In this document: piece by piece, positions 1 to 64,000 of the stretch
Layout of the letters: each line of letters starts with the position of its first letter
How positions within the stretch are numbered: the first letter of the stretch is position 1
Assembly (NCBI GenBank): GCA_002778465.1
Contig: PFBV01000003.1
Span: 151,736-215,735, forward strand
From: Candidatus Magasanikbacteria bacterium CG10_big_fil_rev_8_21_14_0_10_36_32
GTDB lineage: Bacteria; Patescibacteriota; Patescibacteriia; Magasanikbacterales; GWA2-37-8
Direction: 5' to 3'
Length of the DNA: 64,000 bases
Made by a program: the position numbers and the translations under genes
Notes under the pieces: generated by a model
Databases searched by the model: none
What the model was told of the DNA's origin: nothing
What the model saw: the letters and a program-made list of their open reading frames with translations, nothing else

Positions 1-632
1 ATCAATTCAGAATTCTGCGGGCGGCAAAAAACAGATTTGGTTCCACTGACGAAGTTGGTGTATTTTCAATGGAAGAAAACGGATTACAAGAAGTAAAAAA
101 TCCTTCAGCCGCTTTTTTAAATGAACGTTCAGAAAATCCAGCCGGCAATGTAATAGCCTGTTTAATGGAAGGTAGCCGTCCAATTTTAATTGAAATTCAA
201 GCCTTAGTTAATAAAACTTCTTTTGGTTATCCTGTGCGCAAAGCTAGCGGTTTTGATTTAAACCGCCTTCATGTTTTAATTGCTGTTTTGCAGAAACGAG
301 CCGGTCTTCACTTAGAACAATTTGATGTTCACTTGAACATTGTTGGAGGTTTAACAGCCAATGAACCGGCAGCAGATTTAGCCGTTGCTATGGCAGTAGT
401 CGGCGCTTATAAAGACAAACCTTTGGGCACTGATTTAGCCGCATTTGGTGAAATTGGTTTAAGTGGAGAAATCCGTCCAGTTTCTTTTACTGAAAAAAGG
501 TTAAAGGAATGTGAACAATTAGGACTCAAACGAGTTATCACCAATCTCGGTAATCAAAATAAACCTACAAAAATAAAATCACTTAAAGTCATCGGCATTA
601 AAAATATTCAGGACATTATAAAACATACATAA
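1..632 (+). CDS. radA: DNA repair protein RadA/Sms, C-terminal part (5' end lies upstream of the window)
   Basis: The frame is open from position 3. It translates to ILRAAKNRFGSTDEVGVFSMEENGL, which contains the RadA KNRFG motif, followed by a Lon-protease-like C-terminal domain. Confidence 0.85.
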   Translation, partial: QFRILRAAKNRFGSTDEVGVFSMEENGLQEVKNPSAAFLNERSENPAGNVIACLMEGSRPILIEIQALVNKTSFGYPVRKASGFDLNRLHVLIAVLQKRAGLHLEQFDVHLNIVGGLTANEPAADLAVAMAVVGAYKDKPLGTDLAAFGEIGLSGEIRPVSFTEKRLKECEQLGLKRVITNLGNQNKPTKIKSLKVIGIKNIQDIIKHT

Positions 633-659
633 AAAATACTCGGCCTAACCGAGTATTTT

Positions 660-2777
660 TTATTCAAAATGAACTGTTTTTTCCCAATCTTTAATTTTTT
701 GTTTAATACTGGGATATTTATTCAAACCAACCGCTACAACCTGTGCCGCTTGTTTAGCTTTTTTAATTATTTCTTTATCGGTAAGCTTTGCTAATCTTAA
801 ATTCATTAAACCACTTTGCATTGTGCCATAAACTTCACCAGGACCGCGAATTTCTAAATCTTTTTCTGCTAATTTAAAACCATCCGCCGTTGTTTCAAAA
901 TATTTTAAACGATCATGAACTTTTGAAGATTGACTATCTGTAAACAAAAAACAATAAGATTGGTAGTCTGCCCTACCAACCCGTCCGCGGAATTGATGTA
1001 ACTGTGCCAAACCAAAACGATCCGCTCCTTCAATCATCATTACTGAAGCATTTGGCATATCTATTCCGACCTCAACTACAGAGGTAGAAATTAAAATATC
1101 AATTTCCTTATTTTTAAACGCTTCCATTATTTTTTCTTTTTCCACAGACTTTAATTTTCCGTGTAAATAATCAACTTTTAAATCCGGAAAAATATTCTCT
1201 GATAATTTTTTATACTCAGTCATAACTGATTTTTTTTCAACACCAGCTGTCGGAAAAAAAGGATAATTTATTATTTCAATCGCGGATTCATCTTTGGTTT
1301 GAGATTCAATCAGTGGACAAATCACAAATACTTGACGCCCTAAATTAACTTGTGCACGAATAAAATTATAAGCCTTATCCCGATTGTTTGATTCCACCAA
1401 ACGAGTAGAAATTTTTTTTCTGCCAATCGGCATTTCATTAATAGTAGACATACTCAAATCACCATATAACATCAAAGCTAATGAGCGAGGAATTGGAGTA
1501 GCTGTCATACTTAAAAAATGCGCCGATAAATTATCGGTTTTATCTTTAATATTTTTTCTCTGCTCAACACCGAAACGATGTTGCTCATCTACTATTATCA
1601 AACCAACATCTTTAAACTGTACTTTTTCAGAAAGCAAAGCATGAGTACCTATTACAACTTGTACCTCGCCGTTTTTTATTTTTTTTAACAAACCAGATTT
1701 CAAATTTTTAAATTTTTCATTGTTATTTTGATTTATTTCTGCTTGTGAACGTGTTAAAAGACCTATTTGAATTTTATCACCTAATAACTTAAGTAATGTA
1801 TTATAATGCTGTCGAGCTAATATCTCCGTTGGTACCATTAAAACCGCTTGATAACCATTTAAAACGGCATTATAAATAACTATAGCCGCTACCGCCGTCT
1901 TTCCCGACCCAACATCGCCGGACAACAACCGATTCATCGGCTTTTCCAAATTAATATCTCTTAAAATTTCCCAAGCAGAAACCTTTTGTGTATTAGTTAA
2001 TACAAAGGGCAGACTGGAAACAAACTCCTTTATTTTTTTTTCCTGAAAAATCAGTTGTGGTGCTTTCTCATTTGTTTTTTTCAAACGAGATAACTCAGCT
2101 TTAAGTTGAAACAAAAATAATTCATCAAATTTTAACCGTTCTGTGCTATATTTTAAATCCTGTTCATCAACCGGAAAATGAATACCGCGCAATGCGTCAC
2201 GTAACGGCAACATATCCCATTCTTCTAAAATATCAGCCGGTAACCAATCAACTGTTTTTGCCGATAAAGCAATAATTTGAGAAATTAAAAACCTAATCTG
2301 CTTTTGAGTTAAACCGGTCGTGGCCGAATAAATTGGCACCATTCTGGCAGTATGTTTAGTTTCACCCCTAACAGCTTTTTCAAAAGTCGGACTAACAAAA
2401 TGACTCCCTATCATATCTGATTGCACTTTACCGGATAAAAATATTAAATCTCCCTGATGAAGTATTTTGGTTATATATGGCTGATTAAACCATGTCACTC
2501 TAATACTTCCGCTTTTGTCCGACACTAACGCCTCAACAATTACTTTGCGCTTCCGCCAACTACGCTTACTAACAATAAATTCCAATTTACCAAGTACGGT
2601 AGCCAATTGTCCCTCTTGTAAATCTTGAACTAATATCACTTGACGATAATCTTCATAACGAAAAGGAAAATAATATAATAAATCACCGGCAGTAAATAAT
2701 CCGAGATGTTGCAAGCGTTTGGCGGTTATTTTTCCCACCCGGCTTAAATCTTTAATTGGCGTTTTAAAATCAACCAT
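660..2777 (-). CDS. recG: ATP-dependent DNA helicase RecG
   Basis: 705 aa with an N-terminal wedge domain, a DEQH helicase core (GSGKT P-loop, VDEQHRFG) and a C-terminal RecG-like region. Confidence 0.9.
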   Translation of the reverse strand: MVDFKTPIKDLSRVGKITAKRLQHLGLFTAGDLLYYFPFRYEDYRQVILVQDLQEGQLATVLGKLEFIVSKRSWRKRKVIVEALVSDKSGSIRVTWFNQPYITKILHQGDLIFLSGKVQSDMIGSHFVSPTFEKAVRGETKHTARMVPIYSATTGLTQKQIRFLISQIIALSAKTVDWLPADILEEWDMLPLRDALRGIHFPVDEQDLKYSTERLKFDELFLFQLKAELSRLKKTNEKAPQLIFQEKKIKEFVSSLPFVLTNTQKVSAWEILRDINLEKPMNRLLSGDVGSGKTAVAAIVIYNAVLNGYQAVLMVPTEILARQHYNTLLKLLGDKIQIGLLTRSQAEINQNNNEKFKNLKSGLLKKIKNGEVQVVIGTHALLSEKVQFKDVGLIIVDEQHRFGVEQRKNIKDKTDNLSAHFLSMTATPIPRSLALMLYGDLSMSTINEMPIGRKKISTRLVESNNRDKAYNFIRAQVNLGRQVFVICPLIESQTKDESAIEIINYPFFPTAGVEKKSVMTEYKKLSENIFPDLKVDYLHGKLKSVEKEKIMEAFKNKEIDILISTSVVEVGIDMPNASVMMIEGADRFGLAQLHQFRGRVGRADYQSYCFLFTDSQSSKVHDRLKYFETTADGFKLAEKDLEIRGPGEVYGTMQSGLMNLRLAKLTDKEIIKKAKQAAQVVAVGLNKYPSIKQKIKDWEKTVHFE

Positions 2778-2811
2778 AATAATTACTATTATAGCTTATT
2801 TCAGCAAATAT

Positions 2812-2840
2812 AAAAACGTCTTTAGAAAGACGTTTTTATA
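2812..2840. terminator. Bidirectional hairpin terminator between recG and the downstream gene
   Basis: Palindrome aaaaacgtctttagaaagacgttttt with A/T runs on both sides. Confidence 0.6.
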
Positions 2841-2850
2841 TTTTAATTTA

Positions 2851-3915
2851 CTAATTTCCGTTTCTATTTTGTAATTCTTCTTTTATCTCTTCCTGTACTG
2901 GTTCAACAACAGGTGACGCAGAAATTTGTCCATTCACTCTGTTTTCAATTCTTTCCTGAACTTGATTAGCTGCTCTTAACTGTTTAGCTGCCTCAATATT
3001 ACTTTGAACTGTTTGATTGCGTATTTCTTGTTTTACTTCACGTACAGTATTTTGCGCTTCTTGTTTTATAGTTCTTCCTTCTTGCATTAATAATTCTTTT
3101 TCGCCTTGTCGTTCTTCCCGAGTTTCAATTCTTTCCTGATGTAATTCCTGTAATTGAACTTTAGCTTCTTCATCTCCAGAAGCGGCTCTTTCCAATAAAT
3201 CCTTTTTTTCTTCCTGAAACTGTTTTACCTCTGTCGCATGGGCTTCAATAAATTCTTTAACATCTTGTAAATGATTTTGAATTTCTTCCGGAATATTTTC
3301 ATTTTCTAAAGCATTAAGTAAACGCTGACTGTTTTCTATATTATTCATTCGTGTAGTTTCAAATTTTTGCAGTCGTTCCGGTGATAAAACAGCTTCAATT
3401 TTATTCATCACGGCTTCACGTTGAACCATTTGAGTGGCTGTATTGCGCAACAAAACGCGTACACGAGTATCCTCGCCATTATTAAATAATTCTTGTCGTT
3501 CTTGTATTTTTTCCATCAGCTGATTGGCCCGTTCCATAATTTTTTCAGCTTTATCTTGTAATTTTGGATTATTAACCGCTTGAGTGGCAACCATCTCTGC
3601 AATAGACATTCTTTCCTGTGCGAATTGTAATTGTTTCTCGGCTTTGGCAACAGGATTAAAAGTTAAAGCCAAAGTCACTCTCTCTCTTATATTCCGCCAA
3701 AATAATCCCAAAGTGCCGGGAACAGAAACAGTTTCGGATAAAACTTCATCATTAGCAACCGTAACTGGGATATCTTCATTTGTTACAACCACATTTTCTT
3801 CGGTTGTAACCGTTACAATACCGCCGTCGGTTGTAACTTCTGTTGTTTCTTGCGCCACAGCCGGCATGGTGCCGAGTAACAAAAATGCAGCGGCCAAAAA
3901 TATGATTTTACGCAT
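2851..3915 (-). CDS. Hypothetical secreted coiled-coil protein (signal peptide, then a Q/E-rich coiled coil)
   Basis: N-terminal MRKIIFLAAAFLLLGTMPAVAQE signal peptide. The rest is strongly helical and repetitive in charged residues. No recognizable catalytic motif. Confidence 0.5.
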   Translation of the reverse strand: MRKIIFLAAAFLLLGTMPAVAQETTEVTTDGGIVTVTTEENVVVTNEDIPVTVANDEVLSETVSVPGTLGLFWRNIRERVTLALTFNPVAKAEKQLQFAQERMSIAEMVATQAVNNPKLQDKAEKIMERANQLMEKIQERQELFNNGEDTRVRVLLRNTATQMVQREAVMNKIEAVLSPERLQKFETTRMNNIENSQRLLNALENENIPEEIQNHLQDVKEFIEAHATEVKQFQEEKKDLLERAASGDEEAKVQLQELHQERIETREERQGEKELLMQEGRTIKQEAQNTVREVKQEIRNQTVQSNIEAAKQLRAANQVQERIENRVNGQISASPVVEPVQEEIKEELQNRNGN

Positions 3916-4038
3916 ATTTATTATTAATTATTAAATAAAAGTTGGATGACAACTTACTTTAATAGTATAACACAAAAAACTTAACATTGACAACTAACCA
4001 ATAAAAAATAATCCCAATTTAAATCGGGATTATTTTTG

Positions 4039-4110
4039 TGACCTCGCAAGGAATTGAACCTTGATTTCCGGCTTCGCAGGCCAGTGTCCTATCCGTTAAA
4101 CGACGAGGTC
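4039..4110 (-). tRNA. tRNA-Arg (anticodon GCG as read)
   Basis: Reverse complement GACCTCGTCGTTTAACGGATAGGACACTGGCCTGCGAAGCCGGAAATCAAGGTTCAATTCCTTGCGAGGTCA folds as a cloverleaf. Acceptor GACCTCG/CGAGGTC, T-arm CAAGG-TTCAATT-CCTTG, anticodon loop CU-GCG-AA. Confidence 0.75.
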
Positions 4111-4195
4111 AATTCTAATAAAATATTCTGCTTATACAGCAGAACAACTAAGTATAGCAAAAAACACAAAAAAAATCAAGAGTCTCCTTGTGAAT

Positions 4196-4702
4196 TTACT
4201 GAATTTTGAATAAACGACTAATTCGATCACTCAACGGTTCCTCTTCTTGCGCCAAATCTTCCATTAAAAACTGTTTTAAATATTCTCTTGCTTCAACCGG
4301 ATTTATATCGGCCAACGGAATTGTTAAGCGATGTTTAATAACACTTTTCAATTTAAAATATAAAGTTTTTGTCTCTGGCGGATTATAAATTATCCAAAAA
4401 TTTTCCAAATCACTATAAGGATAATATTTAGTTCCCAAAACCACTCCGGAATCTGTTATGGCAAAATCCATTTGAGCCGGTTCTTGCATATCCTGCAAAA
4501 AAAGAATAATACCAAACAAAACAACTATTAAAGCAAATAAATAATTGTTTGAAACAATAGCGTAAATTATCAAAGCCGCCACTAACAATATCATCACCAC
4601 ATACCAACCGCGGCCACGACTATACTTTTCATACTCTTTAAAAATCCATTGAAAAGCAATGTCGCCCGGATTTACATTTTCTTTAGTTAAATCTTTAGGC
4701 AT
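4196..4702 (-). CDS. Hypothetical membrane protein (2 TM helices plus a C-terminal soluble domain)
   Basis: Hydrophobic stretch YVVMILLVAALIIYAIV...LIVVLFGIILF. No recognized motif. Confidence 0.45.
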   Translation of the reverse strand: MPKDLTKENVNPGDIAFQWIFKEYEKYSRGRGWYVVMILLVAALIIYAIVSNNYLFALIVVLFGIILFLQDMQEPAQMDFAITDSGVVLGTKYYPYSDLENFWIIYNPPETKTLYFKLKSVIKHRLTIPLADINPVEAREYLKQFLMEDLAQEEEPLSDRISRLFKIQ

Positions 4703-4726
4703 AATTTGATAATTTTAATATTTATG

Positions 4727-4800
4727 TGGACTCAAGAGGGATCGAACCTCTGACCTTACGGATGTGAACCGTACGCTCTAACCAGCTGAGCTATGAGTCC
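4727..4800 (-). tRNA. tRNA-Val (anticodon CAC)
   Basis: Reverse complement GGACTCATAGCTCAGCTGGTTAGAGCGTACGGTTCACATCCGTAAGGTCAGAGGTTCGATCCCTCTTGAGTCCA. Acceptor GGACTCA/TGAGTCC, anticodon loop UU-CAC-AU, T-loop TTCGATC. Confidence 0.85.
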
Positions 4801-4877
4801 TCTCCTCCTCATTATTATTGATTATACCACTGTTTTAATGAAAAATCAAGACCTCTATAAAACAATTAAATTACCTA

Positions 4878-4906
4878 TTGAAAAATAGAGGCCATTGTGT
4901 TATAAT
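4878..4906 (+). promoter_or_regulatory. Sigma70-like promoter upstream of the LCP gene
   Basis: TTGAAA, a 17-nt spacer, then TATAAT, about 6 nt before the ORF. Confidence 0.5.
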
Positions 4907-4911
4907 TTCCT

Positions 4912-6510
4912 TTGTTGCTGTACTATATTTGTATGCAAGAACCTCTAAAAAAACCACAATCCATAAACTTTTTGGATAACAATCCGGATGACCAATCGCT
5001 CAATTTTCCAGTCCAACCGCATCCGGACAAAAGGAAGAAAAACAAATTCTTTCTTTATTTTATAATTGTTGCTATCATTGTAATTTCTATCGTTGTTTGG
5101 GGAAAACAAACATCCTCCAACACATCCGGCAATTTATCTGATGAATCAACCAGTCTAACCTTATTAGAACCTAAAAAACCAGGAATTTTTAAATCAATCA
5201 AAAATTTCCTATTTTCTTCTGATGATTTATTGATTGGACAAAAAGATGATCGAATCAATATCTTATTACTTGGAGTCGGCGGATACGGACATGACGGTCC
5301 ATATTTAAGTGATACTAACATTATTGTCAGTATAAAACCAAGTACAAAAGAAGTATCAATGATTTCAGTACCTCGCGATTTAGGAGTACAAATTGAAAAT
5401 TATGGCATTTATAAAATAAATTATGCCGACGCCTTTGGTGAAAGTCGATATCCAGGTCAAGGTGGAGAATATGCCAGACAAATTTTTAACCAAACTTTCA
5501 ACCAAGAAATTCCCTATTACATCAGAGCAGATTTCTCAGCATTTAAACAAATTATTGACAGTGTCGGCGGAATTGATATTGAAGTCAAAAAATCATTTAT
5601 AGATCAGGCCTATCCGGGACAAAATTATAGTTATCAAACAATTTCTTTTAATGCTGGTTGGCAAACAATGGATGGAGAGAAAGCATTACAATTTGCCCGC
5701 TCAAGACACGGCTCAAATGGAGAAAGTTCCGACTTTGCCCGTGCCAAACGACAACAACAAATACTGGTTGCTTTAAAAGATAAAGTTTTATCTTTTGGAA
5801 CATTGGCAAATCCCGTAACTATACAAAAAATTTTAGAATCACTTTCTGGAAATATCACCACTAATTTTAATTTTACCCAGCTGGTATATTTAGTAAATTT
5901 CTTTAAAGATTTAAATAATCTTAATATAAAAAATATCACTTTAGATGATGGACCAAATGGTTATTTAACTTCATATATCACTCCAACTGGCATGTTTATT
6001 TTAGCGCCAAAATCAGGAAATTTTGATGAAATTGACGCATTAATAAATAACGTATTTAATTCAAATTTTATTGCTCAACCGCCAACAGCTTTAATTGTAC
6101 ATCCTTCCGCTTATGTTCAAACTTCAGGATTAAACAACCCATCTTCCACTATCTCCAAAATGACTCCTTTTAAAACAGTAAATGTTGAGATTAAAAATGG
6201 AACTTGGCGAGTTGGCTTGGCCGCTCGTATGCAAAACTTATTATCTGATAGCGGTTTTTCAGTATTAAATATCGGCAACAGTTTAAAAAGACCTTTACCA
6301 ACAACAACATTTTATTTAATTAACCGTTCAGTTGACAATGAAGCAGTGGTTTTATTAAATAAAAAACTACCTGGAAAAATTTCAATGGAATTACCTGATT
6401 GGTTAACTAACGAGTATGATGATCCCACTACAACAGAAGATGAAACCGGACCAAAATTCAACGATCAAATTGATATATTAATTGTTTTAGGAACAGATAC
6501 TAAAGAATAA
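4912..6510 (+). CDS. LytR-CpsA-Psr (LCP) family cell-envelope phosphotransferase with an N-terminal TM anchor
   Basis: A TM helix (FFLYFIIVAIIVISIVVW) followed by an LCP domain (ILLLGVGGYGHDGPYLSDTNIIVSI..ISVPRDL...GGEKALQFARSRH) and a LytR_C-like tail. Confidence 0.8.
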   Translation: MLLYYICMQEPLKKPQSINFLDNNPDDQSLNFPVQPHPDKRKKNKFFLYFIIVAIIVISIVVWGKQTSSNTSGNLSDESTSLTLLEPKKPGIFKSIKNFLFSSDDLLIGQKDDRINILLLGVGGYGHDGPYLSDTNIIVSIKPSTKEVSMISVPRDLGVQIENYGIYKINYADAFGESRYPGQGGEYARQIFNQTFNQEIPYYIRADFSAFKQIIDSVGGIDIEVKKSFIDQAYPGQNYSYQTISFNAGWQTMDGEKALQFARSRHGSNGESSDFARAKRQQQILVALKDKVLSFGTLANPVTIQKILESLSGNITTNFNFTQLVYLVNFFKDLNNLNIKNITLDDGPNGYLTSYITPTGMFILAPKSGNFDEIDALINNVFNSNFIAQPPTALIVHPSAYVQTSGLNNPSSTISKMTPFKTVNVEIKNGTWRVGLAARMQNLLSDSGFSVLNIGNSLKRPLPTTTFYLINRSVDNEAVVLLNKKLPGKISMELPDWLTNEYDDPTTTEDETGPKFNDQIDILIVLGTDTKE

Positions 6511-6522
6511 AAAAATAAATAT

Positions 6523-7896
6523 ATGTCTACATTGGCAAAAATCATTAATTTTAATTTACCGTCAGTTGCTTTGGTCGGTCGGGTTAATGTTGGTAAATCA
6601 ACAATTTTTAATCGTATAACCGAAACTGGACGAGCTTTAATTTCAGATATTCCCGGCACAACTAGAACACGAAACATAGGAACAGCCACTTGGCGCGGAA
6701 AACAATTTCAATTGGTAGATACTGGCGGTTTAACATTTTCTAATGATATTCCTTTAGAAGAAGACATTATTAAACAAACAGAAATGGCTTTAAAACAAGC
6801 TGATATAATTTTAATGGTAATCGATTTACAAAAAGATTTATTGCCACAAGAAAAAGAATTGGTAAAAAAAATCACTAAGCAAGGCCGTGGGAAAAAACCG
6901 ATTATTTTAGTTGGTAACAAAGCTGATTCCCCCGATTGGAGAATAAGAGCTCATGATAAAGAATGGTTAAAACTTGGTTTGGGAGAACCAATTGCTGTAT
7001 CAGGAGTCAACGGAAGTAATATCGGAGATTTATTAGATTTAGTTTATAAACATTTAAGAAAAATTAAAAAACAACCTAAAACAATAAAAGAAACAGATAT
7101 TGTTAAAATATCACTGGTTGGAAAACCAAATGTCGGAAAATCTTCACTTTTTAATAAATTAATCGGCGAACCACGGGTGATAGTCAGTTCCATGCCACAT
7201 ACTACTCGCGAACCACATGATACACTGGTTGAAGTTGAGGGTGAACACCTGTTATTTGTAGACACGGCTGGTATTCGCCGCAAAGCAAAGGTATCTGGCG
7301 AACTTGAAAAAATGGGAATTGGACAAAGTTTAGAAACAACAAAACGTTCTGACATTATTTTATTTGTTTTAGACGCTTCACAACCAATTACTGATCAAGA
7401 CAAACAATTGGGCGGTTTTCTTAACGAACATGCCAAAAGCGTTATTATTGTCGTTAATAAATGGGATTTAGCCGACGAAAACACTGACACTTTTAAAAAC
7501 AGTATAAAAAAAATGATTTTGAATTATTTTCCACATTTAGATTTCGCGCCAATAGTTTTTATTAGTGCCTTAACCGAATATCGTGTTCATCAAATATTTC
7601 CATTAATAACACAAGCGTGGCAAGCGCGGCAAATCAGTGTATCTCCAGCTGCTTTACGTGAATTTTTAAGATTAACCATCAAACACCATTTACCATCTCG
7701 CGGCAAAGGAGTCCGTCATCCACAAATTTTAAAAATTAAACAAATTGGTAACAATCCACCTGTTTTTGAAATAGATATAAAACAAAAAACTTCTTTACAT
7801 CTATCATATGTTAACTTCCTTAAAAAACGCTTAAGAGAAAAATTTGGCTTCTTTGCCACGCCAATCATAATCAAACTCACTAAATTTAAAAGATAA
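6523..7896 (+). CDS. der: Ribosome biogenesis GTPase Der (EngA)
   Basis: Two tandem G domains (GRVNVGKSTIFN... and GKPNVGKSSLFN..., DTAG, NKWD) plus a KH-like C-terminal region. Confidence 0.9.
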   Translation: MSTLAKIINFNLPSVALVGRVNVGKSTIFNRITETGRALISDIPGTTRTRNIGTATWRGKQFQLVDTGGLTFSNDIPLEEDIIKQTEMALKQADIILMVIDLQKDLLPQEKELVKKITKQGRGKKPIILVGNKADSPDWRIRAHDKEWLKLGLGEPIAVSGVNGSNIGDLLDLVYKHLRKIKKQPKTIKETDIVKISLVGKPNVGKSSLFNKLIGEPRVIVSSMPHTTREPHDTLVEVEGEHLLFVDTAGIRRKAKVSGELEKMGIGQSLETTKRSDIILFVLDASQPITDQDKQLGGFLNEHAKSVIIVVNKWDLADENTDTFKNSIKKMILNYFPHLDFAPIVFISALTEYRVHQIFPLITQAWQARQISVSPAALREFLRLTIKHHLPSRGKGVRHPQILKIKQIGNNPPVFEIDIKQKTSLHLSYVNFLKKRLREKFGFFATPIIIKLTKFKR

Positions 7897-7944
7897 TATT
7901 TTTTCCAAATCATACTCGAGTAAATTCACTTATTTATTTCAAAT

Positions 7945-8484
7945 ATGAAAATAAAAATTATTGCCGGTCTAGGTAATCCGGGAATAGAATATGCAAATTC
8001 CAAACACAATACCGGTTTTGTAATTATTGATTTAATAGCCAATATTTGCAAAGCTGACGATTTTGAATTCAATAAAAAATTTAATGCGGAAATAACTACT
8101 GGAAAAATTGGAAAAACAAAAATTATATTTATAAAACCGCAAACCTTCATGAATAACTCCGGAAAATCAATCCGTCCATTAATGAATTTTTATAAAATTA
8201 AACCTGAAAATTTAATAGTGATTCATGATGATAAAGATATTTTATTTGGGGAATTTAAAATTCAAACTAATCGCGGACCTGCCGGACATAACGGAGTAAT
8301 ATCGGTAATGAAAAACTTAAAAACAGAAAATTTTACCCGCATCCGTGTCGGCACTTCACCGTCACACAAAAGAAAAATAGGAAATATTATAAAATTTGTC
8401 ATGTCTTCTTATAGTAAACCGGAATTAAACGCCTTAAAAAAAATTTCTAAACAAATATTTGAACGGCTTGAATCAATATTGTAA
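7945..8484 (+). CDS. pth: Peptidyl-tRNA hydrolase
   Basis: MKIKIIAGLGNPGIEYANSKHNTGF is the canonical Pth N-terminus. Length 179 aa. Confidence 0.9.
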   Translation: MKIKIIAGLGNPGIEYANSKHNTGFVIIDLIANICKADDFEFNKKFNAEITTGKIGKTKIIFIKPQTFMNNSGKSIRPLMNFYKIKPENLIVIHDDKDILFGEFKIQTNRGPAGHNGVISVMKNLKTENFTRIRVGTSPSHKRKIGNIIKFVMSSYSKPELNALKKISKQIFERLESIL

Positions 8485-8498
8485 ATAAAGTTTAAATT

Positions 8499-9584
8499 AT
8501 GTCGTCTGTCTATCATGCCGCTTTAGCTTTCTTTCCCAAATTATCTTACCGCCGCTATAAAAAGCTGGCGGCTTATTTTATTAATTTCGAAAAAGTTTGG
8601 ACAGCCACATCTAACGATTTGATAAAATCTGGATTAGAACCTGGATTTGTTCAAGAATTTGTAAATTGGAGAAATCAAAAACCTTTAGATTATTATCTTG
8701 ATGTACTGGAAAAAGAAAACATAACCACAGTTTCATTACCTGACGCTAATTATCCAAAAATTTTAAAAGAAATAACTGACCCTCCGCATACTTTATTTAT
8801 ACGAGGTTGTTTACCAAATCAATCGCTGCCTGCTTTAGCGGTAGTCGGCACAAGAAAATCAACCCCTTATGGCAAACAAATTTGTGAAGATATTGTTGAA
8901 CCGCTGGCAAAACAAGGAATGGTAATCGTTAGCGGCATGGCTTTAGGAATTGATGGGATAGCCCACCTCACAACCATAAAAGCCGGCGGTTTGACTGTGG
9001 CTGTACTTGGTTCAGGTGTTGACCGTCAAAGCATCTATCCGGCCACCCATCGTCAATTGTCAGAAAAAATAATTTCCAGCGGAGGAGCAGTCATATCAGA
9101 ATATCCACCTGGTTTTACTCCAACCCAATATTCTTTTCCTGAACGCAACAGAATAATTGCCGGATTATCGCTCGGCACTTTGGTAATAGAAGCGCCGATT
9201 GAATCAGGTTCTTTAATTACTGCCAAATGTGCTTTAGATTATAATCGAGACGTATTAGCTATTCCACACCAAGCTACTTCCATATATGGCGCTGGTGCCA
9301 ATAATTTATTAAAAATGGGGGCTCGTCCAATTACTTGTGCCGAGGATATTTTAGATGCTTTTAATCTGAAAAACCTATCGGAAACAACCCATAATTGTTC
9401 AACTTTATCTCTTTTGCCAAACGAAGAAAAAATCATATCAATTTTATCACGCGAACCAAAACATGTTGATCAAATAATTAAAGAAAGTTTTTTGGATAGT
9501 GCCACCACCAACAGTTCTTTAACTATGCTAGAAATGAAAGGCCTGCTGAAAAATCTAGGCGGAATGATGTATATAAAAAGATAA
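8499..9584 (+). CDS. dprA: DNA processing protein DprA (Smf)
   Basis: Rossmann-like DprA core (LAVVGTRKSTPYG...VIVSGMALGIDG..H) and a C-terminal winged-helix-like tail. Confidence 0.85.
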   Translation: MSSVYHAALAFFPKLSYRRYKKLAAYFINFEKVWTATSNDLIKSGLEPGFVQEFVNWRNQKPLDYYLDVLEKENITTVSLPDANYPKILKEITDPPHTLFIRGCLPNQSLPALAVVGTRKSTPYGKQICEDIVEPLAKQGMVIVSGMALGIDGIAHLTTIKAGGLTVAVLGSGVDRQSIYPATHRQLSEKIISSGGAVISEYPPGFTPTQYSFPERNRIIAGLSLGTLVIEAPIESGSLITAKCALDYNRDVLAIPHQATSIYGAGANNLLKMGARPITCAEDILDAFNLKNLSETTHNCSTLSLLPNEEKIISILSREPKHVDQIIKESFLDSATTNSSLTMLEMKGLLKNLGGMMYIKR

Positions 9585-9697
9585 CGCTAATAAAATATTT
9601 GAAAAGTGAATATAATTTACCTACAATATACTATATTTGACAATAAATAATAACTAAGCTATCATAGTTTTTACTAATTTGCTCTGTTAAAAAAATT

Positions 9698-11908
9698 ATG
9701 AAAACACTAGTCATCGTAGAATCGCCGGCTAAAGCTAAGACCATTGCCAAATTTCTTGGTAAAAATTTTATAGTTAAATCTTCCTTTGGACATGTTCGTG
9801 ATTTGCCAAAAAGCAAACTCGGCATAGATATAGAAAATAATTTTACTCCTCAATATCAAGTCAGCCGTGATAAATCAAAAATAGTTAAAGAATTAAAAAC
9901 AGCGGCAACTAAAATTGATGATGTACTCTTCGCCACCGACCAAGATCGTGAGGGTGAAGCTATTTCTTGGCATTTAGCTTTTATTTTAAATATAGATGAA
10001 ACTAAAGCTAAAAGAATCACATTTCACGAAATTACCAGAAATGCCATTTTAGAAGCTGTGAAATCTCCAAGATTAATTGACATAAAATTAGTTGACGCTC
10101 AACAAGCGCGTCGTGTTTTAGATCGTTTGGTCGGTTATCAACTATCTCCTTTTCTTTGGCGTAAAGTTTCTAAAGGATTATCAGCTGGAAGAGTACAATC
10201 AGTAGCTGTTCGACTAGTAGTTGAACGTGAACGTGAGATACAAAATTTTAAAGCGGAGGAATATTGGACTTTAGAAGGAATATTCGCCGACAAAGACAGT
10301 AGAAAAAAATTTAATGGAAAACTCCATTCAATTAACGGCGAAAAACTTGGTAAAATGGATTTAAAAAACAAAGAACAAGTAGATAAAATAATCGCCGATT
10401 TAAAAAACGCCACATATAGTGTGGCATTAGCGGAAGATAAGGCCACTCAAAGATTGCCATTAGCTCCGTTTACGACTTCAACTTTACAACAGGAAGCCAA
10501 TCACAATCTTGGTTATTCAGCCAAACAAACAATGAGATTAGCTCAACAATTATATGAAGGTGTAGAATTAGGAGGAGATTCTGTTGGTTTGATTACTTAC
10601 ATGAGAACTGACTCAGTAAATTTATCAGAAAAATTTTTAATTGAAGCAAAACAAGTAATTAATGATCAGTACGGAGCCGACTATGTTGCTTCTACAACTC
10701 GTCAATATACCACAAAAAGTAAAAATGCTCAGGAGGCACACGAAGCTATTAGGCCAACCGAAGTTTTCCGAACTCCGGATTCGGTTCAACCGTTTTTAGA
10801 TAAAAAACAATTAAAACTATATGAACTTATTTGGCGACGCGCCGTTGCTTCACAAATGGCTGAAGCAAAACTTAACAATGTCACTCTTGATGTAATTTCC
10901 AACAACCAACACACTTTCCGCGCAACCGGACAAAGAGTGGTTTTTGATGGTTTCTTAAAACTTTTTCCAGAAAAAAATAAAGAACATATTTTACCAAAAA
11001 TGAATGTTGGTGACAAAGTTAAATGTCTGGAATTCAATCCTGAACAACATTCTACCGAACCGCCGGCTCGTTATTCTGATGCTACCCTAGTTAAAATATT
11101 GGAAGAATACGGCATTGGACGTCCATCAACTTATGCTCCCACGCTTGCCACTATTGAAGGACGCGGATATGTTGGTCGGGATGAAAAAAAACGTTTACAA
11201 CCGAAAGATATTGCTTTTTTGGTTAACGATTTATTAGTGCAACATTTTCCAAAAATTGTTGACTATCAATTCACCGCTCAAATGGAAGAGGATTTAGACC
11301 AAATTGCTTTAGGTAACAAACAATGGCAACCTGTGATTGCCGATTTTTATTATCCATTTAAAGAAAATTTAGAACAAAAAGATAAAGAATTAACCAAAAA
11401 AGATATAGTACAAGAAGAAACTGATATCATTTGTGAAAAATGTGGAGCGCCAATGATAAATAAATTTAGCCGTTATGGAAAATTTTTAGCTTGTTCCGCT
11501 TTTCCAAATTGTAAAAATACTAAATCATTGGATAAAGACGGAAATCCGGAAATTGAAGAAGGAGAGCCAATAACGGAAAAATGTGAAAAATGCGGCGAAG
11601 CAATGGTTAAAAAAATTGGACGTTTTGGAGCATTTCTTGCTTGTTCTGGTTATCCTAAATGTAAAAATATAAAAAATATTGATATTAAAATAGACATGGC
11701 TTGTCCAAAATGCTTAAATGGCGATGTTGTAGAACGACGCAGCCGACGAGGAAAAATTTTCTACGGTTGCAATCGCTATCCGAAATGTGATTTTGCATTA
11801 TGGAATAAACCAGCTGGAAAAACTTGTAAAATTTGCCAATCACAAATGATTTATGATAAAAAAAATCAAATCATTTGCAGTAACAAGGAATGTTCCAGTC
11901 AAAAATAA
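9698..11908 (+). CDS. topA: DNA topoisomerase I
   Basis: TOPRIM N-terminus (LVIVESPAKAKTI), active-site region (GLITYMRTDS) and three C-terminal Cys4 zinc ribbons (CEKCGAPM...C..C). Confidence 0.92.
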   Translation: MKTLVIVESPAKAKTIAKFLGKNFIVKSSFGHVRDLPKSKLGIDIENNFTPQYQVSRDKSKIVKELKTAATKIDDVLFATDQDREGEAISWHLAFILNIDETKAKRITFHEITRNAILEAVKSPRLIDIKLVDAQQARRVLDRLVGYQLSPFLWRKVSKGLSAGRVQSVAVRLVVEREREIQNFKAEEYWTLEGIFADKDSRKKFNGKLHSINGEKLGKMDLKNKEQVDKIIADLKNATYSVALAEDKATQRLPLAPFTTSTLQQEANHNLGYSAKQTMRLAQQLYEGVELGGDSVGLITYMRTDSVNLSEKFLIEAKQVINDQYGADYVASTTRQYTTKSKNAQEAHEAIRPTEVFRTPDSVQPFLDKKQLKLYELIWRRAVASQMAEAKLNNVTLDVISNNQHTFRATGQRVVFDGFLKLFPEKNKEHILPKMNVGDKVKCLEFNPEQHSTEPPARYSDATLVKILEEYGIGRPSTYAPTLATIEGRGYVGRDEKKRLQPKDIAFLVNDLLVQHFPKIVDYQFTAQMEEDLDQIALGNKQWQPVIADFYYPFKENLEQKDKELTKKDIVQEETDIICEKCGAPMINKFSRYGKFLACSAFPNCKNTKSLDKDGNPEIEEGEPITEKCEKCGEAMVKKIGRFGAFLACSGYPKCKNIKNIDIKIDMACPKCLNGDVVERRSRRGKIFYGCNRYPKCDFALWNKPAGKTCKICQSQMIYDKKNQIICSNKECSSQK

Positions 11909-12363
11909 TTATGGATGGTCAACTTAAAAATTTTCAATCTCCTTCCATTGAAAGATTGATTGCTATAATTATTTTTTCTTTTTTAGCCACTTTTACAATT
12001 TCTCGTTTAATGGTTTATTTAGTGCTTGAACATTTAATGCCAGATTTCTTTCTTACCATTAAAGGTGTCCACATACACCATTTCGCTTATGGAGTATTTA
12101 TCCTAACTGTTATCAGTTTTTATTTCATTATTGGCCAACCAACATCTGGCACCAAACGATTCCGTTGGGCAACAGCAATCTACGGTATTGGTTTAGGACT
12201 GACTTTTGACGAATTTGGAATGTGGATACATTTAGAAGATAATTATTGGATTAGACAAAGCTACGATGCTGTCATTATTATTACTTTACTGCTTTTAAAT
12301 ATCGCTTATCGAAAATTTGTGTGGCGGTGGCTAAAAGAAATATACCGTTTAGTTAAAAAATAA
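11890..12363 (+). CDS. Hypothetical membrane protein (4 TM helices)
   Basis: Hydrophobic segments. No motif recognized. Confidence 0.4.
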   Translation: MFQSKIIMDGQLKNFQSPSIERLIAIIIFSFLATFTISRLMVYLVLEHLMPDFFLTIKGVHIHHFAYGVFILTVISFYFIIGQPTSGTKRFRWATAIYGIGLGLTFDEFGMWIHLEDNYWIRQSYDAVIIITLLLLNIAYRKFVWRWLKEIYRLVKK

Positions 12364-12369
12364 ATAACT

Positions 12370-12397
12370 AAAAAATCCCTTTCAAAAGGGATTTTTT
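12370..12397. terminator. Bidirectional intrinsic terminator
   Basis: aaaaaatcccttt-caaa-agggatttttt, a perfect hairpin flanked by A and T runs. Confidence 0.7.
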
Positions 12398-12575
12398 AGT
12401 GCAGGCGCGAAGGGCGAACCTTAATGCCAATGGTGATACAAAGGGCCAATCGCGACCTGCTTCAATATTCTATCAAAAACAGTCTAAATATGCAAGAAAA
12501 AACGATTAAAATAGGAATACCGCCCCGTAAAACGGAGCGGTATTCTTTAGCACTAAAGGTTTTTTTGTATCACGA
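12398..12575 (-). ncRNA. Candidate small non-coding RNA of about 175 nt, class undetermined. Strand inferred from the flanking promoter.
   Basis: A consensus promoter (12581-12609, minus) and a terminator (12370-12397) bracket about 175 nt with no ORF. A long-range helix pairs GUGAUACAAA with UUUGUAUCAC, and internal hairpins are present (GAAUACCGC...GCGGUAUUC; CUUUAG..CUAAAG). Confidence 0.4.
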
Positions 12576-12580
12576 AAAGT

Positions 12581-12609
12581 ATTATAGCACATTTTAAGGC
12601 TCTTGTCAA
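12581..12609 (-). promoter_or_regulatory. Consensus sigma70 promoter with extended -10 (copy 1 of a 4-copy promoter module)
   Basis: Minus strand: TTGACA, then AGAGCCTTAAAATGTGC (17 nt), then TATAAT. Confidence 0.6.
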
Positions 12610-12618
12610 GTCCTGTAA

Positions 12619-14151
12619 ATGGTAATACAATTAAATTCTACTATACTCTTATATATGGGTTTAGATATTTCAATGCCAAAACCGATAACTGTCGGACATT
12701 TGGTTAAACAACTCAAAAAATATTGCCGTCCTACCGACATTGATTTTGTTAGGCTAGCTTATGATTTTGCTGCCGAAGCTCATAAAGGACAATTTCGCAA
12801 ATCAGGAGAACCATATATTAACCATCCCCTATCAGCTGCCTATCTTTTATCTAAAATTAAAATTGACACAAACATCATCGTCGCCGCTTTGCTACATGAT
12901 GTACCGGAAGATACTAATGTTTCTATACAAGAAATAGAAGAAAATTTTGGATCAGACATTGCTATTATGGTTACTGGCATCACTAAACTTGGAAAATTAA
13001 AATATCGCGGCATGGAACGATATATTGAAAACTTAAGAAAAATGTTTGTCGCCATGGCTGAAGATATGCGGGTTATTATTATTAAATTTGTTGATAGAAT
13101 TCATAACTTAATGACTTTAGATGCTCATTCTCCCGCAAAAAGACATCTCATTGCTTTAGAAAGTTTGGAAATATATGCTCCGATTGCCAATCGTTTAGGA
13201 ATGGGTGAAATAAAAGGCACACTTGAAGATTTGGCGTTTCCTTATGTTTTTCCAAAAGAATATAAAAAAGTTAAATATTTACGGGATAACCAACTGGCTG
13301 AAGAAAGTATTTATTTGGATCAGGTAATTAAAACCACAAGAAAAAAACTATTAGATGATGGTATTAAAGTTTTAGATATTCACGGTCGTGAAAAACAATT
13401 ATACAGTTTATATCAAAAACTTTTATTAAAAAATTGGGAAATAGATAAAATTCATGATATTGTAGCGGTGAGAATTATTGTTCCTGATTTAACAAATTGT
13501 TATGCCGCGTTGGGAACAATTCATCGTTTATGGAAACCGCTCAAAGGACGTATTAAAGATTATGTCGCTCAACCAAAACCAAACGGTTACAAATCACTTC
13601 ACACTACTGTATTTTGCAACGAGGGTCGAGTGGTGGAATTTCAAATTCGTACTGAAGAAATGCATAAAGAAGCCGAGTATGGTATTGCCGCCCATTGGCA
13701 TTATGATGAAAAAGGAAAATTGAAAAAAGTTCCAACTAAAGATATTGCTTGGGCTCAAGAATTAGCAAAAATACAAAAAGAAAAACTGCATAATATTTCC
13801 GATTTAGAATCTTTGAAAATTGATTTTTTTCAAAATAGAATTTTTGTTTTCACACCCAATGGCGATGTTATTGATTTGCCGGAAAACGCCACTCCGATTG
13901 ATTTCGCTTATTATATTCATTCTGAAATCGGACATAAATGCAACGGAGCAAGAATCAATGACCAAATGGTCAGTTTAGATACGGCTTTAAAAAGCGGCGA
14001 TGTGGTGGAAATTTTAACTGATAAAAATCGTAAAGGACCAAGTCCGGACTGGTTAAAAATAGTAAAAACCACCGCCGCCAAAGATAAAATAAAAAGTTAT
14101 TTGAATGGCGCCAAACGCAGCTGGATAAAAAATCTCCTGCCGTTAAAATAA
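12619..14151 (+). CDS. RelA/SpoT-family (p)ppGpp synthetase/hydrolase, short form
   Basis: An HD hydrolase domain (HPL..LLHDVPEDT), a RelA/SpoT nucleotidyltransferase domain (RIKDYVAQPKPNGYKSLHTTV..EFQIRT) and a TGS-like C-terminus. Confidence 0.85.
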   Translation: MVIQLNSTILLYMGLDISMPKPITVGHLVKQLKKYCRPTDIDFVRLAYDFAAEAHKGQFRKSGEPYINHPLSAAYLLSKIKIDTNIIVAALLHDVPEDTNVSIQEIEENFGSDIAIMVTGITKLGKLKYRGMERYIENLRKMFVAMAEDMRVIIIKFVDRIHNLMTLDAHSPAKRHLIALESLEIYAPIANRLGMGEIKGTLEDLAFPYVFPKEYKKVKYLRDNQLAEESIYLDQVIKTTRKKLLDDGIKVLDIHGREKQLYSLYQKLLLKNWEIDKIHDIVAVRIIVPDLTNCYAALGTIHRLWKPLKGRIKDYVAQPKPNGYKSLHTTVFCNEGRVVEFQIRTEEMHKEAEYGIAAHWHYDEKGKLKKVPTKDIAWAQELAKIQKEKLHNISDLESLKIDFFQNRIFVFTPNGDVIDLPENATPIDFAYYIHSEIGHKCNGARINDQMVSLDTALKSGDVVEILTDKNRKGPSPDWLKIVKTTAAKDKIKSYLNGAKRSWIKNLLPLK

Positions 14152-14163
14152 ATAAATTCAATT

Positions 14164-15165
14164 CTATTGGCTCACCCAATATTTTTGCAGAAGTTCGCTT
14201 CTGATTTTTTGCGTGTTTCCGTGTTTCAGCATCCCCAAATATGATTGTAATGTTTCCTCTTTTGGATTTTCTTTCACACTGGCAAACATCCTTCTTTTTG
14301 TCGCCCGCCGCAAAACGCGATGGTCGGGAAAATTAACCCAGCCGAGAAAATCCGCGCCGGAAGCGTAGGTTTGAATAAAAACTTTTTTATCGTGCAAAGA
14401 CAATTTCAGCCGTGTTTGTAAAAATTCGGCGATTCGTAAAATAATATTTTTAAGCCATTTTTTGTCCGCTGATAATATGGCAAAATCATCAGCGTAACGG
14501 ATATATTTTTTCGCGCGCAAATTATGTTTCATCCATTGGTCCAATTCATTCAAATAGACATTGGAAAATAATTGAGAAGTCAAATTACCCAGCGGTAAAC
14601 CGACACCGGTTTTGTTTTCGTCGGAATAACTCTCAATCACATTTTTTAACAGCCGCATAATATTTTTATTCGGGATATATTCATCTAAAATTTCCATCAA
14701 AATATTATGGTCAATGCTGGCGAAAAACTTGCGAATATCGCATTTTAATATCCAGCAAGTCCGGCTGTTATTGCGGCTTTCGCTTAAAGCCATCCGTTGA
14801 AACCGCTTGACCGCTTTGTGTGTGCCTTTATTCAGACGGCAAGAATACGAATCGGCGATGAATAACCGGTCAAAAAACGAATATAATATCCGATAAATGG
14901 CGTGATGCAACAAGCGATCGCGGACGCCGGCTTTGTGGATGTGGCGCGGCTTCGGGTCGCTGATATTAAACGCTTCGTAAGGCCCGTGCCGGTAATTTCC
15001 GCTTGCCAAATCTTCGTGAAGAGATATAATATTATCAGCTAGGTTGCGGCTGAATTCTAAAACATCAGGCTTGGATTTCTTGCCGACAACAAACTCGCCC
15101 CAGGCGAGAAATAAATTTTCAAATGAAATAATATCTTCAAAACTATGGTTCAGCTTGCTTTTCAT
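14164..15165 (-). CDS. DGR reverse transcriptase. The ORF track extends it to 15306, but the likely start is MKSKLNHSFEDIISFENLFLAWGEF, preceded by AGGA.
   Basis: RT domains with LPLGNLTSQLFSNVYLNELDQ (the DGR-specific I/LGxxxSQ motif that replaces QGxxxSP) and YADDFAILS. Size of about 333 aa is typical of DGR RTs. GC content is higher than the host background. Confidence 0.88.
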   Translation of the reverse strand: MKSKLNHSFEDIISFENLFLAWGEFVVGKKSKPDVLEFSRNLADNIISLHEDLASGNYRHGPYEAFNISDPKPRHIHKAGVRDRLLHHAIYRILYSFFDRLFIADSYSCRLNKGTHKAVKRFQRMALSESRNNSRTCWILKCDIRKFFASIDHNILMEILDEYIPNKNIMRLLKNVIESYSDENKTGVGLPLGNLTSQLFSNVYLNELDQWMKHNLRAKKYIRYADDFAILSADKKWLKNIILRIAEFLQTRLKLSLHDKKVFIQTYASGADFLGWVNFPDHRVLRRATKRRMFASVKENPKEETLQSYLGMLKHGNTQKIRSELLQKYWVSQ

Positions 15166-15185
15166 AATAATAATTCCTCTTATAA

Positions 15186-15195
15186 CCCCCCCCCC
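15186..15195. repeat. Homopolymeric C10 (G10 on the minus strand) tract between the divergent RT and avd-like starts
   Basis: tataaCCCCCCCCCCgacaa. It lies about 20 nt upstream of the RT start codon and about 8 nt upstream of the avd-like GTG start. Confidence 0.8.
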
Positions 15196-15203
15196 GACAA
15201 CCC

Positions 15204-15548
15204 GTGGTGATTGGCAAGGGTAAGGAAGCATACCAACTCTGGCTTGTTCTTCATAGAAACTTTCCCAAAACGGAACGTTTTGGTTTGGGTCAAAAAATTG
15301 ACACAATATTTTTAGAAATTTTAGAACTTGGTTATTCGGCCGGATATCTGCCGCCCGAACAGAAAACCGTCGCCTTGGGAAAAACCATCACTCGCTTGGA
15401 TATATTAAAATTTCTTTTTCAAATTGCATGGGAAAATAAACTGATTCCAAACAATAAATACATTATACTGTCTCAAAAACTGGAAGAAATCGGCCGCATG
15501 CTCGGCGGCTGGAAAAAGGGGCTTCTAAACAAAACTCCCGTAAATTAA
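15204..15548 (+). CDS. avd: Avd-like accessory protein (four-helix bundle, 23S rRNA intervening-sequence protein family), on the strand opposite to the RT and TR
   Basis: FPKTERFGLGQKID... and ...LSQKLEEIGRMLGGWKKGL match the 23S_rRNA_IVP/Avd family pattern (FPKxExxxL.sQlrRA ... eigkmL.gL). It occupies the TR-RT spacer. GTG start. Confidence 0.6.
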   Translation: MVIGKGKEAYQLWLVLHRNFPKTERFGLGQKIDTIFLEILELGYSAGYLPPEQKTVALGKTITRLDILKFLFQIAWENKLIPNNKYIILSQKLEEIGRMLGGWKKGLLNKTPVN

Positions 15549-15564
15549 ACGGGAGAAAACAACA

Positions 15565-15668
15565 GTCGCGAGAAAAGACACGGTTGCCAGCGTTCCACCT
15601 GTTCGGATTCTCAACCGAATTGGCGTTCACGTTCCAGCCGTCATCGTTCCGGTTTACGTTCACGGCGC
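15565..15668 (-). repeat. DGR template repeat (TR)
   Basis: A stretch of about 104 bp homologous to the 3' ends of both target genes. On the minus strand it reads ...AVNVNRNDDGWNVNANSVENPNRWNAGNRVFSR with many AAC codons. All 12 mismatches to VR1 fall at TR adenines. Confidence 0.85.
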
Positions 15669-15918
15669 CCGTTTTCACGCAAAAAATCATCCTTTGCACC
15701 ATTCCTTGAATACTCTTGGAATTGAATTTTATATGGGACATAAGAAGTCCTCTAATTTTTCGCGCCGATTCTTGTTTTTTTGAAAAATTTTTTTATACTC
15801 TCGCGCAAGGCATGCCCAGCACGACTCTCACAAAAAATATTTTAGATACTGTGTCACGCAAGCCGTAGCCGACGCGAAAAACACAATTTCCATTTTTATA
15901 ATAGCATAAAATTTTAGA

Positions 15919-15947
15919 TAAAAAAAGCCCCGCACAAGTGCGGGGCC
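15919..15947 (-). terminator. Intrinsic terminator of target gene 1, a conserved GC-rich hairpin also present downstream of target 2. It may also act as a DGR homing stem-loop/cruciform.
   Basis: Minus strand: GCCCCGCACTTGTGCGGGGC followed by TTTTTTT. A near-identical hairpin sits at 43985-44004. Confidence 0.65.
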
Positions 15948-16006
15948 GAAGAGCCAAAGGAACAAAGAGTTAAAGGGTCAAAAGGATAAGGATAAGGAAA
16001 CAAGAA

Positions 16007-16603
16007 TCAGCGAGAAAAGACACGGCTGCCAGCGCTCCACCTGTCCGGATCCTCAACCGAATTGGCGTGCACGTCCCAGCCGTCACCGTACCGGTGGACG
16101 TACACGGCGCGGAGCACTCCACTGACATCGCGAACATAGAAGATGTTCGTATAGCCGTTGGTGAGAAGTACGCCCGGCTCGCCGTTTGGCTGACAATTCA
16201 CCAGTTTGTAAACGCCGGCCATGGTGACTTCGGCCTTGGCTTCGCCGCCGAGGTCGTTGAGAATTTCGCAATCCAGAGAGACCTTGCTGAGGTCGTGGTG
16301 AGGACGCGAAACCGCCACATCCTTCGCTTCCTCGGTCTTGCCGTAGAACCAGGACTTAAAATTGTCGCCGATGTACAAGAACTTGATGGTGATGTTGGAC
16401 AGCTTGAAGTGGTCGGCGATGGCGAACTTGGTGACGGTGCCGACGATCAGGGCGGCGATCTGCTTGCGCAGGTCGGCGTCCTTGAGCACGCGCTCCATGT
16501 CGCTGTCATCCCCGCCGATGTCCAGCACGGCGTTGGCGATGGCCTTCATAAACCCGAAGGCCTTGCCCATCCCCTTCAGGAACTCACTCGTTTTCTTTGC
16601 CAT
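16007..16603 (-). CDS. DGR variable (target) protein 1, with the C-terminal VR spanning the last 33 codons (about 16008-16110)
   Basis: 198 aa. The C-terminus AVYVHRYGDGWDVHANSVEDPDRWSAGSRVFSR aligns to the TR with substitutions only at AAC/GAC adenines. The gene is GC-rich (about 55%), has an AAGGAG RBS, and is paralogous to the gene at 44066-44617. Confidence 0.85.
   Translation of the reverse strand: MAKKTSEFLKGMGKAFGFMKAIANAVLDIGGDDSDMERVLKDADLRKQIAALIVGTVTKFAIADHFKLSNITIKFLYIGDNFKSWFYGKTEEAKDVAVSRPHHDLSKVSLDCEILNDLGGEAKAEVTMAGVYKLVNCQPNGEPGVLLTNGYTNIFYVRDVSGVLRAVYVHRYGDGWDVHANSVEDPDRWSAGSRVFSR
16008..16110 (-). repeat. DGR variable repeat VR1
   Basis: The nucleotide alignment to the TR shows 12 differences, all at TR adenine positions on the coding strand. 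Confidence 0.85.
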
Positions 16604-16699
16604 GACACTTTCTCCTTGTTTTTGGTCTGCCTCTTGCTAACGCGACATGCGCCAGCCTATGGCTTGCCATTTTTAAAGAACATTACATTATAAGCGAAG

Positions 16700-16844
16700 C
16701 TTAAAATTACGGCGTTGCTCATATAATGAAAAATAAATTTTCCATTTATTCACAACTTGCCATTATAAGTGAAAATCTTGAAATGGCGGCGTTGTTCATA
16801 TATAGAAAACAAGGTTTTTCATCTATTCACAACTTGCCATTATA
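16700..16844. repeat. Tandem repeat, 2 copies of about 77 bp (about 80% identical), in the 5' leader of target gene 1
   Basis: Units cttaaaattacggcgttgctcatataatgaaaaataaattttccatttattcacaacttgccattat and cttgaaatggcggcgttgttcatatatagaaaacaaggtttttcatctattcacaacttgccattat. Each contains the near-palindrome AATGAAAAAT..ATTTTCCATT. Confidence 0.8.
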
Positions 16845-16867
16845 GCACATTTTGAAGGTTTTGTCAA
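16839..16867 (-). promoter_or_regulatory. Consensus sigma70 promoter (copy 2 of the module) driving the repeat-containing leader and target gene 1
   Basis: Minus strand: TTGACA, then AAACCTTCAAAATGTGC (17 nt), then TATAAT. Confidence 0.6.
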
Positions 16868-16994
16868 GGGTTTAATTTGGTTAAAATTAACCAAAACAAA
16901 AAAATATAAAATCATACCAATTCTCAATTTTCAATCAATTTTACAATTTTTAAATTTTCAACTGGCTATTTTTTTATAAAAAATACACAGCAAA

Positions 16995-17030
16995 AAATCC
17001 GACCTTTCAGCCGGATTTTTTAAATTATTT
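16995..17030. terminator. Hairpin terminator downstream of parB
   Basis: aaaaaatccgacctttcagccggatttttt. Confidence 0.5.
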
Positions 17031-17032
17031 TT

Positions 17033-17905
17033 TTACTCACCACCATCAATCTTTTTAATAATTCTACTTAATTCTTCCTTGGAAAAATAATTTATAGTAA
17101 TCACTCCTTTTTCTCCTTTTTGCGTAATAGAAACTTTAGTCCCCAAGGCCTGTCTTAATTTTTCTTCCAAATACATCAAATTAGGATCTCGCCGCTGTGA
17201 ACCACTCGGTACTTTTTTTCTTATTTGATGCTCCAATTCACGCACAGAAATTTTTTCACCCAGCATTGAAGCCAGCATATCAAGCTGTTCCGATTTATTT
17301 TTTAAACCAAGCAAGGCGCGCGACTGTCCCATACTGATTTGCTTTTCAATTAAAGCTTTTTGTATCTCATCCGGCAATTCCAATAAACGAACAATATTTG
17401 CTACAGCTGGACGACTTTTACCAACCTTATCAGACACTTGTTCCTGTGTTAAATGAAATTCATCAATCAAACGCCTATAAGCAAAAGCTTCCTCAATCGG
17501 ATTTAAATCTTCACGTTGAATATTTTCAATTAAAGCAATTTCCAACTTTTCTTCATCCGGCAACACTTTAACAATCGCCGGAACATTGGTCAAACCGGCC
17601 AATTTAGCCGCTCGCCAACGACGTTCACCTGCCACCACTTCATAATCACCATTAGGTTTTTCAATTAAAATAATCGGCTGTAAAATTCCGTATTTTTTAA
17701 CTGAATCGGATAATTTTTCCAATTCTAACGGATCAAAATGCCGTCTTGGCTGTTTTGTGTTTGGTGTAATTTGTGTAATGGGAATCAACCAAATCTTTTG
17801 CTGTCCAGACACGACTGGTTCTTGATTAATAATTTCAGATTTTTTAATTTCTTCTTTTTTACCGGTTGAAGAAATAAGCGCCCCCAAACCTCTGCCTAAA
17901 GACAT
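17033..17905 (-). CDS. parB: Chromosome partitioning protein ParB (Spo0J)
   Basis: ParB box GERRWRAA, an HTH region and a C-terminal dimerization domain. Confidence 0.9.
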   Translation of the reverse strand: MSLGRGLGALISSTGKKEEIKKSEIINQEPVVSGQQKIWLIPITQITPNTKQPRRHFDPLELEKLSDSVKKYGILQPIILIEKPNGDYEVVAGERRWRAAKLAGLTNVPAIVKVLPDEEKLEIALIENIQREDLNPIEEAFAYRRLIDEFHLTQEQVSDKVGKSRPAVANIVRLLELPDEIQKALIEKQISMGQSRALLGLKNKSEQLDMLASMLGEKISVRELEHQIRKKVPSGSQRRDPNLMYLEEKLRQALGTKVSITQKGEKGVITINYFSKEELSRIIKKIDGGE

Positions 17906-17916
17906 AAAATTGAAAA

Positions 17917-18693
17917 TTAAAATTGATTATTTTCAAAACGTTCTAAAAACTCTCTTGTTAAACGCTCATACGCCTTCGCTCCCTTTCCGCCAGGTTCATA
18001 ATGAAATATGCTTTGGCCATAACTTGGCGCTTCAGCCAAACGAACAGTGCGCGGCACCACCGAACGAAAAATATTATCCGGAAAAAATTTATACAATTCA
18101 TGCATTACTTCCTCAGACAAACGATTACGTGAATCATACATAGTCAAAACCGCGCCTAAAACTTTCAAATCAGGTTTTATATTTTCTCTAACCAAATTAA
18201 TCGTTTTTAATAATTGTCCCAGCCCTTCCAATGCATAATATTCGGCCTGAACCGGAATCAAAATATAATCAGCGGCAACCAAACCATTCAAAGTTAAAAT
18301 TCCTAGAGATGGCGGACAATCTATAATAATATAATCGTAAGCATGCTTAGCTTCAGACAAAATATCAGACAATTTATTTTCACGACCTTCCACGTTAACC
18401 AATTCAATATTGGCGCCGGCTAAATCCGGTGTAGCCGGAGCAACTCGCAAACCCTCATGTGAAGTATTGCACACAACATCATACAAACGATTTGTGCCAA
18501 TAATTGAATGATAAAGTCCTTTTTCCAATTCCGCATGTTTTATACCCAATCCGGAAGTGGCGTTTCCTTGCGGGTCTAAATCAACCAACAAAACAAATTT
18601 GCCGGCTTCAGCTAATCCGGCGGCTAAATTAACGGCGGTGGTTGTTTTACCTACCCCGCCCTTTTGATTTACAACAGAAATTACCAATGACAT
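17917..18693 (-). CDS. parA: Chromosome partitioning ATPase ParA (Soj). The ORF track extends it to 18771; the likely start is MSLVISVVNQKGG.
   Basis: Deviant Walker A motif VVNQKGGVGKTTT. Overall ParA/MinD fold signature. Confidence 0.9.
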   Translation of the reverse strand: MSLVISVVNQKGGVGKTTTAVNLAAGLAEAGKFVLLVDLDPQGNATSGLGIKHAELEKGLYHSIIGTNRLYDVVCNTSHEGLRVAPATPDLAGANIELVNVEGRENKLSDILSEAKHAYDYIIIDCPPSLGILTLNGLVAADYILIPVQAEYYALEGLGQLLKTINLVRENIKPDLKVLGAVLTMYDSRNRLSEEVMHELYKFFPDNIFRSVVPRTVRLAEAPSYGQSIFHYEPGGKGAKAYERLTREFLERFENNQF

Positions 18694-18808
18694 AACAAAA
18701 ATAAACCAATTATCTACTGTTATTTTAGCATATTTCACCAAAAAGATAAAATACCAATTATGGCTTGACAAAACTGTCTAAATAAACTACAATTGATAAC
18801 GTTAATTT

Positions 18809-18890
18809 GGGCGAGTGGCGGAATTGGTAGACGCGCACGACTCAAAATCGTGTTCCTTCGGGAGTGAGAGTTCGATTCTCTCCCCGCCCA
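18809..18890 (+). tRNA. tRNA-Leu (anticodon CAA)
   Basis: GGGCGAGTGGCGGAATTGGTAGACGCGCACGACTCAAAATCGTG...GAGAGTTCGATTCTCTCCCCGCCCA. Long variable arm (class II), anticodon loop CU-CAA-AA. Followed by a hairpin terminator at 18892-18923. Confidence 0.85.
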
Positions 18891-19053
18891 CAAAAAACTC
18901 TGACTAAAAAGTCAGAGTTTTTATCTTGACTAATCTTAAAATATATGCTATGTTTATTATATAAAATAAACTTGCTCTTTTAAAATTAATGGTTTTTAAA
19001 ATTAATTATACTCACAAAACAAACAACATCTTCTAAATAAAGGGAAATCAAAA

Positions 19054-19416
19054 ATGAACGAAAACAAAATTACTCTGATGTTTTCTCAAGTAGCTATTAA
19101 AATACTAAAGAACATTGTCATTAGACACAACATTAAACTCGCAGACGTTATATCACATGCTTTAGTATTGGTAAATTGGGCAGAAGCAGCCGACAAAAAC
19201 GGAGACATAATTTGTTTAAAAAATGGTCGAACAGGTAAAATCACTGAAATGAATTTCCTGTGGCCAAAACCCCAAACTAAACAACCAGAACAAACACCAA
19301 AGCTAGTACTGATTAACTGCAATCCTAATGCCAAACCATCACCACCTCGTCTTTTGCCACCGCTCCAATCCGTTATTGATCCGACAACCGATTCTAAAAA
19401 TCTGGAAAATAAATAA
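19054..19416 (+). CDS. Hypothetical protein, possibly with an RHH-like N-terminus and a Pro-rich tail
   Basis: ORF followed by a hairpin terminator (19437-19472). No confident motif. Confidence 0.35.
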   Translation: MNENKITLMFSQVAIKILKNIVIRHNIKLADVISHALVLVNWAEAADKNGDIICLKNGRTGKITEMNFLWPKPQTKQPEQTPKLVLINCNPNAKPSPPRLLPPLQSVIDPTTDSKNLENK

Positions 19417-19515
19417 TATTTAAAAACTGTTAATTAGTCCACCCCCAAATCATTATGGTTTGGGGGTTTTAAAAAACTTGAAAACTTTTTATTTTTTAGA
19501 TAAACTATCTCTAAT

Positions 19516-20538
19516 ATGAATTTCATCAGCATTATTATAGAGGGATACTTAATCGTGGCTGTCACGATTGTTTTTATTTTATTACGTGATTTAAAAAGAT
19601 TAAAAAATGTTTCAAAAAATAATAATCATTATCGATTTAAACATTTTTACCCGTTTTACGGACCAGGCAAAGTTTGGGCCGTGAGCGTTATTATTATATT
19701 AATGATTGGAATTATAGTTGGCATAGACAGCCGGTTTTTTGAAATTAACCATATTACAATTAAAAATACAGAGATACAAACAATTTCGATTCAACAACCT
19801 ATAAAAATTGCATGGCTAACGGATTTACAATTGGGTAATCATAAAAAAGATGCTTGGTTAAAAAAAATCATCAATAAACTGGACAACATAAAACCTGATT
19901 TAATTTTGTTGGGAGGAGATTTAATTGATAATGAAGGAAGCTATGAAAATGAAAGTCAATATTTTGAGCCATTAAAAAAAATTACCAATAAATACCCAAT
20001 TTATTATATAATGGGAAATCATGAATATGGTGTGGGTAGCGCCAGTCGTGGTCACCCGGAATGGCAAACTGGCGACCGCTCAAAAGATTTAATGAAAAAA
20101 ATGGATGAAATTGGAATACCATTGTTATTAAATCAACTTGAATGTTTAAACATCAACAACCAATCACTTTGTATATTTGGTGTTGATGATTTTTGGGCCA
20201 AACCTATTGTTTTTGACGATTTAAAAAAATGGGATCAAATTACACCTTTAATTTTTATTACACACAACCCTGATGCTGTACAATTTTGGCCATCAAACAC
20301 AAATCTTCCAATTATAACCTTGGCTGGACACACTCATGGTGGACAAGTTTGGCTACCAATTGTTAAACGCCCCCTGCTAACAGCCGAAGTTGATCTAGGA
20401 TTTAAATACTACCGCGGACTAAATTATTGGAATAATATTCCAATTTATACTTCAACCGGATTAGGTGAATCGGGTGGACCTGTTCGTTTTTGTGCCCTAC
20501 CCGAAATAAGTGTCATTGAATTAATACCCGCTAATTAA
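19516..20538 (+). CDS. Membrane-anchored calcineurin-like metallophosphoesterase
   Basis: N-terminal TM helices. Phosphoesterase motifs GDLID, GNHEY and GHTHGGQ. Confidence 0.8.
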   Translation: MNFISIIIEGYLIVAVTIVFILLRDLKRLKNVSKNNNHYRFKHFYPFYGPGKVWAVSVIIILMIGIIVGIDSRFFEINHITIKNTEIQTISIQQPIKIAWLTDLQLGNHKKDAWLKKIINKLDNIKPDLILLGGDLIDNEGSYENESQYFEPLKKITNKYPIYYIMGNHEYGVGSASRGHPEWQTGDRSKDLMKKMDEIGIPLLLNQLECLNINNQSLCIFGVDDFWAKPIVFDDLKKWDQITPLIFITHNPDAVQFWPSNTNLPIITLAGHTHGGQVWLPIVKRPLLTAEVDLGFKYYRGLNYWNNIPIYTSTGLGESGGPVRFCALPEISVIELIPAN

Positions 20539-20567
20539 AAAAATCCCCTTTCGGGGATTTTTTTAAT

Positions 20568-21050
20568 CTATGGTTTATTTTCCCAATAAGCTTCTCCTTC
20601 TTTTTCCAACTTTTCTAATCGATCATAATAATCACGTATTTCATTCAAATGAGCCAAAGCTATTTTTCCGGTTAATTCAGGATCGTCGTTGGTTACATTG
20701 GTGGAAGAATCACGGGTACCATGTTCTAATTCCACATCCAAACCTATCCTAAATTGATTAACATCCCATTTGTCCCATTTAATTCCCAATTTATCGCCAA
20801 TAATTTTAGCTTCTTCGGCAGAAAAAGATTTTTTACTATCTGTTTTTCTTTTGCTAAAAATAAAAATATATAAAATTTCCAAAACTCCCAATAAATTTAT
20901 AACCAACAACGCGCCAAACCAAATCTTCTGATTTTTCCGACCAGCAATCCACAATGCCCAGGCTTTCCAAAAAATCGTCCAAACCACCAAGATTGGCATA
21001 AAAGAAATATACAGACTCATAAACGGCCCGTAACCCATTGCTTCGTGCAT
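20568..21050 (-). CDS. Hypothetical membrane protein (2 TM helices plus a C-terminal soluble domain)
   Basis: No recognized motif. Flanked at 20541-20566 by a bidirectional terminator (aaaaaatcccctttcggggattttttt). Confidence 0.4.
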   Translation of the reverse strand: MHEAMGYGPFMSLYISFMPILVVWTIFWKAWALWIAGRKNQKIWFGALLVINLLGVLEILYIFIFSKRKTDSKKSFSAEEAKIIGDKLGIKWDKWDVNQFRIGLDVELEHGTRDSSTNVTNDDPELTGKIALAHLNEIRDYYDRLEKLEKEGEAYWENKP

Positions 21051-21077
21051 ATATTTAAAATTAATAATTAAAAAATT

Positions 21078-22370
21078 TTAAGGATATAATCGTCCGATAG
21101 TTCTTGGAAAAGGAATGCATTCGCGAACATGCTCAACGCCTGTAATCCAACGAACTGCCCGCTCCAATCCGATACCAAATCCTGAATGAGGCACACTGCC
21201 ATAACGCCGCAAATCTAAATACCATTGATAATCTTTTTCGTTCAAACCTTCTTTTTTAATTCGTTCCAGTAAAAAATCAACATTATCCTCACGTTGACTG
21301 CCACCAATCAATTCTCCGCCACCTTCGGTGGCAATTAAATCGGCGCATAATACCGCTTTTGGATTCTGCGGATCAATTTTCATATAAAAAGCCTTAATAT
21401 CTTTTGGCCATTTTTCCACAAAAATTGGCACCTCACTATTTTTAGTTAACATCACTTCATCATCATTACCCAAATCTTCACCATATTTTATATCTGAACC
21501 TAATTCATTAAGCCTTTTAATTGTTTGTTCATAAGTCAAACGAATAAAAGGCGCATCAGCTTTTTTTAATTTTTCTACATCGCGTTCTAAAATTTCCAAT
21601 TCTTCACGACAATGTTCTAAACAATAACGAATAACATAACGAACCATTCCTTCTTGAATTTTTAAATTTTCATCATGTTCAACAAATGCGGCCTCAGCAT
21701 CCATCATCCAAAATTCGGTCAGATGTCGTTTTGTTTTACTTTTTTCAGCTCTAAAAACAGGACCAAAATCATAACATCTCCCAACTGACGCAATAGCTGC
21801 TTCAATATATAATTGTCCGGATTGTGACAAATAAGCTGTTCCTAAATCAAAATAAGGCACGGGAAACAAAGTGGTAGTGCCTTCACAGGCATTGGGCGTA
21901 AAAACCGGAGAATCTACCCTGACAAAATTTTGCTGGTGCAAATATTCATTAATAGCAGTGATAATGGCGTCACGAATTATTAAAATTGCCCACTGTTTGC
22001 GACTACGCAGCCAAAGATGCCTATTTTCCATTAAAAAATCTGGTCCATGTTCTTTTTTAGCAATTGGATAATTTTCCGCTAATTGAATAATTTTTAGATT
22101 GGTTAATTGTAATTCATAAATACCTTCTTTTTTGGGATGTTTAGAAACTTTTCCAGAAATTTCTACTGAAGATTCTTGACTCACTTTTTCAACTTCTAAC
22201 CAAATTTCCACTGGTAATTCCTTTTTTGCTGCTATCGCCTGAATCCAACCAGTTCCATCACGCAACTCCAAAAAAGCAATCGGTCCGGATGAACGTTTAT
22301 TATATAACCAACCTTTAATTATAACTTCTTGACCAACAAAATCAGATAAATTTTTAATAAAAGTATTCAT
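21078..22370 (-). CDS. asnS: Asparagine--tRNA ligase (class IIb). An AspRS-type enzyme is not excluded.
   Basis: N-terminal OB fold, class II motifs (FRAE..., GGSQRE, GFGIGLER) and the C-terminal ...CIPFPRT typical of AsnRS. Confidence 0.75.
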   Translation of the reverse strand: MNTFIKNLSDFVGQEVIIKGWLYNKRSSGPIAFLELRDGTGWIQAIAAKKELPVEIWLEVEKVSQESSVEISGKVSKHPKKEGIYELQLTNLKIIQLAENYPIAKKEHGPDFLMENRHLWLRSRKQWAILIIRDAIITAINEYLHQQNFVRVDSPVFTPNACEGTTTLFPVPYFDLGTAYLSQSGQLYIEAAIASVGRCYDFGPVFRAEKSKTKRHLTEFWMMDAEAAFVEHDENLKIQEGMVRYVIRYCLEHCREELEILERDVEKLKKADAPFIRLTYEQTIKRLNELGSDIKYGEDLGNDDEVMLTKNSEVPIFVEKWPKDIKAFYMKIDPQNPKAVLCADLIATEGGGELIGGSQREDNVDFLLERIKKEGLNEKDYQWYLDLRRYGSVPHSGFGIGLERAVRWITGVEHVRECIPFPRTIGRLYP

Positions 22371-22416
22371 ACAATATTTTAATTAATACTATAATATTAC
22401 AGTACTTTTAATAATT

Positions 22417-23154
22417 TTACAAGATATTAAATCTTATCATATTAAGCTTTTTTTCACTATAATATTCAACAAATTTATAAATTGTTTGTTTTAATTTATC
22501 ATTTATTATGAGAGGAATTTTGTCCCAATCATTATTTAATAACTCACACCAAACTTTGATATCATTATTTAATAACGGCAAATAAATTTCATCATTTCTA
22601 TTTATTTTAAATATACAATCAGAACAAACAATTCCACCGGCAGTTAACTTAAAAAAAATTTCATTATATGATTTTGTTGAATTTAAAAATCTCTTGTTGC
22701 AAACAATACAGTGACTTAAAACTGGAACAAACCCCAAAACAGCAATCATTTTAACCATAAAACTAATTATTAAAACAGATGATATCTGTTTAGAATCATT
22801 TAAATAATTCAACCAACTATGCAACATGTTAAAAATTTTAATTTCTCTCTCATTTTCGTGTAATAATCTTTCAACCAAACTTACGGTGACACCTGCTAAC
22901 AAACTTTTATTTAAATCGGTTCTAATTTTGTTAAAACTATTAATCGGTTGCACACTAGCCAAACGACTTAATTCTTTTCCAGAAATAATTTCCGCTTCCA
23001 CCAAAAAAAACGGCTCCAAAAAAGCCGAATTTTTACTAATTATTTTTTTTATTCCTTTGGCTAAAACTTCAATTTTTCCTTTTTCTAAAGTATACAAAAT
23101 GATTATCTGGTCAGTTTCTCGAAAATTACGCCTGGACAAAACAAACGCAATCAT
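22417..23154 (-). CDS. recO: DNA repair protein RecO
   Basis: N-terminal OB fold (MIAFVLSRRNFRETDQIIILYT) and a C-x2-C...C-x2-C zinc motif. Confidence 0.8.
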   Translation of the reverse strand: MIAFVLSRRNFRETDQIIILYTLEKGKIEVLAKGIKKIISKNSAFLEPFFLVEAEIISGKELSRLASVQPINSFNKIRTDLNKSLLAGVTVSLVERLLHENEREIKIFNMLHSWLNYLNDSKQISSVLIISFMVKMIAVLGFVPVLSHCIVCNKRFLNSTKSYNEIFFKLTAGGIVCSDCIFKINRNDEIYLPLLNNDIKVWCELLNNDWDKIPLIINDKLKQTIYKFVEYYSEKKLNMIRFNIL

Positions 23155-23537
23155 ATTTTTTGCCTTGTTAAATAAGTTTCTAAAATTAGCATGGCTGATT
23201 TTTCATCACGACTTACTTCACCACCTAATTGATCAGCAGCTTGTGAAGAAAAACGTTCATCAACAAACTCCATCGGCAAAGATATTTGTTTTTTAATACC
23301 CTCAACAAAATTTCTAACTCTTTCAGTATTAGGACACTCCTGTCCTTGTTGATTTAATGGCAAGCCAAAAATTATTTTATCCGGCTTTTCCGTCATAACT
23401 AATTTAATAAGATTTTGGCTTATTTCAGCCAAATTTTTACCAACAATCAAACCAAATGGTAAAACAATTTTCAAATCTGTATCCACCCAAGCTAACCCCA
23501 TTTTTTTGGTACCAAAATCAATTGATAAAATATTCAT
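23151..23537 (-). CDS. ruvX: Holliday junction resolvase-like RuvX/YqgF
   Basis: MNILSIDFGTKKMGLAWVD and the RNase H-like YqgF signature. Confidence 0.85.
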   Translation of the reverse strand: MNILSIDFGTKKMGLAWVDTDLKIVLPFGLIVGKNLAEISQNLIKLVMTEKPDKIIFGLPLNQQGQECPNTERVRNFVEGIKKQISLPMEFVDERFSSQAADQLGGEVSRDEKSAMLILETYLTRQKI

Positions 23538-23542
23538 ATTTT

Positions 23543-24370
23543 TTATTTAATTTCTCCAGGCCGTCGTGTCACTACTACTGGACCATTTTCTTTTATAATA
23601 ATTGTATGCTCAAAATGCGCACAAATTGACTTATCTGCCATTTCTATTGTCCACCCATCTTTATTTGTTTTAACTCTATGACTACCAAGAGAAATCATTG
23701 GTTCTAAAGCCAAAACCATTCCCGGCTGTAAAATAACATTTTCTAATTTTTTATCAAAATAATTCGGTATTCGCGGTTCTTCATGAACAGCATGACCAAC
23801 TCCATGACCGACCAAATCACGCACTATACCATAATTACCTTGCGAACGAACATAATTTTCAATTGACCGCCCAATATCAGCCACACTATTCCCTGGCTGA
23901 GCCGCCCTTATGCCACATTCCAAAGCTTCCTTGGTAACTTTAACCAACTCTTTAATTTTTGGCAAAGTAACGCCAACTAAAACCGTAATTGATGTATCAG
24001 TAAAAAATCCATGTCTTTTTTGTTTAAAAATTTTTAATTTTTTTTGATAACGAGGATACTCCATTCCAATATCAATACTTAACAGATCCCCTTCATGTAA
24101 AACTGTTTCTTTTTTTGCAATACCATGAACTAACTCTTGATTTAAGGAAGCACAAATCGTGGCTGGAAACGGAGGATCATAATAACTTGAAGAATAACCT
24201 TTAAACGACGGTTTTCCTCCAGCTTTAATAATCATTTTTTCCGCCGCCTGATCAATTTCCCAAGTAGAAACTCCCGGTTTGCACATTGCCGCTAATTTAG
24301 ACAATATTTGACCAAGAATTTTACCGCCTTTTCTTATTTCTTCCAATTCTTTTGTGGTTTTAATCAACAT
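23543..24370 (-). CDS. map: Methionine aminopeptidase type I
   Basis: Pita-bread fold metal ligands (D..D..H..E..E) and VGHGVGHAVHEEP. Confidence 0.9.
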   Translation of the reverse strand: MLIKTTKELEEIRKGGKILGQILSKLAAMCKPGVSTWEIDQAAEKMIIKAGGKPSFKGYSSSYYDPPFPATICASLNQELVHGIAKKETVLHEGDLLSIDIGMEYPRYQKKLKIFKQKRHGFFTDTSITVLVGVTLPKIKELVKVTKEALECGIRAAQPGNSVADIGRSIENYVRSQGNYGIVRDLVGHGVGHAVHEEPRIPNYFDKKLENVILQPGMVLALEPMISLGSHRVKTNKDGWTIEMADKSICAHFEHTIIIKENGPVVVTRRPGEIK

Positions 24371-24373
24371 AAA

Positions 24374-25036
24374 TTATGATTTAATAGCTCTGTCCACTTC
24401 AACTTCCACTTCTTCAATTGTACCCATTCCATCAACTATTTTTAATTTATTTAAATTTTTGTAATAATCTACAATTGGCTGCAACGCTACACTACCTTGT
24501 CTATCAATGCGATCCTTGATTACTTCCTCGTTATCATCATGACGTATTTTTAAATTTCCGCCACATTTCGGGCATTTTATATAGTCTTTAGCTTTACCAA
24601 CCCATGGAATTATTTCCTGACAAGCCTCACAAACACGCCGTTTAGTTAATCTAGCAAAAGCTTCTTCGTCACTAATCATAATCGCCACTGCTAAAAATTC
24701 TTTTTCTAAAGCTTTTTTTTCTAAATAATTTTGCAATTCTTCGGCCTGATTCACGGTTCTAATTGCCCCATCAAAAACAACTCCTTGTCCGAAAATATTT
24801 TCTTCTATTACATTAAAAACTAATTTTAAAATAAACCAATCCGGCGCTAATTTACCTAATTGAATAGAATCATTAATAATCACTTTTTCTTCATCGGTTA
24901 AATCAGTCCTGTTAATCATGTTGCGCAATAAATCACCGGTGGAAACATGTTTATAACCATATTTAGCTGACACCTTTTTAGCTTGTGTTCCTTTGCCGGA
25001 ACCCGGTGGACCAATAAAAATCAAAAATTTTTTCAT
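24374..25036 (-). CDS. adk: Adenylate kinase. Likely start MKKFLIFIGPPGSGKGT; the ORF track extends it to 25069.
   Basis: P-loop GPPGSGKGTQ and a LID domain with a C-x2-C...C-x2-C zinc motif. Confidence 0.9.
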   Translation of the reverse strand: MKKFLIFIGPPGSGKGTQAKKVSAKYGYKHVSTGDLLRNMINRTDLTDEEKVIINDSIQLGKLAPDWFILKLVFNVIEENIFGQGVVFDGAIRTVNQAEELQNYLEKKALEKEFLAVAIMISDEEAFARLTKRRVCEACQEIIPWVGKAKDYIKCPKCGGNLKIRHDDNEEVIKDRIDRQGSVALQPIVDYYKNLNKLKIVDGMGTIEEVEVEVDRAIKS

Positions 25037-25037
25037 A

Positions 25038-25340
25038 TTATGAAAAATGTTGTGAAAAATAATTTTCAAAAACTTTCATTAACTTAATTCTATCATTTTT
25101 ACTAATTTTTTTAGACTTTTCTAAATATCTTAATGTTTCAAAAATCTTTCTCAAAGAAATTTTTCCATCTGAATGACGAGCTAACAAAACAGCTTTCTCC
25201 ACCGTATTTTCTTCATTTTCACTCACATTTGGTAAATGAATGGAATTAAATAAACGATGAATCTCTTGTTCATTAATAATTTTTTCCTGATTGGAATATT
25301 TACCAGCGCTTCCGCCGAAAAATACGCTAAAAAATGACAT
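25038..25340 (-). CDS. Hypothetical small protein between secY and adk
   Basis: 100-aa ORF with no homology recognized. It occupies the position where infA/rpmJ usually sit. Confidence 0.3.
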   Translation of the reverse strand: MSFFSVFFGGSAGKYSNQEKIINEQEIHRLFNSIHLPNVSENEENTVEKAVLLARHSDGKISLRKIFETLRYLEKSKKISKNDRIKLMKVFENYFSQHFS

Positions 25341-25410
25341 AAAATAAAAATTAAAAAGAAATTACTGCTTCCATTATAATAACAGATTAAACCTGATTTT
25401 TCAACAATTA

Positions 25411-25438
25411 AAATCCCCGCTTAAAAGCGGGGATTTTA
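25411..25438. terminator. Bidirectional hairpin terminator
   Basis: aaaatccccgcttaaaagcggggatttt. Confidence 0.6.
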
Positions 25439-25459
25439 TATTTTTTTATTATTTAATTT

Positions 25460-26737
25460 TTATACATGATCGTATTCATGCATCATCATCTGTGCTTCAA
25501 TTTGTTTGGCTGTCTCAATAGCTACTGCTACCACGATCAAAATACTAGTACCACCAATAGTCAAAACCTGCGAACCGGTAAAAACTTGTAAAATCAACGG
25601 CAATACGGCAATCAAACCCAAAAACGACGCACCAACTAAATTAATTCTCTTAACCACTCCGCCAATATAACTTTCGGTTTCGTTGCCCGGACGAATTCCA
25701 GGTACAAAACCACCTTGTTTTTGTAAATTTTCAGCGATTTTTTTCGGATGAAAAATAACAGAAGTGTAGAAAAAAGTAAAACCAAACACCATGCCAAAAT
25801 AAGCTAAGCCGTAAAATAATTGATTATTAAATAATCTAATGATAAATTCTGCAATATCCTTAATCCATTCCGCCCGAGCGTTAATAAAAAATTGCGCTAA
25901 CATTGGAGGTATCACAACTAAAGAGATGGCAAAAATAATAGGAATTACACCTGCCATATTAACTCTTAACGGCAAATGAGTGTTTGATCCTCCATAAACA
26001 TGATTACCGCGAACCTGTTTGGCATAACTTACCGGAATATTACGTTGACCTTCATTAACAAATACTACTCCCACCACAGTTAACACCGCAACCGCAACAA
26101 ACATTAAAATTGTATAAAAATTAGAAGAACTATAATTTACAAATGCTCCAGCCATTGAACTTGGCATTCCAGAAACAATGCCGGCAAAAATCAATAAAGA
26201 AATACCATTACCAACTTTTCGTTCTGAAATTAATTCTCCTAACCAAACTAAAAACATTGTACCGGCAGTAATACCAACCATAATGGTTAACATCTGAAAA
26301 AAAGTCATATCAACCGGTAAAATTGATTTTCCAGAAGCTCCCAACATTCTAATCATGGCAAATGATTGTAAAAATGCCAACGGAACAGTCAACCAGCGAG
26401 TATACATATTTATACGCTGATGTCCGCTTTCACCTTCTTTAGACATTTCTTCCAATTTAGGAACAATCATTGTTAATAATTGGAAAATGATTGATGAAGT
26501 AATGTACGGCGCCACTCCCAACATGATTAAAGAAAAATTCATGATTGTTCCGCCAGAAAATAAATCAAGCATTTTAAACATTTGCTGGCCTTGTAAAAAA
26601 TCACGCAAATTTTCAACATTAACTCCGGGCACCGGAATATGGGCAACTAAACGAAAAATTACCAAAAGACCCAAAACAATTAAAATATTATTTCTAACAT
26701 CTTTGGTTTTCCAAATTTTCATTATTTTATCCCACAT
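25460..26737 (-). CDS. secY: Preprotein translocase SecY
   Basis: 10-TM SecY signature. Confidence 0.92.
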   Translation of the reverse strand: MWDKIMKIWKTKDVRNNILIVLGLLVIFRLVAHIPVPGVNVENLRDFLQGQQMFKMLDLFSGGTIMNFSLIMLGVAPYITSSIIFQLLTMIVPKLEEMSKEGESGHQRINMYTRWLTVPLAFLQSFAMIRMLGASGKSILPVDMTFFQMLTIMVGITAGTMFLVWLGELISERKVGNGISLLIFAGIVSGMPSSMAGAFVNYSSSNFYTILMFVAVAVLTVVGVVFVNEGQRNIPVSYAKQVRGNHVYGGSNTHLPLRVNMAGVIPIIFAISLVVIPPMLAQFFINARAEWIKDIAEFIIRLFNNQLFYGLAYFGMVFGFTFFYTSVIFHPKKIAENLQKQGGFVPGIRPGNETESYIGGVVKRINLVGASFLGLIAVLPLILQVFTGSQVLTIGGTSILIVVAVAIETAKQIEAQMMMHEYDHV

Positions 26738-26770
26738 AATATTAAGATTTGAATAATAACCTTAATTTTA

Positions 26771-27211
26771 TTATTTAATTTCACCGCCAACTTTTTCAAT
26801 AGCTTCTTTTGCGCCTTTTGTGCATTTCAAACCTTCTACTGTCAATTTCTTGGTCAAAGTGCCTTTTAAAACTATTTTAGCCGCAGAACTATTAATGCTA
26901 ATAATTTTTTTATCTTTTAAAACGGTTAAATTAACAGTTTCTCCATCTTTAAATTTTTTATCTAAATCATATAGATAAATTTCAATCGGTTTAACAGCTA
27001 AACTTTTAAAACCGCCCAACTTTGGGGTGGACTGCATCATTCTTTTAAAAGCTTTGGTGTGTAAACGATGACTACCTCCGGAACGAGCTGTCTGTCCCTT
27101 ACCTCCGCGCGTTGAATAAGTGCCATGTCCGGAAGCATTGCCGCGTCCAACTCTTTTCATTCCACGTTTTGAACCTTTAGATGGTTTAATTGTGTGAATA
27201 GCTAATGTCAT
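26771..27211 (-). CDS. rplO: 50S ribosomal protein L15
   Basis: Gly/Arg-rich N-terminus RGGKGQTARSG. Confidence 0.9.
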   Translation of the reverse strand: MTLAIHTIKPSKGSKRGMKRVGRGNASGHGTYSTRGGKGQTARSGGSHRLHTKAFKRMMQSTPKLGGFKSLAVKPIEIYLYDLDKKFKDGETVNLTVLKDKKIISINSSAAKIVLKGTLTKKLTVEGLKCTKGAKEAIEKVGGEIK

Positions 27212-27221
27212 AATCTAAATT

Positions 27222-27767
27222 TTAATTTGTTTTTTCTTCAATTTTTATGTTCTTTGCAACTTGTAAACGACGACGTCCAGTTTTAAAACTTTGCAAAGCT
27301 TCAAAAGTCGCTTTAGCAATAGCAATCTTATTTTTTGTTTTTCCTAAAATTTTTGAAGAAATATTAGGAATACCTGCCAAATCTAAAACCGCTCTAACTG
27401 CCCCACCGGCAATAATACCAGATCCTTCTGGGGCTGGTTTCAACATAATTTTAGCCGCCTTAAATTTAGAATAAACCATATGTGGAATAGTAGCTTTGAC
27501 AATCGGCACAGTAATTATATGTTTACGAGCCTGCTTAACAGATTTTTCTACCCCCAACTGCACATCCTTACCCTTTGCTAATCCAAAACCAACCCTGCCA
27601 TGACGATCTCCCAAAATAACACAAGCTCGAAAACTTAAATGTTTTCCACCCTTAGTTACACGGGTTACTCTTGCTAAATCTAAAATATATTGATCAAATT
27701 CTTTTTTTTCTTCTCTGGGGCGACGATCGCCTCTTCTTCCACCTGATTTATTCATCATACAAATCAA
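27222..27767 (-). CDS. rpsE: 30S ribosomal protein S5
   Basis: S5 dsRBD and C-terminal domain. No L30 gene lies between S5 and L15. Confidence 0.9.
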   Translation of the reverse strand: MICMMNKSGGRRGDRRPREEKKEFDQYILDLARVTRVTKGGKHLSFRACVILGDRHGRVGFGLAKGKDVQLGVEKSVKQARKHIITVPIVKATIPHMVYSKFKAAKIMLKPAPEGSGIIAGGAVRAVLDLAGIPNISSKILGKTKNKIAIAKATFEALQSFKTGRRRLQVAKNIKIEEKTN

Positions 27768-27770
27768 AAA

Positions 27771-28163
27771 TTAAATTTTTAAACCACCATCTCTGGCACC
27801 TTCGGCCACCGCAGCTACTCGGCCATGGTAACTATAACCACCACGATCCAAAATAGCACGAGTAATATTTTTGTCTTTAGCTTTTTCCGCCAACAACTGT
27901 CCGGCTGTATAAGCAACGGCTATTTTGGTTGATTTTCCCTCAACTTTAACCTTCTTTACTTCGTCAGTGGAAACAGCACACAAAGTTTTACCGGTAGTAT
28001 CATCAATTAATTGCAAAATCATCCTTCGTAAACCACGAAATACCGATAAACGCGGACATTCTGCCGTACCGGACAAAACCATTCTAATCCGATGATGACG
28101 AACTTGTCTTAAATTGTTTTTTGTTTTTTTAAATAATCTTCTCATACTAATTATTGATATCAA
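27771..28163 (-). CDS. rplR: 50S ribosomal protein L18
   Basis: L18 family sequence in conserved order. Confidence 0.9.
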   Translation of the reverse strand: MISIISMRRLFKKTKNNLRQVRHHRIRMVLSGTAECPRLSVFRGLRRMILQLIDDTTGKTLCAVSTDEVKKVKVEGKSTKIAVAYTAGQLLAEKAKDKNITRAILDRGGYSYHGRVAAVAEGARDGGLKI

Positions 28164-28165
28164 AA

Positions 28166-28714
28166 TTATTTGCTGGATTTTGTTGCTGTCTTGCCGGCTT
28201 TACGACGAATAACTTCATCAACATATTTAATACCTTTACCTTTATAAGGTTCTGGTTTTCTTAAATTTCTAATTTGGGCAGCAGTTTCTCCAACTAATTG
28301 TTTATCAATTCCTGAAACTGTAACTACATTTTTCTCCACAGCAAATTTAATTCCAGCAGGTAATTTAAAAAGTATCGGGTGAGAAAAGCCTAATTCTAAA
28401 TTTAAAGCCTCGCCTTTTAATGACACTTTATAACCAACGCCATTAATTTCCAATTGTTTTTGAAAACCATTTGTTACACCATCAAGCATATTTTCTATTA
28501 AACTGGAAAAAGTGCCCCATAAAGAACGATCTTTTTTGTCTTCTGTATTTACCACCATAACAGCAATTTCTCCGTTATTAATAGAAATAGTAACACGAGG
28601 ATGTATAACTTGGCGTAATTCTCCTTTTGGACCGCGAACAATCAATTCATTACCAGATATTTCCACGGTTACACCTTGCGGAATAGTTCTTATTTTTTTA
28701 CCTATACGCGACAT
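28166..28714 (-). CDS. rplF: 50S ribosomal protein L6
   Basis: MSRIGKK...two L6 alpha-beta repeats. Confidence 0.9.
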   Translation of the reverse strand: MSRIGKKIRTIPQGVTVEISGNELIVRGPKGELRQVIHPRVTISINNGEIAVMVVNTEDKKDRSLWGTFSSLIENMLDGVTNGFQKQLEINGVGYKVSLKGEALNLELGFSHPILFKLPAGIKFAVEKNVVTVSGIDKQLVGETAAQIRNLRKPEPYKGKGIKYVDEVIRRKAGKTATKSSK

Positions 28715-28734
28715 ACATTTATGCTTAAAACTGA

Positions 28735-29124
28735 TTAGTAAACTTCACATAATAATTCTCCACCTATTTTTGCATGATACGCTTCCAGACCTGTCATTAC
28801 TCCCTTGGGGGTGGACACTATTGATAAACCAAACCCATTTAACACTTTAGCTATTTCATCTTTTTTAACATAACGACGATGTCCCGGTCTACTGATTCGC
28901 TTTAATTCATGAACCGCCGGTTCACCAGCTTCGTATTTTAATTTAAAAATCAATTCGGGCTTGGTCCCAGATGTTTTTTCAATATTTTCCAAATAGCCTT
29001 CCCTTACCAAAATATCACCTACGGCCATTTTAATATTGGAAAATGGCAAAATAACTTCTTTTTTGTGAACTAAAGAAGCATTGCGAATTCTAGTAAGCAT
29101 GTCAGCAATCGGGTCAGTCATCAT
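28735..29124 (-). CDS. rpsH: 30S ribosomal protein S8
   Basis: MTDPIADMLTRIRNA. Confidence 0.9.
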   Translation of the reverse strand: MMTDPIADMLTRIRNASLVHKKEVILPFSNIKMAVGDILVREGYLENIEKTSGTKPELIFKLKYEAGEPAVHELKRISRPGHRRYVKKDEIAKVLNGFGLSIVSTPKGVMTGLEAYHAKIGGELLCEVY

Positions 29125-29164
29125 AGCTTTATAAAATTATTATTGATAATTAAATTAAATATTT

Positions 29165-29350
29165 TTACCAACTTGATTTTCTTACACCTGGAATTTTTCC
29201 ATCATTAGCCAGTTCGCGGAAACAAATACGACACAAGCCAAAACATCCCATAAAACCATGTTGGCGTCCGCATTTCCAACAACGACGAACAATACGTGTA
29301 GAAAATTTCGGTTTGCGGTTTGATTTTGCGATTTGTGATTCTGTAGCCAT
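29165..29350 (-). CDS. rpsZ: 30S ribosomal protein S14 type Z (zinc-binding, 61 aa)
   Basis: C-x2-C...C-x2-C zinc ribbon (CWKCGR...CRIC). Confidence 0.88.
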   Translation of the reverse strand: MATESQIAKSNRKPKFSTRIVRRCWKCGRQHGFMGCFGLCRICFRELANDGKIPGVRKSSW

Positions 29351-29354
29351 ACAA

Positions 29355-29894
29355 TTACTTTACAAAAGGAAATCCTAAATGAGTTAATAAAGCCCTACCC
29401 TCTTGGGCACTTTTAGTGGTGGAATTAATTGTTATTTCCATTCCATGCGACTTGTCTAATTCACCTGATTTTATTTCCGGAAAAGACATATTTTCCTTAA
29501 AACCAATGGTAAAATTACCTTGCTTATCAAAACCCTTGTCAGAAATTCCATGAAAATCTCTCATACGAGGAAATGTGACATTTAATAATTTTTCCAAAAA
29601 ATAATACATTCTTGGTCCGCGCATGGTAACCACCACGCCAATTTCCATACCTTCACGAATTTTAAAATTAGAAATAGCTTTTTTAGCTTTAGTGCGAACC
29701 GTTTTTTGACCGGTAATTTTTACCAAATTTTTTTCCACATTTTCAATATAATTTGGTTCTTTCAAAAAACGACCAACACCAACATTAATAACGACTTTTT
29801 TAATTTTCGGCACTTCCATTAAACTTTTATAACCCATCTCTTTCATCAAAGCCGGAACTACTTCTTTTTTGTATTTTTCGTATAAATTATTCAT
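29355..29894 (-). CDS. rplE: 50S ribosomal protein L5. Likely start MNNLYEKYKK; the ORF track extends it to 29984 and overlaps L24.
   Basis: L5 family sequence in conserved order. Confidence 0.85.
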   Translation of the reverse strand: MNNLYEKYKKEVVPALMKEMGYKSLMEVPKIKKVVINVGVGRFLKEPNYIENVEKNLVKITGQKTVRTKAKKAISNFKIREGMEIGVVVTMRGPRMYYFLEKLLNVTFPRMRDFHGISDKGFDKQGNFTIGFKENMSFPEIKSGELDKSHGMEITINSTTKSAQEGRALLTHLGFPFVK

Positions 29895-29898
29895 ATTT

Positions 29899-30207
29899 TT
29901 AATCAATAAACTCATTGCATTGGCGGCAAACTCGTTTTTTTGTTTTACCGTCAACTTTATAACCAACACGCACGACCTTAGCACATTTTGGACAAATTAA
30001 CATAACATTACTGATATTCATCGGAGCAGCCAATTCAATTACTTGTCCTTTTTCTCCGCGTTTTTGCGGACGTAAATGTTTCTTCATTATATGTAAACCT
30101 TCTACTACTACCCTATCAGAATCTGAAAAAACCTGTATAACCTTCCCCTCTTTTCCTCGATCTTTGCCGGTAATAGCTTTAACTTTGTCATTAACTTTAA
30201 TTTTCAT
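29899..30207 (-). CDS. rplX: 50S ribosomal protein L24
   Basis: KOW motif MKIKVNDKVKAITGKDRGKEGKV. Confidence 0.9.
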   Translation of the reverse strand: MKIKVNDKVKAITGKDRGKEGKVIQVFSDSDRVVVEGLHIMKKHLRPQKRGEKGQVIELAAPMNISNVMLICPKCAKVVRVGYKVDGKTKKRVCRQCNEFID

Positions 30208-30242
30208 ATTTATATTTTATAATTTTCGTAATTTCCATGTAA

Positions 30243-30614
30243 TTATAATACTTCCGGAGCTAAAGAAATAATTTTTTGAAAACCCTTCGTTCTTAATTCA
30301 CGAGCAACCGGTCCGAAAATACGAGAACCCTTTGGTTCTTTGGTTTTTCTGTCAACAATAACAGCAGCATTTTCATCAAAACGAATATAAGTTCCATCTT
30401 TGCGTCTAATTTCTTTTTTTTGACGAACTATAACTGCATGGACCACTTCACTTTTTCTAATTAAACCTCTTGGTGCGGCTTTTTTTACGGCACAAGTAAC
30501 AATGTCGCCAATAATCGCATATCTCTTTTTGTAACCGCCGAGTACACGAATACACTGGAGCAATTTCGCTCCTGTATTATCCGCTACCGCTATCATTGTG
30601 CGATGTTGTAACAT
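30243..30614 (-). CDS. rplN: 50S ribosomal protein L14
   Basis: [11 protein letters not shown]... Confidence 0.9.
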
Positions 30615-30636
30615 ATTCTTCTAATTTATCGATAAA

Positions 30637-30915
30637 TTATTTCTGATTCAAAATTTTAACCAATCTCCAACGTTTGGTCTTTGATATTGGACGACATTCA
30701 ACAAATACTACTTTATCACCCATTTTAGCTTCTGATTTTTCATCATGAACATGATATTTTTTATTAACCCGATAAAACTTCTTGTATTTCGGGTGTAATT
30801 TTCTGTTCTCAACATTTACTGTAATAGTTTTATTCATAGCAACAGAAACAGTCTCTCCTGTTAATTCACGTTTTATCTTTTTGATTGTTTTTAAATCTTG
30901 ATCCATAATAATCAA
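30637..30915 (-). CDS. rpsQ: 30S ribosomal protein S17
   Basis: OB fold, conserved order. Confidence 0.88.
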   Translation of the reverse strand: MIIMDQDLKTIKKIKRELTGETVSVAMNKTITVNVENRKLHPKYKKFYRVNKKYHVHDEKSEAKMGDKVVFVECRPISKTKRWRLVKILNQK

Positions 30916-30923
30916 ATTATTTT

Positions 30924-31133
30924 TTAAATCGCTTTGGTTAACACAGTGTTAATTCTGGCAATAATTTTTTTGACAATTTTTATTTTATTAACTTGTTTTA
31001 ATTGTTGACTCTGTATTTTAAAACGCAACTGGCGCAATTCATTTTTTTGCTCCGTTAATAAAGCTTGTAATTCTTTTTTGCTTTTATTTTTAATTTCAGA
31101 AAAATCCATATTATCAAATTTATTTTTTTTCAA
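30924..31133 (-). CDS. rpmC: 50S ribosomal protein L29
   Basis: Small helical protein in the L16-L29-S17 order. Confidence 0.85.
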
Positions 31134-31533
31134 TATATTTAGTTCTTACGCTAATTTTATAACCAGCCATTTTCATCGCATCCATTGCTGATTCTTTTGT
31201 AATACCGCCCATTTCAAACAATATCGTACCCGGTTTCACTACACAAATATAATGATCCGGTGCGCCTTTACCTCCACCCATCGGCGTTTCATTGCCTTTT
31301 TTGGTAACTGGCTTATCTGGAAATATTCTAATCCAAATTTTTCCACCGCGGCGGACATAACGAGTCAAAACACGACGAGCTGCTTCAATTTGACGACTGG
31401 AAATCCATCCGTGTCCTCCGCTTTTTAAACCAAATTCACCAAAAGATAACGTATTGGTACGTGTCGCCACTCCTTCTTGACGACGGCGGCCTTTATGCCA
31501 CTTGCGGTGTTTTACTTTTTTAGGTAACAACAT
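31120..31533 (-). CDS. rplP: 50S ribosomal protein L16
   Basis: [17 protein letters not shown]. Confidence 0.9.
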
Positions 31534-31550
31534 AAAAAATCAAAAATATT

Positions 31551-32228
31551 TTACTCTTTTTCTTCAGTTTTTTTAGCAAATTTATCCCGTCGGCCAAAAA
31601 CCTCTCCATGATAAACCCAAACTTTAATACCTATTTTTCCATAAATCGTGTGAGCCTCAACAAAAGCATAGTCAACATCACTGCGCAACGTGATTAAAGA
31701 CATTTTACCCGCACCCAAAACTTCCCTTCTGGCAATTTCCACACCATTCAAACGACCGGACATTTTAATTTTAACTCCGCGCGCGCCAGCGGCCATTACT
31801 TTCTCAATCGCGTGTTTCATTACACGTCGGAAAGGCATACGTTTTTCAATTTCTGAAACAAGATTCTGTCCGATAATCTGAGCTGATAGGGCCGGTTGTT
31901 TTACCGGTTGAATATTAAGTTTTACTTTTATTTTTCCTTGTAAACATTTTTTTTCAATTTCTTTTCTCAAAATATCCAAACCTTGTCCACTGCGTCCAAT
32001 AATTACACCTGGTTTGGCTGCTAAAATAAAAATTTGCAATTCCTTTGGTGTTCTTTCAATACTAATAGCATCAATCCCCGCCTCTTTCAATTTAACGGCT
32101 AATAATTTACGAATTTCCACTTCTTGTTTCAAAACCTGAGGAAAATTTTCTTTTTTCGCATACCATTTTGAATCCCACGGATAAATGAAAGGAGTGCGAT
32201 AAATTTTTGGATGTACTTTGTGACCCAT
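31551..32228 (-). CDS. rpsC: 30S ribosomal protein S3
   Basis: MGHKVHPKIYR...KH domain. Confidence 0.9.
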   Translation of the reverse strand: MGHKVHPKIYRTPFIYPWDSKWYAKKENFPQVLKQEVEIRKLLAVKLKEAGIDAISIERTPKELQIFILAAKPGVIIGRSGQGLDILRKEIEKKCLQGKIKVKLNIQPVKQPALSAQIIGQNLVSEIEKRMPFRRVMKHAIEKVMAAGARGVKIKMSGRLNGVEIARREVLGAGKMSLITLRSDVDYAFVEAHTIYGKIGIKVWVYHGEVFGRRDKFAKKTEEKE

Positions 32229-32237
32229 AGAAAATTA

Positions 32238-32636
32238 TTATTTTTTTGTTTTAACTTTTTTTGCTTCAACTTTTTTTGTTTTAACTTTTTTTGCTTCAAC
32301 TTTTTCTTCAATTAAAACCAAATTGATATGGGAGGTTCTTTCTCTAATCGGGGTAGCACGTCCATGAGCTTTAGGCATCCATCGTTTCAAAACAGGACCA
32401 CCGTCTACGGTAATACTCTTCACTCGTAAATTATCAACTTCCAATTGAAAATTGTTTTTAGCATTTGCAACAGCTGATTTTAATAATTTCAACAAATATC
32501 TGGCCGCTTTTTTATTCATTAAAGACAAGCGGTCAATCGCTGTTGAAACTTTCCTTCCACGCATTAAATCAGCGACTAGTCTGACTTTTCGCGGACCCAT
32601 TCTTAAAAAACTTAATTTTGCTTTTACTTCCTGCAT
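32238..32636 (-). CDS. rplV: 50S ribosomal protein L22 with a Lys-rich C-terminal tandem repeat
   Basis: L22 core. The C-terminus (EE)KVEAKKVKTKKVEAKKVKTKK is encoded by a perfect 33-nt tandem duplication at about 32241-32306. Confidence 0.88.
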   Translation of the reverse strand: MQEVKAKLSFLRMGPRKVRLVADLMRGRKVSTAIDRLSLMNKKAARYLLKLLKSAVANAKNNFQLEVDNLRVKSITVDGGPVLKRWMPKAHGRATPIRERTSHINLVLIEEKVEAKKVKTKKVEAKKVKTKK

Positions 32637-32646
32637 ATTATTTTAA

Positions 32647-32961
32647 TTATTTTTTAGGCGCTGAAGATGAAGCATTGGCTGCCGCTTCCTGCTCTTTAGC
32701 CATCTTACCACCATGTCTGGTAAATTTACGGGTTGGCGAAAATTCACCCAACCGATGACCTACCATATTTTCATCCACAAACACACTAATAAAATCTTTT
32801 CCATTATGAACCAAAAAAGTCATTCCGACCATTTCCGGAGAAATAACACAAGCACGTGACCAAGTTTTTATTGGTTGGCGTTTTCCGGTGGCTTTCAAAG
32901 CAGCCACTTTTTTCAAAACTCGCGGATCAAGATAAGGTCCTTTTTTTAAACTTCTAGACAT
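32647..32961 (-). CDS. rpsS: 30S ribosomal protein S19
   Basis: [10 protein letters not shown]... Confidence 0.9.
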
Positions 32962-32967
32962 ACTTAT

Positions 32968-33804
32968 TTATTTGCGTCGTGATTTAATAATAAATTTATT
33001 ACTCCATTTTTCCGGTTTTCTGGTACGCACACCCATAGCAGTTTTTCCGTAAACAGTTTGCGGACCACGTTTCTGACCAATCGGACTATGACCTTCACCA
33101 CCACCATGCGGATGATCAACCGGATTCATATTTTTACCTTTAACAGTCGGTTTAATACCACGGTGGCGCATTCTTCCGGCTTTACCCCAACGAATCAAAC
33201 GTCGATCTGAATTTCCCAAAACACCAACAGAGGCGGATCCTTTTTTTAATACAGCTCTGATTTCTCCGGATGGTAATTTAATTTGAGCATATTCTCCTTC
33301 AAAACCAACCAATTGGGCGGACATTCCTGCTGAACGAACTAATTGTCCTCCTTTGCCAGGAGTTAATTCAATGTTATATACAAATAAACCAGTGGGAATA
33401 TTCATCAACGGCATCCGGCAACCATTCTTAGTTTCAATTGTTTTGTCGGATGACATTACTTTATCGCCCACTTTTAAATTTGTCGGGCATAAAATATATG
33501 ATTTAGTTCCATCATCATATTTTATTAAAGCAATACGCGGACTGCGATTCGGATCATATTCAATAGCTAATACTTCAGCCGAAATATCAAATTTTTGTCG
33601 TTTAAAATCAACCAAACGATAAAATTTCTTAGCACCACCACTTTTATGTCGAACGGTAATAATTCCTTGATTATTACGACCGGATTGCGGACGCAAAATG
33701 CGAATCAATGATTTTTCTGGTTCTTTTTTTGTAACATCAGAAAAAGAATCAACACTTGAAAAGCGTCGTCCCGGAGTGGTTGGTTTGTAAACTTTAACTG
33801 GCAT
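32968..33804 (-). CDS. rplB: 50S ribosomal protein L2
   Basis: L2 signature ...HPHGGGEG. Confidence 0.92.
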   Translation of the reverse strand: MPVKVYKPTTPGRRFSSVDSFSDVTKKEPEKSLIRILRPQSGRNNQGIITVRHKSGGAKKFYRLVDFKRQKFDISAEVLAIEYDPNRSPRIALIKYDDGTKSYILCPTNLKVGDKVMSSDKTIETKNGCRMPLMNIPTGLFVYNIELTPGKGGQLVRSAGMSAQLVGFEGEYAQIKLPSGEIRAVLKKGSASVGVLGNSDRRLIRWGKAGRMRHRGIKPTVKGKNMNPVDHPHGGGEGHSPIGQKRGPQTVYGKTAMGVRTRKPEKWSNKFIIKSRRK

Positions 33805-33831
33805 ATTATTTAAAATGTTTTATTTTTGTTT

Positions 33832-34269
33832 TTATACTCCTTCGTGAATAGTAATTGTTTTTCCAATCGGCAAAGTCACCAAGGCTTTTTTATAATCAGA
33901 ACGACGTCCATTGTTACGTCCAAATCTGACACTTTTACCTTGAACATTAACCATATTTACTGCAATTGGTTTTATGCCGTACAATTCATTAACTGCTCGT
34001 TTTATCTGTTCTTTCGTAGCTTGTCTGGACACTATAAAACCATATTTATTCAAACTCTCCATAACCGCTGTTTTTTCGGTTACCAAAGGTTTAATAATAA
34101 TTTTTTCAGCCAACAAACCAGCGGCTTTTTGTTCTGATTTTTCCTTTTTCGTTTCATTTTCAACGATAGCCTCTTTAATTTTTTCTTTTTGAACTTTCGG
34201 TGTTTTGGCCGATTTGACAGTTCTGGCTTTCTTTTCTTCTTGTTTTTTCCAGCGATCTAATAAACCCAT
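33832..34269 (-). CDS. rplW: 50S ribosomal protein L23 with an N-terminal extension of about 50 aa rich in Lys and Glu
   Basis: C-terminal L23 domain. N-terminal extension KKQEEKKARTVKSAKTPKVQKEK.... Confidence 0.85.
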   Translation of the reverse strand: MGLLDRWKKQEEKKARTVKSAKTPKVQKEKIKEAIVENETKKEKSEQKAAGLLAEKIIIKPLVTEKTAVMESLNKYGFIVSRQATKEQIKRAVNELYGIKPIAVNMVNVQGKSVRFGRNNGRRSDYKKALVTLPIGKTITIHEGV

Positions 34270-34289
34270 ATTTCTAAAATTATTTGAAA

Positions 34290-34919
34290 TTATTTGCTAA
34301 AAACTTCTTCTATTTTTTTAACAGCATCTTTACTGGCTACTACTGCGCTATTCTTTAACAATTCCATAACATTAATATCTTCAGCTCGCATAGTTTCCAC
34401 TTTTGGTAAATTTTTTGTCATTCGAATAACTTTAATATCTTTACCGGCGGTTAAAACTAAAACAGTTTTTGTTTTTATTGGTAATTCTTTTAAGAAAGCG
34501 GCAAATACTTTTGTTTTCTGATCGGTAAAATTAAAATCTTCAATAACTAGTAATGTTTCGTTTTGAGCTTTGTCAGTCAAGCACATTTTAATGGCTGAAC
34601 GACGAATTTTTTTATTAATTTTTGTTTTATAATTTCTAGTTGATAAAGGACCAAAAGTCACACCTCCGCCCTTCCAAATAGGAGAACGAATTGAACCATG
34701 TCTAGCTCTTCCAGTACCTTTCTGGGCCCACGGTTTTTTACCACCACCACTTACTTCGCCTTTTGTCTTGGTGTCAGCCCAAGGTTCGCGCTGATTATTG
34801 GTTTGTTGGACAAAAACTGTGTGAACAATTTCCGGTTTTATCGCAACATTAAACACAACATCCGAAACTTCCATTGTGCCGATTGATTTTCCAGTTAAAT
34901 TGTAAACTTTTAATTTCAT
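34290..34919 (-). CDS. rplD: 50S ribosomal protein L4
   Basis: L4 family sequence in conserved order. Confidence 0.9.
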   Translation of the reverse strand: MKLKVYNLTGKSIGTMEVSDVVFNVAIKPEIVHTVFVQQTNNQREPWADTKTKGEVSGGGKKPWAQKGTGRARHGSIRSPIWKGGGVTFGPLSTRNYKTKINKKIRRSAIKMCLTDKAQNETLLVIEDFNFTDQKTKVFAAFLKELPIKTKTVLVLTAGKDIKVIRMTKNLPKVETMRAEDINVMELLKNSAVVASKDAVKKIEEVFSK

Positions 34920-34945
34920 ATTTTTTTCAAAAACTAAATCGGAAA

Positions 34946-35692
34946 TTAATTGTCTTTATTTTCCGTATTTTCTTCCACTTTGATTTCTTCTGCTGTCGGG
35001 GTTTCTGTTACCAGAGTTTCTGTTACCGGAGTTTCAACACTATTCTTCTTCTCTACTTTCAATTCACCAGGACCGATAATAATAACTGTAGCATTTCTTC
35101 CTCCCGGCAAAGCGCCTTTAACTAAAATTTCATTTTCTGATGGATTAACTTGGACAATTTCTAAATTCTTAACCGTCACTTGTTGTCCACCCATTCTTCC
35201 AGCCATACGCATTCCTTTGAAGACACGTTGTACACCGCCCGCGCCAATACTGCCTGGAGCACGTAAATTATCTTTATGTCCGTGAGAAGCAGGACCACCG
35301 GCAAAATGATGACGTTTAACCACACCCGCAAAACCTTTGCCTTTAGAAATTCCTATTACTTCCACAACATCTCCCACATCAAAAGTGGAAACTGTAACAT
35401 CATCACCTCTTTGCCAATCACCAATTTTATCCACAGAAAAGTCATGTAAAACACGGACGGGTCTCAAATCTTTCAAATGTCCGGCTTGTGGTTTTTTTAA
35501 ACGAAAAGCTTTAACTTCATTAAAACCAAGCTGCACAGCAGACTGTTGTTTATTTCCTCCAATTTTAATTTGCGTGATTTGGCATGGTCCGGCCTGAACT
35601 TTGGTAACCGGAACTACTTCGCCAGTCGGCGAAAATACCTGGGTCATGCAAATTTTCTTTCCTAAAATAAATTTCATATGTTTAATCGTCAT
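34946..35692 (-). CDS. rplC: 50S ribosomal protein L3 with an acidic C-terminal extension
   Basis: L3 core. The tail ...VETPVTETLVTETPTAEEIKVEENTENKDN. Confidence 0.9.
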   Translation of the reverse strand: MTIKHMKFILGKKICMTQVFSPTGEVVPVTKVQAGPCQITQIKIGGNKQQSAVQLGFNEVKAFRLKKPQAGHLKDLRPVRVLHDFSVDKIGDWQRGDDVTVSTFDVGDVVEVIGISKGKGFAGVVKRHHFAGGPASHGHKDNLRAPGSIGAGGVQRVFKGMRMAGRMGGQQVTVKNLEIVQVNPSENEILVKGALPGGRNATVIIIGPGELKVEKKNSVETPVTETLVTETPTAEEIKVEENTENKDN

Positions 35693-36065
35693 TGCTCCAT
35701 ATTCTGATTTTCATCAGAACTCCCATCCCTGAGATGGAGATAACTTATTAAATTATTCTTCTAACAAAAAACTAGAAGCAGCAACATCGAATTAACAAAA
35801 AAATTATGATGTTCTTGCTTCTAGCCTTTTTCGCAAATGCGAACCCTTTTTCAAAAAATATTTGATTCAGGTTTATTTCTTAAAAATTTAAGAAATAAAA
35901 ATTGGCTTTTATTATTAATTTTCAATATGTTTTCTCCCTGCTTTTCCGTTATGCTTAAATGTTTTTTGATCCCGAATATCGGAATACAAATCTTATTTAT
36001 TTAAAACGGTCAGCAAATTTCTTATAGAGCTTACTCTGTTTTAAAAAATCTGTCAAGCCCTTGCT

Positions 36066-36407
36066 TTACATTTTAATTTCAACATCAACACCCGCCGGTA
36101 AACTCAAACTCATAAGGGCATCAACGCATTTTGGTGAAGCGTTCAGAATATCAATCAAACGTTTATGAGTACGCATTTCAAATTGTTCGCGCGCATTCTT
36201 ATGAACAAAAGTTGAACGATTGACTGTGAAAATATTTTTCTCAGTCGGCAATGGAACAGGACCAACCACTGTAGCTTCGTTGCGCTCAGCGGTATCAATT
36301 ATGGTCTTGGTAGCCTGATCAATAACTTTATTGTCATAAGCGCGAATTTTTATGCGAATTCGACTTATTTCACCAGTTTTTTTAGTTGTCGCAGTAGCTG
36401 CTTTCAT
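36066..36407 (-). CDS. rpsJ: 30S ribosomal protein S10
   Basis: ...IRIKIRAYD... Confidence 0.9.
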   Translation of the reverse strand: MKAATATTKKTGEISRIRIKIRAYDNKVIDQATKTIIDTAERNEATVVGPVPLPTEKNIFTVNRSTFVHKNAREQFEMRTHKRLIDILNASPKCVDALMSLSLPAGVDVEIKM

Positions 36408-36471
36408 GTTTTTTAATTCAATGGACTAAAGAACTTTTGTTAAATTAGATAAATCTCATATTATCTGCGTT

Positions 36472-36516
36472 CCGCTCGGAAATGAAAATAAATTTTCATT
36501 TCACTCGCTTCACTTG
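36472..36516. repeat. Palindromic element (GAAATGAAAAT-AA-ATTTTCATTTC) in the S10 leader. Related to the element at 43348-43391 and to the DGR-target leader repeats.
   Basis: ccgctcggaaatgaaaataaattttcatttcactcgcttcacttg, about 75-80% identical to the 77-bp repeat unit core (gctcatataatgaaaaataaatttttcatctattcacaacttg). Confidence 0.6.
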
Positions 36517-36523
36517 ATAACAG

Positions 36524-36557
36524 AAAAGGGGGTGTTTTGGTTATACACCCCCCATCT
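36524..36557 (-). terminator. Intrinsic terminator downstream of tuf
   Basis: Minus strand: GGGGGGTGTATAACCAAAACACCCCC followed by TTTT. Confidence 0.6.
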
Positions 36558-36560
36558 ACT

Positions 36561-37751
36561 TTATTTAATAATTTTACTTACCACAGCGGCGCCAACAGTG
36601 CGTCCGCCTTCGCGAATAGCGAATTTCATTTTTTCTTCAATAGCAACCGGTTTAATTAATTTGATAATCAAATTAACGGTATCGCCAGGCATAACCATTT
36701 CTGTGCCGGCCGGTAAAGTGACTTCACCGGTAACATCGGTTGTTCGGACATAAAATTGTGGTTTATATCCATTAAAAAACGGTTTGTGACGACCACCTTC
36801 TTCTTTGTTCAATACGTAAACTTGAGCTTCAAATTCAGTGTGTGGAGTAATAGAACCCGGTTTAGCCAAAACCATACCACGTTCAACTTCTTCTTTCTTA
36901 ACACCACGAAGCAAGATGCCGGCATTATCACCAGCTTGACCTTCTTTCAAGCTCTTGTTAAACATTTCAATACCGGTAACCACTGTCTTTTGTGGTTCAT
37001 CGGTCAAACCAACGATAGAAATTTCATCGTTGACATGAATAACACCGCGATCAATACGACCGGTTACAACGGTACCGCGGCCTTCAATAGAGAAGACATC
37101 TTCAACGGCCATCAAAAACGGCTTATCAATTTCACGTTGCGGATCCGGGATATATTCATCTAATGTTTTCAAAAGTTCTAAAACAGGTTTAGTTACTTCT
37201 TCATCAGTCGGATTTTCCAAAGCTTTTAAGGCTGAACCACGGATAATTGGAGTGGTATCACCAGGAAATTCATATTTATTTAACAAATCACGAACTTCGG
37301 CTTCAACCAAATCAATCAATTCCGGATCGGAAACTTGATCAACTTTGTTCAAAAACACAACAATGCGAGGCACACCAACTTGGCGAGACAACAAAATGTG
37401 TTCGCGAGTCTGTGGCATCGGACCATCGGCGGCTGACACAACAACAATCGCGCAGTCCATCTGGGCGGCGCCGGTAATCATGTTTTTGATATAATCGGCA
37501 TGGCCCGGACAATCTACATGAGCATAATGTCGTTTTTCGGTTTCATATTCCACATGAGCAGTGGAAATAGTAATACCGCGGGATTTTGATTCTGGAGCTT
37601 TGTCCAAATCTTCAACACCCTTTTTTTGCGCAGTCATTCCGCGCGCGTTCATCACCTGCAAAATTGCAGCGGTAAGAGTAGTCTTACCATGGTCAACGTG
37701 GCCAATAGTACCAACGTTAACGTGCGGCTTGTTTCTCAAAAACTCAGCCAT
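36561..37751 (-). CDS. tuf: Elongation factor Tu
   Basis: [19 protein letters not shown]. 396 aa. Confidence 0.95.
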
Positions 37752-37989
37752 ATTAATAATTACGCTTTACGGCACTGACCCGAGTGGTCGGGCAGATTTG
37801 TTATCCAGCCGTTATTATTTTAAATAAGCCAACAACTTTTTGACTAATTAATAAGCGGTTTATTTCTTATTAATCAAGCATTTTTTTATTAAATTGACAG
37901 CTTGATTTACCAGTATAGCAGATTTTAAAAAAAATGCAAGGGGTTAACCTGTGGACAACCGATTTTACCTAAAATACGCCAAAAAACCA

Positions 37990-38505
37990 TTATTCTATCG
38001 GTTCCAAATAAAATTTTTCCTCTTCTCCCCCGTCTTCCGGCAAATCGGTCAATGATTCCTCAACACCAAAACCTGCTGGAACACTTTCTTCTGTTTTACT
38101 CTTTTCAACTAATTTTGGTTCTTTGTTTTCAATAATTTCTTCGTTTTTTTCAGAAAAATATTCTTTATTTTTTAATACATCACCTAAAGCAACCATATTT
38201 CCGGCGGCCGCCTTAATAATTTTTGGTTGTATTGCCGGTTTTATTTCTTTTTTTAATTCAACTTCAACCGATTCATCCAACGGCTGAGCAGAACGCCAAT
38301 AAGCCACATCACGATTTATTTTATTCATCATTTCTTCTTCGCTTAATTTGGCAATATCCCGGCCGACTTCATTATTTAAAAGTTTTTCATAATCTGACAA
38401 AGTCATTAAAGCAAAAACTTCTTCTGTTTCATTATCAGCCACAAAACAACGTTCGCCGGTACGGCGAATTAAATTTAAAAGTTGTTTTAATTGATTATCC
38501 TTCAT
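37990..38505 (-). CDS. Hypothetical acidic protein
   Basis: 171 aa with a Glu/Asp-rich C-terminus. No motif recognized. Confidence 0.35.
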   Translation of the reverse strand: MKDNQLKQLLNLIRRTGERCFVADNETEEVFALMTLSDYEKLLNNEVGRDIAKLSEEEMMNKINRDVAYWRSAQPLDESVEVELKKEIKPAIQPKIIKAAAGNMVALGDVLKNKEYFSEKNEEIIENKEPKLVEKSKTEESVPAGFGVEESLTDLPEDGGEEEKFYLEPIE

Positions 38506-38648
38506 ATTATAAATAGAAAGTTAAAAGTTTCTTTCCCACACATTATAACAGTAAAAATTAAAAAGTCAAGCCCTTGACATACACTAATTTTTATGATAAA
38601 AAAAGACAGTTCTTTTCAAACATACAATAAAAAAACAAGGAGTAAAAA

Positions 38649-38888
38649 ATGTTAGATTCGACAAAAAAAGAAACTTTTAACTATTTACTTTTAGTAATTG
38701 ACTATCTCAAACAAAAAAAGGAAGCTGCATTTTACGAAATGGAACAAACACTCAGTCGGCGGCTGAACAAAGAAGAAACTAAACGGCGGCTAAGCAGACA
38801 AGAAATTCGTAACGCTATTTATAAACTGATGGACTTGGGCATAATCAGAGTCAACGACAAACTCAAATTTGAATTGACTCCGAATTAA
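38649..38888 (+). CDS. Hypothetical small protein
   Basis: 79 aa. Followed by a hairpin terminator (aaaccgccgatcaaaggcggttttt, about 38908-38932). Confidence 0.35.
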   Translation: MLDSTKKETFNYLLLVIDYLKQKKEAAFYEMEQTLSRRLNKEETKRRLSRQEIRNAIYKLMDLGIIRVNDKLKFELTPN

Positions 38889-38948
38889 TTTTGTTCTTTA
38901 AGACACAAACCGCCGATCAAAGGCGGTTTTTCTATTTTAAAACCCCCC

Positions 38949-38977
38949 TTGACAAAACCCTCAAAATGTGCTATAAT
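38949..38977 (+). promoter_or_regulatory. Consensus sigma70 promoter (copy 3 of the module)
   Basis: TTGACA, then AAACCCTCAAAATGTGC (17 nt), then TATAAT. Confidence 0.6.
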
Positions 38978-39051
38978 ATAATGGTATTTAATTAAAGATT
39001 TTGGCTAAAATATCACTATTTAAGCCAAATTTAAACCTTAATTTTAAACAT

Positions 39052-39213
39052 ATGGGAGAAACATTCAATCCGCAAGAAGAAGCTTTCTTTAAAAAAGGTG
39101 ATGAAATGTCAGAAAAAAATGAAACTTTAGCTCAAGGCGAAACCACGGTTGGCGCCAAAAAAGCTGAAGAAGTTGAAAAAGATACTGACAGTTGGTTTGA
39201 AGACAAACAATAA
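39052..39213 (+). CDS. Small acidic protein of 53 aa. Alternatively this short promoter-to-terminator unit is an sRNA.
   Basis: Lies between the consensus promoter and a strong terminator (aaaaaaccccgctgataaagcggggtttttt, 39226-39256). No convincing RBS. The ORF-track start at 39001 uses a non-ATG codon. Confidence 0.3.
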   Translation: MGETFNPQEEAFFKKGDEMSEKNETLAQGETTVGAKKAEEVEKDTDSWFEDKQ

Positions 39214-39255
39214 AAATATTAAAAAACCCCGCTGATAAAGCGGGGTTTTTTAATA

Positions 39256-39579
39256 TTACCATTTTCGTTCGTAACTGTTAGAATCAAAAAATCCTATTTC
39301 AGACGGACGAATTATATCCATTTCTTCTTCAGCTATGATTTTAGCAACATTTATTGCTTCTGTGGTCGGGGGTTGTGAATATCTTTTCAATTCATTCTGA
39401 TAACGTTGAACGCTGCTCCAACCTCTTTTTTCCGTTGGCGGAATATTTTCTTCAAAAGATTGCCTTCCCTGAAGACTTGGATCAAATTCGCTAATATGCG
39501 AAGGTTTCCAATCTTTAGGAGTTACACCAACTTGTTCCATGTGTGGAATCAATGAATCACCACGATATTTTGATGCCAT
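39256..39579 (-). CDS. Hypothetical protein
   Basis: 107 aa, no motif recognized. Confidence 0.35.
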   Translation of the reverse strand: MASKYRGDSLIPHMEQVGVTPKDWKPSHISEFDPSLQGRQSFEENIPPTEKRGWSSVQRYQNELKRYSQPPTTEAINVAKIIAEEEMDIIRPSEIGFFDSNSYERKW

Positions 39580-39704
39580 ATTTTTTATATTATATTTAAA
39601 TTATAACAAAAAAACAGTCAAAAGTCAATTAAACTAAACGGCTGCCAACAAAAAATCCGACCCCGCCTTTAAAGGCGAAACCGGATTATTTTTCCAAATC
39701 GTAA

Positions 39705-39944
39705 TTAAATTTTCTTAAATACCACTTTACTCATCAAACAAGTATTGCTCTGCTGACAATGTCGCGTATTGAAAGTATAATCTTTTTGAAATTTTAAATT
39801 AACTACATCATAAGGACATTGGATTATTTGTCCGCCGATAAAATAATTAGCAAATCTACATTTGTTCTCAGCTATAGTTTTTGTGCTTTCAAAAACTCCC
39901 CTCTTAGAAACATGGATCTCCATATTGCCATCATATTTTTCCAA
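39705..39944 (-). CDS. Small Cys-rich protein (5 Cys) immediately downstream of the radical SAM gene. Possibly a split-off twitch/SPASM-like auxiliary domain or a partner peptide.
   Basis: CRFANYFIGGQIIQC (a C-x8-G-x4-C arrangement) ... C-x5-C. A 3-nt gap to the upstream ORF implies translational coupling. Confidence 0.35.
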   Translation of the reverse strand: MEKYDGNMEIHVSKRGVFESTKTIAENKCRFANYFIGGQIIQCPYDVVNLKFQKDYTFNTRHCQQSNTCLMSKVVFKKI

Positions 39945-39947
39945 AAA

Positions 39948-40601
39948 TTAATGGACCAAATCTTTATATTCCAAAACGGGCATTGTAATTTTTGTATCTG
40001 TAAAAAATTCTTTTTTCGGATTATCCAATTCTCTAATGCTGGATATAAAAAATACATCGCAAGAATAATTTGATTCCAATTCTTTGGCGGTGGATAATAA
40101 ATCTTCCAAATCGCTTGTCTTGGAAACCATATAACAAACTTCAAACGGAATATCGGTTTTAGGCAAATTATCAACTGATTTTAAATTACCCGATTTGCAA
40201 TATAATGAAATTCTTAGTTTCGCGCCTTGAAAATCTTCTTTTTTGTATTTGTTTAAAAAATAACCGTTGGTATAAATAGTGGTTTTTAAATAATGGTCTT
40301 TATTAATTTTTAACATCTCTTTCAGATTCGGATGAAGCAACGGCTCACCGCCCAAAATATTAATTTGCTGTCCGCCTTTAGTTATAAATTGTTCTACAAC
40401 TTTTTTATATTCATCCAAACTGATGTTGGAATTATCTGCCATGGCGTTGCGAGCAAAACATCCGTCGCATTTTAAATTACAACAATTAGTAATGAAAATT
40501 TGAAGGGTATTTCTTCGTCCAGTCGGTAATTCTTCATATTTATTCCAAGGGAAAAACATAGTTTTTAAATCAAAAATAATAATGTAATGACACACTAGCA
40601 A
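39948..40601 (-). CDS. Small radical SAM protein (QueE/NrdG-size class). Likely start MFFPWNKYEEL.
   Basis: Radical SAM cluster motif C-x3-C-x2-C (CNLKCDGC) and a glycine-rich SAM-binding motif GGEPLLHP. Confidence 0.7.
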   Translation of the reverse strand: MLVCHYIIIFDLKTMFFPWNKYEELPTGRRNTLQIFITNCCNLKCDGCFARNAMADNSNISLDEYKKVVEQFITKGGQQINILGGEPLLHPNLKEMLKINKDHYLKTTIYTNGYFLNKYKKEDFQGAKLRISLYCKSGNLKSVDNLPKTDIPFEVCYMVSKTSDLEDLLSTAKELESNYSCDVFFISSIRELDNPKKEFFTDTKITMPVLEYKDLVH

Positions 40602-40680
40602 AAAATATGAACGGCGTCAAGTGATTTCATTTGTAATAACTACAGCTTCCAAAAAGACAATAGAACTCATTAACAAAAAA

Positions 40681-40712
40681 TCACCCCGAATTTTCGGGGT
40701 GATTTTTTAATT
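40681..40712. terminator. Bidirectional hairpin terminator downstream of fusA
   Basis: aaaatcaccccgaattttcggggtgatttttt. Confidence 0.65.
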
Positions 40713-40716
40713 GATT

Positions 40717-42792
40717 TTATTTCTGTTTTCCGGTAATGATATTTTGCGCTACATTATTCGGCACATCGGCATAATTGGCAAATTCCATTGTGGAACTGGC
40801 TCGGCCCTGTGACATATTGCGCAAAGAAGTGACATAACCAAACATGCTGGCTAACGGAACAATCGCTTTAACAACTTTCATTTGTCCGCGATCGGTCATT
40901 TCCTGAATTTGTCCTCGTTTGGAATTCAAATCACCAATCACATCACCCATAAATTGTTCCGGAGTCACTACTTCCACTTTCATAATCGGTTCCATAATTA
41001 CAGGATTGGCTTTTCGACAAGCGGCTTGAAACGCCATTGAACCGGCCATTTTGAAAGACATTTCGGATGAATCAACTTCATGATAAGAACCATCATAACA
41101 AGTAACCTTGATATCCACCACCGGATAACCAGCTTGAATACCGCGAGTTAAAGATTCTTTTACACCTTTTTCAATTGCCGGAATATATTCACGAGGAATA
41201 ACACCGCCTTTAACTTCATCAACAAACTCAAAACCCTTTCCTGGTTCTTGAGGTTCAACCCGCAACCAGCAATGACCATATTGTCCGCGACCGCCGGATT
41301 GTTTGATATATTTGCCTTCAGCTTCAGCTTCATTTCTTACAGTTTCTTTGTAAGCAACTTGCGGAGCACCGACATTCGCCTCAACTTTAAATTCGCGTTT
41401 CATGCGATCAACAATAATATCTAAATGCAACTCGCCCATACCGGCAATAATTGTCTGTAAAGTTTCTTCATCAGTATGAACTTTAAAAGTCGGATCTTCT
41501 TCTGCCAGTTTCTGCATAGCCATGCCGATTTTTTCCTGATCAGCTTTTGTTTTAGGTTCAATAGCAATAGAAATAACTGGTTCCGGAAATACAATTTTTT
41601 CCAAAACAATCGGATGATTAGGATCGCACAAAGTGTCACCGGTGATGGTATTTTTTAAACCGATGGCGGCGGCGATTTCTCCGGAATAAACTTCATTCAC
41701 ATCTTCACGATGATTAGCATGCATTCGAACAATTCTTCCTAAACGCTCTTTTTGTCCATTGGAAGAATTAAGCAAATAACTGCCAGCAGTTATCATGCCG
41801 GAATAAACACGGAAAAAAATCAATCGTCCGACAAACGGATCAGTGGCTACTTTAAAAGCTAGAGCCGCAAAAGGTTCTTCGTCAGAAGCTTGGCGACTTA
41901 CTTCAGCTTCAGTATCAGGATCAATACCTTTTACCGGCGGTAAATCAGTCGGAGACGGCAAATACCAAACAACTGAGTCTAACATCATTTGAACGCCAAT
42001 ATTTGACAACGCCGATCCGCAAAGAACCGGATAAATTTCACTTTTTAAAACTTGTTGGCGAATACCGGCTTTGATTTCTTCATTAGTTAAAGTTTCACCG
42101 TTTAAATACCGATTAGTATAATCATCGTTAACTTCTGAAACTTTTTCCACCAATTTTTTTCTATGTTCAATAACCAAATCTTTCATATCATCCGGAATCG
42201 GAATTTCAATGACATTTTCTCCGTTTTTACCTTCAAATTTAAAAGCTTTTTCTTCAATCAAATCAACTAAACCAGTAAAAGTTCCTTCAGCGCCGATTGG
42301 CAACTGAACGGCGTAAGCCTGATTAGACAAACGTTCTCGGATTGAAGCTAAACTCATATAAAAATCCGCGCCCATTTTATCCATCTTGTTAATAAAAGCG
42401 ACACGAGAAACATGATATTTGTCAGCCTGATGCCAAACCGTTTCTGATTGAGGTTCCACACCTTGTGAACCATCAAACACGGCTACCGCTCCGTCTAAAA
42501 CACGCAATGAGCGTTCTACTTCCACAGTAAAATCAACGTGTCCTGGAGTATCAATAATATTGATACGAAAACCTTTCCAAAAACAAGTGGTGGCGGCTGA
42601 AGTAATGGTAATTCCACGTTCTCTTTCCTGTTCCATCCAATCCATTTCCGCGGCTCCTTCATGGACTTCTCCAATTTTATGTTTTTTTCCGGTATAGAAT
42701 AAAACACGCTCGGTGGCAGTTGTTTTGCCGGCATCAATATGAGCCATGATACCGATATTACGTGTCTTGTCCAAAGTATATTCACGAGGCAT
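40717..42792 (-). CDS. fusA: Elongation factor G
   Basis: [21 protein letters not shown]. 691 aa. Confidence 0.95.
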
Positions 42793-42828
42793 ATAACGAT
42801 TTTGATTAAAAAGTTATAAAATTAAAAA

Positions 42829-43305
42829 TTATTTGGCAAAACGGGCGAAATGAGCAAAAGCTTTATTGGCTTCAGCCATACGATGAACATCATCTCTCTT
42901 TTTGATAGCATCACCGACTCCTTCAACTGTTTCCATTAAAACTTCCGCTAACTTTTCCGACATTTTTTTGCCTTTACGTCCGCGAGCCGCATCAATAATC
43001 CAACGGAAAGCCAAAGCGTTTTGGCGTTCTCCTCTAACAGGCAACGGAACTTGATAGTTGGCGCCACCAACGCGTCGTGAACGAACTTCAACTTGCGGCG
43101 AAATAAGCTGAATTGCTTCTTCAAAAATTTTAATCGGATCTTTTTTAGTAGTGACAGCAATTTGGTCCAAAGCATTATAAACAATGGTTTGGGCGGTTAT
43201 TTTTTTACCACCCATCATCACATAATTTATAAACTTGCCCAAAATGACATGTCCATATTTAGGATCAGGCTTCAAAACCCTTTTAATTACTTGTTTACCT
43301 CTCAT
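42829..43305 (-). CDS. rpsG: 30S ribosomal protein S7
   Basis: S7 family sequence in rpsL-rpsG-fusA order. Confidence 0.9.
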   Translation of the reverse strand: MRGKQVIKRVLKPDPKYGHVILGKFINYVMMGGKKITAQTIVYNALDQIAVTTKKDPIKIFEEAIQLISPQVEVRSRRVGGANYQVPLPVRGERQNALAFRWIIDAARGRKGKKMSEKLAEVLMETVEGVGDAIKKRDDVHRMAEANKAFAHFARFAK

Positions 43306-43347
43306 AATATTTTAAATTAGAAATTGGAAATTAGAAATTATTTTTTA

Positions 43348-43391
43348 GCTGAGTGGGATAAATGAAAATTTATTTTCATTTCCGAGCGAAC
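43348..43391. repeat. Palindromic element (second copy, inverted orientation) in the S12-S7 intergenic spacer
   Basis: Minus-strand reading: gttcgctcggaaatgaaaataaattttcatttatcccactcagc, near-identical in its core to 36472-36516. Confidence 0.6.
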
Positions 43392-43409
43392 AACAAAAAT
43401 ATGCTTTAT

Positions 43410-43838
43410 TTATTGTTTAACCGCTTTCGGTCTCTTGCTGCCATAAATACTGCGTCCGCGTCGACGAGATTCAATACCTTGAGTATCATAAACTCCGCGA
43501 ACGATATGATAACGAACACCCGGTAAATCTTTCACGCGACCGCCGCGCAACAAAACAATTGAGTGCTCCTGTAAATTATGTCCTTCACCCGGAATGTAAG
43601 CAATAACTTCCATACCATTGGACAAACGAACTTTTGCCACTTTTCTCAAAGCCGAATTCGGTTTCTTTGGTGTAGTGGTATAAACTTTAGTACAAACTCC
43701 GCGTTTAAAAGACGAACCCTTTGAAAGCACGGTTTTCTTGCGGTGTAAATTGTCGGTCATAAATTGCAAAGCAGGGGTTTTTGATTTAACCACCTTGTTT
43801 TTGCGACCTTTCCGCAATACCTGATTAATAGTAGGCAT
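43410..43838 (-). CDS. rpsL: 30S ribosomal protein S12
   Basis: [13 protein letters not shown]...[11 protein letters not shown]. Confidence 0.95.
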
Positions 43839-43977
43839 AGTACAAAATTTTTAATTTATAATTTATATTTTTTTGAATAAAAAAGACTGAACGAAATGCT
43901 CAGCCACGAGTTTTTGTTTAGTCTCACGTTCTGCGAATAGAATACATTATTTTTATAAATGTGTCAATAGTTATTAA

Positions 43978-44006
43978 AGTGGATAAAAAGGCCCCGCATA
44001 AATGCG
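43978..44006 (-). terminator. Intrinsic terminator of target gene 2 (conserved GC hairpin)
   Basis: Minus strand: GCCCCGCATTTATGCGGGGC followed by CTTTTTAT. Confidence 0.6.
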
Positions 44007-44065
44007 GGGCCGAAGAGCCAAAGGAACAAAGGGTCAAAGAGTCAAAAAATATAAGGGAACAAGAA

Positions 44066-44617
44066 TCAGCAAGAGAATACGCGGAGGTCGGCGCACCACC
44101 TGCTCGGAAACCCAACCGAATGGGCGCGCACGTCCCAGCCGCCATCGAGCCGGTTCACATACACAGCGCGAAGCACCCTGTTGACATCGAGAACATAGAA
44201 AATGTTCGCATAGCCGTTGGTGAGAAGTACGCCCGCCTCGCCATTTGGCTGGATCTTCAAGAGCTCATAGATGCCGGACATAGTAACTTCGACCTTAGCT
44301 TTGCCGCCGAGGTCATCAATAATTTCGCAATCCAACGAAGCCGCCTTACAGAGGTCGTGGTGAGGATGCGGAACAACCAAATCCTTTACTTCTTCAGTCT
44401 TGCTGTAAAACCACAACTTGAAGTTGTCGCCGATATAACTGAACTTTACTGCGGCGTTGGACAGCGTGAAATTGTCGGCGACAACGAACTTATTGACAGC
44501 GGTTTCCAAAAATCCATCCGGATTCTTGAGGAACTTCTGAAAATTGGCGGACGTAACTCGTCCGGCCTCCACCTGCCTAAAAAATTCCTTCATCTGTTTG
44601 AAACTGGGTTGTAACAT
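44066..44617 (-). CDS. DGR variable (target) protein 2, a remote paralog, with VR2 at about 44067-44168. Likely start MLQPSFKQ (AGGAG RBS); the ORF track extends it to 44635.
   Basis: The C-terminal 130 aa are homologous to target 1. The final 33 codons (AVYVNRLDGGWDVRAHSVGFPSRWCADLRVFSC) align to the TR with about 20 substitutions at TR adenines plus about 8 non-adenine changes. GC-rich. Confidence 0.8.
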   Translation of the reverse strand: MLQPSFKQMKEFFRQVEAGRVTSANFQKFLKNPDGFLETAVNKFVVADNFTLSNAAVKFSYIGDNFKLWFYSKTEEVKDLVVPHPHHDLCKAASLDCEIIDDLGGKAKVEVTMSGIYELLKIQPNGEAGVLLTNGYANIFYVLDVNRVLRAVYVNRLDGGWDVRAHSVGFPSRWCADLRVFSC

Positions 44618-44720
44618 TCTATCATCTCCTTGCATCCGCAGTATTTAAACAATACATCCGACATCATTGCCAAACATACTGCCAATAAACCTGACGGACA
44701 CGGTAAAAAGAACCGATGTT

Positions 44721-44749
44721 TTAATATCATAAAAAATATCTCCTGTCAA
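44721..44749 (-). promoter_or_regulatory. Proximal promoter for target gene 2
   Basis: Minus strand: TTGACA, 17 nt, TATTAA. Confidence 0.45.
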
Positions 44750-44753
44750 TCAG

Positions 44754-44787
44754 ACAAAAAAATGCCCTCAACATTTCTGTTGAGGGC
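44754..44787 (-). terminator. Intrinsic terminator between the upstream small ORF and target gene 2
   Basis: Minus strand: GCCCTCAACAGAAATGTTGAGGGC followed by TTTTTTT. Confidence 0.55.
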
Positions 44788-44833
44788 AAAAGAGCGAAGA
44801 AAAGCGGCTTGACCACTTTTTGGTGATGGGCTA

Positions 44834-45010
44834 TTACTTTTCCGGGGTGAAAATGGAGAGCGTGTAGCAACTCAGGCAGTTGCACTGAATGCGAGAAATG
44901 CGGATACATCTCGTTTTGCGGTTGATGCTGAAGTATCGATGAACCATATGAATTTTGGTTTCCTGACAAGTATCACACATAAGCCACTCAAACTTCATTT
45001 TAGAAATCAT
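44834..45010 (-). CDS. Putative small zinc-ribbon protein of 58 aa. The ORF track offers a longer 92-aa form that starts inside the tandem repeat.
   Basis: MKFEWLMCDTCQETKIH...RCIRISRIQCNC, i.e. C-x2-C ... C-x7-C-x-C. Lies between the repeat-bearing leader and target 2. Confidence 0.3.
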   Translation of the reverse strand: MISKMKFEWLMCDTCQETKIHMVHRYFSINRKTRCIRISRIQCNCLSCYTLSIFTPEK

Positions 45011-45076
45011 TTTCTGCTCCTGTTTTTGTTTTATCCGCTCGCTATTAGCGATTGGAATATCATTGTTAAAGAACAA

Positions 45077-45226
45077 TTTATAAATAAAACTTGAAATTAC
45101 TGCGTTGCTCATATAATGAAAAATAAATTTTTCATCTATTCACAACTTGTGTGTTTATAAATAAAACTTGAAATTACTGCGTTGCTCATATAATGAAAAA
45201 TAAATTTTTCATCTATTCACAACTTG
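45077..45226. repeat. Tandem repeat, 2 near-identical copies of about 77 bp, same family as 16700-16844
   Basis: tttataaataaaacttgaaattactgcgttgctcatataatgaaaaataaatttttcatctattcacaacttg occurs twice. Confidence 0.85.
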
Positions 45227-45228
45227 AA

Positions 45229-45257
45229 ATTATAGCACATTTTTGGGTTTTTGTCAA
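45229..45257 (-). promoter_or_regulatory. Consensus sigma70 promoter (copy 4 of the module)
   Basis: Minus strand: TTGACA, then AAAACCCAAAAATGTGC (17 nt), then TATAAT. Confidence 0.6.
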
Positions 45258-45291
45258 ATATTATGTTTTTACAAAAAATAAACTTTAACCA

Positions 45292-45876
45292 TTGAAAAAA
45301 TATCAGTTTTATAATATAGTATGTGTGTTGAATCAACCTAACATTATGAACCCAGAAAAACCTATTGCTCAATTTTTTGATGGTGAACGCCAAGTTAAAA
45401 TTCTGCCACCGGAACAGGAAGATATTTATAATATCCAAAAAAATATTCCAACTGTAAATATTGAAATAACCGCCGAAGAAGCAAAATCAAAAAGCTCTTT
45501 AGATAAAATAACATTTCTGCCGGAAGATGAGAAAGAATTAAAACTTAAAGGAAAAATATCCCCTGAACGAATAAAAAAATATTTAAAACCGGAAAATGGC
45601 GAAAGATTGGAAATTTTTAAAATATCAAAAGCAAAAATAAATTTAATCGCTTTCCAAAATGTAGATGAGCGTCGAGCCGGGTTATTCGCCTATTACGCCG
45701 GAACAAATAAACAACCATTAACTTATACCGAGTTACTGCTCGCCTTTCACAAAAACGGATGGATGAAAGAAATAGGCATGTTGGAAGATGAAATAAAAAA
45801 ACGCAGTTTAGATACCGACAGTTTAATTTATTATTTTCCGGCCGATACAGTTTACGGACGTAAAAAAACAAAATAA
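45292..45876 (+). CDS. Hypothetical protein
   Basis: 194 aa, no motif recognized. Confidence 0.35.
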   Translation: MKKYQFYNIVCVLNQPNIMNPEKPIAQFFDGERQVKILPPEQEDIYNIQKNIPTVNIEITAEEAKSKSSLDKITFLPEDEKELKLKGKISPERIKKYLKPENGERLEIFKISKAKINLIAFQNVDERRAGLFAYYAGTNKQPLTYTELLLAFHKNGWMKEIGMLEDEIKKRSLDTDSLIYYFPADTVYGRKKTK

Positions 45877-45880
45877 AATT

Positions 45881-47929
45881 TTACAAATCATCAATATCTC
45901 TAAGGAAACTCCCGGGAGATATTTTTTTTGGCTGAAATTCTTCCTCCTCTGAAATATAAGATACACCTGCCTCCGAATCATTAAACGAAGTATTGTGGTT
46001 ACTAATGAGAAGAGAGTGGTCTTCCAATAAATCCGGACTAATTTCTTCCAAAAACACACTCGGACCAGTAAGTGAATCGCCGAATGAACCGCCGGACATT
46101 GGATAAGTCAAATATAAATTTTCCTTCGCCCGAGTGATGCCAACATAAAATAACCGGCGTTCTTCTTCCAAACCGCCATCTTCGCGCAAAGCCCGATCGT
46201 TAGGAAAAGCGCCACGCGCCACATTCATAATAAAAACATTTTTCCATTCCAAACCCTTAGCTTGATGGAGGGTAGATAAAATAATTCTATCCGAAGAAAC
46301 CACGCGCTTACCATTTTTTAAAGCAAAATTTTCCGCCAAAGCCGCTTCAGCCAAAAAATCATCCAAAGAATCGTGTTGCTTGGCGAAAATAATTAATTGT
46401 TTTAAATCACTTAATCTCTCAGCGGCGTCTAAATATTCACTGGATAAATAATCAGCATAAGGAGACTCAACCACCACTTCAATCATATCCGACGGTTTTT
46501 TCTCCGAAGACATTAAGGCTGAATAAATATTAAGAAAATTTTGCCATCCGCCGGTCGCCCTATCTCCCAATGATTCACCGATTTGTTTTAACTCATCAAT
46601 ATTTGCCGCACCGGTAGACATTGAAATAATTTTCATCGCACCAGCCGGACCAATTCCTTCTTCGTGTAATAATACCCGAAGCCAAGCGGATGTATCCGAC
46701 GGATTATGCCGCAATCGTAAATAAGCCAAAACATCTTTAATGTGCGCCCGTTCAAAAAACCTCAATCCACCGCGATAATCATATCCTATTCCACGCCGTA
46801 CCAATTCCATTTCCAATTGTTGAGAATGATATGCCGCACGGAACAACACGGCGATTTCCGATGTTGCTGTGCCGGCTTTTAATTTTTTTTCAATTTCACC
46901 GGCGATAAACTTGGCTTCTGATGACTGATCCAAATGCGGTTTAAGCAACGGTTTGGCGCCGCCAAATAAAATTGTTTTTAAAACTTTCTTATACTGTTTT
47001 AAATTTTTTGAAATAATACTGTTAGCCACATCCAAAACGGTTTGATAAGAACGATAATTGGTTTCTAATTTAAAAACCTTAGCACCCAAATAATCACATT
47101 CAAAATTCAAAATATTTTTAACATCGGCGGCGCGGAAAGAATAAATACTTTGCGCATCATCGCCAACCACCAAAACATTATTATGAACCGAGGATAATTT
47201 TTTAATAATAGATGACTGTAAACGATTGGTGTCCTGATATTCATCAACTAAAATATACTGAAACTGTTCAGATAATCGTCGACAAATTTCAGGATTCTGT
47301 AAAAGCAAAAGTAAATTAACCAACAAATCATCAAAATCCATGGCATTGGCTTCTTTTTTTGATTTTGAATATTCACAAGCAATTTTTTCCAAAACAGGAA
47401 CATATTCAAACCAATTCGGATATTTCAAATCCACCACATCGGACAACGGTAATTCGGCGTTTCGGCTAAAACTAATAATATTTTTAATAGCGCCGATGGA
47501 AGGAAATTTTTTTTCAACCGTTGTATCTTTACAATTTTTAACACAAATTTTTAACAACGACTCGCTGTCATCCTCATCTAAAATGGTAAAATTATTTTTA
47601 TAATCAAGCAATGAAGAATATTTCCTTAAAATTTTGTGAGCAATACTGTGAAAAGTTCCCGCCCAAGGCAAACGACTGTCGCGGCCAGTTAAATTTTTCA
47701 CTCGATTAACCATTTCCGCCGACGCTTTATTGGTAAAAGTCAATAATAAAATTTTATCCTCAGAAATTCCTTTTTCCAACAAATAAGCGACACGGTAAGT
47801 GACTACTCTGGTTTTTCCGGAACCAGCGCCGGCTAAAACCAAACAAGGACCGTCGCCCTGATAGACGACGGCCAATTGTTCTTGGTTAAGTTCTGTCGGA
47901 AAATCAATCATGTAAATTTTGTTTACCAA
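45881..47929 (-). CDS. ATP-dependent DNA helicase UvrD/PcrA family
   Basis: AGAGSGKT Walker A, DEYQDT, a UvrD-like C-terminal helicase domain, and an acidic tail. Confidence 0.9.
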   Translation of the reverse strand: MVNKIYMIDFPTELNQEQLAVVYQGDGPCLVLAGAGSGKTRVVTYRVAYLLEKGISEDKILLLTFTNKASAEMVNRVKNLTGRDSRLPWAGTFHSIAHKILRKYSSLLDYKNNFTILDEDDSESLLKICVKNCKDTTVEKKFPSIGAIKNIISFSRNAELPLSDVVDLKYPNWFEYVPVLEKIACEYSKSKKEANAMDFDDLLVNLLLLLQNPEICRRLSEQFQYILVDEYQDTNRLQSSIIKKLSSVHNNVLVVGDDAQSIYSFRAADVKNILNFECDYLGAKVFKLETNYRSYQTVLDVANSIISKNLKQYKKVLKTILFGGAKPLLKPHLDQSSEAKFIAGEIEKKLKAGTATSEIAVLFRAAYHSQQLEMELVRRGIGYDYRGGLRFFERAHIKDVLAYLRLRHNPSDTSAWLRVLLHEEGIGPAGAMKIISMSTGAANIDELKQIGESLGDRATGGWQNFLNIYSALMSSEKKPSDMIEVVVESPYADYLSSEYLDAAERLSDLKQLIIFAKQHDSLDDFLAEAALAENFALKNGKRVVSSDRIILSTLHQAKGLEWKNVFIMNVARGAFPNDRALREDGGLEEERRLFYVGITRAKENLYLTYPMSGGSFGDSLTGPSVFLEEISPDLLEDHSLLISNHNTSFNDSEAGVSYISEEEEFQPKKISPGSFLRDIDDL

Positions 47930-48576
47930 TCTTTCGTCGGATTTTCCAATTCTTCAATTATCTGTTCTCTTACTTTTTTTAAAGTACCTTCAAAAAAAAG
48001 ATATTCACTGTCACTTTGTAAAAATATTTTAACTTCAAAACGCGGTTCATTGCCTTTTTTTCCCCCATTTTTTTCTTTCTTAATGCAAATAATATCTTTG
48101 ATTTTATCTTGTAATCCACGATTTTCAAAAAAAATTCTTAATACTTCCGTCGCTGCTTTGGATGAATCTTCGTTTAATACTTCCGTTCTAAAAGATTTTA
48201 ACGAGGGTTTTTCATCAATCATCTCTTCTTCCAAATCTTTTTCTGGAACAAATGTTTTTTTACGCGGTGCAAATTTTTCCGCTTCAGCCAACAATTTTGG
48301 AATAGTTTTATTTTTTAATACTATTCTGGCTTTTTTAGTATTTTCTGCCTGCTCATCATATTGAATTAAAAATTTTTCAGTATAACGAACCCTTTTTTCT
48401 CCTTCAGGCGTAGTGTACTCTTCAATTAAACCATCTTCAATAGCAAAATTATAATCACCATTATCAGGATCCGGACGACCAAAATACGTGCGCTCGCCAA
48501 CCGCAAAATCGACTTGTCTCGGATAATTCATTTTTTCTTTTTTATCAGAAATTTCAGGACAGTATCTTTCGTTCAT
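47923..48576 (-). CDS. Hypothetical protein
   Basis: 217 aa, charged residues, no motif recognized. Confidence 0.35.
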   Translation of the reverse strand: MNERYCPEISDKKEKMNYPRQVDFAVGERTYFGRPDPDNGDYNFAIEDGLIEEYTTPEGEKRVRYTEKFLIQYDEQAENTKKARIVLKNKTIPKLLAEAEKFAPRKKTFVPEKDLEEEMIDEKPSLKSFRTEVLNEDSSKAATEVLRIFFENRGLQDKIKDIICIKKEKNGGKKGNEPRFEVKIFLQSDSEYLFFEGTLKKVREQIIEELENPTKDW

Positions 48577-48677
48577 AAAATTAAATTAATTAAAAATCAT
48601 CCTTATCATAACAAAGATTGATTTTTTGGTCAAAGGGTGTTAAATTAAATCATAAAAACACTATCAATTATATAAAT

Positions 48678-49841
48678 ATGAAAACAAACAATTTTTTCAA
48701 AATTATCCATAAAGATAAAAAAACACGCGCTAGAATCGGCATTATTCACACTGATCATGGCGATATTGAAACTCCGGTTTTTATGCCGGTAGGAACGCAA
48801 GCGACAGTAAAAACTCTTGACCAAACTGATTTGAATGATTTAAAAACTAAAATTATTCTGGGCAATATTTATCATCTGCATTTACGCCCAGGTGAAAATT
48901 TAATTTCTAAATTCGGTGGTTTGCACAAATTCATGAATTGGAACAAACCGATTTTAACTGACAGCGGAGGATTTCAAGTGTTCAGTTTAGGTTTGCAAAA
49001 AACAAATAAAAACGGTGAAAATTTAATAAAAATTGATGAAAATGGCGTAACTTTTCGTTCACATATTGACGGCTCAAAACATCGTTTCACACCGGAAAAC
49101 GCTACGCAAATCCAGCACAAAATAGGCGCTGATATTATTATGGCTTTTGACGAATGTACACCTGATTCGGCTGATTTAAAATATACAAAAGAAGCGATGG
49201 AACGAACACATCGCTGGGCTAAACGATGTGTTAAGGAACATAAAAAATTAAATAAAAAAAATAATTACCAACAATTTTTATTTGGTATAATCCAGGGCGC
49301 AAATCATAAAAATCTACGGCAAGAATCAGCTAAATTTATTTCCCAATTAGATTTTGACGGAATTGCCATCGGCGGAGAATCAATCGGATATAATATGAAA
49401 GCGACAAAAAATATTTTGAACTGGGTGTGGCCTTTTATTCCTGAAAACAAACCCCACTATGCCATGGGGGTAGGATTATCACCGACTGACCTGTTGGAAG
49501 TAATTGCCGGCGGGATTGATATGTTTGATTGTGTAGCTCCAACTCGCCTTGCTCGACACGGTATGTTTTTTGTTCACGATAAAAAAAATAAATTCCGATT
49601 AAATATTACCAACGCCACTTTTACCAAAGACAGTAAACCGATTGATGACAAATGCTCCTGCTTAACTTGTAAAAATTATTCCAGAGCTTATCTACACCAT
49701 CTTTTTACGACCGATGAACTAACCGGTATGCGATTAGCTACTATTCATAATATTCATTTTATGTTGGAATTGATGAATAAAACGCGTCAAGCGATAAAAA
49801 ATAATAAATTTTCCGAATTCAAAAAAACTTGGTATAAATAA
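48678..49841 (+). CDS. tgt: Queuine tRNA-ribosyltransferase (tRNA-guanine transglycosylase). The ORF track starts at 48618.
   Basis: TPVFMPVGT, LTDSGGFQ, zinc site C-x-C-x2-C...H (CSCLTCKNYSRAYLHH). Confidence 0.9.
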   Translation: MKTNNFFKIIHKDKKTRARIGIIHTDHGDIETPVFMPVGTQATVKTLDQTDLNDLKTKIILGNIYHLHLRPGENLISKFGGLHKFMNWNKPILTDSGGFQVFSLGLQKTNKNGENLIKIDENGVTFRSHIDGSKHRFTPENATQIQHKIGADIIMAFDECTPDSADLKYTKEAMERTHRWAKRCVKEHKKLNKKNNYQQFLFGIIQGANHKNLRQESAKFISQLDFDGIAIGGESIGYNMKATKNILNWVWPFIPENKPHYAMGVGLSPTDLLEVIAGGIDMFDCVAPTRLARHGMFFVHDKKNKFRLNITNATFTKDSKPIDDKCSCLTCKNYSRAYLHHLFTTDELTGMRLATIHNIHFMLELMNKTRQAIKNNKFSEFKKTWYK

Positions 49842-49926
49842 AATAAACTCAAAAAACCCGCTAAAAGCGGGTTTTTTGTTTTATAAAATAATTCCTACTG
49901 TCCGATGGGTGAATAAAAACAAAGTA

Positions 49927-49955
49927 TTGACAAAATCATAAAAATATGTTATTAT
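49927..49955 (+). promoter_or_regulatory. Promoter of the GC-rich single-gene cassette
   Basis: TTGACA, 17 nt, then TATTAT preceded by TG (extended -10). Confidence 0.5.
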
Positions 49956-50020
49956 ACTCCGTTGTTCTTTAGAAAAATAACTAAACGGCCATTAATGGCC
50001 CAAAAACAAGGAGAAAAACA

Positions 50021-50305
50021 ATGAAATATCCGACAATGTTCATTGCTCGCGTGATGATAACTCTGCCAGAACAGAAACAGCTTCGCGCCGCACTGAACTC
50101 CGGCGTGGACACCCCTGTCGGTGAATATCTCTATCAGATGTGCTACTTCAAGCTCACTCCGGACTACATCCTCAATAAAGTAAGAATGCCGCCCGGCACA
50201 AAGGAACGACAAATAGCCCAAAGAATTCTGAAATGTCGTGAACTCTACGCCGAATGGCGCCGTCTCTACATCAAGGAATGGCGCCAGACAAAACAAAAAA
50301 ATTAA
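50021..50305 (+). CDS. Hypothetical protein of 94 aa encoded by a GC-rich gene with foreign-looking codon usage
   Basis: GC is about 48% against a background of about 32%. Uses codons such as CTG, CGC, GCC and TCC. Has its own promoter, an AAGGAG RBS and a terminator at 50339-50375 (gacccccgcg...cgggggtc then tttt). Confidence 0.5.
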   Translation: MKYPTMFIARVMITLPEQKQLRAALNSGVDTPVGEYLYQMCYFKLTPDYILNKVRMPPGTKERQIAQRILKCRELYAEWRRLYIKEWRQTKQKN

Positions 50306-50338
50306 CCTCGTCAGCCGACTGCTCTTTTCCAAAAAAAA

Positions 50339-50375
50339 GACCCCCGCGACTATAATTGTCCGGGGGTCATTTTAA
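50339..50375 (+). terminator. Intrinsic terminator of the GC-rich cassette
   Basis: GACCCCCGCGACTATAATTGTCCGGGGGTC followed by ATTTT. Confidence 0.6.
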
Positions 50376-50386
50376 TTTTATGATGA

Positions 50387-50815
50387 TTATTTAACAAGAC
50401 ATTCTCTTCCTTGAATAATATCCATCGCGCCGGGAGTAGCGCCTTTTATCAACTCATCAGTTCTTTCCTTGCCAAGTTTATCCAAAAAACATTCCTGCAT
50501 AGCCGGCGTTATTTCTGTCGGCAACAAATCAACATTAACTCCCAAATTTTCTAAAGTTTTTTCTTGTTCTGCGTTAAGCAACGGGTTTTTATCATTAGAC
50601 ACATTTGTTTTTTCAACATTAACATCGACGACAGAAGAATTTTCGGTTATATTTTGGCTTAAATAACTATTAATAATCCCACCGATTAATTTTACCCTTA
50701 AATTCATCGGATTAAAAACAATAATAATTAGAGATACTATGGCTAATAAAATTATTATGACCAATGACTGTATTATTTTTTTCATAAAATTAATTAAAAT
50801 ATTTATTAATGACAA
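50387..50815 (-). CDS. Hypothetical membrane-anchored or secreted protein
   Basis: N-terminal TM helix or signal sequence (IIQSLVIIILLAIVSLIIIVF). Confidence 0.35.
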   Translation of the reverse strand: MSLINILINFMKKIIQSLVIIILLAIVSLIIIVFNPMNLRVKLIGGIINSYLSQNITENSSVVDVNVEKTNVSNDKNPLLNAEQEKTLENLGVNVDLLPTEITPAMQECFLDKLGKERTDELIKGATPGAMDIIQGRECLVK

Positions 50816-50852
50816 TTACAACTTGCTTGGTTGTAATTTTTATTTTAAAAAA

Positions 50853-51176
50853 TTAATCTGCTATTCTTAAATTCATGCCTAGCGCCAATTCAATTGCTAA
50901 TCTCACATTTTCCTTATCACTCACTTCTCCCAGAGTTCCGCTGTAAAAAGTTATTTTTCCTTGTTTAGGAAAAATCCATCCACCTTCTAAATCACGCCTA
51001 TCTTTATCCCGCGTCATTTTACCATGTCCTGATTTTGCCACAGTCACAACAAAATTGTCTTTGTTCACAGCATAAGCCAACTGATCAATTTTTTTTAAAT
51101 TAACTCCTTCCAGTTCAAAGGACTTGCGAACTTCATAGGGACTATAATGTTGAAATTCATTTTGAAATTTTTCCAT
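50853..51176 (-). CDS. Hypothetical protein
   Basis: 107 aa, no motif recognized. Confidence 0.3.
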   Translation of the reverse strand: MEKFQNEFQHYSPYEVRKSFELEGVNLKKIDQLAYAVNKDNFVVTVAKSGHGKMTRDKDRRDLEGGWIFPKQGKITFYSGTLGEVSDKENVRLAIELALGMNLRIAD

Positions 51177-51254
51177 AAAAAATAATTATAAACAAACTTA
51201 TTGTAAGTTTATCATAAAAAGCATATAATTTCAAATGTATTTTACTTTAACTTT

Positions 51255-51716
51255 ATGATACACATTAATTTAATTTGTCTTGGAAAACTTAAAGAAAAAT
51301 TTTGGCGTGAAGCCGAAAATGAATACCTAAAACGTTTATCTGCTTTCTCTAAAATAAAAATTCATGAATTAAAGGAAGAATCATTTAATGAAAAAAATTC
51401 GCCTAAAATCATAAAACAAAAAGAGGCGGAGAAAATTTTATCAATTTTAAAAAAACAAGACGGTTTAATTATTGCGCTAGATGAACACGGCCAACAATTT
51501 TCTTCAATTGCTTTTGCCGAAAAAATAAAACCAGCCGGAAAAATTACTTTTATTATCGGCGGACCGCTTGGTTTAGATGAATCTGTTTTAAAAATCGCCA
51601 ATTTAAAACTTTCCCTGTCATCAATGACTTTTACCCACCAAATGGTTCGGGTAATTCTTTGGGAACAAACTTACCGGGCAATGATGATTAATAGCAACAG
51701 AAAATATCACTATTGA
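51255..51716 (+). CDS. rlmH: 23S rRNA (pseudouridine1915-N3)-methyltransferase RlmH
   Basis: SPOUT fold. MIHINLICLGKLKEKFW...ALDEHGQ...FIIGGPLGL. Confidence 0.85.
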   Translation: MIHINLICLGKLKEKFWREAENEYLKRLSAFSKIKIHELKEESFNEKNSPKIIKQKEAEKILSILKKQDGLIIALDEHGQQFSSIAFAEKIKPAGKITFIIGGPLGLDESVLKIANLKLSLSSMTFTHQMVRVILWEQTYRAMMINSNRKYHY

Positions 51717-51911
51717 TTGCTAAAAACTGTAAATCTGTTAGAATAAACATAATCCCCGCGCCAAGAGCGGCGGGGTATCTGGACAAGTTTTTTAAAAGCA
51801 GTGTCGGCTCCGCCGACATTATTCACACTATTGTCCGCTTATCCTGCGACAAAATCACAGAATAATCGCGGACTTTTAATAAAGAGACTTTTCTTTCTTA
51901 TATTATATATT

Positions 51912-52895
51912 ATGAACAAAAAAGAAATTATCGTATCCGGCATTCAGCCAACAGGAAATCTGCATATCGGCAATTATTTGGGCGCTGTAAAAAAATGGGT
52001 GGAACTGCAAAATTCCGGTAAATATGAAATGTACATTTTTATCGCTGATTTGCACGCCTTAACCGGAAAAATGACAGCTGACGAACTGCGGACACAAATT
52101 AACAAAACTTGCGCCGAATTGCTGGCGGCCGGCATTGACCCGAAAAAAACCACTTTTTTTGTTCAATCACACATTCAGGAACATGCCGAACTGGCCTGGA
52201 TTTTTAATTGTGTCACACCGATAAATGAACTAGAACGAATGACCCAATATAAAGATAAGGTAGCGCAATTTAAAAATGCCACCGCTGGACTGTTTACTTA
52301 TCCAATTCTGCAAGCGGCAGATATTTTGCTTTATCATGGTGACTTGGTGCCGGTCGGACAAGATCAAATACAGCATGTGGAATTAACCCGCGACACTGCC
52401 CGCTGGTTTAACAATAAATACGAACAATATTTTCCTGAAACAAAACACTTGCTCACTCCGACGCCAAAAATTATGAGCTTGCTTGAACCCAATAAAAAAA
52501 TGAGTAAAAGTTTGGGACAAGACCATGTGATTGAATTATCTGACGAACCGGAAATTATAGAAAACAAAATTAAAAAAGCGGTCACTGCCACAGAAGGAGG
52601 AGGTGTGGCACCGGGTGTGGCCAACTTATTGGTCTTAATAAAAGAATTTGGTGACCAAAAAACTTATGAAAAATTTATCCAAATGGAAAAAGATAAAACC
52701 ATCCGCTATGGAGATTTAAAAAAAGAATTAGGCGAAGCTGTTGGCAAATATTTTTCCAACTTTCGAACCGAACGGGCTAAACTTTTGAGAGATGAAAAAA
52801 AATTAACCAAGATAATGTCAGTCGGAACAAAAAAAGCTAAAAAGGTCGCGGAAAAAACCATGATTGACATCAGAAAAATAATCGGTCTTAAATAA
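51912..52895 (+). CDS. trpS: Tryptophan--tRNA ligase. The ORF track starts at 51801; the likely start is MNKKEII.
   Basis: Class I HIGH motif (GIQPTGNLHIGNYLG) and KMSKS. Confidence 0.88.
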   Translation: MNKKEIIVSGIQPTGNLHIGNYLGAVKKWVELQNSGKYEMYIFIADLHALTGKMTADELRTQINKTCAELLAAGIDPKKTTFFVQSHIQEHAELAWIFNCVTPINELERMTQYKDKVAQFKNATAGLFTYPILQAADILLYHGDLVPVGQDQIQHVELTRDTARWFNNKYEQYFPETKHLLTPTPKIMSLLEPNKKMSKSLGQDHVIELSDEPEIIENKIKKAVTATEGGGVAPGVANLLVLIKEFGDQKTYEKFIQMEKDKTIRYGDLKKELGEAVGKYFSNFRTERAKLLRDEKKLTKIMSVGTKKAKKVAEKTMIDIRKIIGLK

Positions 52896-52901
52896 AATTT
52901 T

Positions 52902-53180
52902 ATGTCTGAAACAATAGAACCATCTTTTGGTGATTCTCGTAATATTATTGAGAAATTTGACCAAATTACCAATGAAGATATTGCGTCAGTCAGAAACAAA
53001 ATCCTTCCAGAATGTTTAGAGGAATTTGATTCTCTAAATCAAGAAACAAAAATGCGATTTGCTCTTTTAAACAAACTGTCACCGTCTGAAATTAAACAAA
53101 TACTGACCGCCGGATATCTGCCTGGTTTACACAATATTAAAAACGAATTAACAAAATATTACTTACTCACTAACCAATAA
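52902..53180 (+). CDS. Hypothetical protein
   Basis: 92 aa, no motif recognized. Confidence 0.3.
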   Translation: MSETIEPSFGDSRNIIEKFDQITNEDIASVRNKILPECLEEFDSLNQETKMRFALLNKLSPSEIKQILTAGYLPGLHNIKNELTKYYLLTNQ

Positions 53181-53182
53181 TT

Positions 53183-53593
53183 ATGGAAAATCAAACTGCG
53201 CCCGCTTCTGCTAAAATAATTATCATTAAAAATATATATTTTTACCTTGTTTCGTTTGTCGCTTTAATGATGGTGGTTTTTGCTTTGGCTAATTTGATAA
53301 ATATTGCTTTAAAAACTTGGGTTTTTACTAATGCGGATAATTTTTACTATGGTCCGATTTCAACAGAATGCGGTATTCTGGTAAAATCAACCGACTCTGC
53401 AGAAAATGCCACCACCAGACAAATGACTCCTGAGGAGTGCATTAAACAAGACGAAACTAATCGCCAACGTGAAAAAGACAGTCAAGCTTCCCAAAAACAA
53501 CGCGATGCTGTGCGTGATATATCTTTAATTGTTGTTGGTATTCCGCTATTTATTCTTCATTGGCGCGCTTTAAGAAAAAAAGAAAATGTCTAA
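53183..53593 (+). CDS. Hypothetical membrane protein
   Basis: Two TM helices. Confidence 0.35.
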   Translation: MENQTAPASAKIIIIKNIYFYLVSFVALMMVVFALANLINIALKTWVFTNADNFYYGPISTECGILVKSTDSAENATTRQMTPEECIKQDETNRQREKDSQASQKQRDAVRDISLIVVGIPLFILHWRALRKKENV

Positions 53594-54161
53594 TCGACGC
53601 TGGATAAAACAAATAATTTTTATCGCGCTGGCCTTGGTATTGATTATTCCTAGCTGGCGATTTATTGACAAAAAAATAATCAAACAAAAAAAAGATATTC
53701 AATCGTCATCTGTTATTAATAATATGATTTTAAATAGTATTGCTTTTAAGCGTAATGGTTATTTGCCGGCAAAATACTCATGTGACGGTCTTAATGTAAA
53801 TCCTCCGCTAAAAATTACAGAAATTCCTACTAATGCTTCCAGTTTAGTTTTAATTTTTAACGATCCGGATACGGACACCGGACAATGGACTCATTGGTTA
53901 TTATGGAATATTTCTCCTACCACAAAAATAATCGAAGAAAATAATATACCAGAAGAAGCGATTGTCGGCCAAAATGATTTTGGAAACAAAAAATATGAAG
54001 GACCTTGTCCGCCAAATGGTACACATCATTATATTTTTGAACTTTATGCTTTGGACAATAAATTAAATCTGCCGGATGGGGCCGATAAAAATATGGTAAA
54101 AGAAGCCATGATTGGACACATAATCACCCAAACAGAATTAACCGGACTTTACAGTCGTTAA
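53586..54161 (+). CDS. YbhB/YbcL (PEBP/RKIP) family protein, membrane-anchored
   Basis: PEBP motifs DPDTD...GQWTHWLLWNI and GPCPPNGTHHYIFELYALD. Confidence 0.8.
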   Translation: MSNRRWIKQIIFIALALVLIIPSWRFIDKKIIKQKKDIQSSSVINNMILNSIAFKRNGYLPAKYSCDGLNVNPPLKITEIPTNASSLVLIFNDPDTDTGQWTHWLLWNISPTTKIIEENNIPEEAIVGQNDFGNKKYEGPCPPNGTHHYIFELYALDNKLNLPDGADKNMVKEAMIGHIITQTELTGLYSR

Positions 54162-54164
54162 AAT

Positions 54165-54647
54165 ATGACAACAAAACTACAATTACAAAAAGGTTTTTCT
54201 GCCGCAATCAATGAGGCAAAAAAAGGTATCCGCCAAAAACATGGCGGACCTTTCGGCGCGGCTATAATTAAAAATGAAAAAATTATAGCTCTTGGACACA
54301 ATACTGTTTTAAAAAATAACGATCCAACCGCTCATGCCGAAATAAATGCCATACGCGCCGCGACAAAAAAATTAAAATCTCCACATCTAAAAAATTGTAT
54401 TTTAATCGCCACTTCTGAACCATGCCCAATGTGCTTAACAACATCATACTGGGCAAAAATAAAAGCCATTTATTATGCTCTGCCAAAATCGGTTGCCGAC
54501 GATGCCGGGTTTCAAGATAATTTTATTTATAAAGATTTGGCCAAACCAATAAAAAAAAGAAAATTAAAATTAATTTGTTTTCCTTCTTCTATTAAAGACA
54601 GTAAAATGATTTTTACCGACTGGAAAAAAACCGGAAAATTATACTAA
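54165..54647 (+). CDS. Nucleoside deaminase (CDA fold, TadA/guanine deaminase-like)
   Basis: HAEINAI and PCPMC zinc-binding motifs. Confidence 0.75.
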   Translation: MTTKLQLQKGFSAAINEAKKGIRQKHGGPFGAAIIKNEKIIALGHNTVLKNNDPTAHAEINAIRAATKKLKSPHLKNCILIATSEPCPMCLTTSYWAKIKAIYYALPKSVADDAGFQDNFIYKDLAKPIKKRKLKLICFPSSIKDSKMIFTDWKKTGKLY

Positions 54648-54776
54648 AAACTAAATTATCTAAATCACCACTCTATTCCGTCTCATTGACGGAATTTTGT
54701 TTATTGACAATTAACCAATTTAATGATATATAAATAATATTAGAGTTCTTTTAAAACACAACCAAAAAGGAGAAAA

Positions 54777-55985
54777 ATGTTCACCAAAAAAATTTTGGAG
54801 CGTTATGCGCAAGTCTTGGTTTGGGCTTTAGAGCAAGCAAGGGCTGGTTCGGGTGGAATTTACCGCCCTGGCGATATTGTATCAATAACTTTCCACATCG
54901 GCGGCTTAAAGTTGGCAGAAGCTGTCCATAAAACACTTCTGTCCAAAGGTCTCTGTCCTGTTCTTGAATTAAGACAAACCGCCGGAATGGAATCAAATTT
55001 CTACAAATTAGCCAATGACCAGCAAATGGAATTTCGCACTCCTTGGTGCGACCAGCTATGCCATTCGTTAAACGGCGATATTTATATCTTGGCTCCGGAT
55101 TCTATTTCCCATCTGGTCAAAACTGATCCAAAAAAACTTTCCCGGCGGGCGATAATTTTAAAACAAGGCCAAAAAATTCTTGAGAAACGTGAAGAATGTG
55201 GAGAATACGGATGGACACTCTGTTGCTTGCCAACCGCCGCTCAAGCTGCGGCAGCCGGAATGACTATTCGTGAATATGGCAACGAAATCATCCGAGCCTG
55301 TTATTTAGACAATAATAATCCGGTTGCAATCTGGGAATCTTTAACAAGAAAATCACAACACATCAAAAACTGGTTAAAACAACTAGATATCAGACATGTT
55401 CATGTTGAATCAGATAATATCGACTTATCGGTCAATATCGGACAAGATAGAAAATGGGTTGGTTTTTCCGGTTGCAATATCCCGGGTTTTGAAATTTTTA
55501 CTTCACCGGATTATCGTGGCACCAATGGTATCTACTACTCCAATATGCCATCCTATCGTCTCGGACACTTAATTCGTGGCGTAAGGCTGGAATTCAAACA
55601 GGGCGATGTCGTCCGTGCCACAGCTGAAGAAGGTGAGGATTTTCTGCGCGGACAACTAAATACCGATACCGGTGCAAAACGTTTGGGTGAATTTTCGCTG
55701 ACCGACAAAAGAATGTCGCCAATCAGCCGTTTCATGGCAGAAACGCTCTACGACGAAAACGTCGGCAATCCAAATGGAAATTGCCACGTGGCCATCGGTA
55801 ACAGCTATAGTGATACATACAGTGGAAACGAACAGTTAAACGACGAAAAAAAATCACTGCTCGGCTTCAACGATTCAGCCATCCACTGGGATTTGGTCAA
55901 TACCGAATCAAAACGCGTCACCGCCCTTCTTAAAGGCGGTGTAAAAAAAGTAATCTACGACGACGGAATCTTTTTGGTTGATTAA
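54777..55985 (+). CDS. Aminopeptidase, M29 (AmpS/PepS) family
   Basis: About 400 aa. The region ...GEFSLTD...NVGNPNGNCHVAIGNSY...IHWDLV is typical of thermophilic-metalloprotease M29 family members. Confidence 0.7.
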   Translation: MFTKKILERYAQVLVWALEQARAGSGGIYRPGDIVSITFHIGGLKLAEAVHKTLLSKGLCPVLELRQTAGMESNFYKLANDQQMEFRTPWCDQLCHSLNGDIYILAPDSISHLVKTDPKKLSRRAIILKQGQKILEKREECGEYGWTLCCLPTAAQAAAAGMTIREYGNEIIRACYLDNNNPVAIWESLTRKSQHIKNWLKQLDIRHVHVESDNIDLSVNIGQDRKWVGFSGCNIPGFEIFTSPDYRGTNGIYYSNMPSYRLGHLIRGVRLEFKQGDVVRATAEEGEDFLRGQLNTDTGAKRLGEFSLTDKRMSPISRFMAETLYDENVGNPNGNCHVAIGNSYSDTYSGNEQLNDEKKSLLGFNDSAIHWDLVNTESKRVTALLKGGVKKVIYDDGIFLVD

Positions 55986-56036
55986 AATTTTTTAATCTTT
56001 AAGCCCTCTGTAATGCAGAGGGCTTTTTTAAAAAAA

Positions 56037-56954
56037 CTAAACTTTTCTGTTGCGTACAATAACAAAAACCAAAAAAATAGTCATTAAAGCAATTAATCCA
56101 AATAAACCAAACACCACCGTCGGTTTATCCGCCAAAGGCAATCTGGACAAATTCATTCCATAAATTCCAGCCAACAAAGTTAAAGGCATTAATCCTACTG
56201 AAATAAAAGTCAAAATACTGATTACCCGATTTGTGTGTTGTGAAATAAGAGATTCATTTGTCCAATGCAATCCATCAATCATATCTTTAAAATTTTCCAC
56301 TTCCACCCACATTTTTTCTATATAATCATGAATGTTGTCAAAATAATCACCCATTTCCTGAGGAATAAAGTCACGGTTGATGTTAGTCATGGTGGCTAAA
56401 GTAAATCTTTGAGGATCAAGTATCCGGCGCAATGTTAAAACGGAACGACGGATATAAGCTAAATCATGAGCCACGCTTTTTAATTCATTCTCATAAACAT
56501 TATCCTCAACTCGTCCAATTTGATTATCAATTAAATCAATCACCGCGTATGATTCGCGAAATAATTTTTCCATTAATTTATACAAAATAAAACTCGGACT
56601 TTTGTCTAACCACATCTTTTTAAATTTGGCGCTTTGGGCTATTTTATTAAAAAAATTTTCAAATGCCGGAAATGGTTTTTGAGAAATTGTTATCAATGTA
56701 TCGCCGGTAATAAAAATATCCACCTCTAAACCGCGCGTTCTTCTATTTTCTTGGTCATAATAAGGAAAAATAGCAATCAAAAAAAGATAATACTTATAAA
56801 CATCCAGCTTTGGACGCTGTTGTTCAGACATTACGTCTTCAATATCCAATGTATGAAATTTAAAATTATCCTTAAGATAATTTTCTGTTTCCTCATTAAC
56901 ACTATCAATATATATCCAACGTCCTTTTTTGCCGGTCAATTCTTGAATAGCCAT
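56037..56954 (-). CDS. corA: CorA-family magnesium transporter. Likely start MAIQELTGKK; the ORF track extends it to 57077.
   Basis: Two C-terminal TM helices with a YGMN motif (GIYGMNLSRLP). Confidence 0.8.
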   Translation of the reverse strand: MAIQELTGKKGRWIYIDSVNEETENYLKDNFKFHTLDIEDVMSEQQRPKLDVYKYYLFLIAIFPYYDQENRRTRGLEVDIFITGDTLITISQKPFPAFENFFNKIAQSAKFKKMWLDKSPSFILYKLMEKLFRESYAVIDLIDNQIGRVEDNVYENELKSVAHDLAYIRRSVLTLRRILDPQRFTLATMTNINRDFIPQEMGDYFDNIHDYIEKMWVEVENFKDMIDGLHWTNESLISQHTNRVISILTFISVGLMPLTLLAGIYGMNLSRLPLADKPTVVFGLFGLIALMTIFLVFVIVRNRKV

Positions 56955-57133
56955 AAATTTAAATATTAGCCATAATTTAATTAAATTTATTATATCAAAA
57001 AAATAACTAATCCTCAACAACCAAACTAACAAATTAATACTTGACAAAAGTTTAATTTTGTTGTATAAATATATCACTTAAACAAGTGGGATCCTGACCA
57101 CTCGGGAGTTTGTACCACTAACATTTTATTCAT

Positions 57134-57811
57134 ATGTCAAAAAGAATGGACGCTTTACGCGCCAAAATAGACAAAAACAAAGTGTATCCGATTGACGAAG
57201 CGATTGCTTTGATCAAAGACACATCAAATGTTAAATTTGATGCCAGCGTGGAAATTCACGCTTTGTTGGGTGTTGACCCAAAAAAAGGTGAACAACAAAT
57301 TCGCGCCACCGTTGTCTTGCCTCACGGCACAGGTAGATCAAAAAAAGTCGCCGCTTTTGTTTCTTCTGAAAAAGAAAAAGAAGCCAAAGAAGCCGGGGCT
57401 GATTTTATCTACGGTGAAGAAGAAATTAAAAAAATTAAAGATACGGGTAAAATTGAATTTGATATCGCTGTCACCACTCCTGATATGATGCCGAAACTGG
57501 CCGCTATCGCTAAAGTGTTAGGACCTAAAGGTTTGATGCCAAACCCAAAAACAGAAACAGTCGGTCCAAATGTCAAAAAAATGGTTGAAGAATTAAAAAA
57601 AGGAAAAATTACTTTTAAAAATGATGATACGGCCAATGTTCATCAAAGCATCGGCAAAATCAGTTTCAGCAACGATCAACTAAAAGAAAATTACACGGCT
57701 TTTTTAGAAGCATTGCAAAAAGCCAAACCGGCAACAACCAAAGGAACTTATGTAAAAAATTTGGTTATTTCCAGCAGTATGGGCCCGGGAATAAAAATTT
57801 CCGACAAATAA
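57134..57811 (+). CDS. rplA: 50S ribosomal protein L1, with no adjacent rplK
   Basis: L1 family. ...GTGRSKKVAAF..., 225 aa. Followed by a hairpin terminator (aaaaaaaatccctcgtttttacgagggatttttt, about 57820-57852). Confidence 0.9.
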   Translation: MSKRMDALRAKIDKNKVYPIDEAIALIKDTSNVKFDASVEIHALLGVDPKKGEQQIRATVVLPHGTGRSKKVAAFVSSEKEKEAKEAGADFIYGEEEIKKIKDTGKIEFDIAVTTPDMMPKLAAIAKVLGPKGLMPNPKTETVGPNVKKMVEELKKGKITFKNDDTANVHQSIGKISFSNDQLKENYTAFLEALQKAKPATTKGTYVKNLVISSSMGPGIKISDK

Positions 57812-57899
57812 AAACAATCAAAAAAAATCCCTCGTTTTTACGAGGGATTTTTTCTTGTCAAAAAGTTACTCAGCTGATAAAATATCGGTATAATTTTAT

Positions 57900-58388
57900 A
57901 TGATTCAAAACCGCCAACGTCCAGACTGGGACGAATATTTTATGGAAATCGCCAATGCAGCCGCCAAACGCGCCACTTGTGATCGCGGATATAGCGGCTG
58001 TGTTATTACACGCGAAAAACAAATTTTAGTCACCGGTTATGTCGGTTCACCAGCCGGATTACCTCATTGTGATGAGATTGGACATAAAATTAAAACTGTC
58101 ACTCACGAAGATGGACATCAAAGTCAACACTGCCAACGAACCGCCCATGCCGAAGCTAACGCCATCTGTCAGGCGGCAAAAATTGGAACTTCTGTTAACA
58201 AAGGAACTCTCTATTGCAAAATGACACCTTGCGCCGCTTGCGCCAAAATGATAATCAATTCCGGAATCGTCCGAGTGGTCTGCGACAAACGTTATCACGA
58301 GGGACAAGAAACTGAAGAACTATTCAAGACCGCAAACATAGAATTAAAATATTTTGATGGTAAGCTTGAACATTATGACAAACAATAA
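57900..58388 (+). CDS. dCMP deaminase
   Basis: HAEANAI and PCAACA zinc motifs. Confidence 0.85.
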   Translation: MIQNRQRPDWDEYFMEIANAAAKRATCDRGYSGCVITREKQILVTGYVGSPAGLPHCDEIGHKIKTVTHEDGHQSQHCQRTAHAEANAICQAAKIGTSVNKGTLYCKMTPCAACAKMIINSGIVRVVCDKRYHEGQETEELFKTANIELKYFDGKLEHYDKQ

Positions 58389-58935
58389 AATTATTTTTGG
58401 TTTTACCGGACAATTATCATGTGGAAAAGGAACGGCAGCTAAATATTTGGAACAAAAATATAATGCTCAAACTTACCGCTTTTCTACTAAACTGAGAAAC
58501 CTGCTTGATGCTATATATATAGAACACTCGCGCGACGCAATGATAAAAATGTCGGAAGCTGTGCGATCAATTTTTGGCGAAGATATTTTAGCTAAAGCGA
58601 TGGCTAAAGATGCCGCCAATGATTCAAATCCAATTGTTGTGGTTGAAGGAATCCGCCGGCCAGCTGACATTGAATTTCTTAAAGAACTGCCTAATTTTAT
58701 TTTAGTTGAAATTTTTGCCGAACCAGAAACAAGATACCAGCGTCTGATCAAACGCAGAGAAAATTCCGATGATAATTCAAAAACTTACAAACAATTTTTA
58801 GCCGACCACCAACGTCCAACTGAACTGAGTATTTCACAAGTAACACCCGAAGCGGTAGAACATATTGATAACAACGGAACAGTGGAAGACTTAAACAAAC
58901 AACTTGATGTTTTAATTAAAAAATATGCAAATTAA
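58354..58935 (+). CDS. P-loop nucleotide kinase of unknown specificity (predicted dNMP/nucleoside kinase within a dTTP-synthesis cluster)
   Basis: Walker A-like FGFTGQLSCGKGT. Lies between dCMP deaminase and dut. Confidence 0.45.
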   Translation: MMVSLNIMTNNKIIFGFTGQLSCGKGTAAKYLEQKYNAQTYRFSTKLRNLLDAIYIEHSRDAMIKMSEAVRSIFGEDILAKAMAKDAANDSNPIVVVEGIRRPADIEFLKELPNFILVEIFAEPETRYQRLIKRRENSDDNSKTYKQFLADHQRPTELSISQVTPEAVEHIDNNGTVEDLNKQLDVLIKKYAN

Positions 58936-59356
58936 AATAAAAAGATTAGACAAAACTCTTCCTTTGCCAAAATATCATACTGATGGCGCAGCGGCTTTTG
59001 ATTTTTATGCGCGTGAATCAGGTGTCATAGAACCAAAAACAATAAAACAAATACCAACAAATTTAATTATTGCCACTCCACCGGGTTTTATGATGCTGAT
59101 TGCATCTCGTTCTAGTCTAGGCGTCAAAAAAGGATTGATGCTTTCTAATTGTGTCGGTATTTTAGATAGTGACTATTGCGGACCAAAAGACGAGATTCTG
59201 CTTTCGCTTCATAATTTTACCGACAAACCAATTACTGTTGAGCGAGGTGAGCGACTGGCTCAAGGTATAATTATCAAAATAGAACAAGCGGATTGGAATG
59301 AAGTTGAAGAAATGGACATGCCAACTCGTGGCGGATTTGGCAGCACAGGAAAATAA
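58925..59356 (+). CDS. dut: dUTP diphosphatase
   Basis: GILDSDYCG (motif 3) and the C-terminal RGGFGSTG. Confidence 0.88.
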   Translation: MQIKIKRLDKTLPLPKYHTDGAAAFDFYARESGVIEPKTIKQIPTNLIIATPPGFMMLIASRSSLGVKKGLMLSNCVGILDSDYCGPKDEILLSLHNFTDKPITVERGERLAQGIIIKIEQADWNEVEEMDMPTRGGFGSTGK

Positions 59357-59364
59357 CAATTATT

Positions 59365-60237
59365 ATGAAAAATTATTTAGATATCGTTCAACGAATTATT
59401 GAGCAAGGCGAACAAAAAGAAAACCGCACCGGAATAGATGCTATTTCCATTGCCGGCGCTTTTTTTGAACATGATATGTCACAAGGTTTCCCTTTATTGA
59501 CCACAAAAAAAATGCCATTTAAAATAATTGCCACCGAACTTGAATTTTTTATCAAAGGTATTACCGACAAACAATGGTTAAAAGACAGAAATTGCCATAT
59601 TTGGGATGAATGGTGTTCACCAAAAAAAATTCCTTACGGACACGATGAAATCACTAAACAAAAAATGGCGGATGAACGTGACTTGGGGCCAATCTACGGT
59701 TTTCAATGGAGACATTTTAATGCCGATTATAATTCATTTGATTCAGATTATTCCGGACAAGGAGTAGACCAATTAAAAAATTTGGTAGAAAAATTAAAAT
59801 CAAATCCAACAGACCGCCGAATGATTGTTTCAGCGTGGAATCCATCTAAACTTTCAGAAATGGCCTTACCGCCATGTCACTATTCTTTTCAAGTTACGGT
59901 TATTGGAGACAAATTAAATTTATTATGGAATCAACGTTCAGTAGATACTATGCTGGGATTGCCATTTAACATCGCTTCCTATGCTTTATTATTACATTTA
60001 CTGGCCAAAGAAACCGGTTTAAAAGAAGGAAAACTGGTTGGTTTCTTAGCTGATACTCATATTTACGTTAATCATTTAGAAGGTGCGCGTGAACAACTAA
60101 ACCGTGATTCAAACATATATATTTTACCAACAATCACCACTGAAAATTTCACTTCAATTTTCAACTGGCAAGCAACTGATTCTAAACTAGAAAATTATCA
60201 AAGTCATCCTAAAATAAACTTTTCAATCGCCGTATGA
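59365..60237 (+). CDS. thyA: Thymidylate synthase ThyA
   Basis: RRMIVSAWNP and ALPPCH (catalytic Cys). Confidence 0.92.
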   Translation: MKNYLDIVQRIIEQGEQKENRTGIDAISIAGAFFEHDMSQGFPLLTTKKMPFKIIATELEFFIKGITDKQWLKDRNCHIWDEWCSPKKIPYGHDEITKQKMADERDLGPIYGFQWRHFNADYNSFDSDYSGQGVDQLKNLVEKLKSNPTDRRMIVSAWNPSKLSEMALPPCHYSFQVTVIGDKLNLLWNQRSVDTMLGLPFNIASYALLLHLLAKETGLKEGKLVGFLADTHIYVNHLEGAREQLNRDSNIYILPTITTENFTSIFNWQATDSKLENYQSHPKINFSIAV

Positions 60238-60743
60238 AAACAATACTTTTAATGGCTATAACTGCTGACGGAAAAATTGGAAAACATTCAAAACATTTAG
60301 CTGATTGGACTAGTAAGGCAGATAAAAAAATATTCGTAGCGGAAACTAAAAAAGCCGGCGTGATTGTAATGGGACAAACAACGTTTGACACAATCGGAAA
60401 ACCTTTGCCTAATCGTTTAAACGTTGTAATGAATTTAAATCCAGATAAAACAAAAAATATTTTAGAGCAATTGGAATTTACCAACAGTCCGCCTAAAAAA
60501 TTACTTGACGAATTATCTGAACGCGGGTTTGAAACCGTTATCCTTGGTGGTGGCGCAACTATTAATGGTCTTTTTCTTGATGCCGAATTGATAGATGAAA
60601 TATGGCTGACCGTTGAACCAAAAATTTTTGGTTCCGGATTATCTCTTTTTAACAATGTCGATGTAAATTTATCACTTGAATTAATTTCTTTAGAAAAAAT
60701 TGATACTAACGTTTTACAAATACGGTACAGGGTTATTAAGTAA
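60234..60743 (+). CDS. folA: Dihydrofolate reductase
   Basis: MAITADGKIG...ILGGGATI (DHFR/RibD C-terminal fold). Start overlaps the thyA stop. Confidence 0.8.
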   Translation: MKTILLMAITADGKIGKHSKHLADWTSKADKKIFVAETKKAGVIVMGQTTFDTIGKPLPNRLNVVMNLNPDKTKNILEQLEFTNSPPKKLLDELSERGFETVILGGGATINGLFLDAELIDEIWLTVEPKIFGSGLSLFNNVDVNLSLELISLEKIDTNVLQIRYRVIK

Positions 60744-60786
60744 CCTATCCACTTCAAATAAACACCAAATTTTTGATTTATTTTTT

Positions 60787-61491
60787 ATGTTCATAATGCT
60801 AGACGGTATTGATGGTTGTGGAAAAAGCACTATTATTCAAGCTTGGAAAGACTATCTAACAACGCAAGGTAATGCTATTTTTGATTTAAAAAAATATTGG
60901 CAAGAAACTGGCCGTTATCCAGAGTTTTCAGAATTAAAAAATTATACTTTTATTTTTAGTTGCGAACCAACTTACGTCGGAATTGGAAATGTCATTCGTC
61001 AAGAATTAGTCAAAAATGGAAACAATTACCCGGCTAAAGCCACTGCTGAAGCATTCTCGCTAGATCGATTAATTTTATACACCAAACTAATTATTCCTCT
61101 GATTAAAAATGGTTGTTGTGTTATTCAAGACCGCGGGGTCAGTTCTTCGTTGGCATACCAAACAACTCAAAATCCTGAACTCACTTTAAAATTTTTATCT
61201 TCATTAACCGGCAATAAACTGGCTTTAACATATCGTCCGGATTATTTAGTTCTGCTTGATTTAAAACCGGAAGAAGCAATCAAAAGATTAGGTAAACGGA
61301 CCAACAAAAAAGACGACGCTATTTTTGAAAAATTAAGTTTTTTAAAAAAACTTTATAAACAATATCATTCTTCCGCTTTTAAAAAAATTTTCACCAAACA
61401 TGGATCAAAAATTAATTTATTGCCGACAAACGTAAAAATTGATATAATGAAACAACAGGCTGTTGATTTATTAAAAACAATTTTAAATTAA
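60787..61491 (+). CDS. tmk: Thymidylate kinase. The ORF track starts at 60700.
   Basis: MFIMLDGIDGCGKST P-loop. DR(G) motif. Confidence 0.85.
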   Translation: MFIMLDGIDGCGKSTIIQAWKDYLTTQGNAIFDLKKYWQETGRYPEFSELKNYTFIFSCEPTYVGIGNVIRQELVKNGNNYPAKATAEAFSLDRLILYTKLIIPLIKNGCCVIQDRGVSSSLAYQTTQNPELTLKFLSSLTGNKLALTYRPDYLVLLDLKPEEAIKRLGKRTNKKDDAIFEKLSFLKKLYKQYHSSAFKKIFTKHGSKINLLPTNVKIDIMKQQAVDLLKTILN

Positions 61492-61501
61492 TTCAATTTT
61501 T

Positions 61502-62275
61502 ATGCTTATTTCCGCCCCAGACATCATTAAACAAAGTTGGTATTTATACGCAAAACATTGGAAAAAACTTTTACCCTATATGGGTTGGCTTTTGATTCCC
61601 AACGTAATACTTGGTCTATCGGGTCTCATTAGTTTATATTTGGATAAATACATTAAAGTTGGTCCTTTTATTTTAATAAACAATATAGTAATAACAGCTA
61701 TTTTTGTTGCCAGTATTGTATTTTCACTTTGGGTAACTATTGCCACAACAAAATTTTTGAAAGAAACTATTACCAACCAACCAACAATTCAATTTAAAGA
61801 AAACTTGATGGTTACCAGCACTTTGCTTTGGCCGGTGATTTATACTTCTGTCTTTGTTATGTTAATAGTTGCCGGCGGAACTTTATTGCTGATTATTCCA
61901 GGTATAATATTCAGCGTCTGGTATGCGTTTGCTTTTTACGCTGTTATTTTTGACAATCAAAAAGGCACCAAGGCTATGCAATTCAGTAAAAATTTAGTTA
62001 CCGGACGATGGTGGATTATTCTTTTGCGATTAGCTGTTCCAAGCATATTTTTCGGATTAATACTGGTTACAATAAATTACATAATAAATTTTGGATTAAA
62101 TTTTATTTTAACCGATTCAGCTTATACTGTAATTACAGGATTATTAACCAGCACGGTTAATGTTTTAATTGCGCCCCTAACAGCCTTAACCGGTATTTTG
62201 CTTTACCTCAGCGCTAAAGAAAATCCTGTGCAGATTATTCCACCACCGACAAATATTACTCCTCAAACCAAATAA
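61502..62275 (+). CDS. Hypothetical polytopic membrane protein (about 6 TM helices)
   Basis: Hydrophobic segments. Terminator at about 62283-62310 (aaaaccccgttgtaaaaaacggggttttt). Confidence 0.4.
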   Translation: MLISAPDIIKQSWYLYAKHWKKLLPYMGWLLIPNVILGLSGLISLYLDKYIKVGPFILINNIVITAIFVASIVFSLWVTIATTKFLKETITNQPTIQFKENLMVTSTLLWPVIYTSVFVMLIVAGGTLLLIIPGIIFSVWYAFAFYAVIFDNQKGTKAMQFSKNLVTGRWWIILLRLAVPSIFFGLILVTINYIINFGLNFILTDSAYTVITGLLTSTVNVLIAPLTALTGILLYLSAKENPVQIIPPPTNITPQTK

Positions 62276-62402
62276 ATAAAAACCCCGTTGTAAAAAACGG
62301 GGTTTTTAAATTCACCTAAAAAATAAATATCATTTTCGCTTATTCCAAAATAAAAACGCCCCGAATTAATCGAGGCGTATATGAACGCATTGGATAGGAA
62401 CT

Positions 62403-63233
62403 TTAATCAACAAATTCAAGGAATTCGTTGATTTCGTCTTCAAGCTGATCATACGTCCGACTGCCGAGCATGTCGCCGTAACGCACTCCATCGTTGTAAA
62501 AAATGAAAAATGGGATTGATTCAAAACCAAACTGATCCCCCAATCCCTGAATTACTGTCGTTTCCACCTCAATAATGGTGATCAATTTTTCATCACGAAT
62601 ATATTCGTAATTTTCATCCAACAGCTCATCGCCATATTGAATGGAGGCAAGTTCCAATCGAGGTACCATATAATTACAAGGTGGACACCAAAAAGCGCCA
62701 AACTTAACCAAAACCGGAGTTGAATTATCCTCAAGCATTTCAATGAATTCTTCGTAAGTTTCGGGATGCAACACTTCTGATTCATAGCGATCAATCAAAA
62801 CTTGAGCGCTGATCGTTATATTATCTTCGGTTACATCATAACCATCAAAACTTAGTTCGGACATTTCTACACCATAACTGAAAAACTTAATAGTCGGCGC
62901 AACTGTCACATCAGCATATGAAAAAACTTTTGGCGCCGTATCATAACCTACCTTTGCCAACCACAGCCAAGGCAAATTGCTATTCGTTACGGTAGAAGCG
63001 GCGCTAAGGTAAGGATCCACATCATAATTTTCACTCCTAATGAAAATCACCAATACATTGCTCTGCTGAGTCACCCAGTCGTACTGATCTTGATTTTGAA
63101 TCTCAAAAATCTCTCCCTCGTTCCACGTGTAATGCAATTCGTTTTCATTTGAATTAGAATCGCAAGAACTGAAAAAACACGCCAACATCGCGACAAAAAA
63201 CATCAGGGGAAAAAACTTAAGTCCGTTTCTCAT
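62403..63233 (-). CDS. Thioredoxin-like lipoprotein (N-terminal unknown domain plus a C-terminal Trx fold with WCPPC)
   Basis: Signal peptide with lipobox (LACFFSSC). Active site WCPPC. Confidence 0.7.
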   Translation of the reverse strand: MRNGLKFFPLMFFVAMLACFFSSCDSNSNENELHYTWNEGEIFEIQNQDQYDWVTQQSNVLVIFIRSENYDVDPYLSAASTVTNSNLPWLWLAKVGYDTAPKVFSYADVTVAPTIKFFSYGVEMSELSFDGYDVTEDNITISAQVLIDRYESEVLHPETYEEFIEMLEDNSTPVLVKFGAFWCPPCNYMVPRLELASIQYGDELLDENYEYIRDEKLITIIEVETTVIQGLGDQFGFESIPFFIFYNDGVRYGDMLGSRTYDQLEDEINEFLEFVD

Positions 63234-63441
63234 CTGAATTCTCCTTTCGACCTATCTAAGGTCAAGGTGTTGTAAAAGAACAATTAAACCATTATAGACA
63301 TGGCTGTTGATTTTTGTCAAACATAACACTATTAAATAATCAAACTCAAATAAATTAATAAATTAATTTACCAATAAAAAACTCCCCATTCGCCTCCGTC
63401 AATTGACGAATAGCAAATAGGGAGCAAATCAAACAGATATA

Positions 63442-64000
63442 TTAATCTGAAAGACTATTGAGGAATGCATCAATATCAGATGCTAGTGTCTCATAATAAC
63501 GACTGCCGAGCATATCGCCGTAACGCACTCCATCGTTGTAAAAAACGAAAAATGGAATAGCGCTAAAACCATACGTCGCACCCATACTGGGAACTTCATC
63601 AACATCCACATCAATAATGGTAATCAACTTCTCTTCGCGAACCAAATCACCATTTTCATCCAAAAGATCATCTCCATATTCAATGGAAGCCAGCTCCAAT
63701 CGTGGAATCATGAAATTGCACGGTCCGCACCAAGTGGCGCCGAACTTGACCAAAATCGGATTGGTCGGATCTGACAGCATCGTCTCCAACTCGGAGGCTG
63801 TCTCCGCCTTAATCACATCCGCTTGGTAACGATCAATCAGAATTTGAGCATTGACTGCTACTTGTTCCGCGGAAGCTTCATCGATCAAATCCATTTCTGT
63901 CATTTCTACGCCGTAACTGAAAAACTTGAGGGTTGGTGCGGTTTCCACACCGGCATTTTCAAATACTTCCGGCGCGTCGCTCATTTCCACTTTTGCCAAC
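63442..64000 (-). CDS. Thioredoxin-like protein, a paralog of 62403-63233. The N-terminus lies beyond the window end.
   Basis: WCGPC active site. About 55% aa identity to the neighbouring paralog. A near-identical stretch of about 60 nt (cgactgccgagcat.tcgccgtaacgcactccatcgttgtaaaaaa) is shared at the DNA level. Confidence 0.7.
   Translation of the reverse strand, partial: LAKVEMSDAPEVFENAGVETAPTLKFFSYGVEMTEMDLIDEASAEQVAVNAQILIDRYQADVIKAETASELETMLSDPTNPILVKFGATWCGPCNFMIPRLELASIEYGDDLLDENGDLVREEKLITIIDVDVDEVPSMGATYGFSAIPFFVFYNDGVRYGDMLGSRYYETLASDIDAFLNSLSD

Follow-up and report, generated by a model that had tools for sequence, protein, structure and literature searches.

Four near-identical promoter sites in a Candidatus Magasanikbacteria genome: a probable lineage-consensus strong promoter, with one pair apparently copied together with its leader

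Four promoter sites and the units behind them

The stretch of Candidatus Magasanikbacteria DNA analyzed here (hereinafter, the window; 64,000 nucleotides, 35.5% GC) encompasses a diversity-generating retroelement (DGR) with its reverse transcriptase (RT), bAvd and a target gene, a paralogue of this target located 28 kb away from the RT, small RNAs and short ORFs (Table 1). The window corresponds to bases 13719-77718 of ENA contig ERZ27293414 k141_1414778, as calculated from the coordinates; a 168-kb sister contig is ERZ27293400 k141_718231. A degenerate 29-mer of the form TTGACA / AAA / N-C-Y-Y-N / AAAA / TGTGC / TATAAT has exactly four matches in the window (copies 1 to 4 in Table 1, denoted below also by their first coordinates), compared with no matches in 100 dinucleotide-preserving shuffles, so that the four near-identical sites described in an earlier note on this DNA are borne out. 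The consensus written in that note holds in its general form and is off by one base at copy 2 (CT, not CC). Each copy is oriented toward a small RNA, or toward a leader and an ORF, with a same-strand intrinsic terminator beyond it. That the four sites resemble each other by chance, as AT-rich intergenic sequences might, is extraordinarily unlikely: the AT-rich background is all that speaks for it, against the outcome of the shuffles and the correct placement and orientation of every copy before a terminator-ended unit.

All four copies combine the maximal hexamer score (12 of 12) with a 17-bp spacer and a TRTG-type extended -10 (TGTG-C-TATAAT), in agreement with the earlier description of strong sigma70-type promoters. 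No other site in the window has a perfect hexamer pair with a 17-bp spacer, and in the two regions scanned, a 12-of-12 score is combined with an upstream TG nowhere else. Promoter activity, promoter strength and the transcription start sites of the copies are inferred from these features. The spacer runs from an AT-tract (AAA) through a GC-enriched N-C-Y-Y segment and a second AT-tract (AAAA) to the G-rich TGTGC; reading the four sequences by eye revealed no dyad, inverted repeat or direct repeat within the 17 bp.

Table 1. Features of the window discussed in the text
Feature	Position	Strand	Remarks
Small RNA B	12360-12495	-	own weaker candidate promoter; own terminator 12400-12367
Small RNA A, ~70 nt	12498-12574	-	driven by copy 1; fold, terminator scan, conservation
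Module copy 1	12581-12609	-	TTGACA AGAGCCTTAAAATGTGC TATAAT
DGR reverse transcriptase	14164-15306	-	Pfam
bAvd	15204-15548	+	Pfam
DGR target gene 1	16007-16603	-	198 aa, 58% GC
boxA-like element	16671-16681	-	GTTCTTTAAAA, perfect GYTCTTTAANA
Two tandem leader units	16687-16838	-	~77 + 75 nt, 77% alike
Module copy 2	16839-16867	-	TTGACA AAACCTTCAAAATGTGC TATAAT
Perfect palindrome	16879-16892	+	GGTTAAAATTAACC; 11 nt upstream of the copy 2 -35
Other perfect GYTCTTTAANA match	38893-38903	+	
Module copy 3	38949-38977	+	TTGACA AAACCCTCAAAATGTGC TATAAT
5' UTR inverted repeat, then 53-aa acidic ORF	39001-39213	+	repeat 39001-39028; ORF 39052-39213
DGR target paralogue	44066-44635	-	60% amino-acid identity
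58-aa cysteine-rich ORF and intrinsic terminator	44763-45010	-	ORF 44834-45010; terminator 44788-44763
boxA-like element	45064-45074	-	GTTCTTTAACA, perfect GYTCTTTAANA
Two tandem leader units	45077-45228	-	100% identical over 73 nt; homologous to 16687-16838
Module copy 4	45229-45257	-	TTGACA AAAACCCAAAAATGTGC TATAAT
Weaker (degraded) relative of the module	49927-49955	+	TTGACAAAATCATAAAAATATGTTATTAT
Other perfect GYTCTTTAANA match	58677-58687	-	

The degraded relative of the module at 49927 precedes a near-boxA leader (GTTCTTTAGAA) and a 94-aa ORF (50021-50305). A fifth copy, TTGACAAAACCATTAAAATGTGCTATAAT, is found in a sister-strain contig, about 3.9 kb past the window end (L125:5312; loci collected from other contigs are designated by L numbers), where it precedes an ORF of about 80 codons, as read from the sequence, with a terminator at its end. 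Two promoters in the window that could serve for comparison, the housekeeping promoter of tRNA-Leu at 18765 and a promoter-like site (43967-43939) that precedes the gene cluster 43838-40717, do not contain the perfect module. Against the window average, the GC content is much higher in four ORFs that follow the module or its relative, namely 16007-16603 (58%), 44066-44635 (50%), 50021-50305 (47%) and L125:5399-5645 (44%); this elevation is seen neither in the acidic ORF (36%) nor in the cysteine-rich ORF (41%).

Leader units, boxA-like elements and the DGR

Copy 2 is followed by two hairpin units of ~76 nt, a boxA-like element and, further on, a hairpin in the 5' UTR and a strong ribosome-binding site before DGR target 1, and copy 4 by two identical leader units, a boxA-like element, the 58-aa cysteine-rich ORF, for which a Pfam search found no family, and a terminator. 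The earlier suggestion that two copies drive the leaders of DGR targets therefore stands for copy 2 and, for copy 4, holds only indirectly, because this copy drives a leader with the 58-aa ORF and the target paralogue has a promoter of its own (TTGACA-17-TATTAA at 44749-44721).

The leader unit, ~62-77 nt long and located directly after the promoter, consists of a hairpin with an AA/CA bulge, a GUUGU/GCAAC stem, tandem G.A pairs and the tail GCCGCCAUUUCAAG, with a TATAAT-like box at its 3' end; it is doubled in the window and in L143, and single in L192. At L192:5519-5580, an identical 29-mer and one unit, which matches the second of the two units behind 16839 at 94% identity, precede an unrelated 47-aa membrane ORF, and the upstream flank differs from that of 16839. 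At L143:1334-1464, the module and two diverged units stand ahead of a GC-rich ORF-less region, and the stem reads GUUCU/GGAAC, a compensatory change with respect to GUUGU/GCAAC. Over seven leader units, RNAalifold yielded weak covariation support (four double-change pairs), in a MAFFT alignment that misplaces a gap. The GC-rich region of L143 (1480-1900; ~400 nt) is ORF-poor, packed with hairpins and located just ahead of the enolase gene, and may be a structured RNA. Across the four contexts, the cargo after the leader varies (a DGR target, a cysteine-rich ORF, a membrane ORF and a GC-rich ORF-less region), and a boxA-like element follows the leader units in all of them (16839, 45229, L192 and L143).

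The leader unit was found in only three places in about 1.4 Mb of collected loci together with the window, and an nhmmer profile of the unit detected no additional copies over the ~1.4 Mb. BLAST and tblastn searches with the four downstream units against 192 collected loci returned nothing beyond L192 and L143 for the leader unit and L153 for small RNA B, and an Rfam search of the 16839 leader at permissive E-values gave no family match.

The boxA consensus GYTCTTTAANA was derived for gamma-proteobacteria, and boxA is found also before non-rRNA genes (PMC5725501). The window contains four perfect matches, versus 0.73 expected, to this gamma-proteobacterial consensus, which may not be that of the host. 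The exact published consensus alone is enriched; a looser, mismatch-tolerant boxA-like pattern showed no enrichment in the window. In the two module-driven leaders, a hairpin precedes the perfect element and the start codon follows 43-64 nt further on, and behind the remaining module copies no perfect boxA is present. One-mismatch forms occur after the 49927 site and a two-mismatch form after the L125 copy. The near-matches are located at 49964 (+), at 36434 (-), 27 nt upstream of the ORF 36066-36407, and near position 5347 of L125.

In DGR target 1, every difference between the 3'-terminal variable region and the template repeat involves a template adenine. At the corresponding end of the paralogue, the differences extend to non-adenine positions and to the 3' end region, and because of them the paralogue may no longer be diversified. 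In relatives, parB and parA directly follow relA, so the DGR cassette together with the copy 2 promoter (window 14164-16970) is, compared with them, an insertion between relA and parB; the inserted segment holds the RT, bAvd, the template repeat, target 1, and the promoter and leader of this target. In a homologous DGR locus, TTGACAAAACCGCCAAAATGTGATATAAT is found ahead of two tandem targets.

To delineate where the similarity between the sites ends, 100 bases upstream and 200 bases downstream of each site were aligned, and ungapped identity was scored over 60 bases. The downstream flanks of 16839 and 45229 are identical in 48 of 60 positions and the upstream flanks of 16839 and L125 in 33 of 60; all remaining flank pairs score 11-25 of 60, approximately the chance level for this composition. 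Barring the 16839/L125 upstream flank, the copies at 12581, 38949 and in L125 have nothing in common with the others outside the 29-mer. Because homology extends past the 29-mer only in the pair 16839/45229, we consider this pair a single true duplication, with a common part that comprises the promoter, about 150 nt of tandem hairpin leader and the boxA-like element; the remaining copies appear to be alike merely as promoters. The duplication of a module proposed in the earlier note is accordingly retained for this one pair, with its two leader units, boxA-like element and paralogous loci, and is not seen in the other pairs.

An extension of this scenario to all copies, in which the 29-mer is a duplicated or portable promoter cassette that was copied, alone or with the leader, in front of new genes, is in our estimate unlikely. 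It draws on the shared promoter and leader of 16839 and 45229, on the identical 29-mer with a 94% identical unit before an unrelated gene and behind a different upstream flank in L192, on the module with two diverged units in L143, and on the insertion of the DGR cassette with copy 2 between relA and parB, as compared with relatives. Against it stand the dissimilar surroundings of the 12581, 38949 and L125 copies, the vertical inheritance of the 12581 promoter along with its small RNA in five relatives (see below), the restriction of the leader unit to three places in the collected loci and the window, and the absence both of terminal repeats and of any copy of the module in the viral contigs scanned.

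A perfect palindrome lies upstream of copy 2 (Table 1). A related palindrome, GGCTAANNTTAGCC (two or fewer mismatches), is present at the same offset at 6 of 95 CPR module sites, and L125 carries GTCTAATTTTAGCC there (5281-5294). The palindrome GGYTAAWWTTARCC (often TTGGCTAAAATTAGCCAAA) is found also at about +12 to +30 or just past terminators in many CPR contigs (for example, L073, L082, L092, L118 and L170), and is a candidate binding site of a lineage-specific regulator. As a general element of the window, GGYTAANNTTARCC was rejected, with a single perfect copy and a count at two or fewer mismatches that equals the chance level.

Conservation of copies 1 and 3 and recurrence of the promoter

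The ORF-less unit of 175 nt that the earlier note placed behind copy 1 is really two tandem small RNAs, of which the first alone is driven by the module. Transcription from copy 1 would start near 12574, and small RNA A ends with a 14-bp GC-rich hairpin (12545-12515) and a U-rich tail; the whole unit downstream of 12581 has a fold z-score of -7.6. The 5' segments of small RNA A allow alternative pairings (GCUAAAG / CUUUAGUGC / UAAAG). Small RNA B has a candidate promoter, TTGCAT-17-TAGAAT (12495-12467), and a near-invariant core of 45 nt, GATTGGCCCTTTGTATCACCATTGGCATTAAGGTTCGCCCTTCG, enclosed by a covarying stem. Both RNAs are kept in five relatives with compensatory changes in the stems, and in the hairpin of RNA A the letters change and the pairing stays. 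The two RNAs, adjacent and divergent from relA, are conserved across Magasanikbacteria (L153:1080-1290; L198-L201 upstream of relA); in L200 and L201, they are about 400 nt apart, with a promoter-like site before each. An Rfam search of the whole window at gathering scores identified three tRNAs only, and at permissive E-values the unit downstream of 12581 gave no credible family for either small RNA.

The closest named relatives of the window RelA/SpoT are from Candidatus Magasanikbacteria, with 65-68% identity. Orthologues of copy 1 were collected from the relA-upstream regions of four relatives, found via RelA/SpoT homologues, and from L153, found in a metagenome scan; the RelA identity of the relatives that provided these orthologues is 68-83%. 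The orthologous promoters retain CTTGACAAG, TRTG (TGTG or TATG) and a near-consensus -10, and their spacers (AGCCTTAAAA, TGCTTGAAAA, AGGGCTAAAA, TCCGCCTTTT and ATGGATAATT) share 8-13 of 17 bases with the window copy. Thus, the composition of the spacer (GC-rich, then AT-rich) is retained and the mid-spacer sequence drifts.

Copy 3 begins 20 nt past the terminator of the upstream gene (38907-38929). The tiny acidic ORF that had been noted behind it is confirmed; it has no obvious Shine-Dalgarno (SD) sequence, is followed by a bidirectional terminator (39215-39257) and has a homologue with 74% amino-acid identity. An identical acidic ORF is present on a contig of 513 kb. In the orthologous locus L205, the promoter is identical in 29 of 29 positions at 86% overall nucleotide identity, which shows that the copy 3 promoter as a whole is under purifying selection; taken alone, the 17/17 identity of the spacer is not significant (0.86^17 ~ 0.08) and comes from a single, closer orthologue. 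Given the complete identity of the orthologue, some constraint on the exact spacer sequence is possible. The 12-bp inverted repeat in the 5' UTR of the acidic ORF is kept in L205 (409-588) with an altered loop, and a similar arrangement, a palindrome followed by an ATG without an SD sequence and a hydrophilic small protein, is found behind the module in L017, L069 and L111.

Species-representative genomes (one genome per species) were scanned for TTGACA-N8-AAAATGTGCTATAAT, in which the first eight spacer bases are free. There are at least 120 matches, compared with a chance estimate from composition of about three or fewer, and the phyla among the matches listed include Bacillota, Patescibacteria, Armatimonadota and others. 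Nine of the matches listed stand 8-34 nt ahead of a tRNA or tmRNA, and one is located 6 nt ahead of the RNase P RNA in a Magasanikbacterium. Because such genes follow the matches across phyla, the 3' half of the spacer can be considered a recurrent component of strong promoters in several phyla. Among the labelled matches listed, AAA after the -35 occurs in 68-89% of those from Patescibacteria, and C-Y-Y at spacer positions 5-7 is carried by 7 of the 19 matches from Patescibacteria versus 4 of the 89 from other phyla (Fisher p = 4e-4).

At least 72 exact matches to the full window-type 29-mer are present in contigs from metagenomes, almost all of them CPR-like; long contigs contain several each. 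The units behind these matches include RNase P RNA (L098 and L134, identified with Rfam; L164 and L197, identified by the GAGGAAAGTCC motif), tRNA-Asn, nusA, ndk, a DEAD-box helicase, a GT4 glycosyltransferase, short ORF-less transcripts or small RNAs, and many small hypothetical ORFs without a known domain. Two families of terminator-ended, ORF-less transcripts of ~50-75 nt directly follow the module, one in L007, L126 and L130 and the other in L155, L166 and L187; one of the short-transcript families starts with ...ATATAGTGATAA... and the other with ...ATGGAGTGCCA.... The pairs L118/L170, L171/L190 and L154/L189 were considered as rRNA leaders and rejected, with no rRNA within 1.5 kb by Rfam and by the 16S 5'-end motif.

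An independent set of 31 perfect-hexamer promoters from CPR loci, in the selection of which the spacer played no part, displays the same skeleton, AAA-N5-AAAA-T-R-T-G-N: positions 1-3 are A-rich, 4-8 mixed and 9-12 A/T-rich, followed by T-R-T-G. In the mid-spacer, the lineage prefers C/G-C/G-T; about one third of the lineage promoters carry C-Y-Y, and the others show GGCT or GTGC in this place.

A probable lineage consensus and its relation to known promoters

Taken together, these observations suggest that the four sites are, in all probability, instances of the lineage-consensus strong housekeeping promoter of Magasanikbacteria-like CPR rather than a special regulatory module. A sigma70/sigmaA-type factor would read TTGACA (-35) and TATAAT (-10) over the optimal 17-bp spacer, TGTG upstream of the -10 would serve as an extended -10 of the TRTG type, which characterizes Terrabacteria (Gram-positive-type lineages), and the rest of the spacer would obey a general four-region rule of composition. 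The likeness of the four sites would then reflect closeness to the lineage optimum, not shared descent or a hidden operator, with the exception of 16839/45229, which would have been copied along with the leader. The predicted job of these promoters is high constitutive transcription of short terminator-ended units, that is, the small RNA, the 53-aa acidic protein, and the hairpin/boxA leaders before the DGR target and the cysteine-rich ORF. The possibility raised in the earlier note, that the spacer is a general strong-promoter consensus, is realized at the lineage level, where the 29-mer precedes RNase P RNA, tRNA-Asn, nusA, ndk and the DEAD-box helicase gene. The use of the consensus at many housekeeping genes is shown for the lineage and not for this genome, of which about 85 kb was covered, because the housekeeping promoters of the window lack the perfect module.

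When the five copies of this genome are compared over the eight free spacer bases, they agree at a mean of 5.0 of 8 positions; the corresponding values are 3.5 for unrelated lineage promoters and 2.2 for random sequence, and 4.7% of random five-member subsets of the lineage promoters reach 5.0 of 8. The excess over the lineage expectation is therefore marginal, and the duplicated pair contributes part of it.

The conserved part of the spacer, with its AAACC(C/T)T, might instead be a specific element, either an operator bound by a global regulator or a sequence contacted by RNA polymerase (through sigma or the beta' zipper) in this lineage specifically. The enrichment of mid-spacer C-Y-Y in Patescibacteria only (among the matches listed), the at least 72 exact 29-mers in differing contexts and the full conservation of the 38949 orthologue are compatible with this possibility, and there is a precedent for core-enzyme reading of the spacer, the Z-element of the phage T7 A1 promoter, AACCT (PMC3173786). 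We nevertheless regard a specific element as improbable: the spacer contains no dyad or direct repeat, its middle part drifts freely in the 12581 orthologues, C-Y-Y is limited to about one third of the lineage promoters, the Z-element occupies -22 to -18 as opposed to about -28 to -23 for AACC(C/T)T here, and GC enrichment of the second spacer region is already a described general feature. The embedded regulator site proposed in the earlier note thus loses ground, and the spacer conservation, which that note treated as unexplained, fits the published four-region organization (PMC12641261). A more elaborate scenario can be envisaged in which the Magasanikbacteria polymerase reads a longer core promoter, with AAA-N-C-C/T-T at about -29 to -23 recognized via sigma, the beta' zipper or a general factor, and in which the promoter-hairpin-boxA composite (16839, 45229, L192 and L143) is a portable high-expression and antitermination cassette copied before DGR targets and other small genes; we consider it quite doubtful.

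Under the lineage-consensus interpretation, near-identical 29-mers in a small AT-rich CPR genome need not be repeats or operators, which calls for caution in the analysis of such sequences. For organisms without transcriptomes, a practical consensus, (C/A)-TTGACA-AAA-N-S-S-T-N-AAAA-TGTGC-TATAAT, offers a means of locating units with strong expression in metagenomes of Magasanikbacteria, such as small RNAs, RNase P RNA, DGR targets and tiny proteins. The sequence of copy 2 suggests that few promoter sequences at the disposal of the cell are stronger than the one preceding the DGR target of this genome. The promoter itself is less unusual than the leader hairpin units, the boxA-like elements, the two conserved small RNAs and the palindrome.

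In rrn leaders, the hairpin comes first and is followed by boxA. The two module-driven leaders with a perfect GYTCTTTAANA and a hairpin upstream resemble the rRNA-operon promoter with its boxA leader (PMC5725501); the differences are that the consensus is gamma-proteobacterial, that NusB/NusE binding is putative here, and that the remaining module copies lack a perfect boxA.

The Z-element of the phage T7 A1/A2 promoters (AACCT / AACAT), located at -22 to -18 and read by the beta' zipper (PMC3173786), is similar to the module in that a spacer sequence contributes to promoter use and that the module contains AACC(C/T)T. The Z-element spans spacer bases 9-13, whereas the module motif spans bases 2-7, and in the module the Z position is occupied by an A-tract, (N)AAAA. 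Because the Z-element lies 6-7 bp further downstream, the two are not equated, and the T7A1 element is ruled out by position as an explanation.

Among the closest known parallels are the TRTG promoters of Gram-positive-type sigmaA. The TG/TRTG extended -10 is established (PMC2613000, PMC12641261), including the -16 TRTG of Bacillus subtilis (Voskuil and Chambliss, as cited in PMC2613000 and summarized in PMC12641261). The module shares with these promoters TTGACA, the 17-bp spacer, T-G-T-G-n-TATAAT, an A-rich segment after the -35 and a frequent C just upstream of the -35, a position at which cytosine enrichment has been reported (PMC12641261), as well as the location before stable RNAs and highly expressed genes. 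It differs in that the host belongs to an uncultivated lineage of Patescibacteria that prefers C/G-C/G-T in the mid-spacer, and in that the promoters are known from sequence alone.

[quoted passage not shown] The published regions are statistical enrichments over many promoters, with a mainly thymine first tract, whereas the strongest promoters examined here follow the pattern almost deterministically, with adenine in the first tract.

Follow-up and report, generated by a model that had tools for sequence, protein, structure and literature searches.

A probable chromosomal diversity-generating retroelement of Candidatus Magasanikbacteria and a covarying RNA that may prime copying of its template repeat

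The 64-kb stretch of a Candidatus Magasanikbacteria genome analysed here (hereafter, the window) contains a reverse transcriptase (RT) gene close to a pair of similar short repeats. This raises the question of whether the locus is a genuine diversity-generating retroelement (DGR) and, if so, what its sequence and that of its relatives can tell about cDNA priming and the recognition of the target. The cassette and its target gene comprise the following features:

14164-15165, minus strand: DGR reverse transcriptase gene, 333 amino acids, ATG at 15165, matching RVT_1
15204-15548, plus strand: avd accessory gene, divergent from the RT gene, matching Pfam bAvd
15568-15668, minus strand: template repeat (TR), 101 nt with 25 adenines and eight AAC codons
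16010-16110, minus strand: variable repeat VR1, which makes up the final 33 codons of target gene 1
16007-16603, minus strand: target gene 1, 198 amino acids, GC3 of 0.80
within 16604-16867, minus strand: 5′ leader of target gene 1, containing two copies of a tandem repeat at a distance of 77 nt
16839-16867, minus strand: promoter of target gene 1, consensus TTGACA-17-TATAAT

An earlier note on this DNA had proposed a resident chromosomal DGR, and this call was borne out for each feature that could be tested. The RT contains the predicted motifs LGNLTSQ and YADD, which aligned with IGSLTSQ and YMDD of the Bordetella phage DGR RT, bRT (8ub7), its best match among solved structures (E=3.7e-47); both enzymes show [I/L]GxxxSQ in motif 4 and the catalytic YxDD that mark the DGR clade. 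The adjacent gene, also correctly assigned to the Avd family, matched PF22296 (bAvd) with 56.2 bits (cut-off 40) and the NCBIfam model DivGenRetAVD (NF033474) with 69.3 bits, which is under the equivalog cut-off of 80. The TR and VR1 could be aligned exactly and without gaps over 101 nt (15568-15668 against 16010-16110). When the 11 mismatches were scored by template base, all were located at adenines (11/25 A sites versus 0/76 non-A sites; Fisher p=2.8e-8). The repeat and the restriction of its differences to template adenines had both been recognised previously, with a length of about 104 bp (15565-15668) and 12 differences; the exact length is 101 nt and the count is 11, because the twelfth difference (15566) is beyond the end of the ungapped homology. 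The alignment of the final 33 codons of this target gene to the TR was as described, and the translations agreed. Almost all TR adenines (24/25) occupied codon positions 1 or 2, and the variable columns among 53 target homologues matched A-containing TR codons. No Pfam domain was detected in target gene 1. In principle, the 25 TR adenines would allow about 1e14 protein variants.

These data bear directly on whether the RT might instead derive from a group II intron, a retron or a defence system, or belong to a phage-borne cassette, the TR/VR likeness being an ordinary duplication. The top NCBIfam model for the RT was indeed a group II intron RT/maturase, with 148 bits against a cut-off of 300. 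Among solved structures, however, bRT scored 164 bits and the next-best match, a group II intron RT, only 84 bits; an Avd gene adjoins, and neither an intron RNA nor an Rfam match was found at the locus. Furthermore, the flanking genes encode RelA/SpoT, ParB and ParA, as Pfam confirmed, and no phage or integrase genes are adjacent to the cassette, in line with what had been noted before. Such an origin is barely conceivable, and the confinement of the TR/VR1 mismatches to adenines rules it out. The window locus is very probably a real, intact chromosomal DGR with the standard CPR layout of target/VR, TR, opposite-strand avd and RT.

The cassette architecture had been described as unusual, a view that is rejected by the comparison with relatives and published DGRs. 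The TR is followed by a reverse-strand avd and then by the RT, without any other accessory gene, which is architecture B3, TR-(avd)-RT, as defined by Wu et al. 2018 (PMC5758913); in the same study, 90% of the DGRs from CPR bacteria had this architecture, with avd in the opposite orientation. Of 80 Patescibacteria loci collected by RT similarity (56-71% RT identity), 76 had upstream DNA, and the same layout, including the position and orientation of avd, was kept in all 76. Adenine-biased TR/VR pairs were found in about 60 related loci. Paul and colleagues are said to have already described CPR/Patescibacteria DGRs of architecture B3 in 2017. Several CPR genomes carried two DGRs, seen as locus pairs from single assemblies among the relatives. 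Because this layout is already known as standard in ultra-small CPR bacteria, the locus is ordinary as a class and represents one further example of DGRs, whose abundance in CPR bacteria is established.

The relatives also allowed the DNA around the TR to be examined comparatively, and the following RNA features were recognised:

15677-15765, minus strand: structured RNA domain just 5′ of the TR (RNAalifold, covariance model)
15754-15765 with 15677-15688, minus strand: helix P1
15735-15752, minus strand: hairpin P2
15722-15734, minus strand: conserved single strand between P2 and P3
15702-15721, minus strand: hairpin P3
15766-15781, minus strand: putative primer/joint strand AAAAAAACAAGAAUCG, its 5′ part being P0a
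15556-15567, minus strand: TR 3′ flank GACTGTTGTTTT (IMH*-like), in which TTGTTTT (15556-15562) is P0b
15527-15555, minus strand: post-TR hairpin (15535-15555, 7 bp) and U-run (15527-15534), from a terminator scan
15802-15877, minus strand: two hairpins with a conserved loop motif, 15854-15877 GGCTACGGCTT and 15802-15823 GGGCATGCCTT, in the 5′ part of the putative TR RNA
15898-15906, minus strand: putative extended -10-like promoter of the TR RNA TGCTATTAT, just after the target-gene terminator

RNAalifold applied to 49 loci predicted 23 pairs in the RNA domain, 20 of which showed compensatory changes. The proportion of paired cells was 96.4%, compared with 76.8% in shuffled and 32-52% in slid controls, and the covariation was 0.708 versus 0.30 after shuffling, with none of 500 shuffles as high. 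A covariance model of the domain gave 99.6 bits at the window locus and matched 22/33 held-out loci, each directly before the TR and nowhere else; no Rfam family reached its threshold at the domain. Outside the domain, AAAACAA (15772-15778) pairs with TTGTTTT (15556-15562) in a long-range helix, P0, with many compensatory variants in one register; its mean was 7.4 for cognate and 5.7 for non-cognate combinations (p=2e-11), a comparison that is, like all our cognate versus non-cognate tests, partly confounded by the shared ancestry of related loci. Within the putative primer/joint strand, the A at 15770 was at least 90% conserved.

On the 3′ side of the TR, a hairpin with a T-run was present within 80 nt in 54/62 loci and usually started 4-15 nt after the TR. 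The sequence of its stem differs among loci while the pairing is kept, and in the window its loop contains the avd stop codon. Avd-binding stem-loops have been reported just downstream of the TR, including in CPR DGRs (Handa et al., bioRxiv 10.1101/2023.10.23.563531), and the post-TR hairpin and U-run may end the TR RNA in the manner of an intrinsic terminator and are also a candidate site for Avd binding. Upstream, the motif GGYYAMGGYT occurred in 32/62 VR-TR spacers, at distances of about 200 and 150 nt from the TR and nearly always flanked by stems, against a background of 21 per 1.05 Mb. The pattern TGnTAnnnT was located within the first 200 nt of the spacer in 42/62 loci, and a strict sigma-70 scan called no promoter for either the TR RNA or the RT.

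The sequences following the VR were examined likewise, both after VR1 and in a second, remote target unit (43983-44635) within the window:

15998-16009, minus strand: IMH-like VR1 flank TGATTCTTGTTT, including the stop codon (16007-16009)
15947-15997, minus strand: pyrimidine-rich array of CTTNG-type motifs with an 8-nt period, between stop codon and terminator
15916-15947, minus strand: terminator of target gene 1, a GC-rich hairpin and T-run (terminator scan)
44066-44635, minus strand: target gene 2, 189 amino acids
44069-44169, minus strand: VR2, paralogous and 28 kb from the cassette
44057-44068, minus strand: IMH-like flank of target 2, identical to the VR1 flank at 11/12 nt
44011-44056, minus strand: CTTNG array of target 2, a strict pattern match
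43983-44012, minus strand: terminator hairpin of target 2

The VR flank (TGATTCTTGTTT) and the TR flank (GACTGTTGTTTT) are not identical, as is characteristic of IMH and IMH* in DGRs. The 9-bp GC-rich hairpin at 15926-15947 is an inverted repeat downstream of the VR, another DGR trait; the terminator hairpin of target gene 1 is the positional equivalent of the DGR inverted repeat downstream of the IMH, and a comparable hairpin followed 51/63 VRs. Between the two targets in the window, the terminator block (15916-15947 in target 1) was 90% identical, compared with 77-81% for coding DNA. CTTNG motifs numbered 2.5 per 75 nt after VRs but 0.34 after TRs and 0.31 in random windows, with spacing maxima at 8 and 16 nt. 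In the 64-kb window, the strict CTTNG pattern occurred only twice, following VR1 and VR2. The 8-nt-periodic CTTNG array after each VR is clade-wide and may be a further mark that is specific to targets.

The existence of a second, remote VR had also been claimed, and VR2 is present, with differences from the TR at 17/25 A sites and 8/76 non-A sites (p=6.7e-8); it is not a clean target because of these eight non-adenine differences. They occur at both edges, so that VR2 is at best a partial or past target. In the central 68 nt, by contrast with the edges, every non-adenine site equals the TR. Target gene 2 adjoins the rpsL operon. VR2 may therefore not be a current target of this TR at all, being either a decaying orphan paralogue or one served by a second, paralogous TR elsewhere. 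Six of its non-adenine differences are within the last 22 nt, beside the expected start of homing, and count against homing because a start at the 3′ boundary should erase them. Moreover, 6/8 are synonymous, the GC3 of target 2 is lower than that of target 1 (0.62 versus 0.80), as if drifting to the host composition, and the occurrence of two DGRs in several CPR genomes would accommodate a second TR. Against this, the 47 central non-A sites form an unbroken run of matches to the window TR (permutation p=0.002), whereas the adjacent paralogous DNA is 71-93% identical depending on codon phase (71% in one phase); VR2 keeps its IMH-like flank, CTTNG array and terminator hairpin; and the window contains no other TR copy. 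We consider it somewhat less than an even chance that VR2 is not a current target of the window TR.

The flank of VR1 (15998-16009) is complementary over 12 nt, with one G-U pair, to the RNA at 15766-15777. This relationship was clade-wide: the A-rich putative primer/joint strand, read as its reverse complement, gives the 3′ end of the VR together with its flank, and the exact complementary prefix averaged 5.8 nt in VR ends but 2.3 nt in TR ends (p=4e-8). About 10 joint types were found in which the primer/joint strand and the VR flank covary, and held-out loci agreed (e.g., with matches of 13 nt in L069 and 10 nt in L046). Two explanations for the IMH may be considered. The flank may serve to dock RNA-linked cDNA on the target sense strand by RNA:DNA pairing, or it may be rewritten from the RNA with each homing event. 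Either, if true, would provide a sequence-level rule by which DGRs recognise the target boundary.

A pathway can be proposed for these features by analogy with the Bordetella phage BPP-1 DGR. A TR RNA of about 365 nt (~15891 to 15527) would be transcribed from its own extended -10 promoter and end at the hairpin and U-run. The RT-Avd complex would bind P1-P3 and the 3′ hairpin, while P0 and a short helix between TR end and joint would put the TR 3′ end into the active site. Priming of the cDNA would occur in cis from a 2′-OH of the joint (around 15766-15770); copying would misincorporate at random opposite adenines and stop at P1. Subsequently, the RNA-linked cDNA could dock on the target sense strand via pairing between primer strand and VR flank (IMH) and replace VR1, and occasionally the centre of VR2. 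In this scheme, we infer the ends of the TR RNA, its promoter, the priming nucleotide and the protein contacts. The combined reading, in which the RNA of CPR B3 DGRs is a circularly permuted BPP-1 RNA (primer strand, stop duplex and RT-binding hairpins 5′ of the TR, ending at the Avd-type hairpin/terminator), the IMH is the reverse complement of the primer/joint and CTTNG is the target mark, appears to us evenly poised between right and wrong.

Alternatively, the RNA 5′ of the TR might act as a 5′ UTR or regulatory element or be an independent small RNA. The functional spacer would then lie 3′ of the TR as in BPP-1 and be read through the hairpin as avd antisense. The function of the domain is assigned purely by analogy, Handa et al. 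(bioRxiv 10.1101/2023.10.23.563531) place the Avd-type stem-loops of CPR DGRs downstream of the TR, and no promoter was recognised for the RT itself, which may therefore be transcribed by read-through from the TR. However, in all loci no more than about 8 nt separate the domain from the TR, the strand 5′ of the domain shows covariation with the TR 3′ flank and also with the VR flank, a hairpin and U-run follow the TR in most loci, and the order of elements corresponds to BPP-1 piece by piece. A role other than a priming scaffold is therefore improbable.

Current activity of the DGR is unproven from sequence. In the sole other assembly of the locus, from a sister JGI sample (L082), VR1 and TR were identical to those of the window despite two SNPs elsewhere in the target gene. 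Additionally, a scan of a metagenome collection for VR variants found none; the one contig returned was identical to the VR2 locus. Both results would be expected if the cassette were intact yet quiescent or rarely active, with VR1 effectively clonal, and thus a retained element instead of a working diversifier. In contrast, the parts are intact and evidently constrained (full-length RT and Avd, and an RNA domain with the high score given above), all non-A sites are identical between TR and VR1, and the divergence of 11/25 adenine sites in VR1 requires past homing; minority variants, moreover, are invisible in assembled consensus sequences. Quiescence is rather unlikely.

The comparative RNA and target-site results weigh more than the locus as one more DGR, because they make two open questions experimentally addressable, namely how cDNA is primed in DGRs with an inverted avd, and how the target 3′ boundary (IMH) is recognised and the cDNA integrated. 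The predicted ~365-nt RNA, with helices P0 and P1-P3 and a predicted branch region at 15766-15770, offers defined handles for such tests. The complementarity rule between primer strand and VR flank is simple, and exchanging the complementary sequences could redirect homing. Combined with the CTTNG array, the rule could also aid searches for remote targets of DGRs in CPR genomes. The whole related clade, and not the window locus alone, has these RNA and flank features. In the publications consulted, we found no description of the 5′ RNA, the flank-primer complementarity or the CTTNG array.

Among known systems, the window locus shares gene order, orientation and chromosomal location with the CPR B3 DGRs (Wu et al. 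2018, PMC5758913), as well as a small target of ~200 amino acids with a C-terminal VR and no recognisable domain. There is no architectural difference, apart from the additional remote and partly diverged target 28 kb away. DGRs with one TR and several VRs, and with targets away from the RT, are known, for example in Treponema denticola and Legionella. Multiple or remote targets were also reported by Wu et al. 2018 (PMC5758913); the window locus resembles these systems in having one TR and more than one VR and differs in the non-adenine differences at the edges of VR2.

Structured RNAs beside RT genes include the RT-10 motif, which corresponds to the BPP-1 spacer, and RT-16 (Weinberg et al. 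2017, PMC5737381). RT-16 (RF03019) and positions 15679-15764 of the window have in common an outer stem, the segment AUAAAAU-CA, an inner hairpin and GGU. The score of RT-16 at these positions was 25.7 bits (E about 0.1), its gathering threshold being 50. It was absent from 21 related loci (11 scanned at the gathering threshold and 10 at E<=0.5). The window RNA is therefore not a member of RT-16, and the resemblance may reflect distant homology or chance.

The Bordetella phage DGR BPP-1 resembles the window locus in having a homologous RT and an Avd; in both, TR and VR differ specifically at adenines, and the VR occupies the 3′ end of the target gene and is followed by a hairpin. It differs in gene order (mtd-avd-TR-brt), in residing in a phage and not in a bacterial chromosome, and in its target, since that of the window is not Mtd-like. 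Compared with the BPP-1 RNA (Handa et al., bioRxiv 10.1101/2023.10.23.563531), the window RNA appears to contain the same elements in circularly permuted order. The template:primer duplex, stop duplex, small hairpin, single strand, large hairpin and Avd-type hairpin appear to correspond between the two, although the stop duplex would be formed by the local helix P1 in the window locus and is formed by avd:Sp in BPP-1. The proposed order in the window RNA is primer strand, stop duplex, small hairpin, single strand, large hairpin, TR, template flank and Avd-type hairpin. The scaffold that lies 3′ of the TR in BPP-1 (spacer, Sp) would lie 5′ of it here, which would make the window RNA a circular permutation of its BPP-1 counterpart.

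The DGR-type reverse transcriptase (RT), the Avd homologue and the adenine-only differences between the template repeat (TR) and the first variable repeat (VR1) bear out an earlier note on this DNA, which had identified a diversity-generating retroelement (DGR). Its parts lie on the minus strand unless otherwise stated.

Features of the DGR and its target genes (window coordinates)
14164-15165, minus strand: ORF of a 333-aa RT
15204-15548, plus strand: Avd homologue
15527-15534, minus strand: U-run after the post-TR hairpin
15535-15555, minus strand: post-TR hairpin, with the avd stop codon in its loop
15556-15562 and 15772-15778, minus strand: TTGTTTT and AAAACAA, the two strands of helix P0
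15568-15668, minus strand: TR, 101 nt
15947-15997, minus strand: CTTNG array after VR1
15998-16009, minus strand: VR1 flank TGATTCTTGTTT, which contains the stop codon and pairs with RNA 15766-15777 along 12 nt
16010-16110, minus strand: VR1
16007-16603, minus strand: target gene 1, 198 aa
16696-16867 and 45086-45257, minus strand: leader modules, each a consensus promoter (TTGACA-17-TATAAT) plus two tandem copies 77 nt apart
44011-44056, minus strand: CTTNG array after VR2
44066-44635, minus strand: target gene 2, 189 aa
44069-44169, minus strand: VR2

The RT ORF matched Pfam RVT_1, and its best relative among solved structures was bRT, the RT of the Bordetella phage BPP-1 DGR (8ub7; E = 3.7e-47, 164 bits), followed by a group II intron RT at 84 bits. 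In the alignment with bRT, its LGNLTSQ and YADD motifs lay opposite IGSLTSQ and YMDD. The Avd homologue reached 56.2 bits with the Pfam bAvd model (cut-off 40) and 69.3 bits with the NCBIfam Avd model, under that model's cut-off of 80; a search with it against solved structures found no relative. The neighbours of the cassette encode RelA/SpoT, ParB and ParA, and GC skew, inspected for a replication origin near the DGR, showed no switch anywhere in the window. A promoter scan recognised none for the RT, and the best promoter-like site for avd (TTGCCA-16-TATAAT, 15003-15030, plus strand) falls within the RT ORF in antisense orientation. Transcription of avd and that of the TR RNA meet head-on at a single hairpin (15527-15555); since this has a U-run on the TR side only, transcription of avd might continue into the TR in antisense.

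An RT scan, restricted to one genome per species, returned 80 loci from Patescibacteria (CPR) with 56%-71% identity. In all 76 loci with upstream DNA, avd was located directly upstream of the RT on the opposite strand, and in approximately 60 of these an adenine-biased TR/VR pair lay just past the 3' end of avd and the target was upstream. This TR-(avd)-RT arrangement has been named architecture B3 and accounts for 90% of CPR DGRs (Wu et al., PMC5758913). Thus, the architecture, previously regarded as unusual, is the norm of the lineage, and the locus is a genuine, intact DGR, one more of the known CPR B3 kind. Its interest lies in the clade-wide inferences on the RNA and the target boundary, features for which a limited literature search found no earlier description.

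TR and VR1, delimited by repeat finding and exact alignment, differ at 11 positions, all of them TR adenines (11 of 25 adenine sites versus 0 of 76 others; Fisher p = 2.8e-8). The proposed restriction to adenines therefore held, whereas the proposed count of 12 did not: the twelfth difference lies past the end of ungapped homology. VR1 forms the final 33 codons of target gene 1. The TR contains 8 AAC codons and has 24 of its 25 adenines at codon positions 1 or 2; about 1e14 protein variants would be possible from these adenines. The target protein has 67 homologues of approximately 200 aa each, none of which carries a Pfam domain, and the variable columns of the family fall on the A-containing TR codons. 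CPR DGR targets without recognisable domains have been described (Wu et al., PMC5758913). Residues 1-55 of target 1 (MAKKTSEFLKGMGKAF...DADLRKQIA) are helical and 72%-74% identical to the N-termini of three proteins (P0060, P0063 and P0066) whose C-terminal domains are unlike that of target 1 and apparently have their own W-G-x-W-type variable end. Because proteins with different C-terminal domains share it, this N-terminus of approximately 55 aa may be a separable docking module common to different DGR-type targets.

As 11 adenine sites have changed, past homing is certain. Evidence of VR1 or TR turnover was absent from L082, a sister-sample contig (that of P0001) that spans positions 16767-15187: its VR1 and TR are identical to those of the window, and its two SNPs (16352 and 16306, one an R to S change) both fall in target gene 1 outside the VR. 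A metagenome scan for VR variants, with a 58-nt VR scaffold carrying N at adenine sites, returned only the contig L081; with 100% identity to the VR2 locus, this contig gives no population information.

Target gene 2 is a paralogue with 55% protein identity to target 1. Its VR2 differs from the TR at 17 of 25 adenine sites and 8 of 76 other sites (p = 6.7e-8). Six of these eight non-adenine differences are synonymous, and all eight are at the edges, two at the 5' end and six in the final 22 nt, whereas no difference from the TR occurs at any of the central 47 non-adenine sites (permutation p = 0.002); in the adjoining paralogous DNA, one codon phase is just 71% identical. Therefore, after the split of the paralogues, the centre of VR2 was rewritten from this TR or from a copy identical to it, and the 3' edge was not. 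Either VR2 is a former or incomplete target, or it depends on a different TR beyond the window; the window itself contains no further TR copy. Target gene 2 lies directly upstream of rpsL-rpsG-fusA (40717-43838) in the same orientation, and ribosomal protein genes have been reported inside or beside several CPR DGR cassettes (Wu et al., PMC5758913).

After almost all VRs, the stretch from the stop codon to the terminator hairpin holds 2-7 CTTNG motifs (CTTGG, CTTTG, CTTAG or CTTCG) with an 8-nt period. Their density was 2.5 per 75 nt after VRs, compared with 0.34 after TRs and 0.31 in random sequence, and at least three copies were found in 50% of VR flanks versus 0.4% of random windows. A search for a strict three-unit pattern gave just two matches in the 64-kb window, one behind VR1 and the other behind VR2; in related loci, the pattern lay within 110 nt past a listed VR in 21 of 30 cases and followed other VRs in at least two more. 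Judged by these counts, the array is highly specific to DGR targets in the clade and absent after TRs, and it could mark remote targets.

The target genes are also GC-rich relative to their own RT across approximately 60 loci (0.55 vs. 0.39). GC3 in the window is 0.80 for target 1, 0.62 for target 2, 0.46 for the RT, 0.39 for avd and 0.24-0.36 for host genes. A-to-N mutagenesis was rejected as the source of this composition, given that A and T are both low and coding-strand A equals or exceeds T. A leader module directly precedes target 1; at the second locus, a small Cys-rich ORF (44834-45007, minus strand; 57 aa with CxxC...CxC...C motifs) comes between the module and target 2. This ORF has a Shine-Dalgarno-like sequence, is followed by its own terminator-like hairpin and had no Pfam match. 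Each leader copy contains a near-palindrome (ATGAAAAAT-TT-ATTTTTCAT) that can also be read as an eight-codon mini-ORF (MKNLVFYI, MENLFFII or MKNLFFII), and no nucleotide homologues of these repeats were found in the related loci. The window also has, at its right end (62419-63975), a coding segment in two diverged tandem copies (73%-77% identity, offset of approximately 1040 nt), presumably paralogous genes.

Loci across the clade share a conserved spacer between the TR and the terminator of the target gene. An alignment of the 122 nt preceding the TR in 49 loci folds into three helices, P1 (12 bp), P2 (at least 4 bp) and P3 (5+2 bp), with compensatory changes in 20 of 23 pairs. Paired cells amounted to 96.4%, compared with 76.8% in shuffled and 32%-52% in slid controls, and the covariation score was 0.708 versus 0.30, a level reached in none of 500 shuffles. 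A covariance model from this alignment scored 99.6 bits at 15668-15796 and matched exactly once in 22 of the 33 held-out loci, on the RT strand and always just before the TR, with no further match in 294 kb. No Rfam family reached its gathering threshold in the window or in 11 related loci. RT-16, a motif from the RT-associated set of Weinberg et al. (PMC5737381), was rejected as the identity of this RNA: it was sub-threshold in the window (25.7/50 bits) and absent from 10 further related loci. Upstream of the P1-P3 domain are one or two hairpins whose loop is a conserved GGYYAMGGYT, and an extended -10-like box is located just past the target terminator, 5' of the TR RNA. In 54 of 62 loci, the TR is directly followed by a hairpin, whose sequence varies, and then by a U-run.

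The reverse complement of the joint strand, the putative A-rich primer strand 5' of P1 (15766-15781; columns 31-45 of the A3 alignment), matches the VR 3' end and flank but not the TR end. On average, the exact prefix was 5.8 nt long in VR ends versus 2.3 nt in TR ends, and prefixes of at least 6 nt occurred in 57% of cognate pairs versus 19% of non-cognate pairs (other joint type). These statistics, including the helix test of joint strand and VR flank (p = 4e-8), are inflated by the shared ancestry of the related loci, but the number of independent covarying types argues for a real relation: approximately ten joint sequences (CAAGTAG, CAATTCC, CAACTGG, CAAATAA, CGATTG, TGGCTGACCT and others) covary with their own VR flanks. 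Held-out loci agreed, with matches of 13 nt in L069 and 10 nt in L046. Furthermore, wherever the TR has GAAAC, the VR invariably has GCAAG, a difference that agrees with the RNA strand and not with random mutagenesis of adenines. In the window, the VR2 flank differs from the VR1 flank by one base, and the TR flank GACTGTTGTTTT pairs with the strand at 15766-15777 with two mismatches, one opposite A15770 (at least 90% conserved). We infer that IMH, the VR flank, is a perfect complement of the putative primer strand and that IMH*, the TR flank, has that sequence too, interrupted by a small internal loop at the putative priming site. RNA-linked cDNA might be docked on the target sense strand through pairing of primer strand and IMH; alternatively, the VR flank might be recopied from the RNA. 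In a divergent subtype (L001, L002 and L015), the strand before P1 reads ...CACACCCC instead of ACTTGG, and in L001 and L015 the VR ends in GGGGGTG (GATGGTG in the TR), following the reverse complement of the RNA strand and not the TR.

The A-rich strand just 5' of P1 also forms a long-range helix, P0, with the linker that immediately follows the TR. This helix keeps one register across loci while its sequence changes (AAATGAAGA/TCTTCATTT, AAATAAAGA/TCTTTATTT, AACGAAGA/TCTTCGTT, CATACGA/TCGTATG and AAAGATGAAA/TTTCATCTTT). Unconstrained RNAduplex runs of the upstream region against the TR flank gave no distinction between real and shuffled sequences; in the fixed-segment test used in its place, pairing averaged 7.4 for cognate and 5.7 for non-cognate combinations (p = 2e-11).

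The RNA can be compared with that of the BPP-1 DGR, whose elements and Sp numbering are taken from Handa et al. (bioRxiv 10.1101/2023.10.23.563531). That study examined at most 40 nt upstream of the TR, and the 5' domain was therefore beyond its view. In 5' to 3' order, the CPR primer strand resembles the BPP-1 primer strand (Sp53-56), the P1 5' strand the stop duplex (Sp59-70:avd), P2 the small hairpin (Sp71-78), the conserved 13-nt single strand the single-stranded thumb ring (Sp79-94), P3 the RT-binding stem-loop (Sp95-139) and the P1 3' strand the avd strand of the stop duplex; the TR and template flank correspond to their BPP-1 namesakes, and the post-TR hairpin to the Avd-binding stem-loop (Sp3-33). 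Because the order of elements is the same and the chain break is shifted, we infer by analogy that the CPR RNA is a circular permutation of the BPP-1 RNA.

Follow-up and report, generated by a model that had tools for sequence, protein, structure and literature searches.

The 64,000-nt stretch of Candidatus Magasanikbacteria DNA analysed here (the window) carries a run of ten C residues at the junction of two divergent genes of a diversity-generating retroelement (DGR), those for the reverse transcriptase (RT) and for the accessory protein Avd. The question raised by the locus is whether this tract is a switch of DGR diversification and, if so, which gene it controls and by which route. The preliminary description saw in it a homopolymer set exactly between two start codons, a slipped-strand element that could toggle RT and/or Avd expression by changing the length of a promoter/RBS spacer. 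The reading favoured here, to which a probability of about 0.6 is given, is that the tract is a coding-frame contingency switch located within avd, and gates DGR diversification. Patescibacteria (CPR) host more DGRs than almost any other group and are not culturable. Untargeted or continuous mutagenic retrohoming should be costly.

The C10 tract and the surrounding DGR

The tract was found precisely where it had been placed, in the plus-strand context ...TTATAA CCCCCCCCCC GACAACCC GTGGTG.... The distances given earlier were also confirmed, 20 nt separating the tract from the RT ATG (minus strand, 15165-15163) and 8 nt from the avd-like GTG at 15204, located 3' of the tract on the plus strand. 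C10 is the sole G/C homopolymer longer than 6 nt in the 64 kb, and C runs of at least 10 nt are expected by chance 0.005 (iid) to 0.014 (first-order Markov) times in the window; homopolymers of this kind are indeed rare here. The GC content of the window is 35.5%, and the figure of about 30% given for the background was too low. The features of the locus are as follows.

15186-15195, plus strand: C10 tract (G10 on the RT strand), read from the sequence; proposed to encode Pro-Pro-Pro in avd; also part of the RT 5' leader
14164-15165, minus strand: DGR reverse transcriptase, 333 aa (RVT_1, E=8e-23)
15186-15548, plus strand: body of avd, whose own frame is open between the tract and TAA 15546-15548 (bAvd PF22296, E=5.6e-15)
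15568-15668, minus strand: template repeat (TR), 89% identical to the variable repeat
15535-15555, minus strand: GC-rich hairpin and U run directly after the TR, overlapping the avd stop; looks like the intrinsic terminator of the TR transcript
16010-16110, minus strand: variable repeat (VR), C-terminal in the target ORF 16007-16603
15926-15947, minus strand: GC-rich hairpin and T run downstream of the VR, candidate IMH-flanking inverted repeat or terminator
15003-15030, plus strand: sigma-70-like site TTGCCA-16-TATAAT (11/12 match), within the coding sequence of RT, some 115 nt 5' of the ATG at 15145

The locus is a bona fide, complete DGR, made up by RT, Avd and a TR/VR pair with adenine-only mismatches, in the order target/VR - TR - reversed avd - RT. 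TR RNA is in the RT sense, because all mismatches in the TR/VR core sit at TR adenines of the minus strand. The target ORF (16007-16603, minus strand) encodes a protein of 198 aa with no Pfam match, and the VR ends 1 nt before its stop codon. RT homologues number in the thousands, from Patescibacteria, and the closest likewise reside in loci with TR/VR pairs. Avd homologues are 260, PF22296 being detected in every one. ORF finders call avd from GTG 15204, as a protein of 114 aa (15204-15548, plus strand); database look-ups with the exact 114-aa Avd and with P0121 matched no record. A target paralogue (44069-44644) was evaluated as carrier of a second VR; this sequence is only 75% identical to the TR, has non-A mismatches and a diverged 3' end, and is probably not a current target.

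A hairpin followed by a T run is found after the TR in nearly all of 28 related loci checked. Because this conserved intrinsic terminator directly follows the TR, a single transcript spanning TR through RT, with the G run in the spacer of the DGR RNA, is unlikely. The TTGCCA-16-TATAAT site is a weak candidate for the avd promoter; its -10 box is seemingly conserved in relatives, a conservation inseparable from the coding constraints of RT.

Conservation of the repeat across Patescibacteria

Searches with RT through 185,579 species genomes and through JGI metagenomes yielded 160 loci, with RT identity of 56-71%, from many Patescibacteria lineages, among them Moran-, Magasanik-, Harrison-, Azam-, Staskawicz-, Nealson-, Niyogi-, Kerfeld-, Nomura-, Yanofsky-, Jorgensen-, Zambryski- and Terrybacteria. 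About 140 of these related Patescibacteria DGR loci have a G6-G12 run (mode 9-10) at the avd/RT junction, distributed as G6 (2), G7 (3), G8 (19), G9 (46), G10 (49), G11 (16) and G12 (5). G/C runs of at least 7 nt are 149 in 870 kb (165 loci), nearly all on the RT strand and 15-30 nt upstream of RT; the distance of the tract from the RT ATG varies among loci, from 15 to 28 nt. avd is divergent from RT in every locus, and the order VR-TR-(reversed avd)-repeat-RT, along with A-specific mismatches, is found in 111 of 114 loci. (GT)n or (GA)n repeats replace the G run at the junction in nine loci, and about ten loci are without a long repeat. The nine replacements indicate that a simple repeat, not a particular sequence, is therefore conserved. 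In relatives with RTs 89% and 78% identical to that of the window, a G9 run sits at the matching place, and the avd side is no longer alignable as DNA.

Whichever of the three repeat types is present, its G residues are invariably on the sense strand of RT, and the tract is always found 15-30 nt upstream of the RT start. The function might accordingly belong to the RT strand, the G_n, (GU)n or (GA)n sequence acting, in the RT leader or as DNA, as a structure or protein site (G-quadruplex-like, non-B, anti-SD-binding decoy). The element would then control RT translation, block read-through transcription or recruit RT/Avd, and changes in length would be tolerated noise; a conserved terminator of its own ends the TR transcript, and RT therefore has to be controlled separately. 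Such a role is very doubtful. The shared strand may simply be inherited, if the dinucleotide repeats arose from a G run, and at least six independent loci have intact DGRs in the absence of any repeat. No second G run was found, nor any conserved pairing partner, C-rich partners of the G run being inseparable from the coding constraints of Avd. The antisense ATG, the open frame and the frame logic described in the next sections are, moreover, left unaccounted for.

Length variation among near-identical loci

Tract lengths were taken from consensus assemblies of short-read metagenomes, not from reads. Exact-protein look-ups retrieved three further contigs of the window strain, two with G10 and one (L001, ERZ27293400) with G9. 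The strain carries C10 in three assemblies and C9 in the fourth, the C9/C10 change being the sole difference between L001 and the window over 7 kb. Members differing in tract length were observed in eight of 19 groups of near-identical loci: in seven of the 18 groups defined by identical 300-nt flanks, and in one more detected by a further look-up (G10 vs. G11, with 0 mismatches in 3990 nt). A 1-nt change in the tract is all that distinguishes L001 from the window, L037 from L151 and L042 from L160 (6-7 kb in these three pairs), as well as L167 from L168, over spans of 4-7 kb overall; L024/L130 and L105/L108 differ by a tract change plus one substitution. Lengths differ by 2 nt in one pair (G7 in L152, G9 in L155), and the copy number of the dinucleotide repeat differs between L120 and L125. 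None of the A/T runs of at least 8 nt present in these alignments varies. As judged from the alignments, the tract is hypermutable.

These results agree with the view of the preliminary description that the tract is a slipped-strand, length-variable element tied to the DGR machinery. The tract is not invariant, at the level of the assembly consensus, in the window strain as in the eight variable groups, and the comparison of orthologous loci, which had been proposed as a check, reveals a repeat that is clade-wide, in which other units may substitute for G, and which differs in length even between near-identical loci.

All data are short-read metagenome consensus assemblies, and G runs are error-prone on some Illumina chemistries. 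The tract could hence be real, and the length differences be sequencing or assembly errors, out-of-frame states being artefacts. This is scarcely credible. The same lengths recur in independent assemblies (C10 in three records, G9 in three), changes are not confined to single bases (L152 vs. L155) nor to homopolymers (L120 vs. L125), and the proportion of loci found out of frame, about 70%, is far above any consensus error rate.

The start of avd

On the avd strand, a conserved ATG precedes the tract by about 40 nt. In the window this corresponds to the following feature.

15145-15147, plus strand: proposed true avd start ATG, reverse complement of the RT codon His7 (CAT)

The putative avd start region and RT codons 1-7 (15145-15165) overlap head to head, and the codon usage of RT is peculiar in this segment. 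His7 is encoded by CAT in 69 of 70 loci, vs. 57% CAT elsewhere in RT (Fisher p=1e-15). Among Leu residues in RT codons 1-9, TTG is used in 56 of 69 cases and TTA or CTA in 4 of 69, vs. 32% elsewhere (p=5e-7); among Ser residues, TCA is used in 0 of 44, vs. 17% elsewhere. The complements of TTA and CTA are stop codons, and with the bias in codons 1-9 the antisense frame stays open. No stop interrupts the ATG frame before the tract in 68 of 68 loci, the two other frames being open in 7 and 3 of 68; with looser criteria, the ATG frame is open in 94 of 98 loci.

Loci devoid of the repeat, or featuring a short G5-G6 run, are informative in this respect. In all the seven independent loci of this type (L010, L032/147/148, L061, L121, L133/135, L149 and the G6 locus L036/153) avd is read in frame from the ATG, giving Avd proteins of 127-138 aa which begin with M.Q.NFH; the chance of finding seven out of seven in frame is (1/3)^7, about 5e-4. 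Similarly, 24 of the 120 best Avd database homologues start with M.Q.NFH, some of them lacking the Pro run, as M[ST]QLNFHNQPSVI.KEKEAY. A peptide predicted from this start is MVQLAFHNNNSSYNPPPR, the homologue pattern being M.QLNFH...PPP....

Further evidence comes from the region next to the tract. In 37 of 112 loci the stretch from the preceding in-frame stop to the conserved N-terminus of Avd contains no ATG, GTG or TTG, and translation must therefore begin at or before the tract. At the position aligned to the called avd start, many loci have TTG or GTG, and many others have ordinary codons for Leu, Val or Ile (CTT, CTG, TTA, GTT, ATA). The Pro run is followed in the avd frame by an Arg codon in many relatives (CGG, AGG or AGA; CGA in the window), and is preceded by in-frame Phe/Tyr-Lys/Asn codons, corresponding to the conserved AT-rich motif (yTTAAAAG / TTATAAG) which abuts the tract on the RT side. 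Taken from these comparisons, avd probably starts at ATG 15145-15147 and includes the tract, a simple repeat lying within the ORF downstream of the putative start. The earlier placement exactly between divergent start codons holds for the GTG chosen by ORF finders, and is probably wrong for the gene, the start indicated by the relatives being upstream of the tract.

Just after the tract, about half of the loci have a TTG or GTG codon (GTG 15204 in the window) from which a shorter Avd could start regardless of the tract; the ATG and the codon bias might conceivably belong to a distinct small ORF upstream. The hypothesis that downstream TTG or GTG codons compensate in loci with out-of-frame tracts was discarded, as no association was found (Fisher p=0.5); 33 of 71 out-of-frame loci have no start codon downstream of the tract. 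The 'MPAVI...' database proteins checked (P0162, P0192) are GTG/TTG calls, not ATG.

The same data bear on the spacer mechanism put forward earlier, according to which the tract is non-coding, sits between the divergent starts of RT and avd (GTG 15204), and by its length tunes the promoter/RBS geometry of one or both genes. The tract does separate the RT ATG from the first GTG/TTG in frame with avd, both in the window and in about half of its relatives; it is flanked on the RT side by the AT-rich motif mentioned above, and is truly polymorphic in length. Yet no -35/-10 pair brackets it at a workable spacing on either strand (consensus scan, flank logos, TAnnnT histograms), its distance from the RT ATG is variable, and SD sites are found in only 9 of 37 long ORFs of this genome. 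A GTG/TTG start is not general, given the 37 of 112 loci with no canonical start in the avd frame, and the position of the called start is a normal Leu or Val codon in many loci; the adjoining motif is accounted for by codons of the upstream ORF. With the tract placed inside the avd frame, and neither the conservation of the CAT/ATG nor the seven in-frame loci accounted for, a spacer role is improbable. Two elements which might have been taken in its support were rejected. Peaks in the TAnnnT histograms trace back to codons conserved in Avd (KKYI) and in RT (NI, EDII), and are not promoter evidence. Neither the tract nor the neighbouring GAGG is a plausible Shine-Dalgarno sequence, the distance of the motif being fixed relative to the tract and not to the RT ATG, and SD sites being rare in the genome.

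Frame states of avd

Read from the ATG, the 5' end of avd in the window has the following structure.

15145-15210, plus strand: avd 5' segment in the C10 state (OFF), which reads MVQLAFHNNNSSYNPPPDNPW and ends at the stop TGA 15208-15210

Translation from the ATG spans 21 codons with C10 and 25 codons with C9. With C11 or C8 it reads MVQLAFHNNNSSYNPPPRQPVVIGKGKEAYQLW... and proceeds to full-length Avd of 134 or 133 aa, respectively. All the four assemblies of the window strain (C10 in three, C9 in one) are OFF, because C10 and C9 are both out of frame, and no ON variant was seen among them.

Both states were encountered within other strains. L130 (G8) encodes an Avd of 134 aa, its same-strain partners L024, L128 and L129 (G9) an ORF of 22 codons. 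L151 (G11) encodes an Avd of 127 aa, identical to the database protein P0139, and differs from L037 (G10) in the tract alone, the remaining sequence being identical over 6984 nt. By translation, the length of the tract decides between a full-length and a truncated product in the window (C8 or C11 vs. C9 or C10) as in the L130/L024 and L151/L037 pairs.

In-frame loci are 21 of the 73 bearing a tract, the other offsets accounting for 34 and 18; under looser criteria (n=98) offsets 0, 1 and 2 are found in 27, 43 and 28 loci. The in-frame share, about 27-29%, is indistinguishable from one third (21/73, p=0.46), and about 70% of the assembled tract-bearing loci are OFF. Selection for the in-frame state was accordingly dismissed; since the share is that of a random third, there is no sign of ON selection in the assembled consensus. 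Dinucleotide-repeat loci also fall in both classes, L120, L083 and L162 being in frame, L125, L066, L102, L051 and L079 not. The body of avd is intact in all loci, whatever their frame state, and is therefore still under selection.

A proposed frame switch in avd and an alternative

The proposed mechanism builds on the anatomy of the locus, the clade-wide conservation of the repeat, the length polymorphism within strains and the frame logic, all established at the sequence level. Translation of avd would start at ATG 15145, run through the antisense of the RT start and leader, cross Pro-Pro-Pro and enter the conserved four-helix body of Avd. The length of the tract would set the reading frame, full-length Avd being made in one of three phases, and OFF frames would yield no functional Avd. 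Replication slippage would alter the tract by one base at high rate, so that ON and OFF cells would always be present in the population. Through Avd, the tract would decide whether the target gene undergoes mutagenic retrohoming, and DGR activity would follow the frame state. In the Bordetella phage, bRT has no RT activity without Avd (PMC6182149), and this is why a switch in avd would be expected to gate DGR retrohoming as a whole.

Of the earlier proposal that tract length toggles RT and/or Avd, the idea of a length-variable switch is supported, and gains much strength from the comparison of loci. No evidence was found for toggling of RT; since the tract most likely lies inside the avd reading frame, the predicted effect is an Avd frameshift, not a change in spacing. 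If this holds true, a gate that is both heritable and reversible is built into most CPR DGRs, in the form of a hypermutable repeat which switches off the helper of a hypermutation system.

The near-uniform distribution of offsets (0:27, 1:43, 2:28) is also what is expected if the genomic frame hardly matters. In this case the tract could be a conserved recoding site, the avd frame being restored by RNA polymerase slippage on the C/G run, or by a ribosome shift on CCC-C or C-CCC-CCC during a Pro-Pro-Pro stall. In every cell a small and constant share of Avd would be full-length, the tract serving as an attenuator which keeps Avd at a low level. In all OFF loci the body of avd is intact, and offset 1, which may be corrected by a +1 shift at CCC-C, is the commonest class. 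Polymerase slippage occurs on tracts of 8 nt or longer, and most loci have tracts of at least 8 nt. The offset is not constant, however, as a dedicated ribosomal site would need, and the (AC)n and (TC)n replacements are not classical ribosomal slippery sites. Changes in length do occur at the DNA level within strains, and repeat-less loci manage without recoding. Recoding is thus a tentative alternative, on balance unlikely, both as a route to the avd frame and as a device to keep Avd low. Were it true, DGR activity in Patescibacteria would depend on the state of transcription or translation, as set by CTP/GTP pools, EF-P or tRNA-Pro modification, and not on genotype alone.

Comparison with known systems

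Frameshift contingency genes controlled by homopolymers include pilC and lgt in Neisseria, poly-G genes in Campylobacter jejuni and poly-C/CT genes in Helicobacter pylori. The avd tract resembles these loci in several respects: a G/C run of 8-12 nt is located soon after the start, one-base slippage shifts the frame, near-clones differ at the tract only, and dinucleotide repeats can fill the same role. Three features are new. The gene that would be gated is the accessory subunit of a targeted hypermutation machine, a helper of the system and not a surface or modification gene. The repeat occupies a single orthologous position in many class-level lineages of a radiation of phylum rank, unlike classical contingency tracts, which are usually strain- or species-specific; a contingency repeat conserved in this way would be a rare example. 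Finally, unlike in contingency loci, the proposed 5' end of avd, with the tract in it, and the divergent RT gene overlap head to head.

Phase variation may also result from repeats in promoter spacers, as (TA)n in Haemophilus influenzae hifA/hifB, poly-G in Neisseria porA and poly-C in Neisseria opc. The window shares with this type a length-variable simple repeat between divergently oriented genes; it differs in that no -35/-10 elements bracket the repeat, and in that a coding-frame switch is what the frame evidence favours. Programmed slippage or recoding at homopolymers is known for Thermus dnaX, Shigella mxiE/spa13 and IS elements, and +1 shifts occur at CCC-C proline codons. A long homopolymer within the ORF, a downstream part in another frame, and a Pro-Pro-Pro stall, which would favour shifting, are points of similarity. 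Unlike programmed sites, which have a fixed frame relation and consist mostly of A/T runs, the avd tracts occur in all three frame relations and vary in length at the DNA level.

Among DGRs, the architecture B3, TR-(avd)-RT, was described in a CPR set (Wu et al. 2018, PMC5758913), and clade 2 was found to be restricted to Patescibacteria (Roux et al. 2021, PMC8144416). The DGR of the window matches both, having the same gene order, a reversed avd, a C-terminal VR and A-to-N mismatches, and RT homologues all from Patescibacteria. The two surveys make no mention of a repeat at the avd/RT junction, of an upstream avd start or of out-of-frame avd genes. In full-text literature searches, the scope of which did not extend to Paul et al. 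2017, no report was found of a repeat, homopolymer, frameshift or phase variation in DGRs or avd. The DGR of the Bordetella phage BPP-1 (mtd-avd-TR-brt) likewise comprises RT, Avd and TR/VR; unlike BPP-1, whose genes all share one strand and which has no known repeat switch, the CPR clade has a reversed avd which carries the repeat, and a TR with its own terminator.

Annotation and VR differences

The annotation of the clade is to be corrected accordingly: avd is often uncalled, or called from a spurious GTG or TTG, and the real start would overlap RT head to head. If the frame switch exists, the ON/OFF state of a DGR may be read from genome or read data, and related to VR diversity in existing metagenomes. 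The pattern of VR differences seen so far lends anecdotal support to a link between state and activity, in a sample far too small for a test. The VR of the window strain is identical in the assemblies which cover it (L001 and L003). No VR differences were found in the OFF-only groups window/L001, L042/L160, L161/L163 and L139/L142, nor in the mixed pair L037/L151. VR mismatches between near-identical assemblies are 27 in L100/L101 and 10 in L036/L153, both ON lineages, and 17 in L128/L129, which belong to a lineage with both states.

Probable termination of the TR RNA

In the window, the TR is directly followed by a GC-rich hairpin and a U run (15535-15555, minus strand). A GC-rich hairpin with a U run lies likewise directly after the TR in nearly all of the 28 related loci checked (contigs in the L003-L158 range), with a distance of only about 25 nt to the convergent avd gene at its 3' end, and this conservation suggests that the TR RNA is a separate transcript with its own termination. 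The arrangement differs from that of the Bordetella phage BPP-1, where the RNA spans avd, TR, spacer and brt, and the hairpin may correspond in function to the spacer region of BPP-1.

Gene calls and translation starts

With ten G residues in the tract, the RT frame remains open for 47 codons further upstream, across the tract (window 15306-15165, minus strand). As a consequence, some gene callers report an RT of 380 aa, starting from the TTG at 15306 (database protein P0001), and one of 333 aa with nine G. The 380-aa version is an annotation artefact produced by the tract. According to a public gene call, the plus strand opposite the DGR target carries a 208-aa ORF at window 16067-16693 (1474-2100 in L001, a contig of the same strain). 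This ORF, located where the sequence is locally rich in GC, is a mis-annotation, and the real DGR target is the 198-aa ORF carrying the VR on the minus strand.

Shine-Dalgarno-like motifs precede only 9 of the 37 window ORFs of at least 200 aa, most starts being preceded by A/T-rich sequence. Apparently, the organism relies little on Shine-Dalgarno-led initiation.

Target gene, its leader and a paralogue

Two features lie upstream of the target gene:

16697-16767 and 16774-16844, 71-nt direct repeats, 82% identical to each other
16867-16839, minus strand, promoter-like site, a perfect TTGACA-17-TATAAT with a TG extension, adjoining the repeats

With the promoter-like site at a distance of about 230 nt from the target ATG, on its upstream side, the target leader would be unusually long, and would contain the repeats.

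A target paralogue of 192 aa resides at 44069-44644 (minus strand), and exhibits about 79% DNA identity to the DGR target over 518 nt. Its VR-like C-terminal segment shares only 75% identity with the TR, features non-adenine mismatches, and has a diverged 3' end. The paralogue may once have served as a second DGR target that has since decayed or been retired.

Variation in related contigs

In contig L048, about 2.7 kb separate the DGR tract from a second G10 run upstream of it (294-303), and an odd CCCCGGGGCCCCCCCCCCGG stretch opens contig L080 (9-18), at the contig end; both could be part of a second DGR, or contig-end artefacts. L024 and L128, otherwise near-identical contigs, differ by two clusters of substitutions outside the annotated VR (positions 149-268 and 923-1055), which could point to further regions of the target-side flank that are diversified or recombining.
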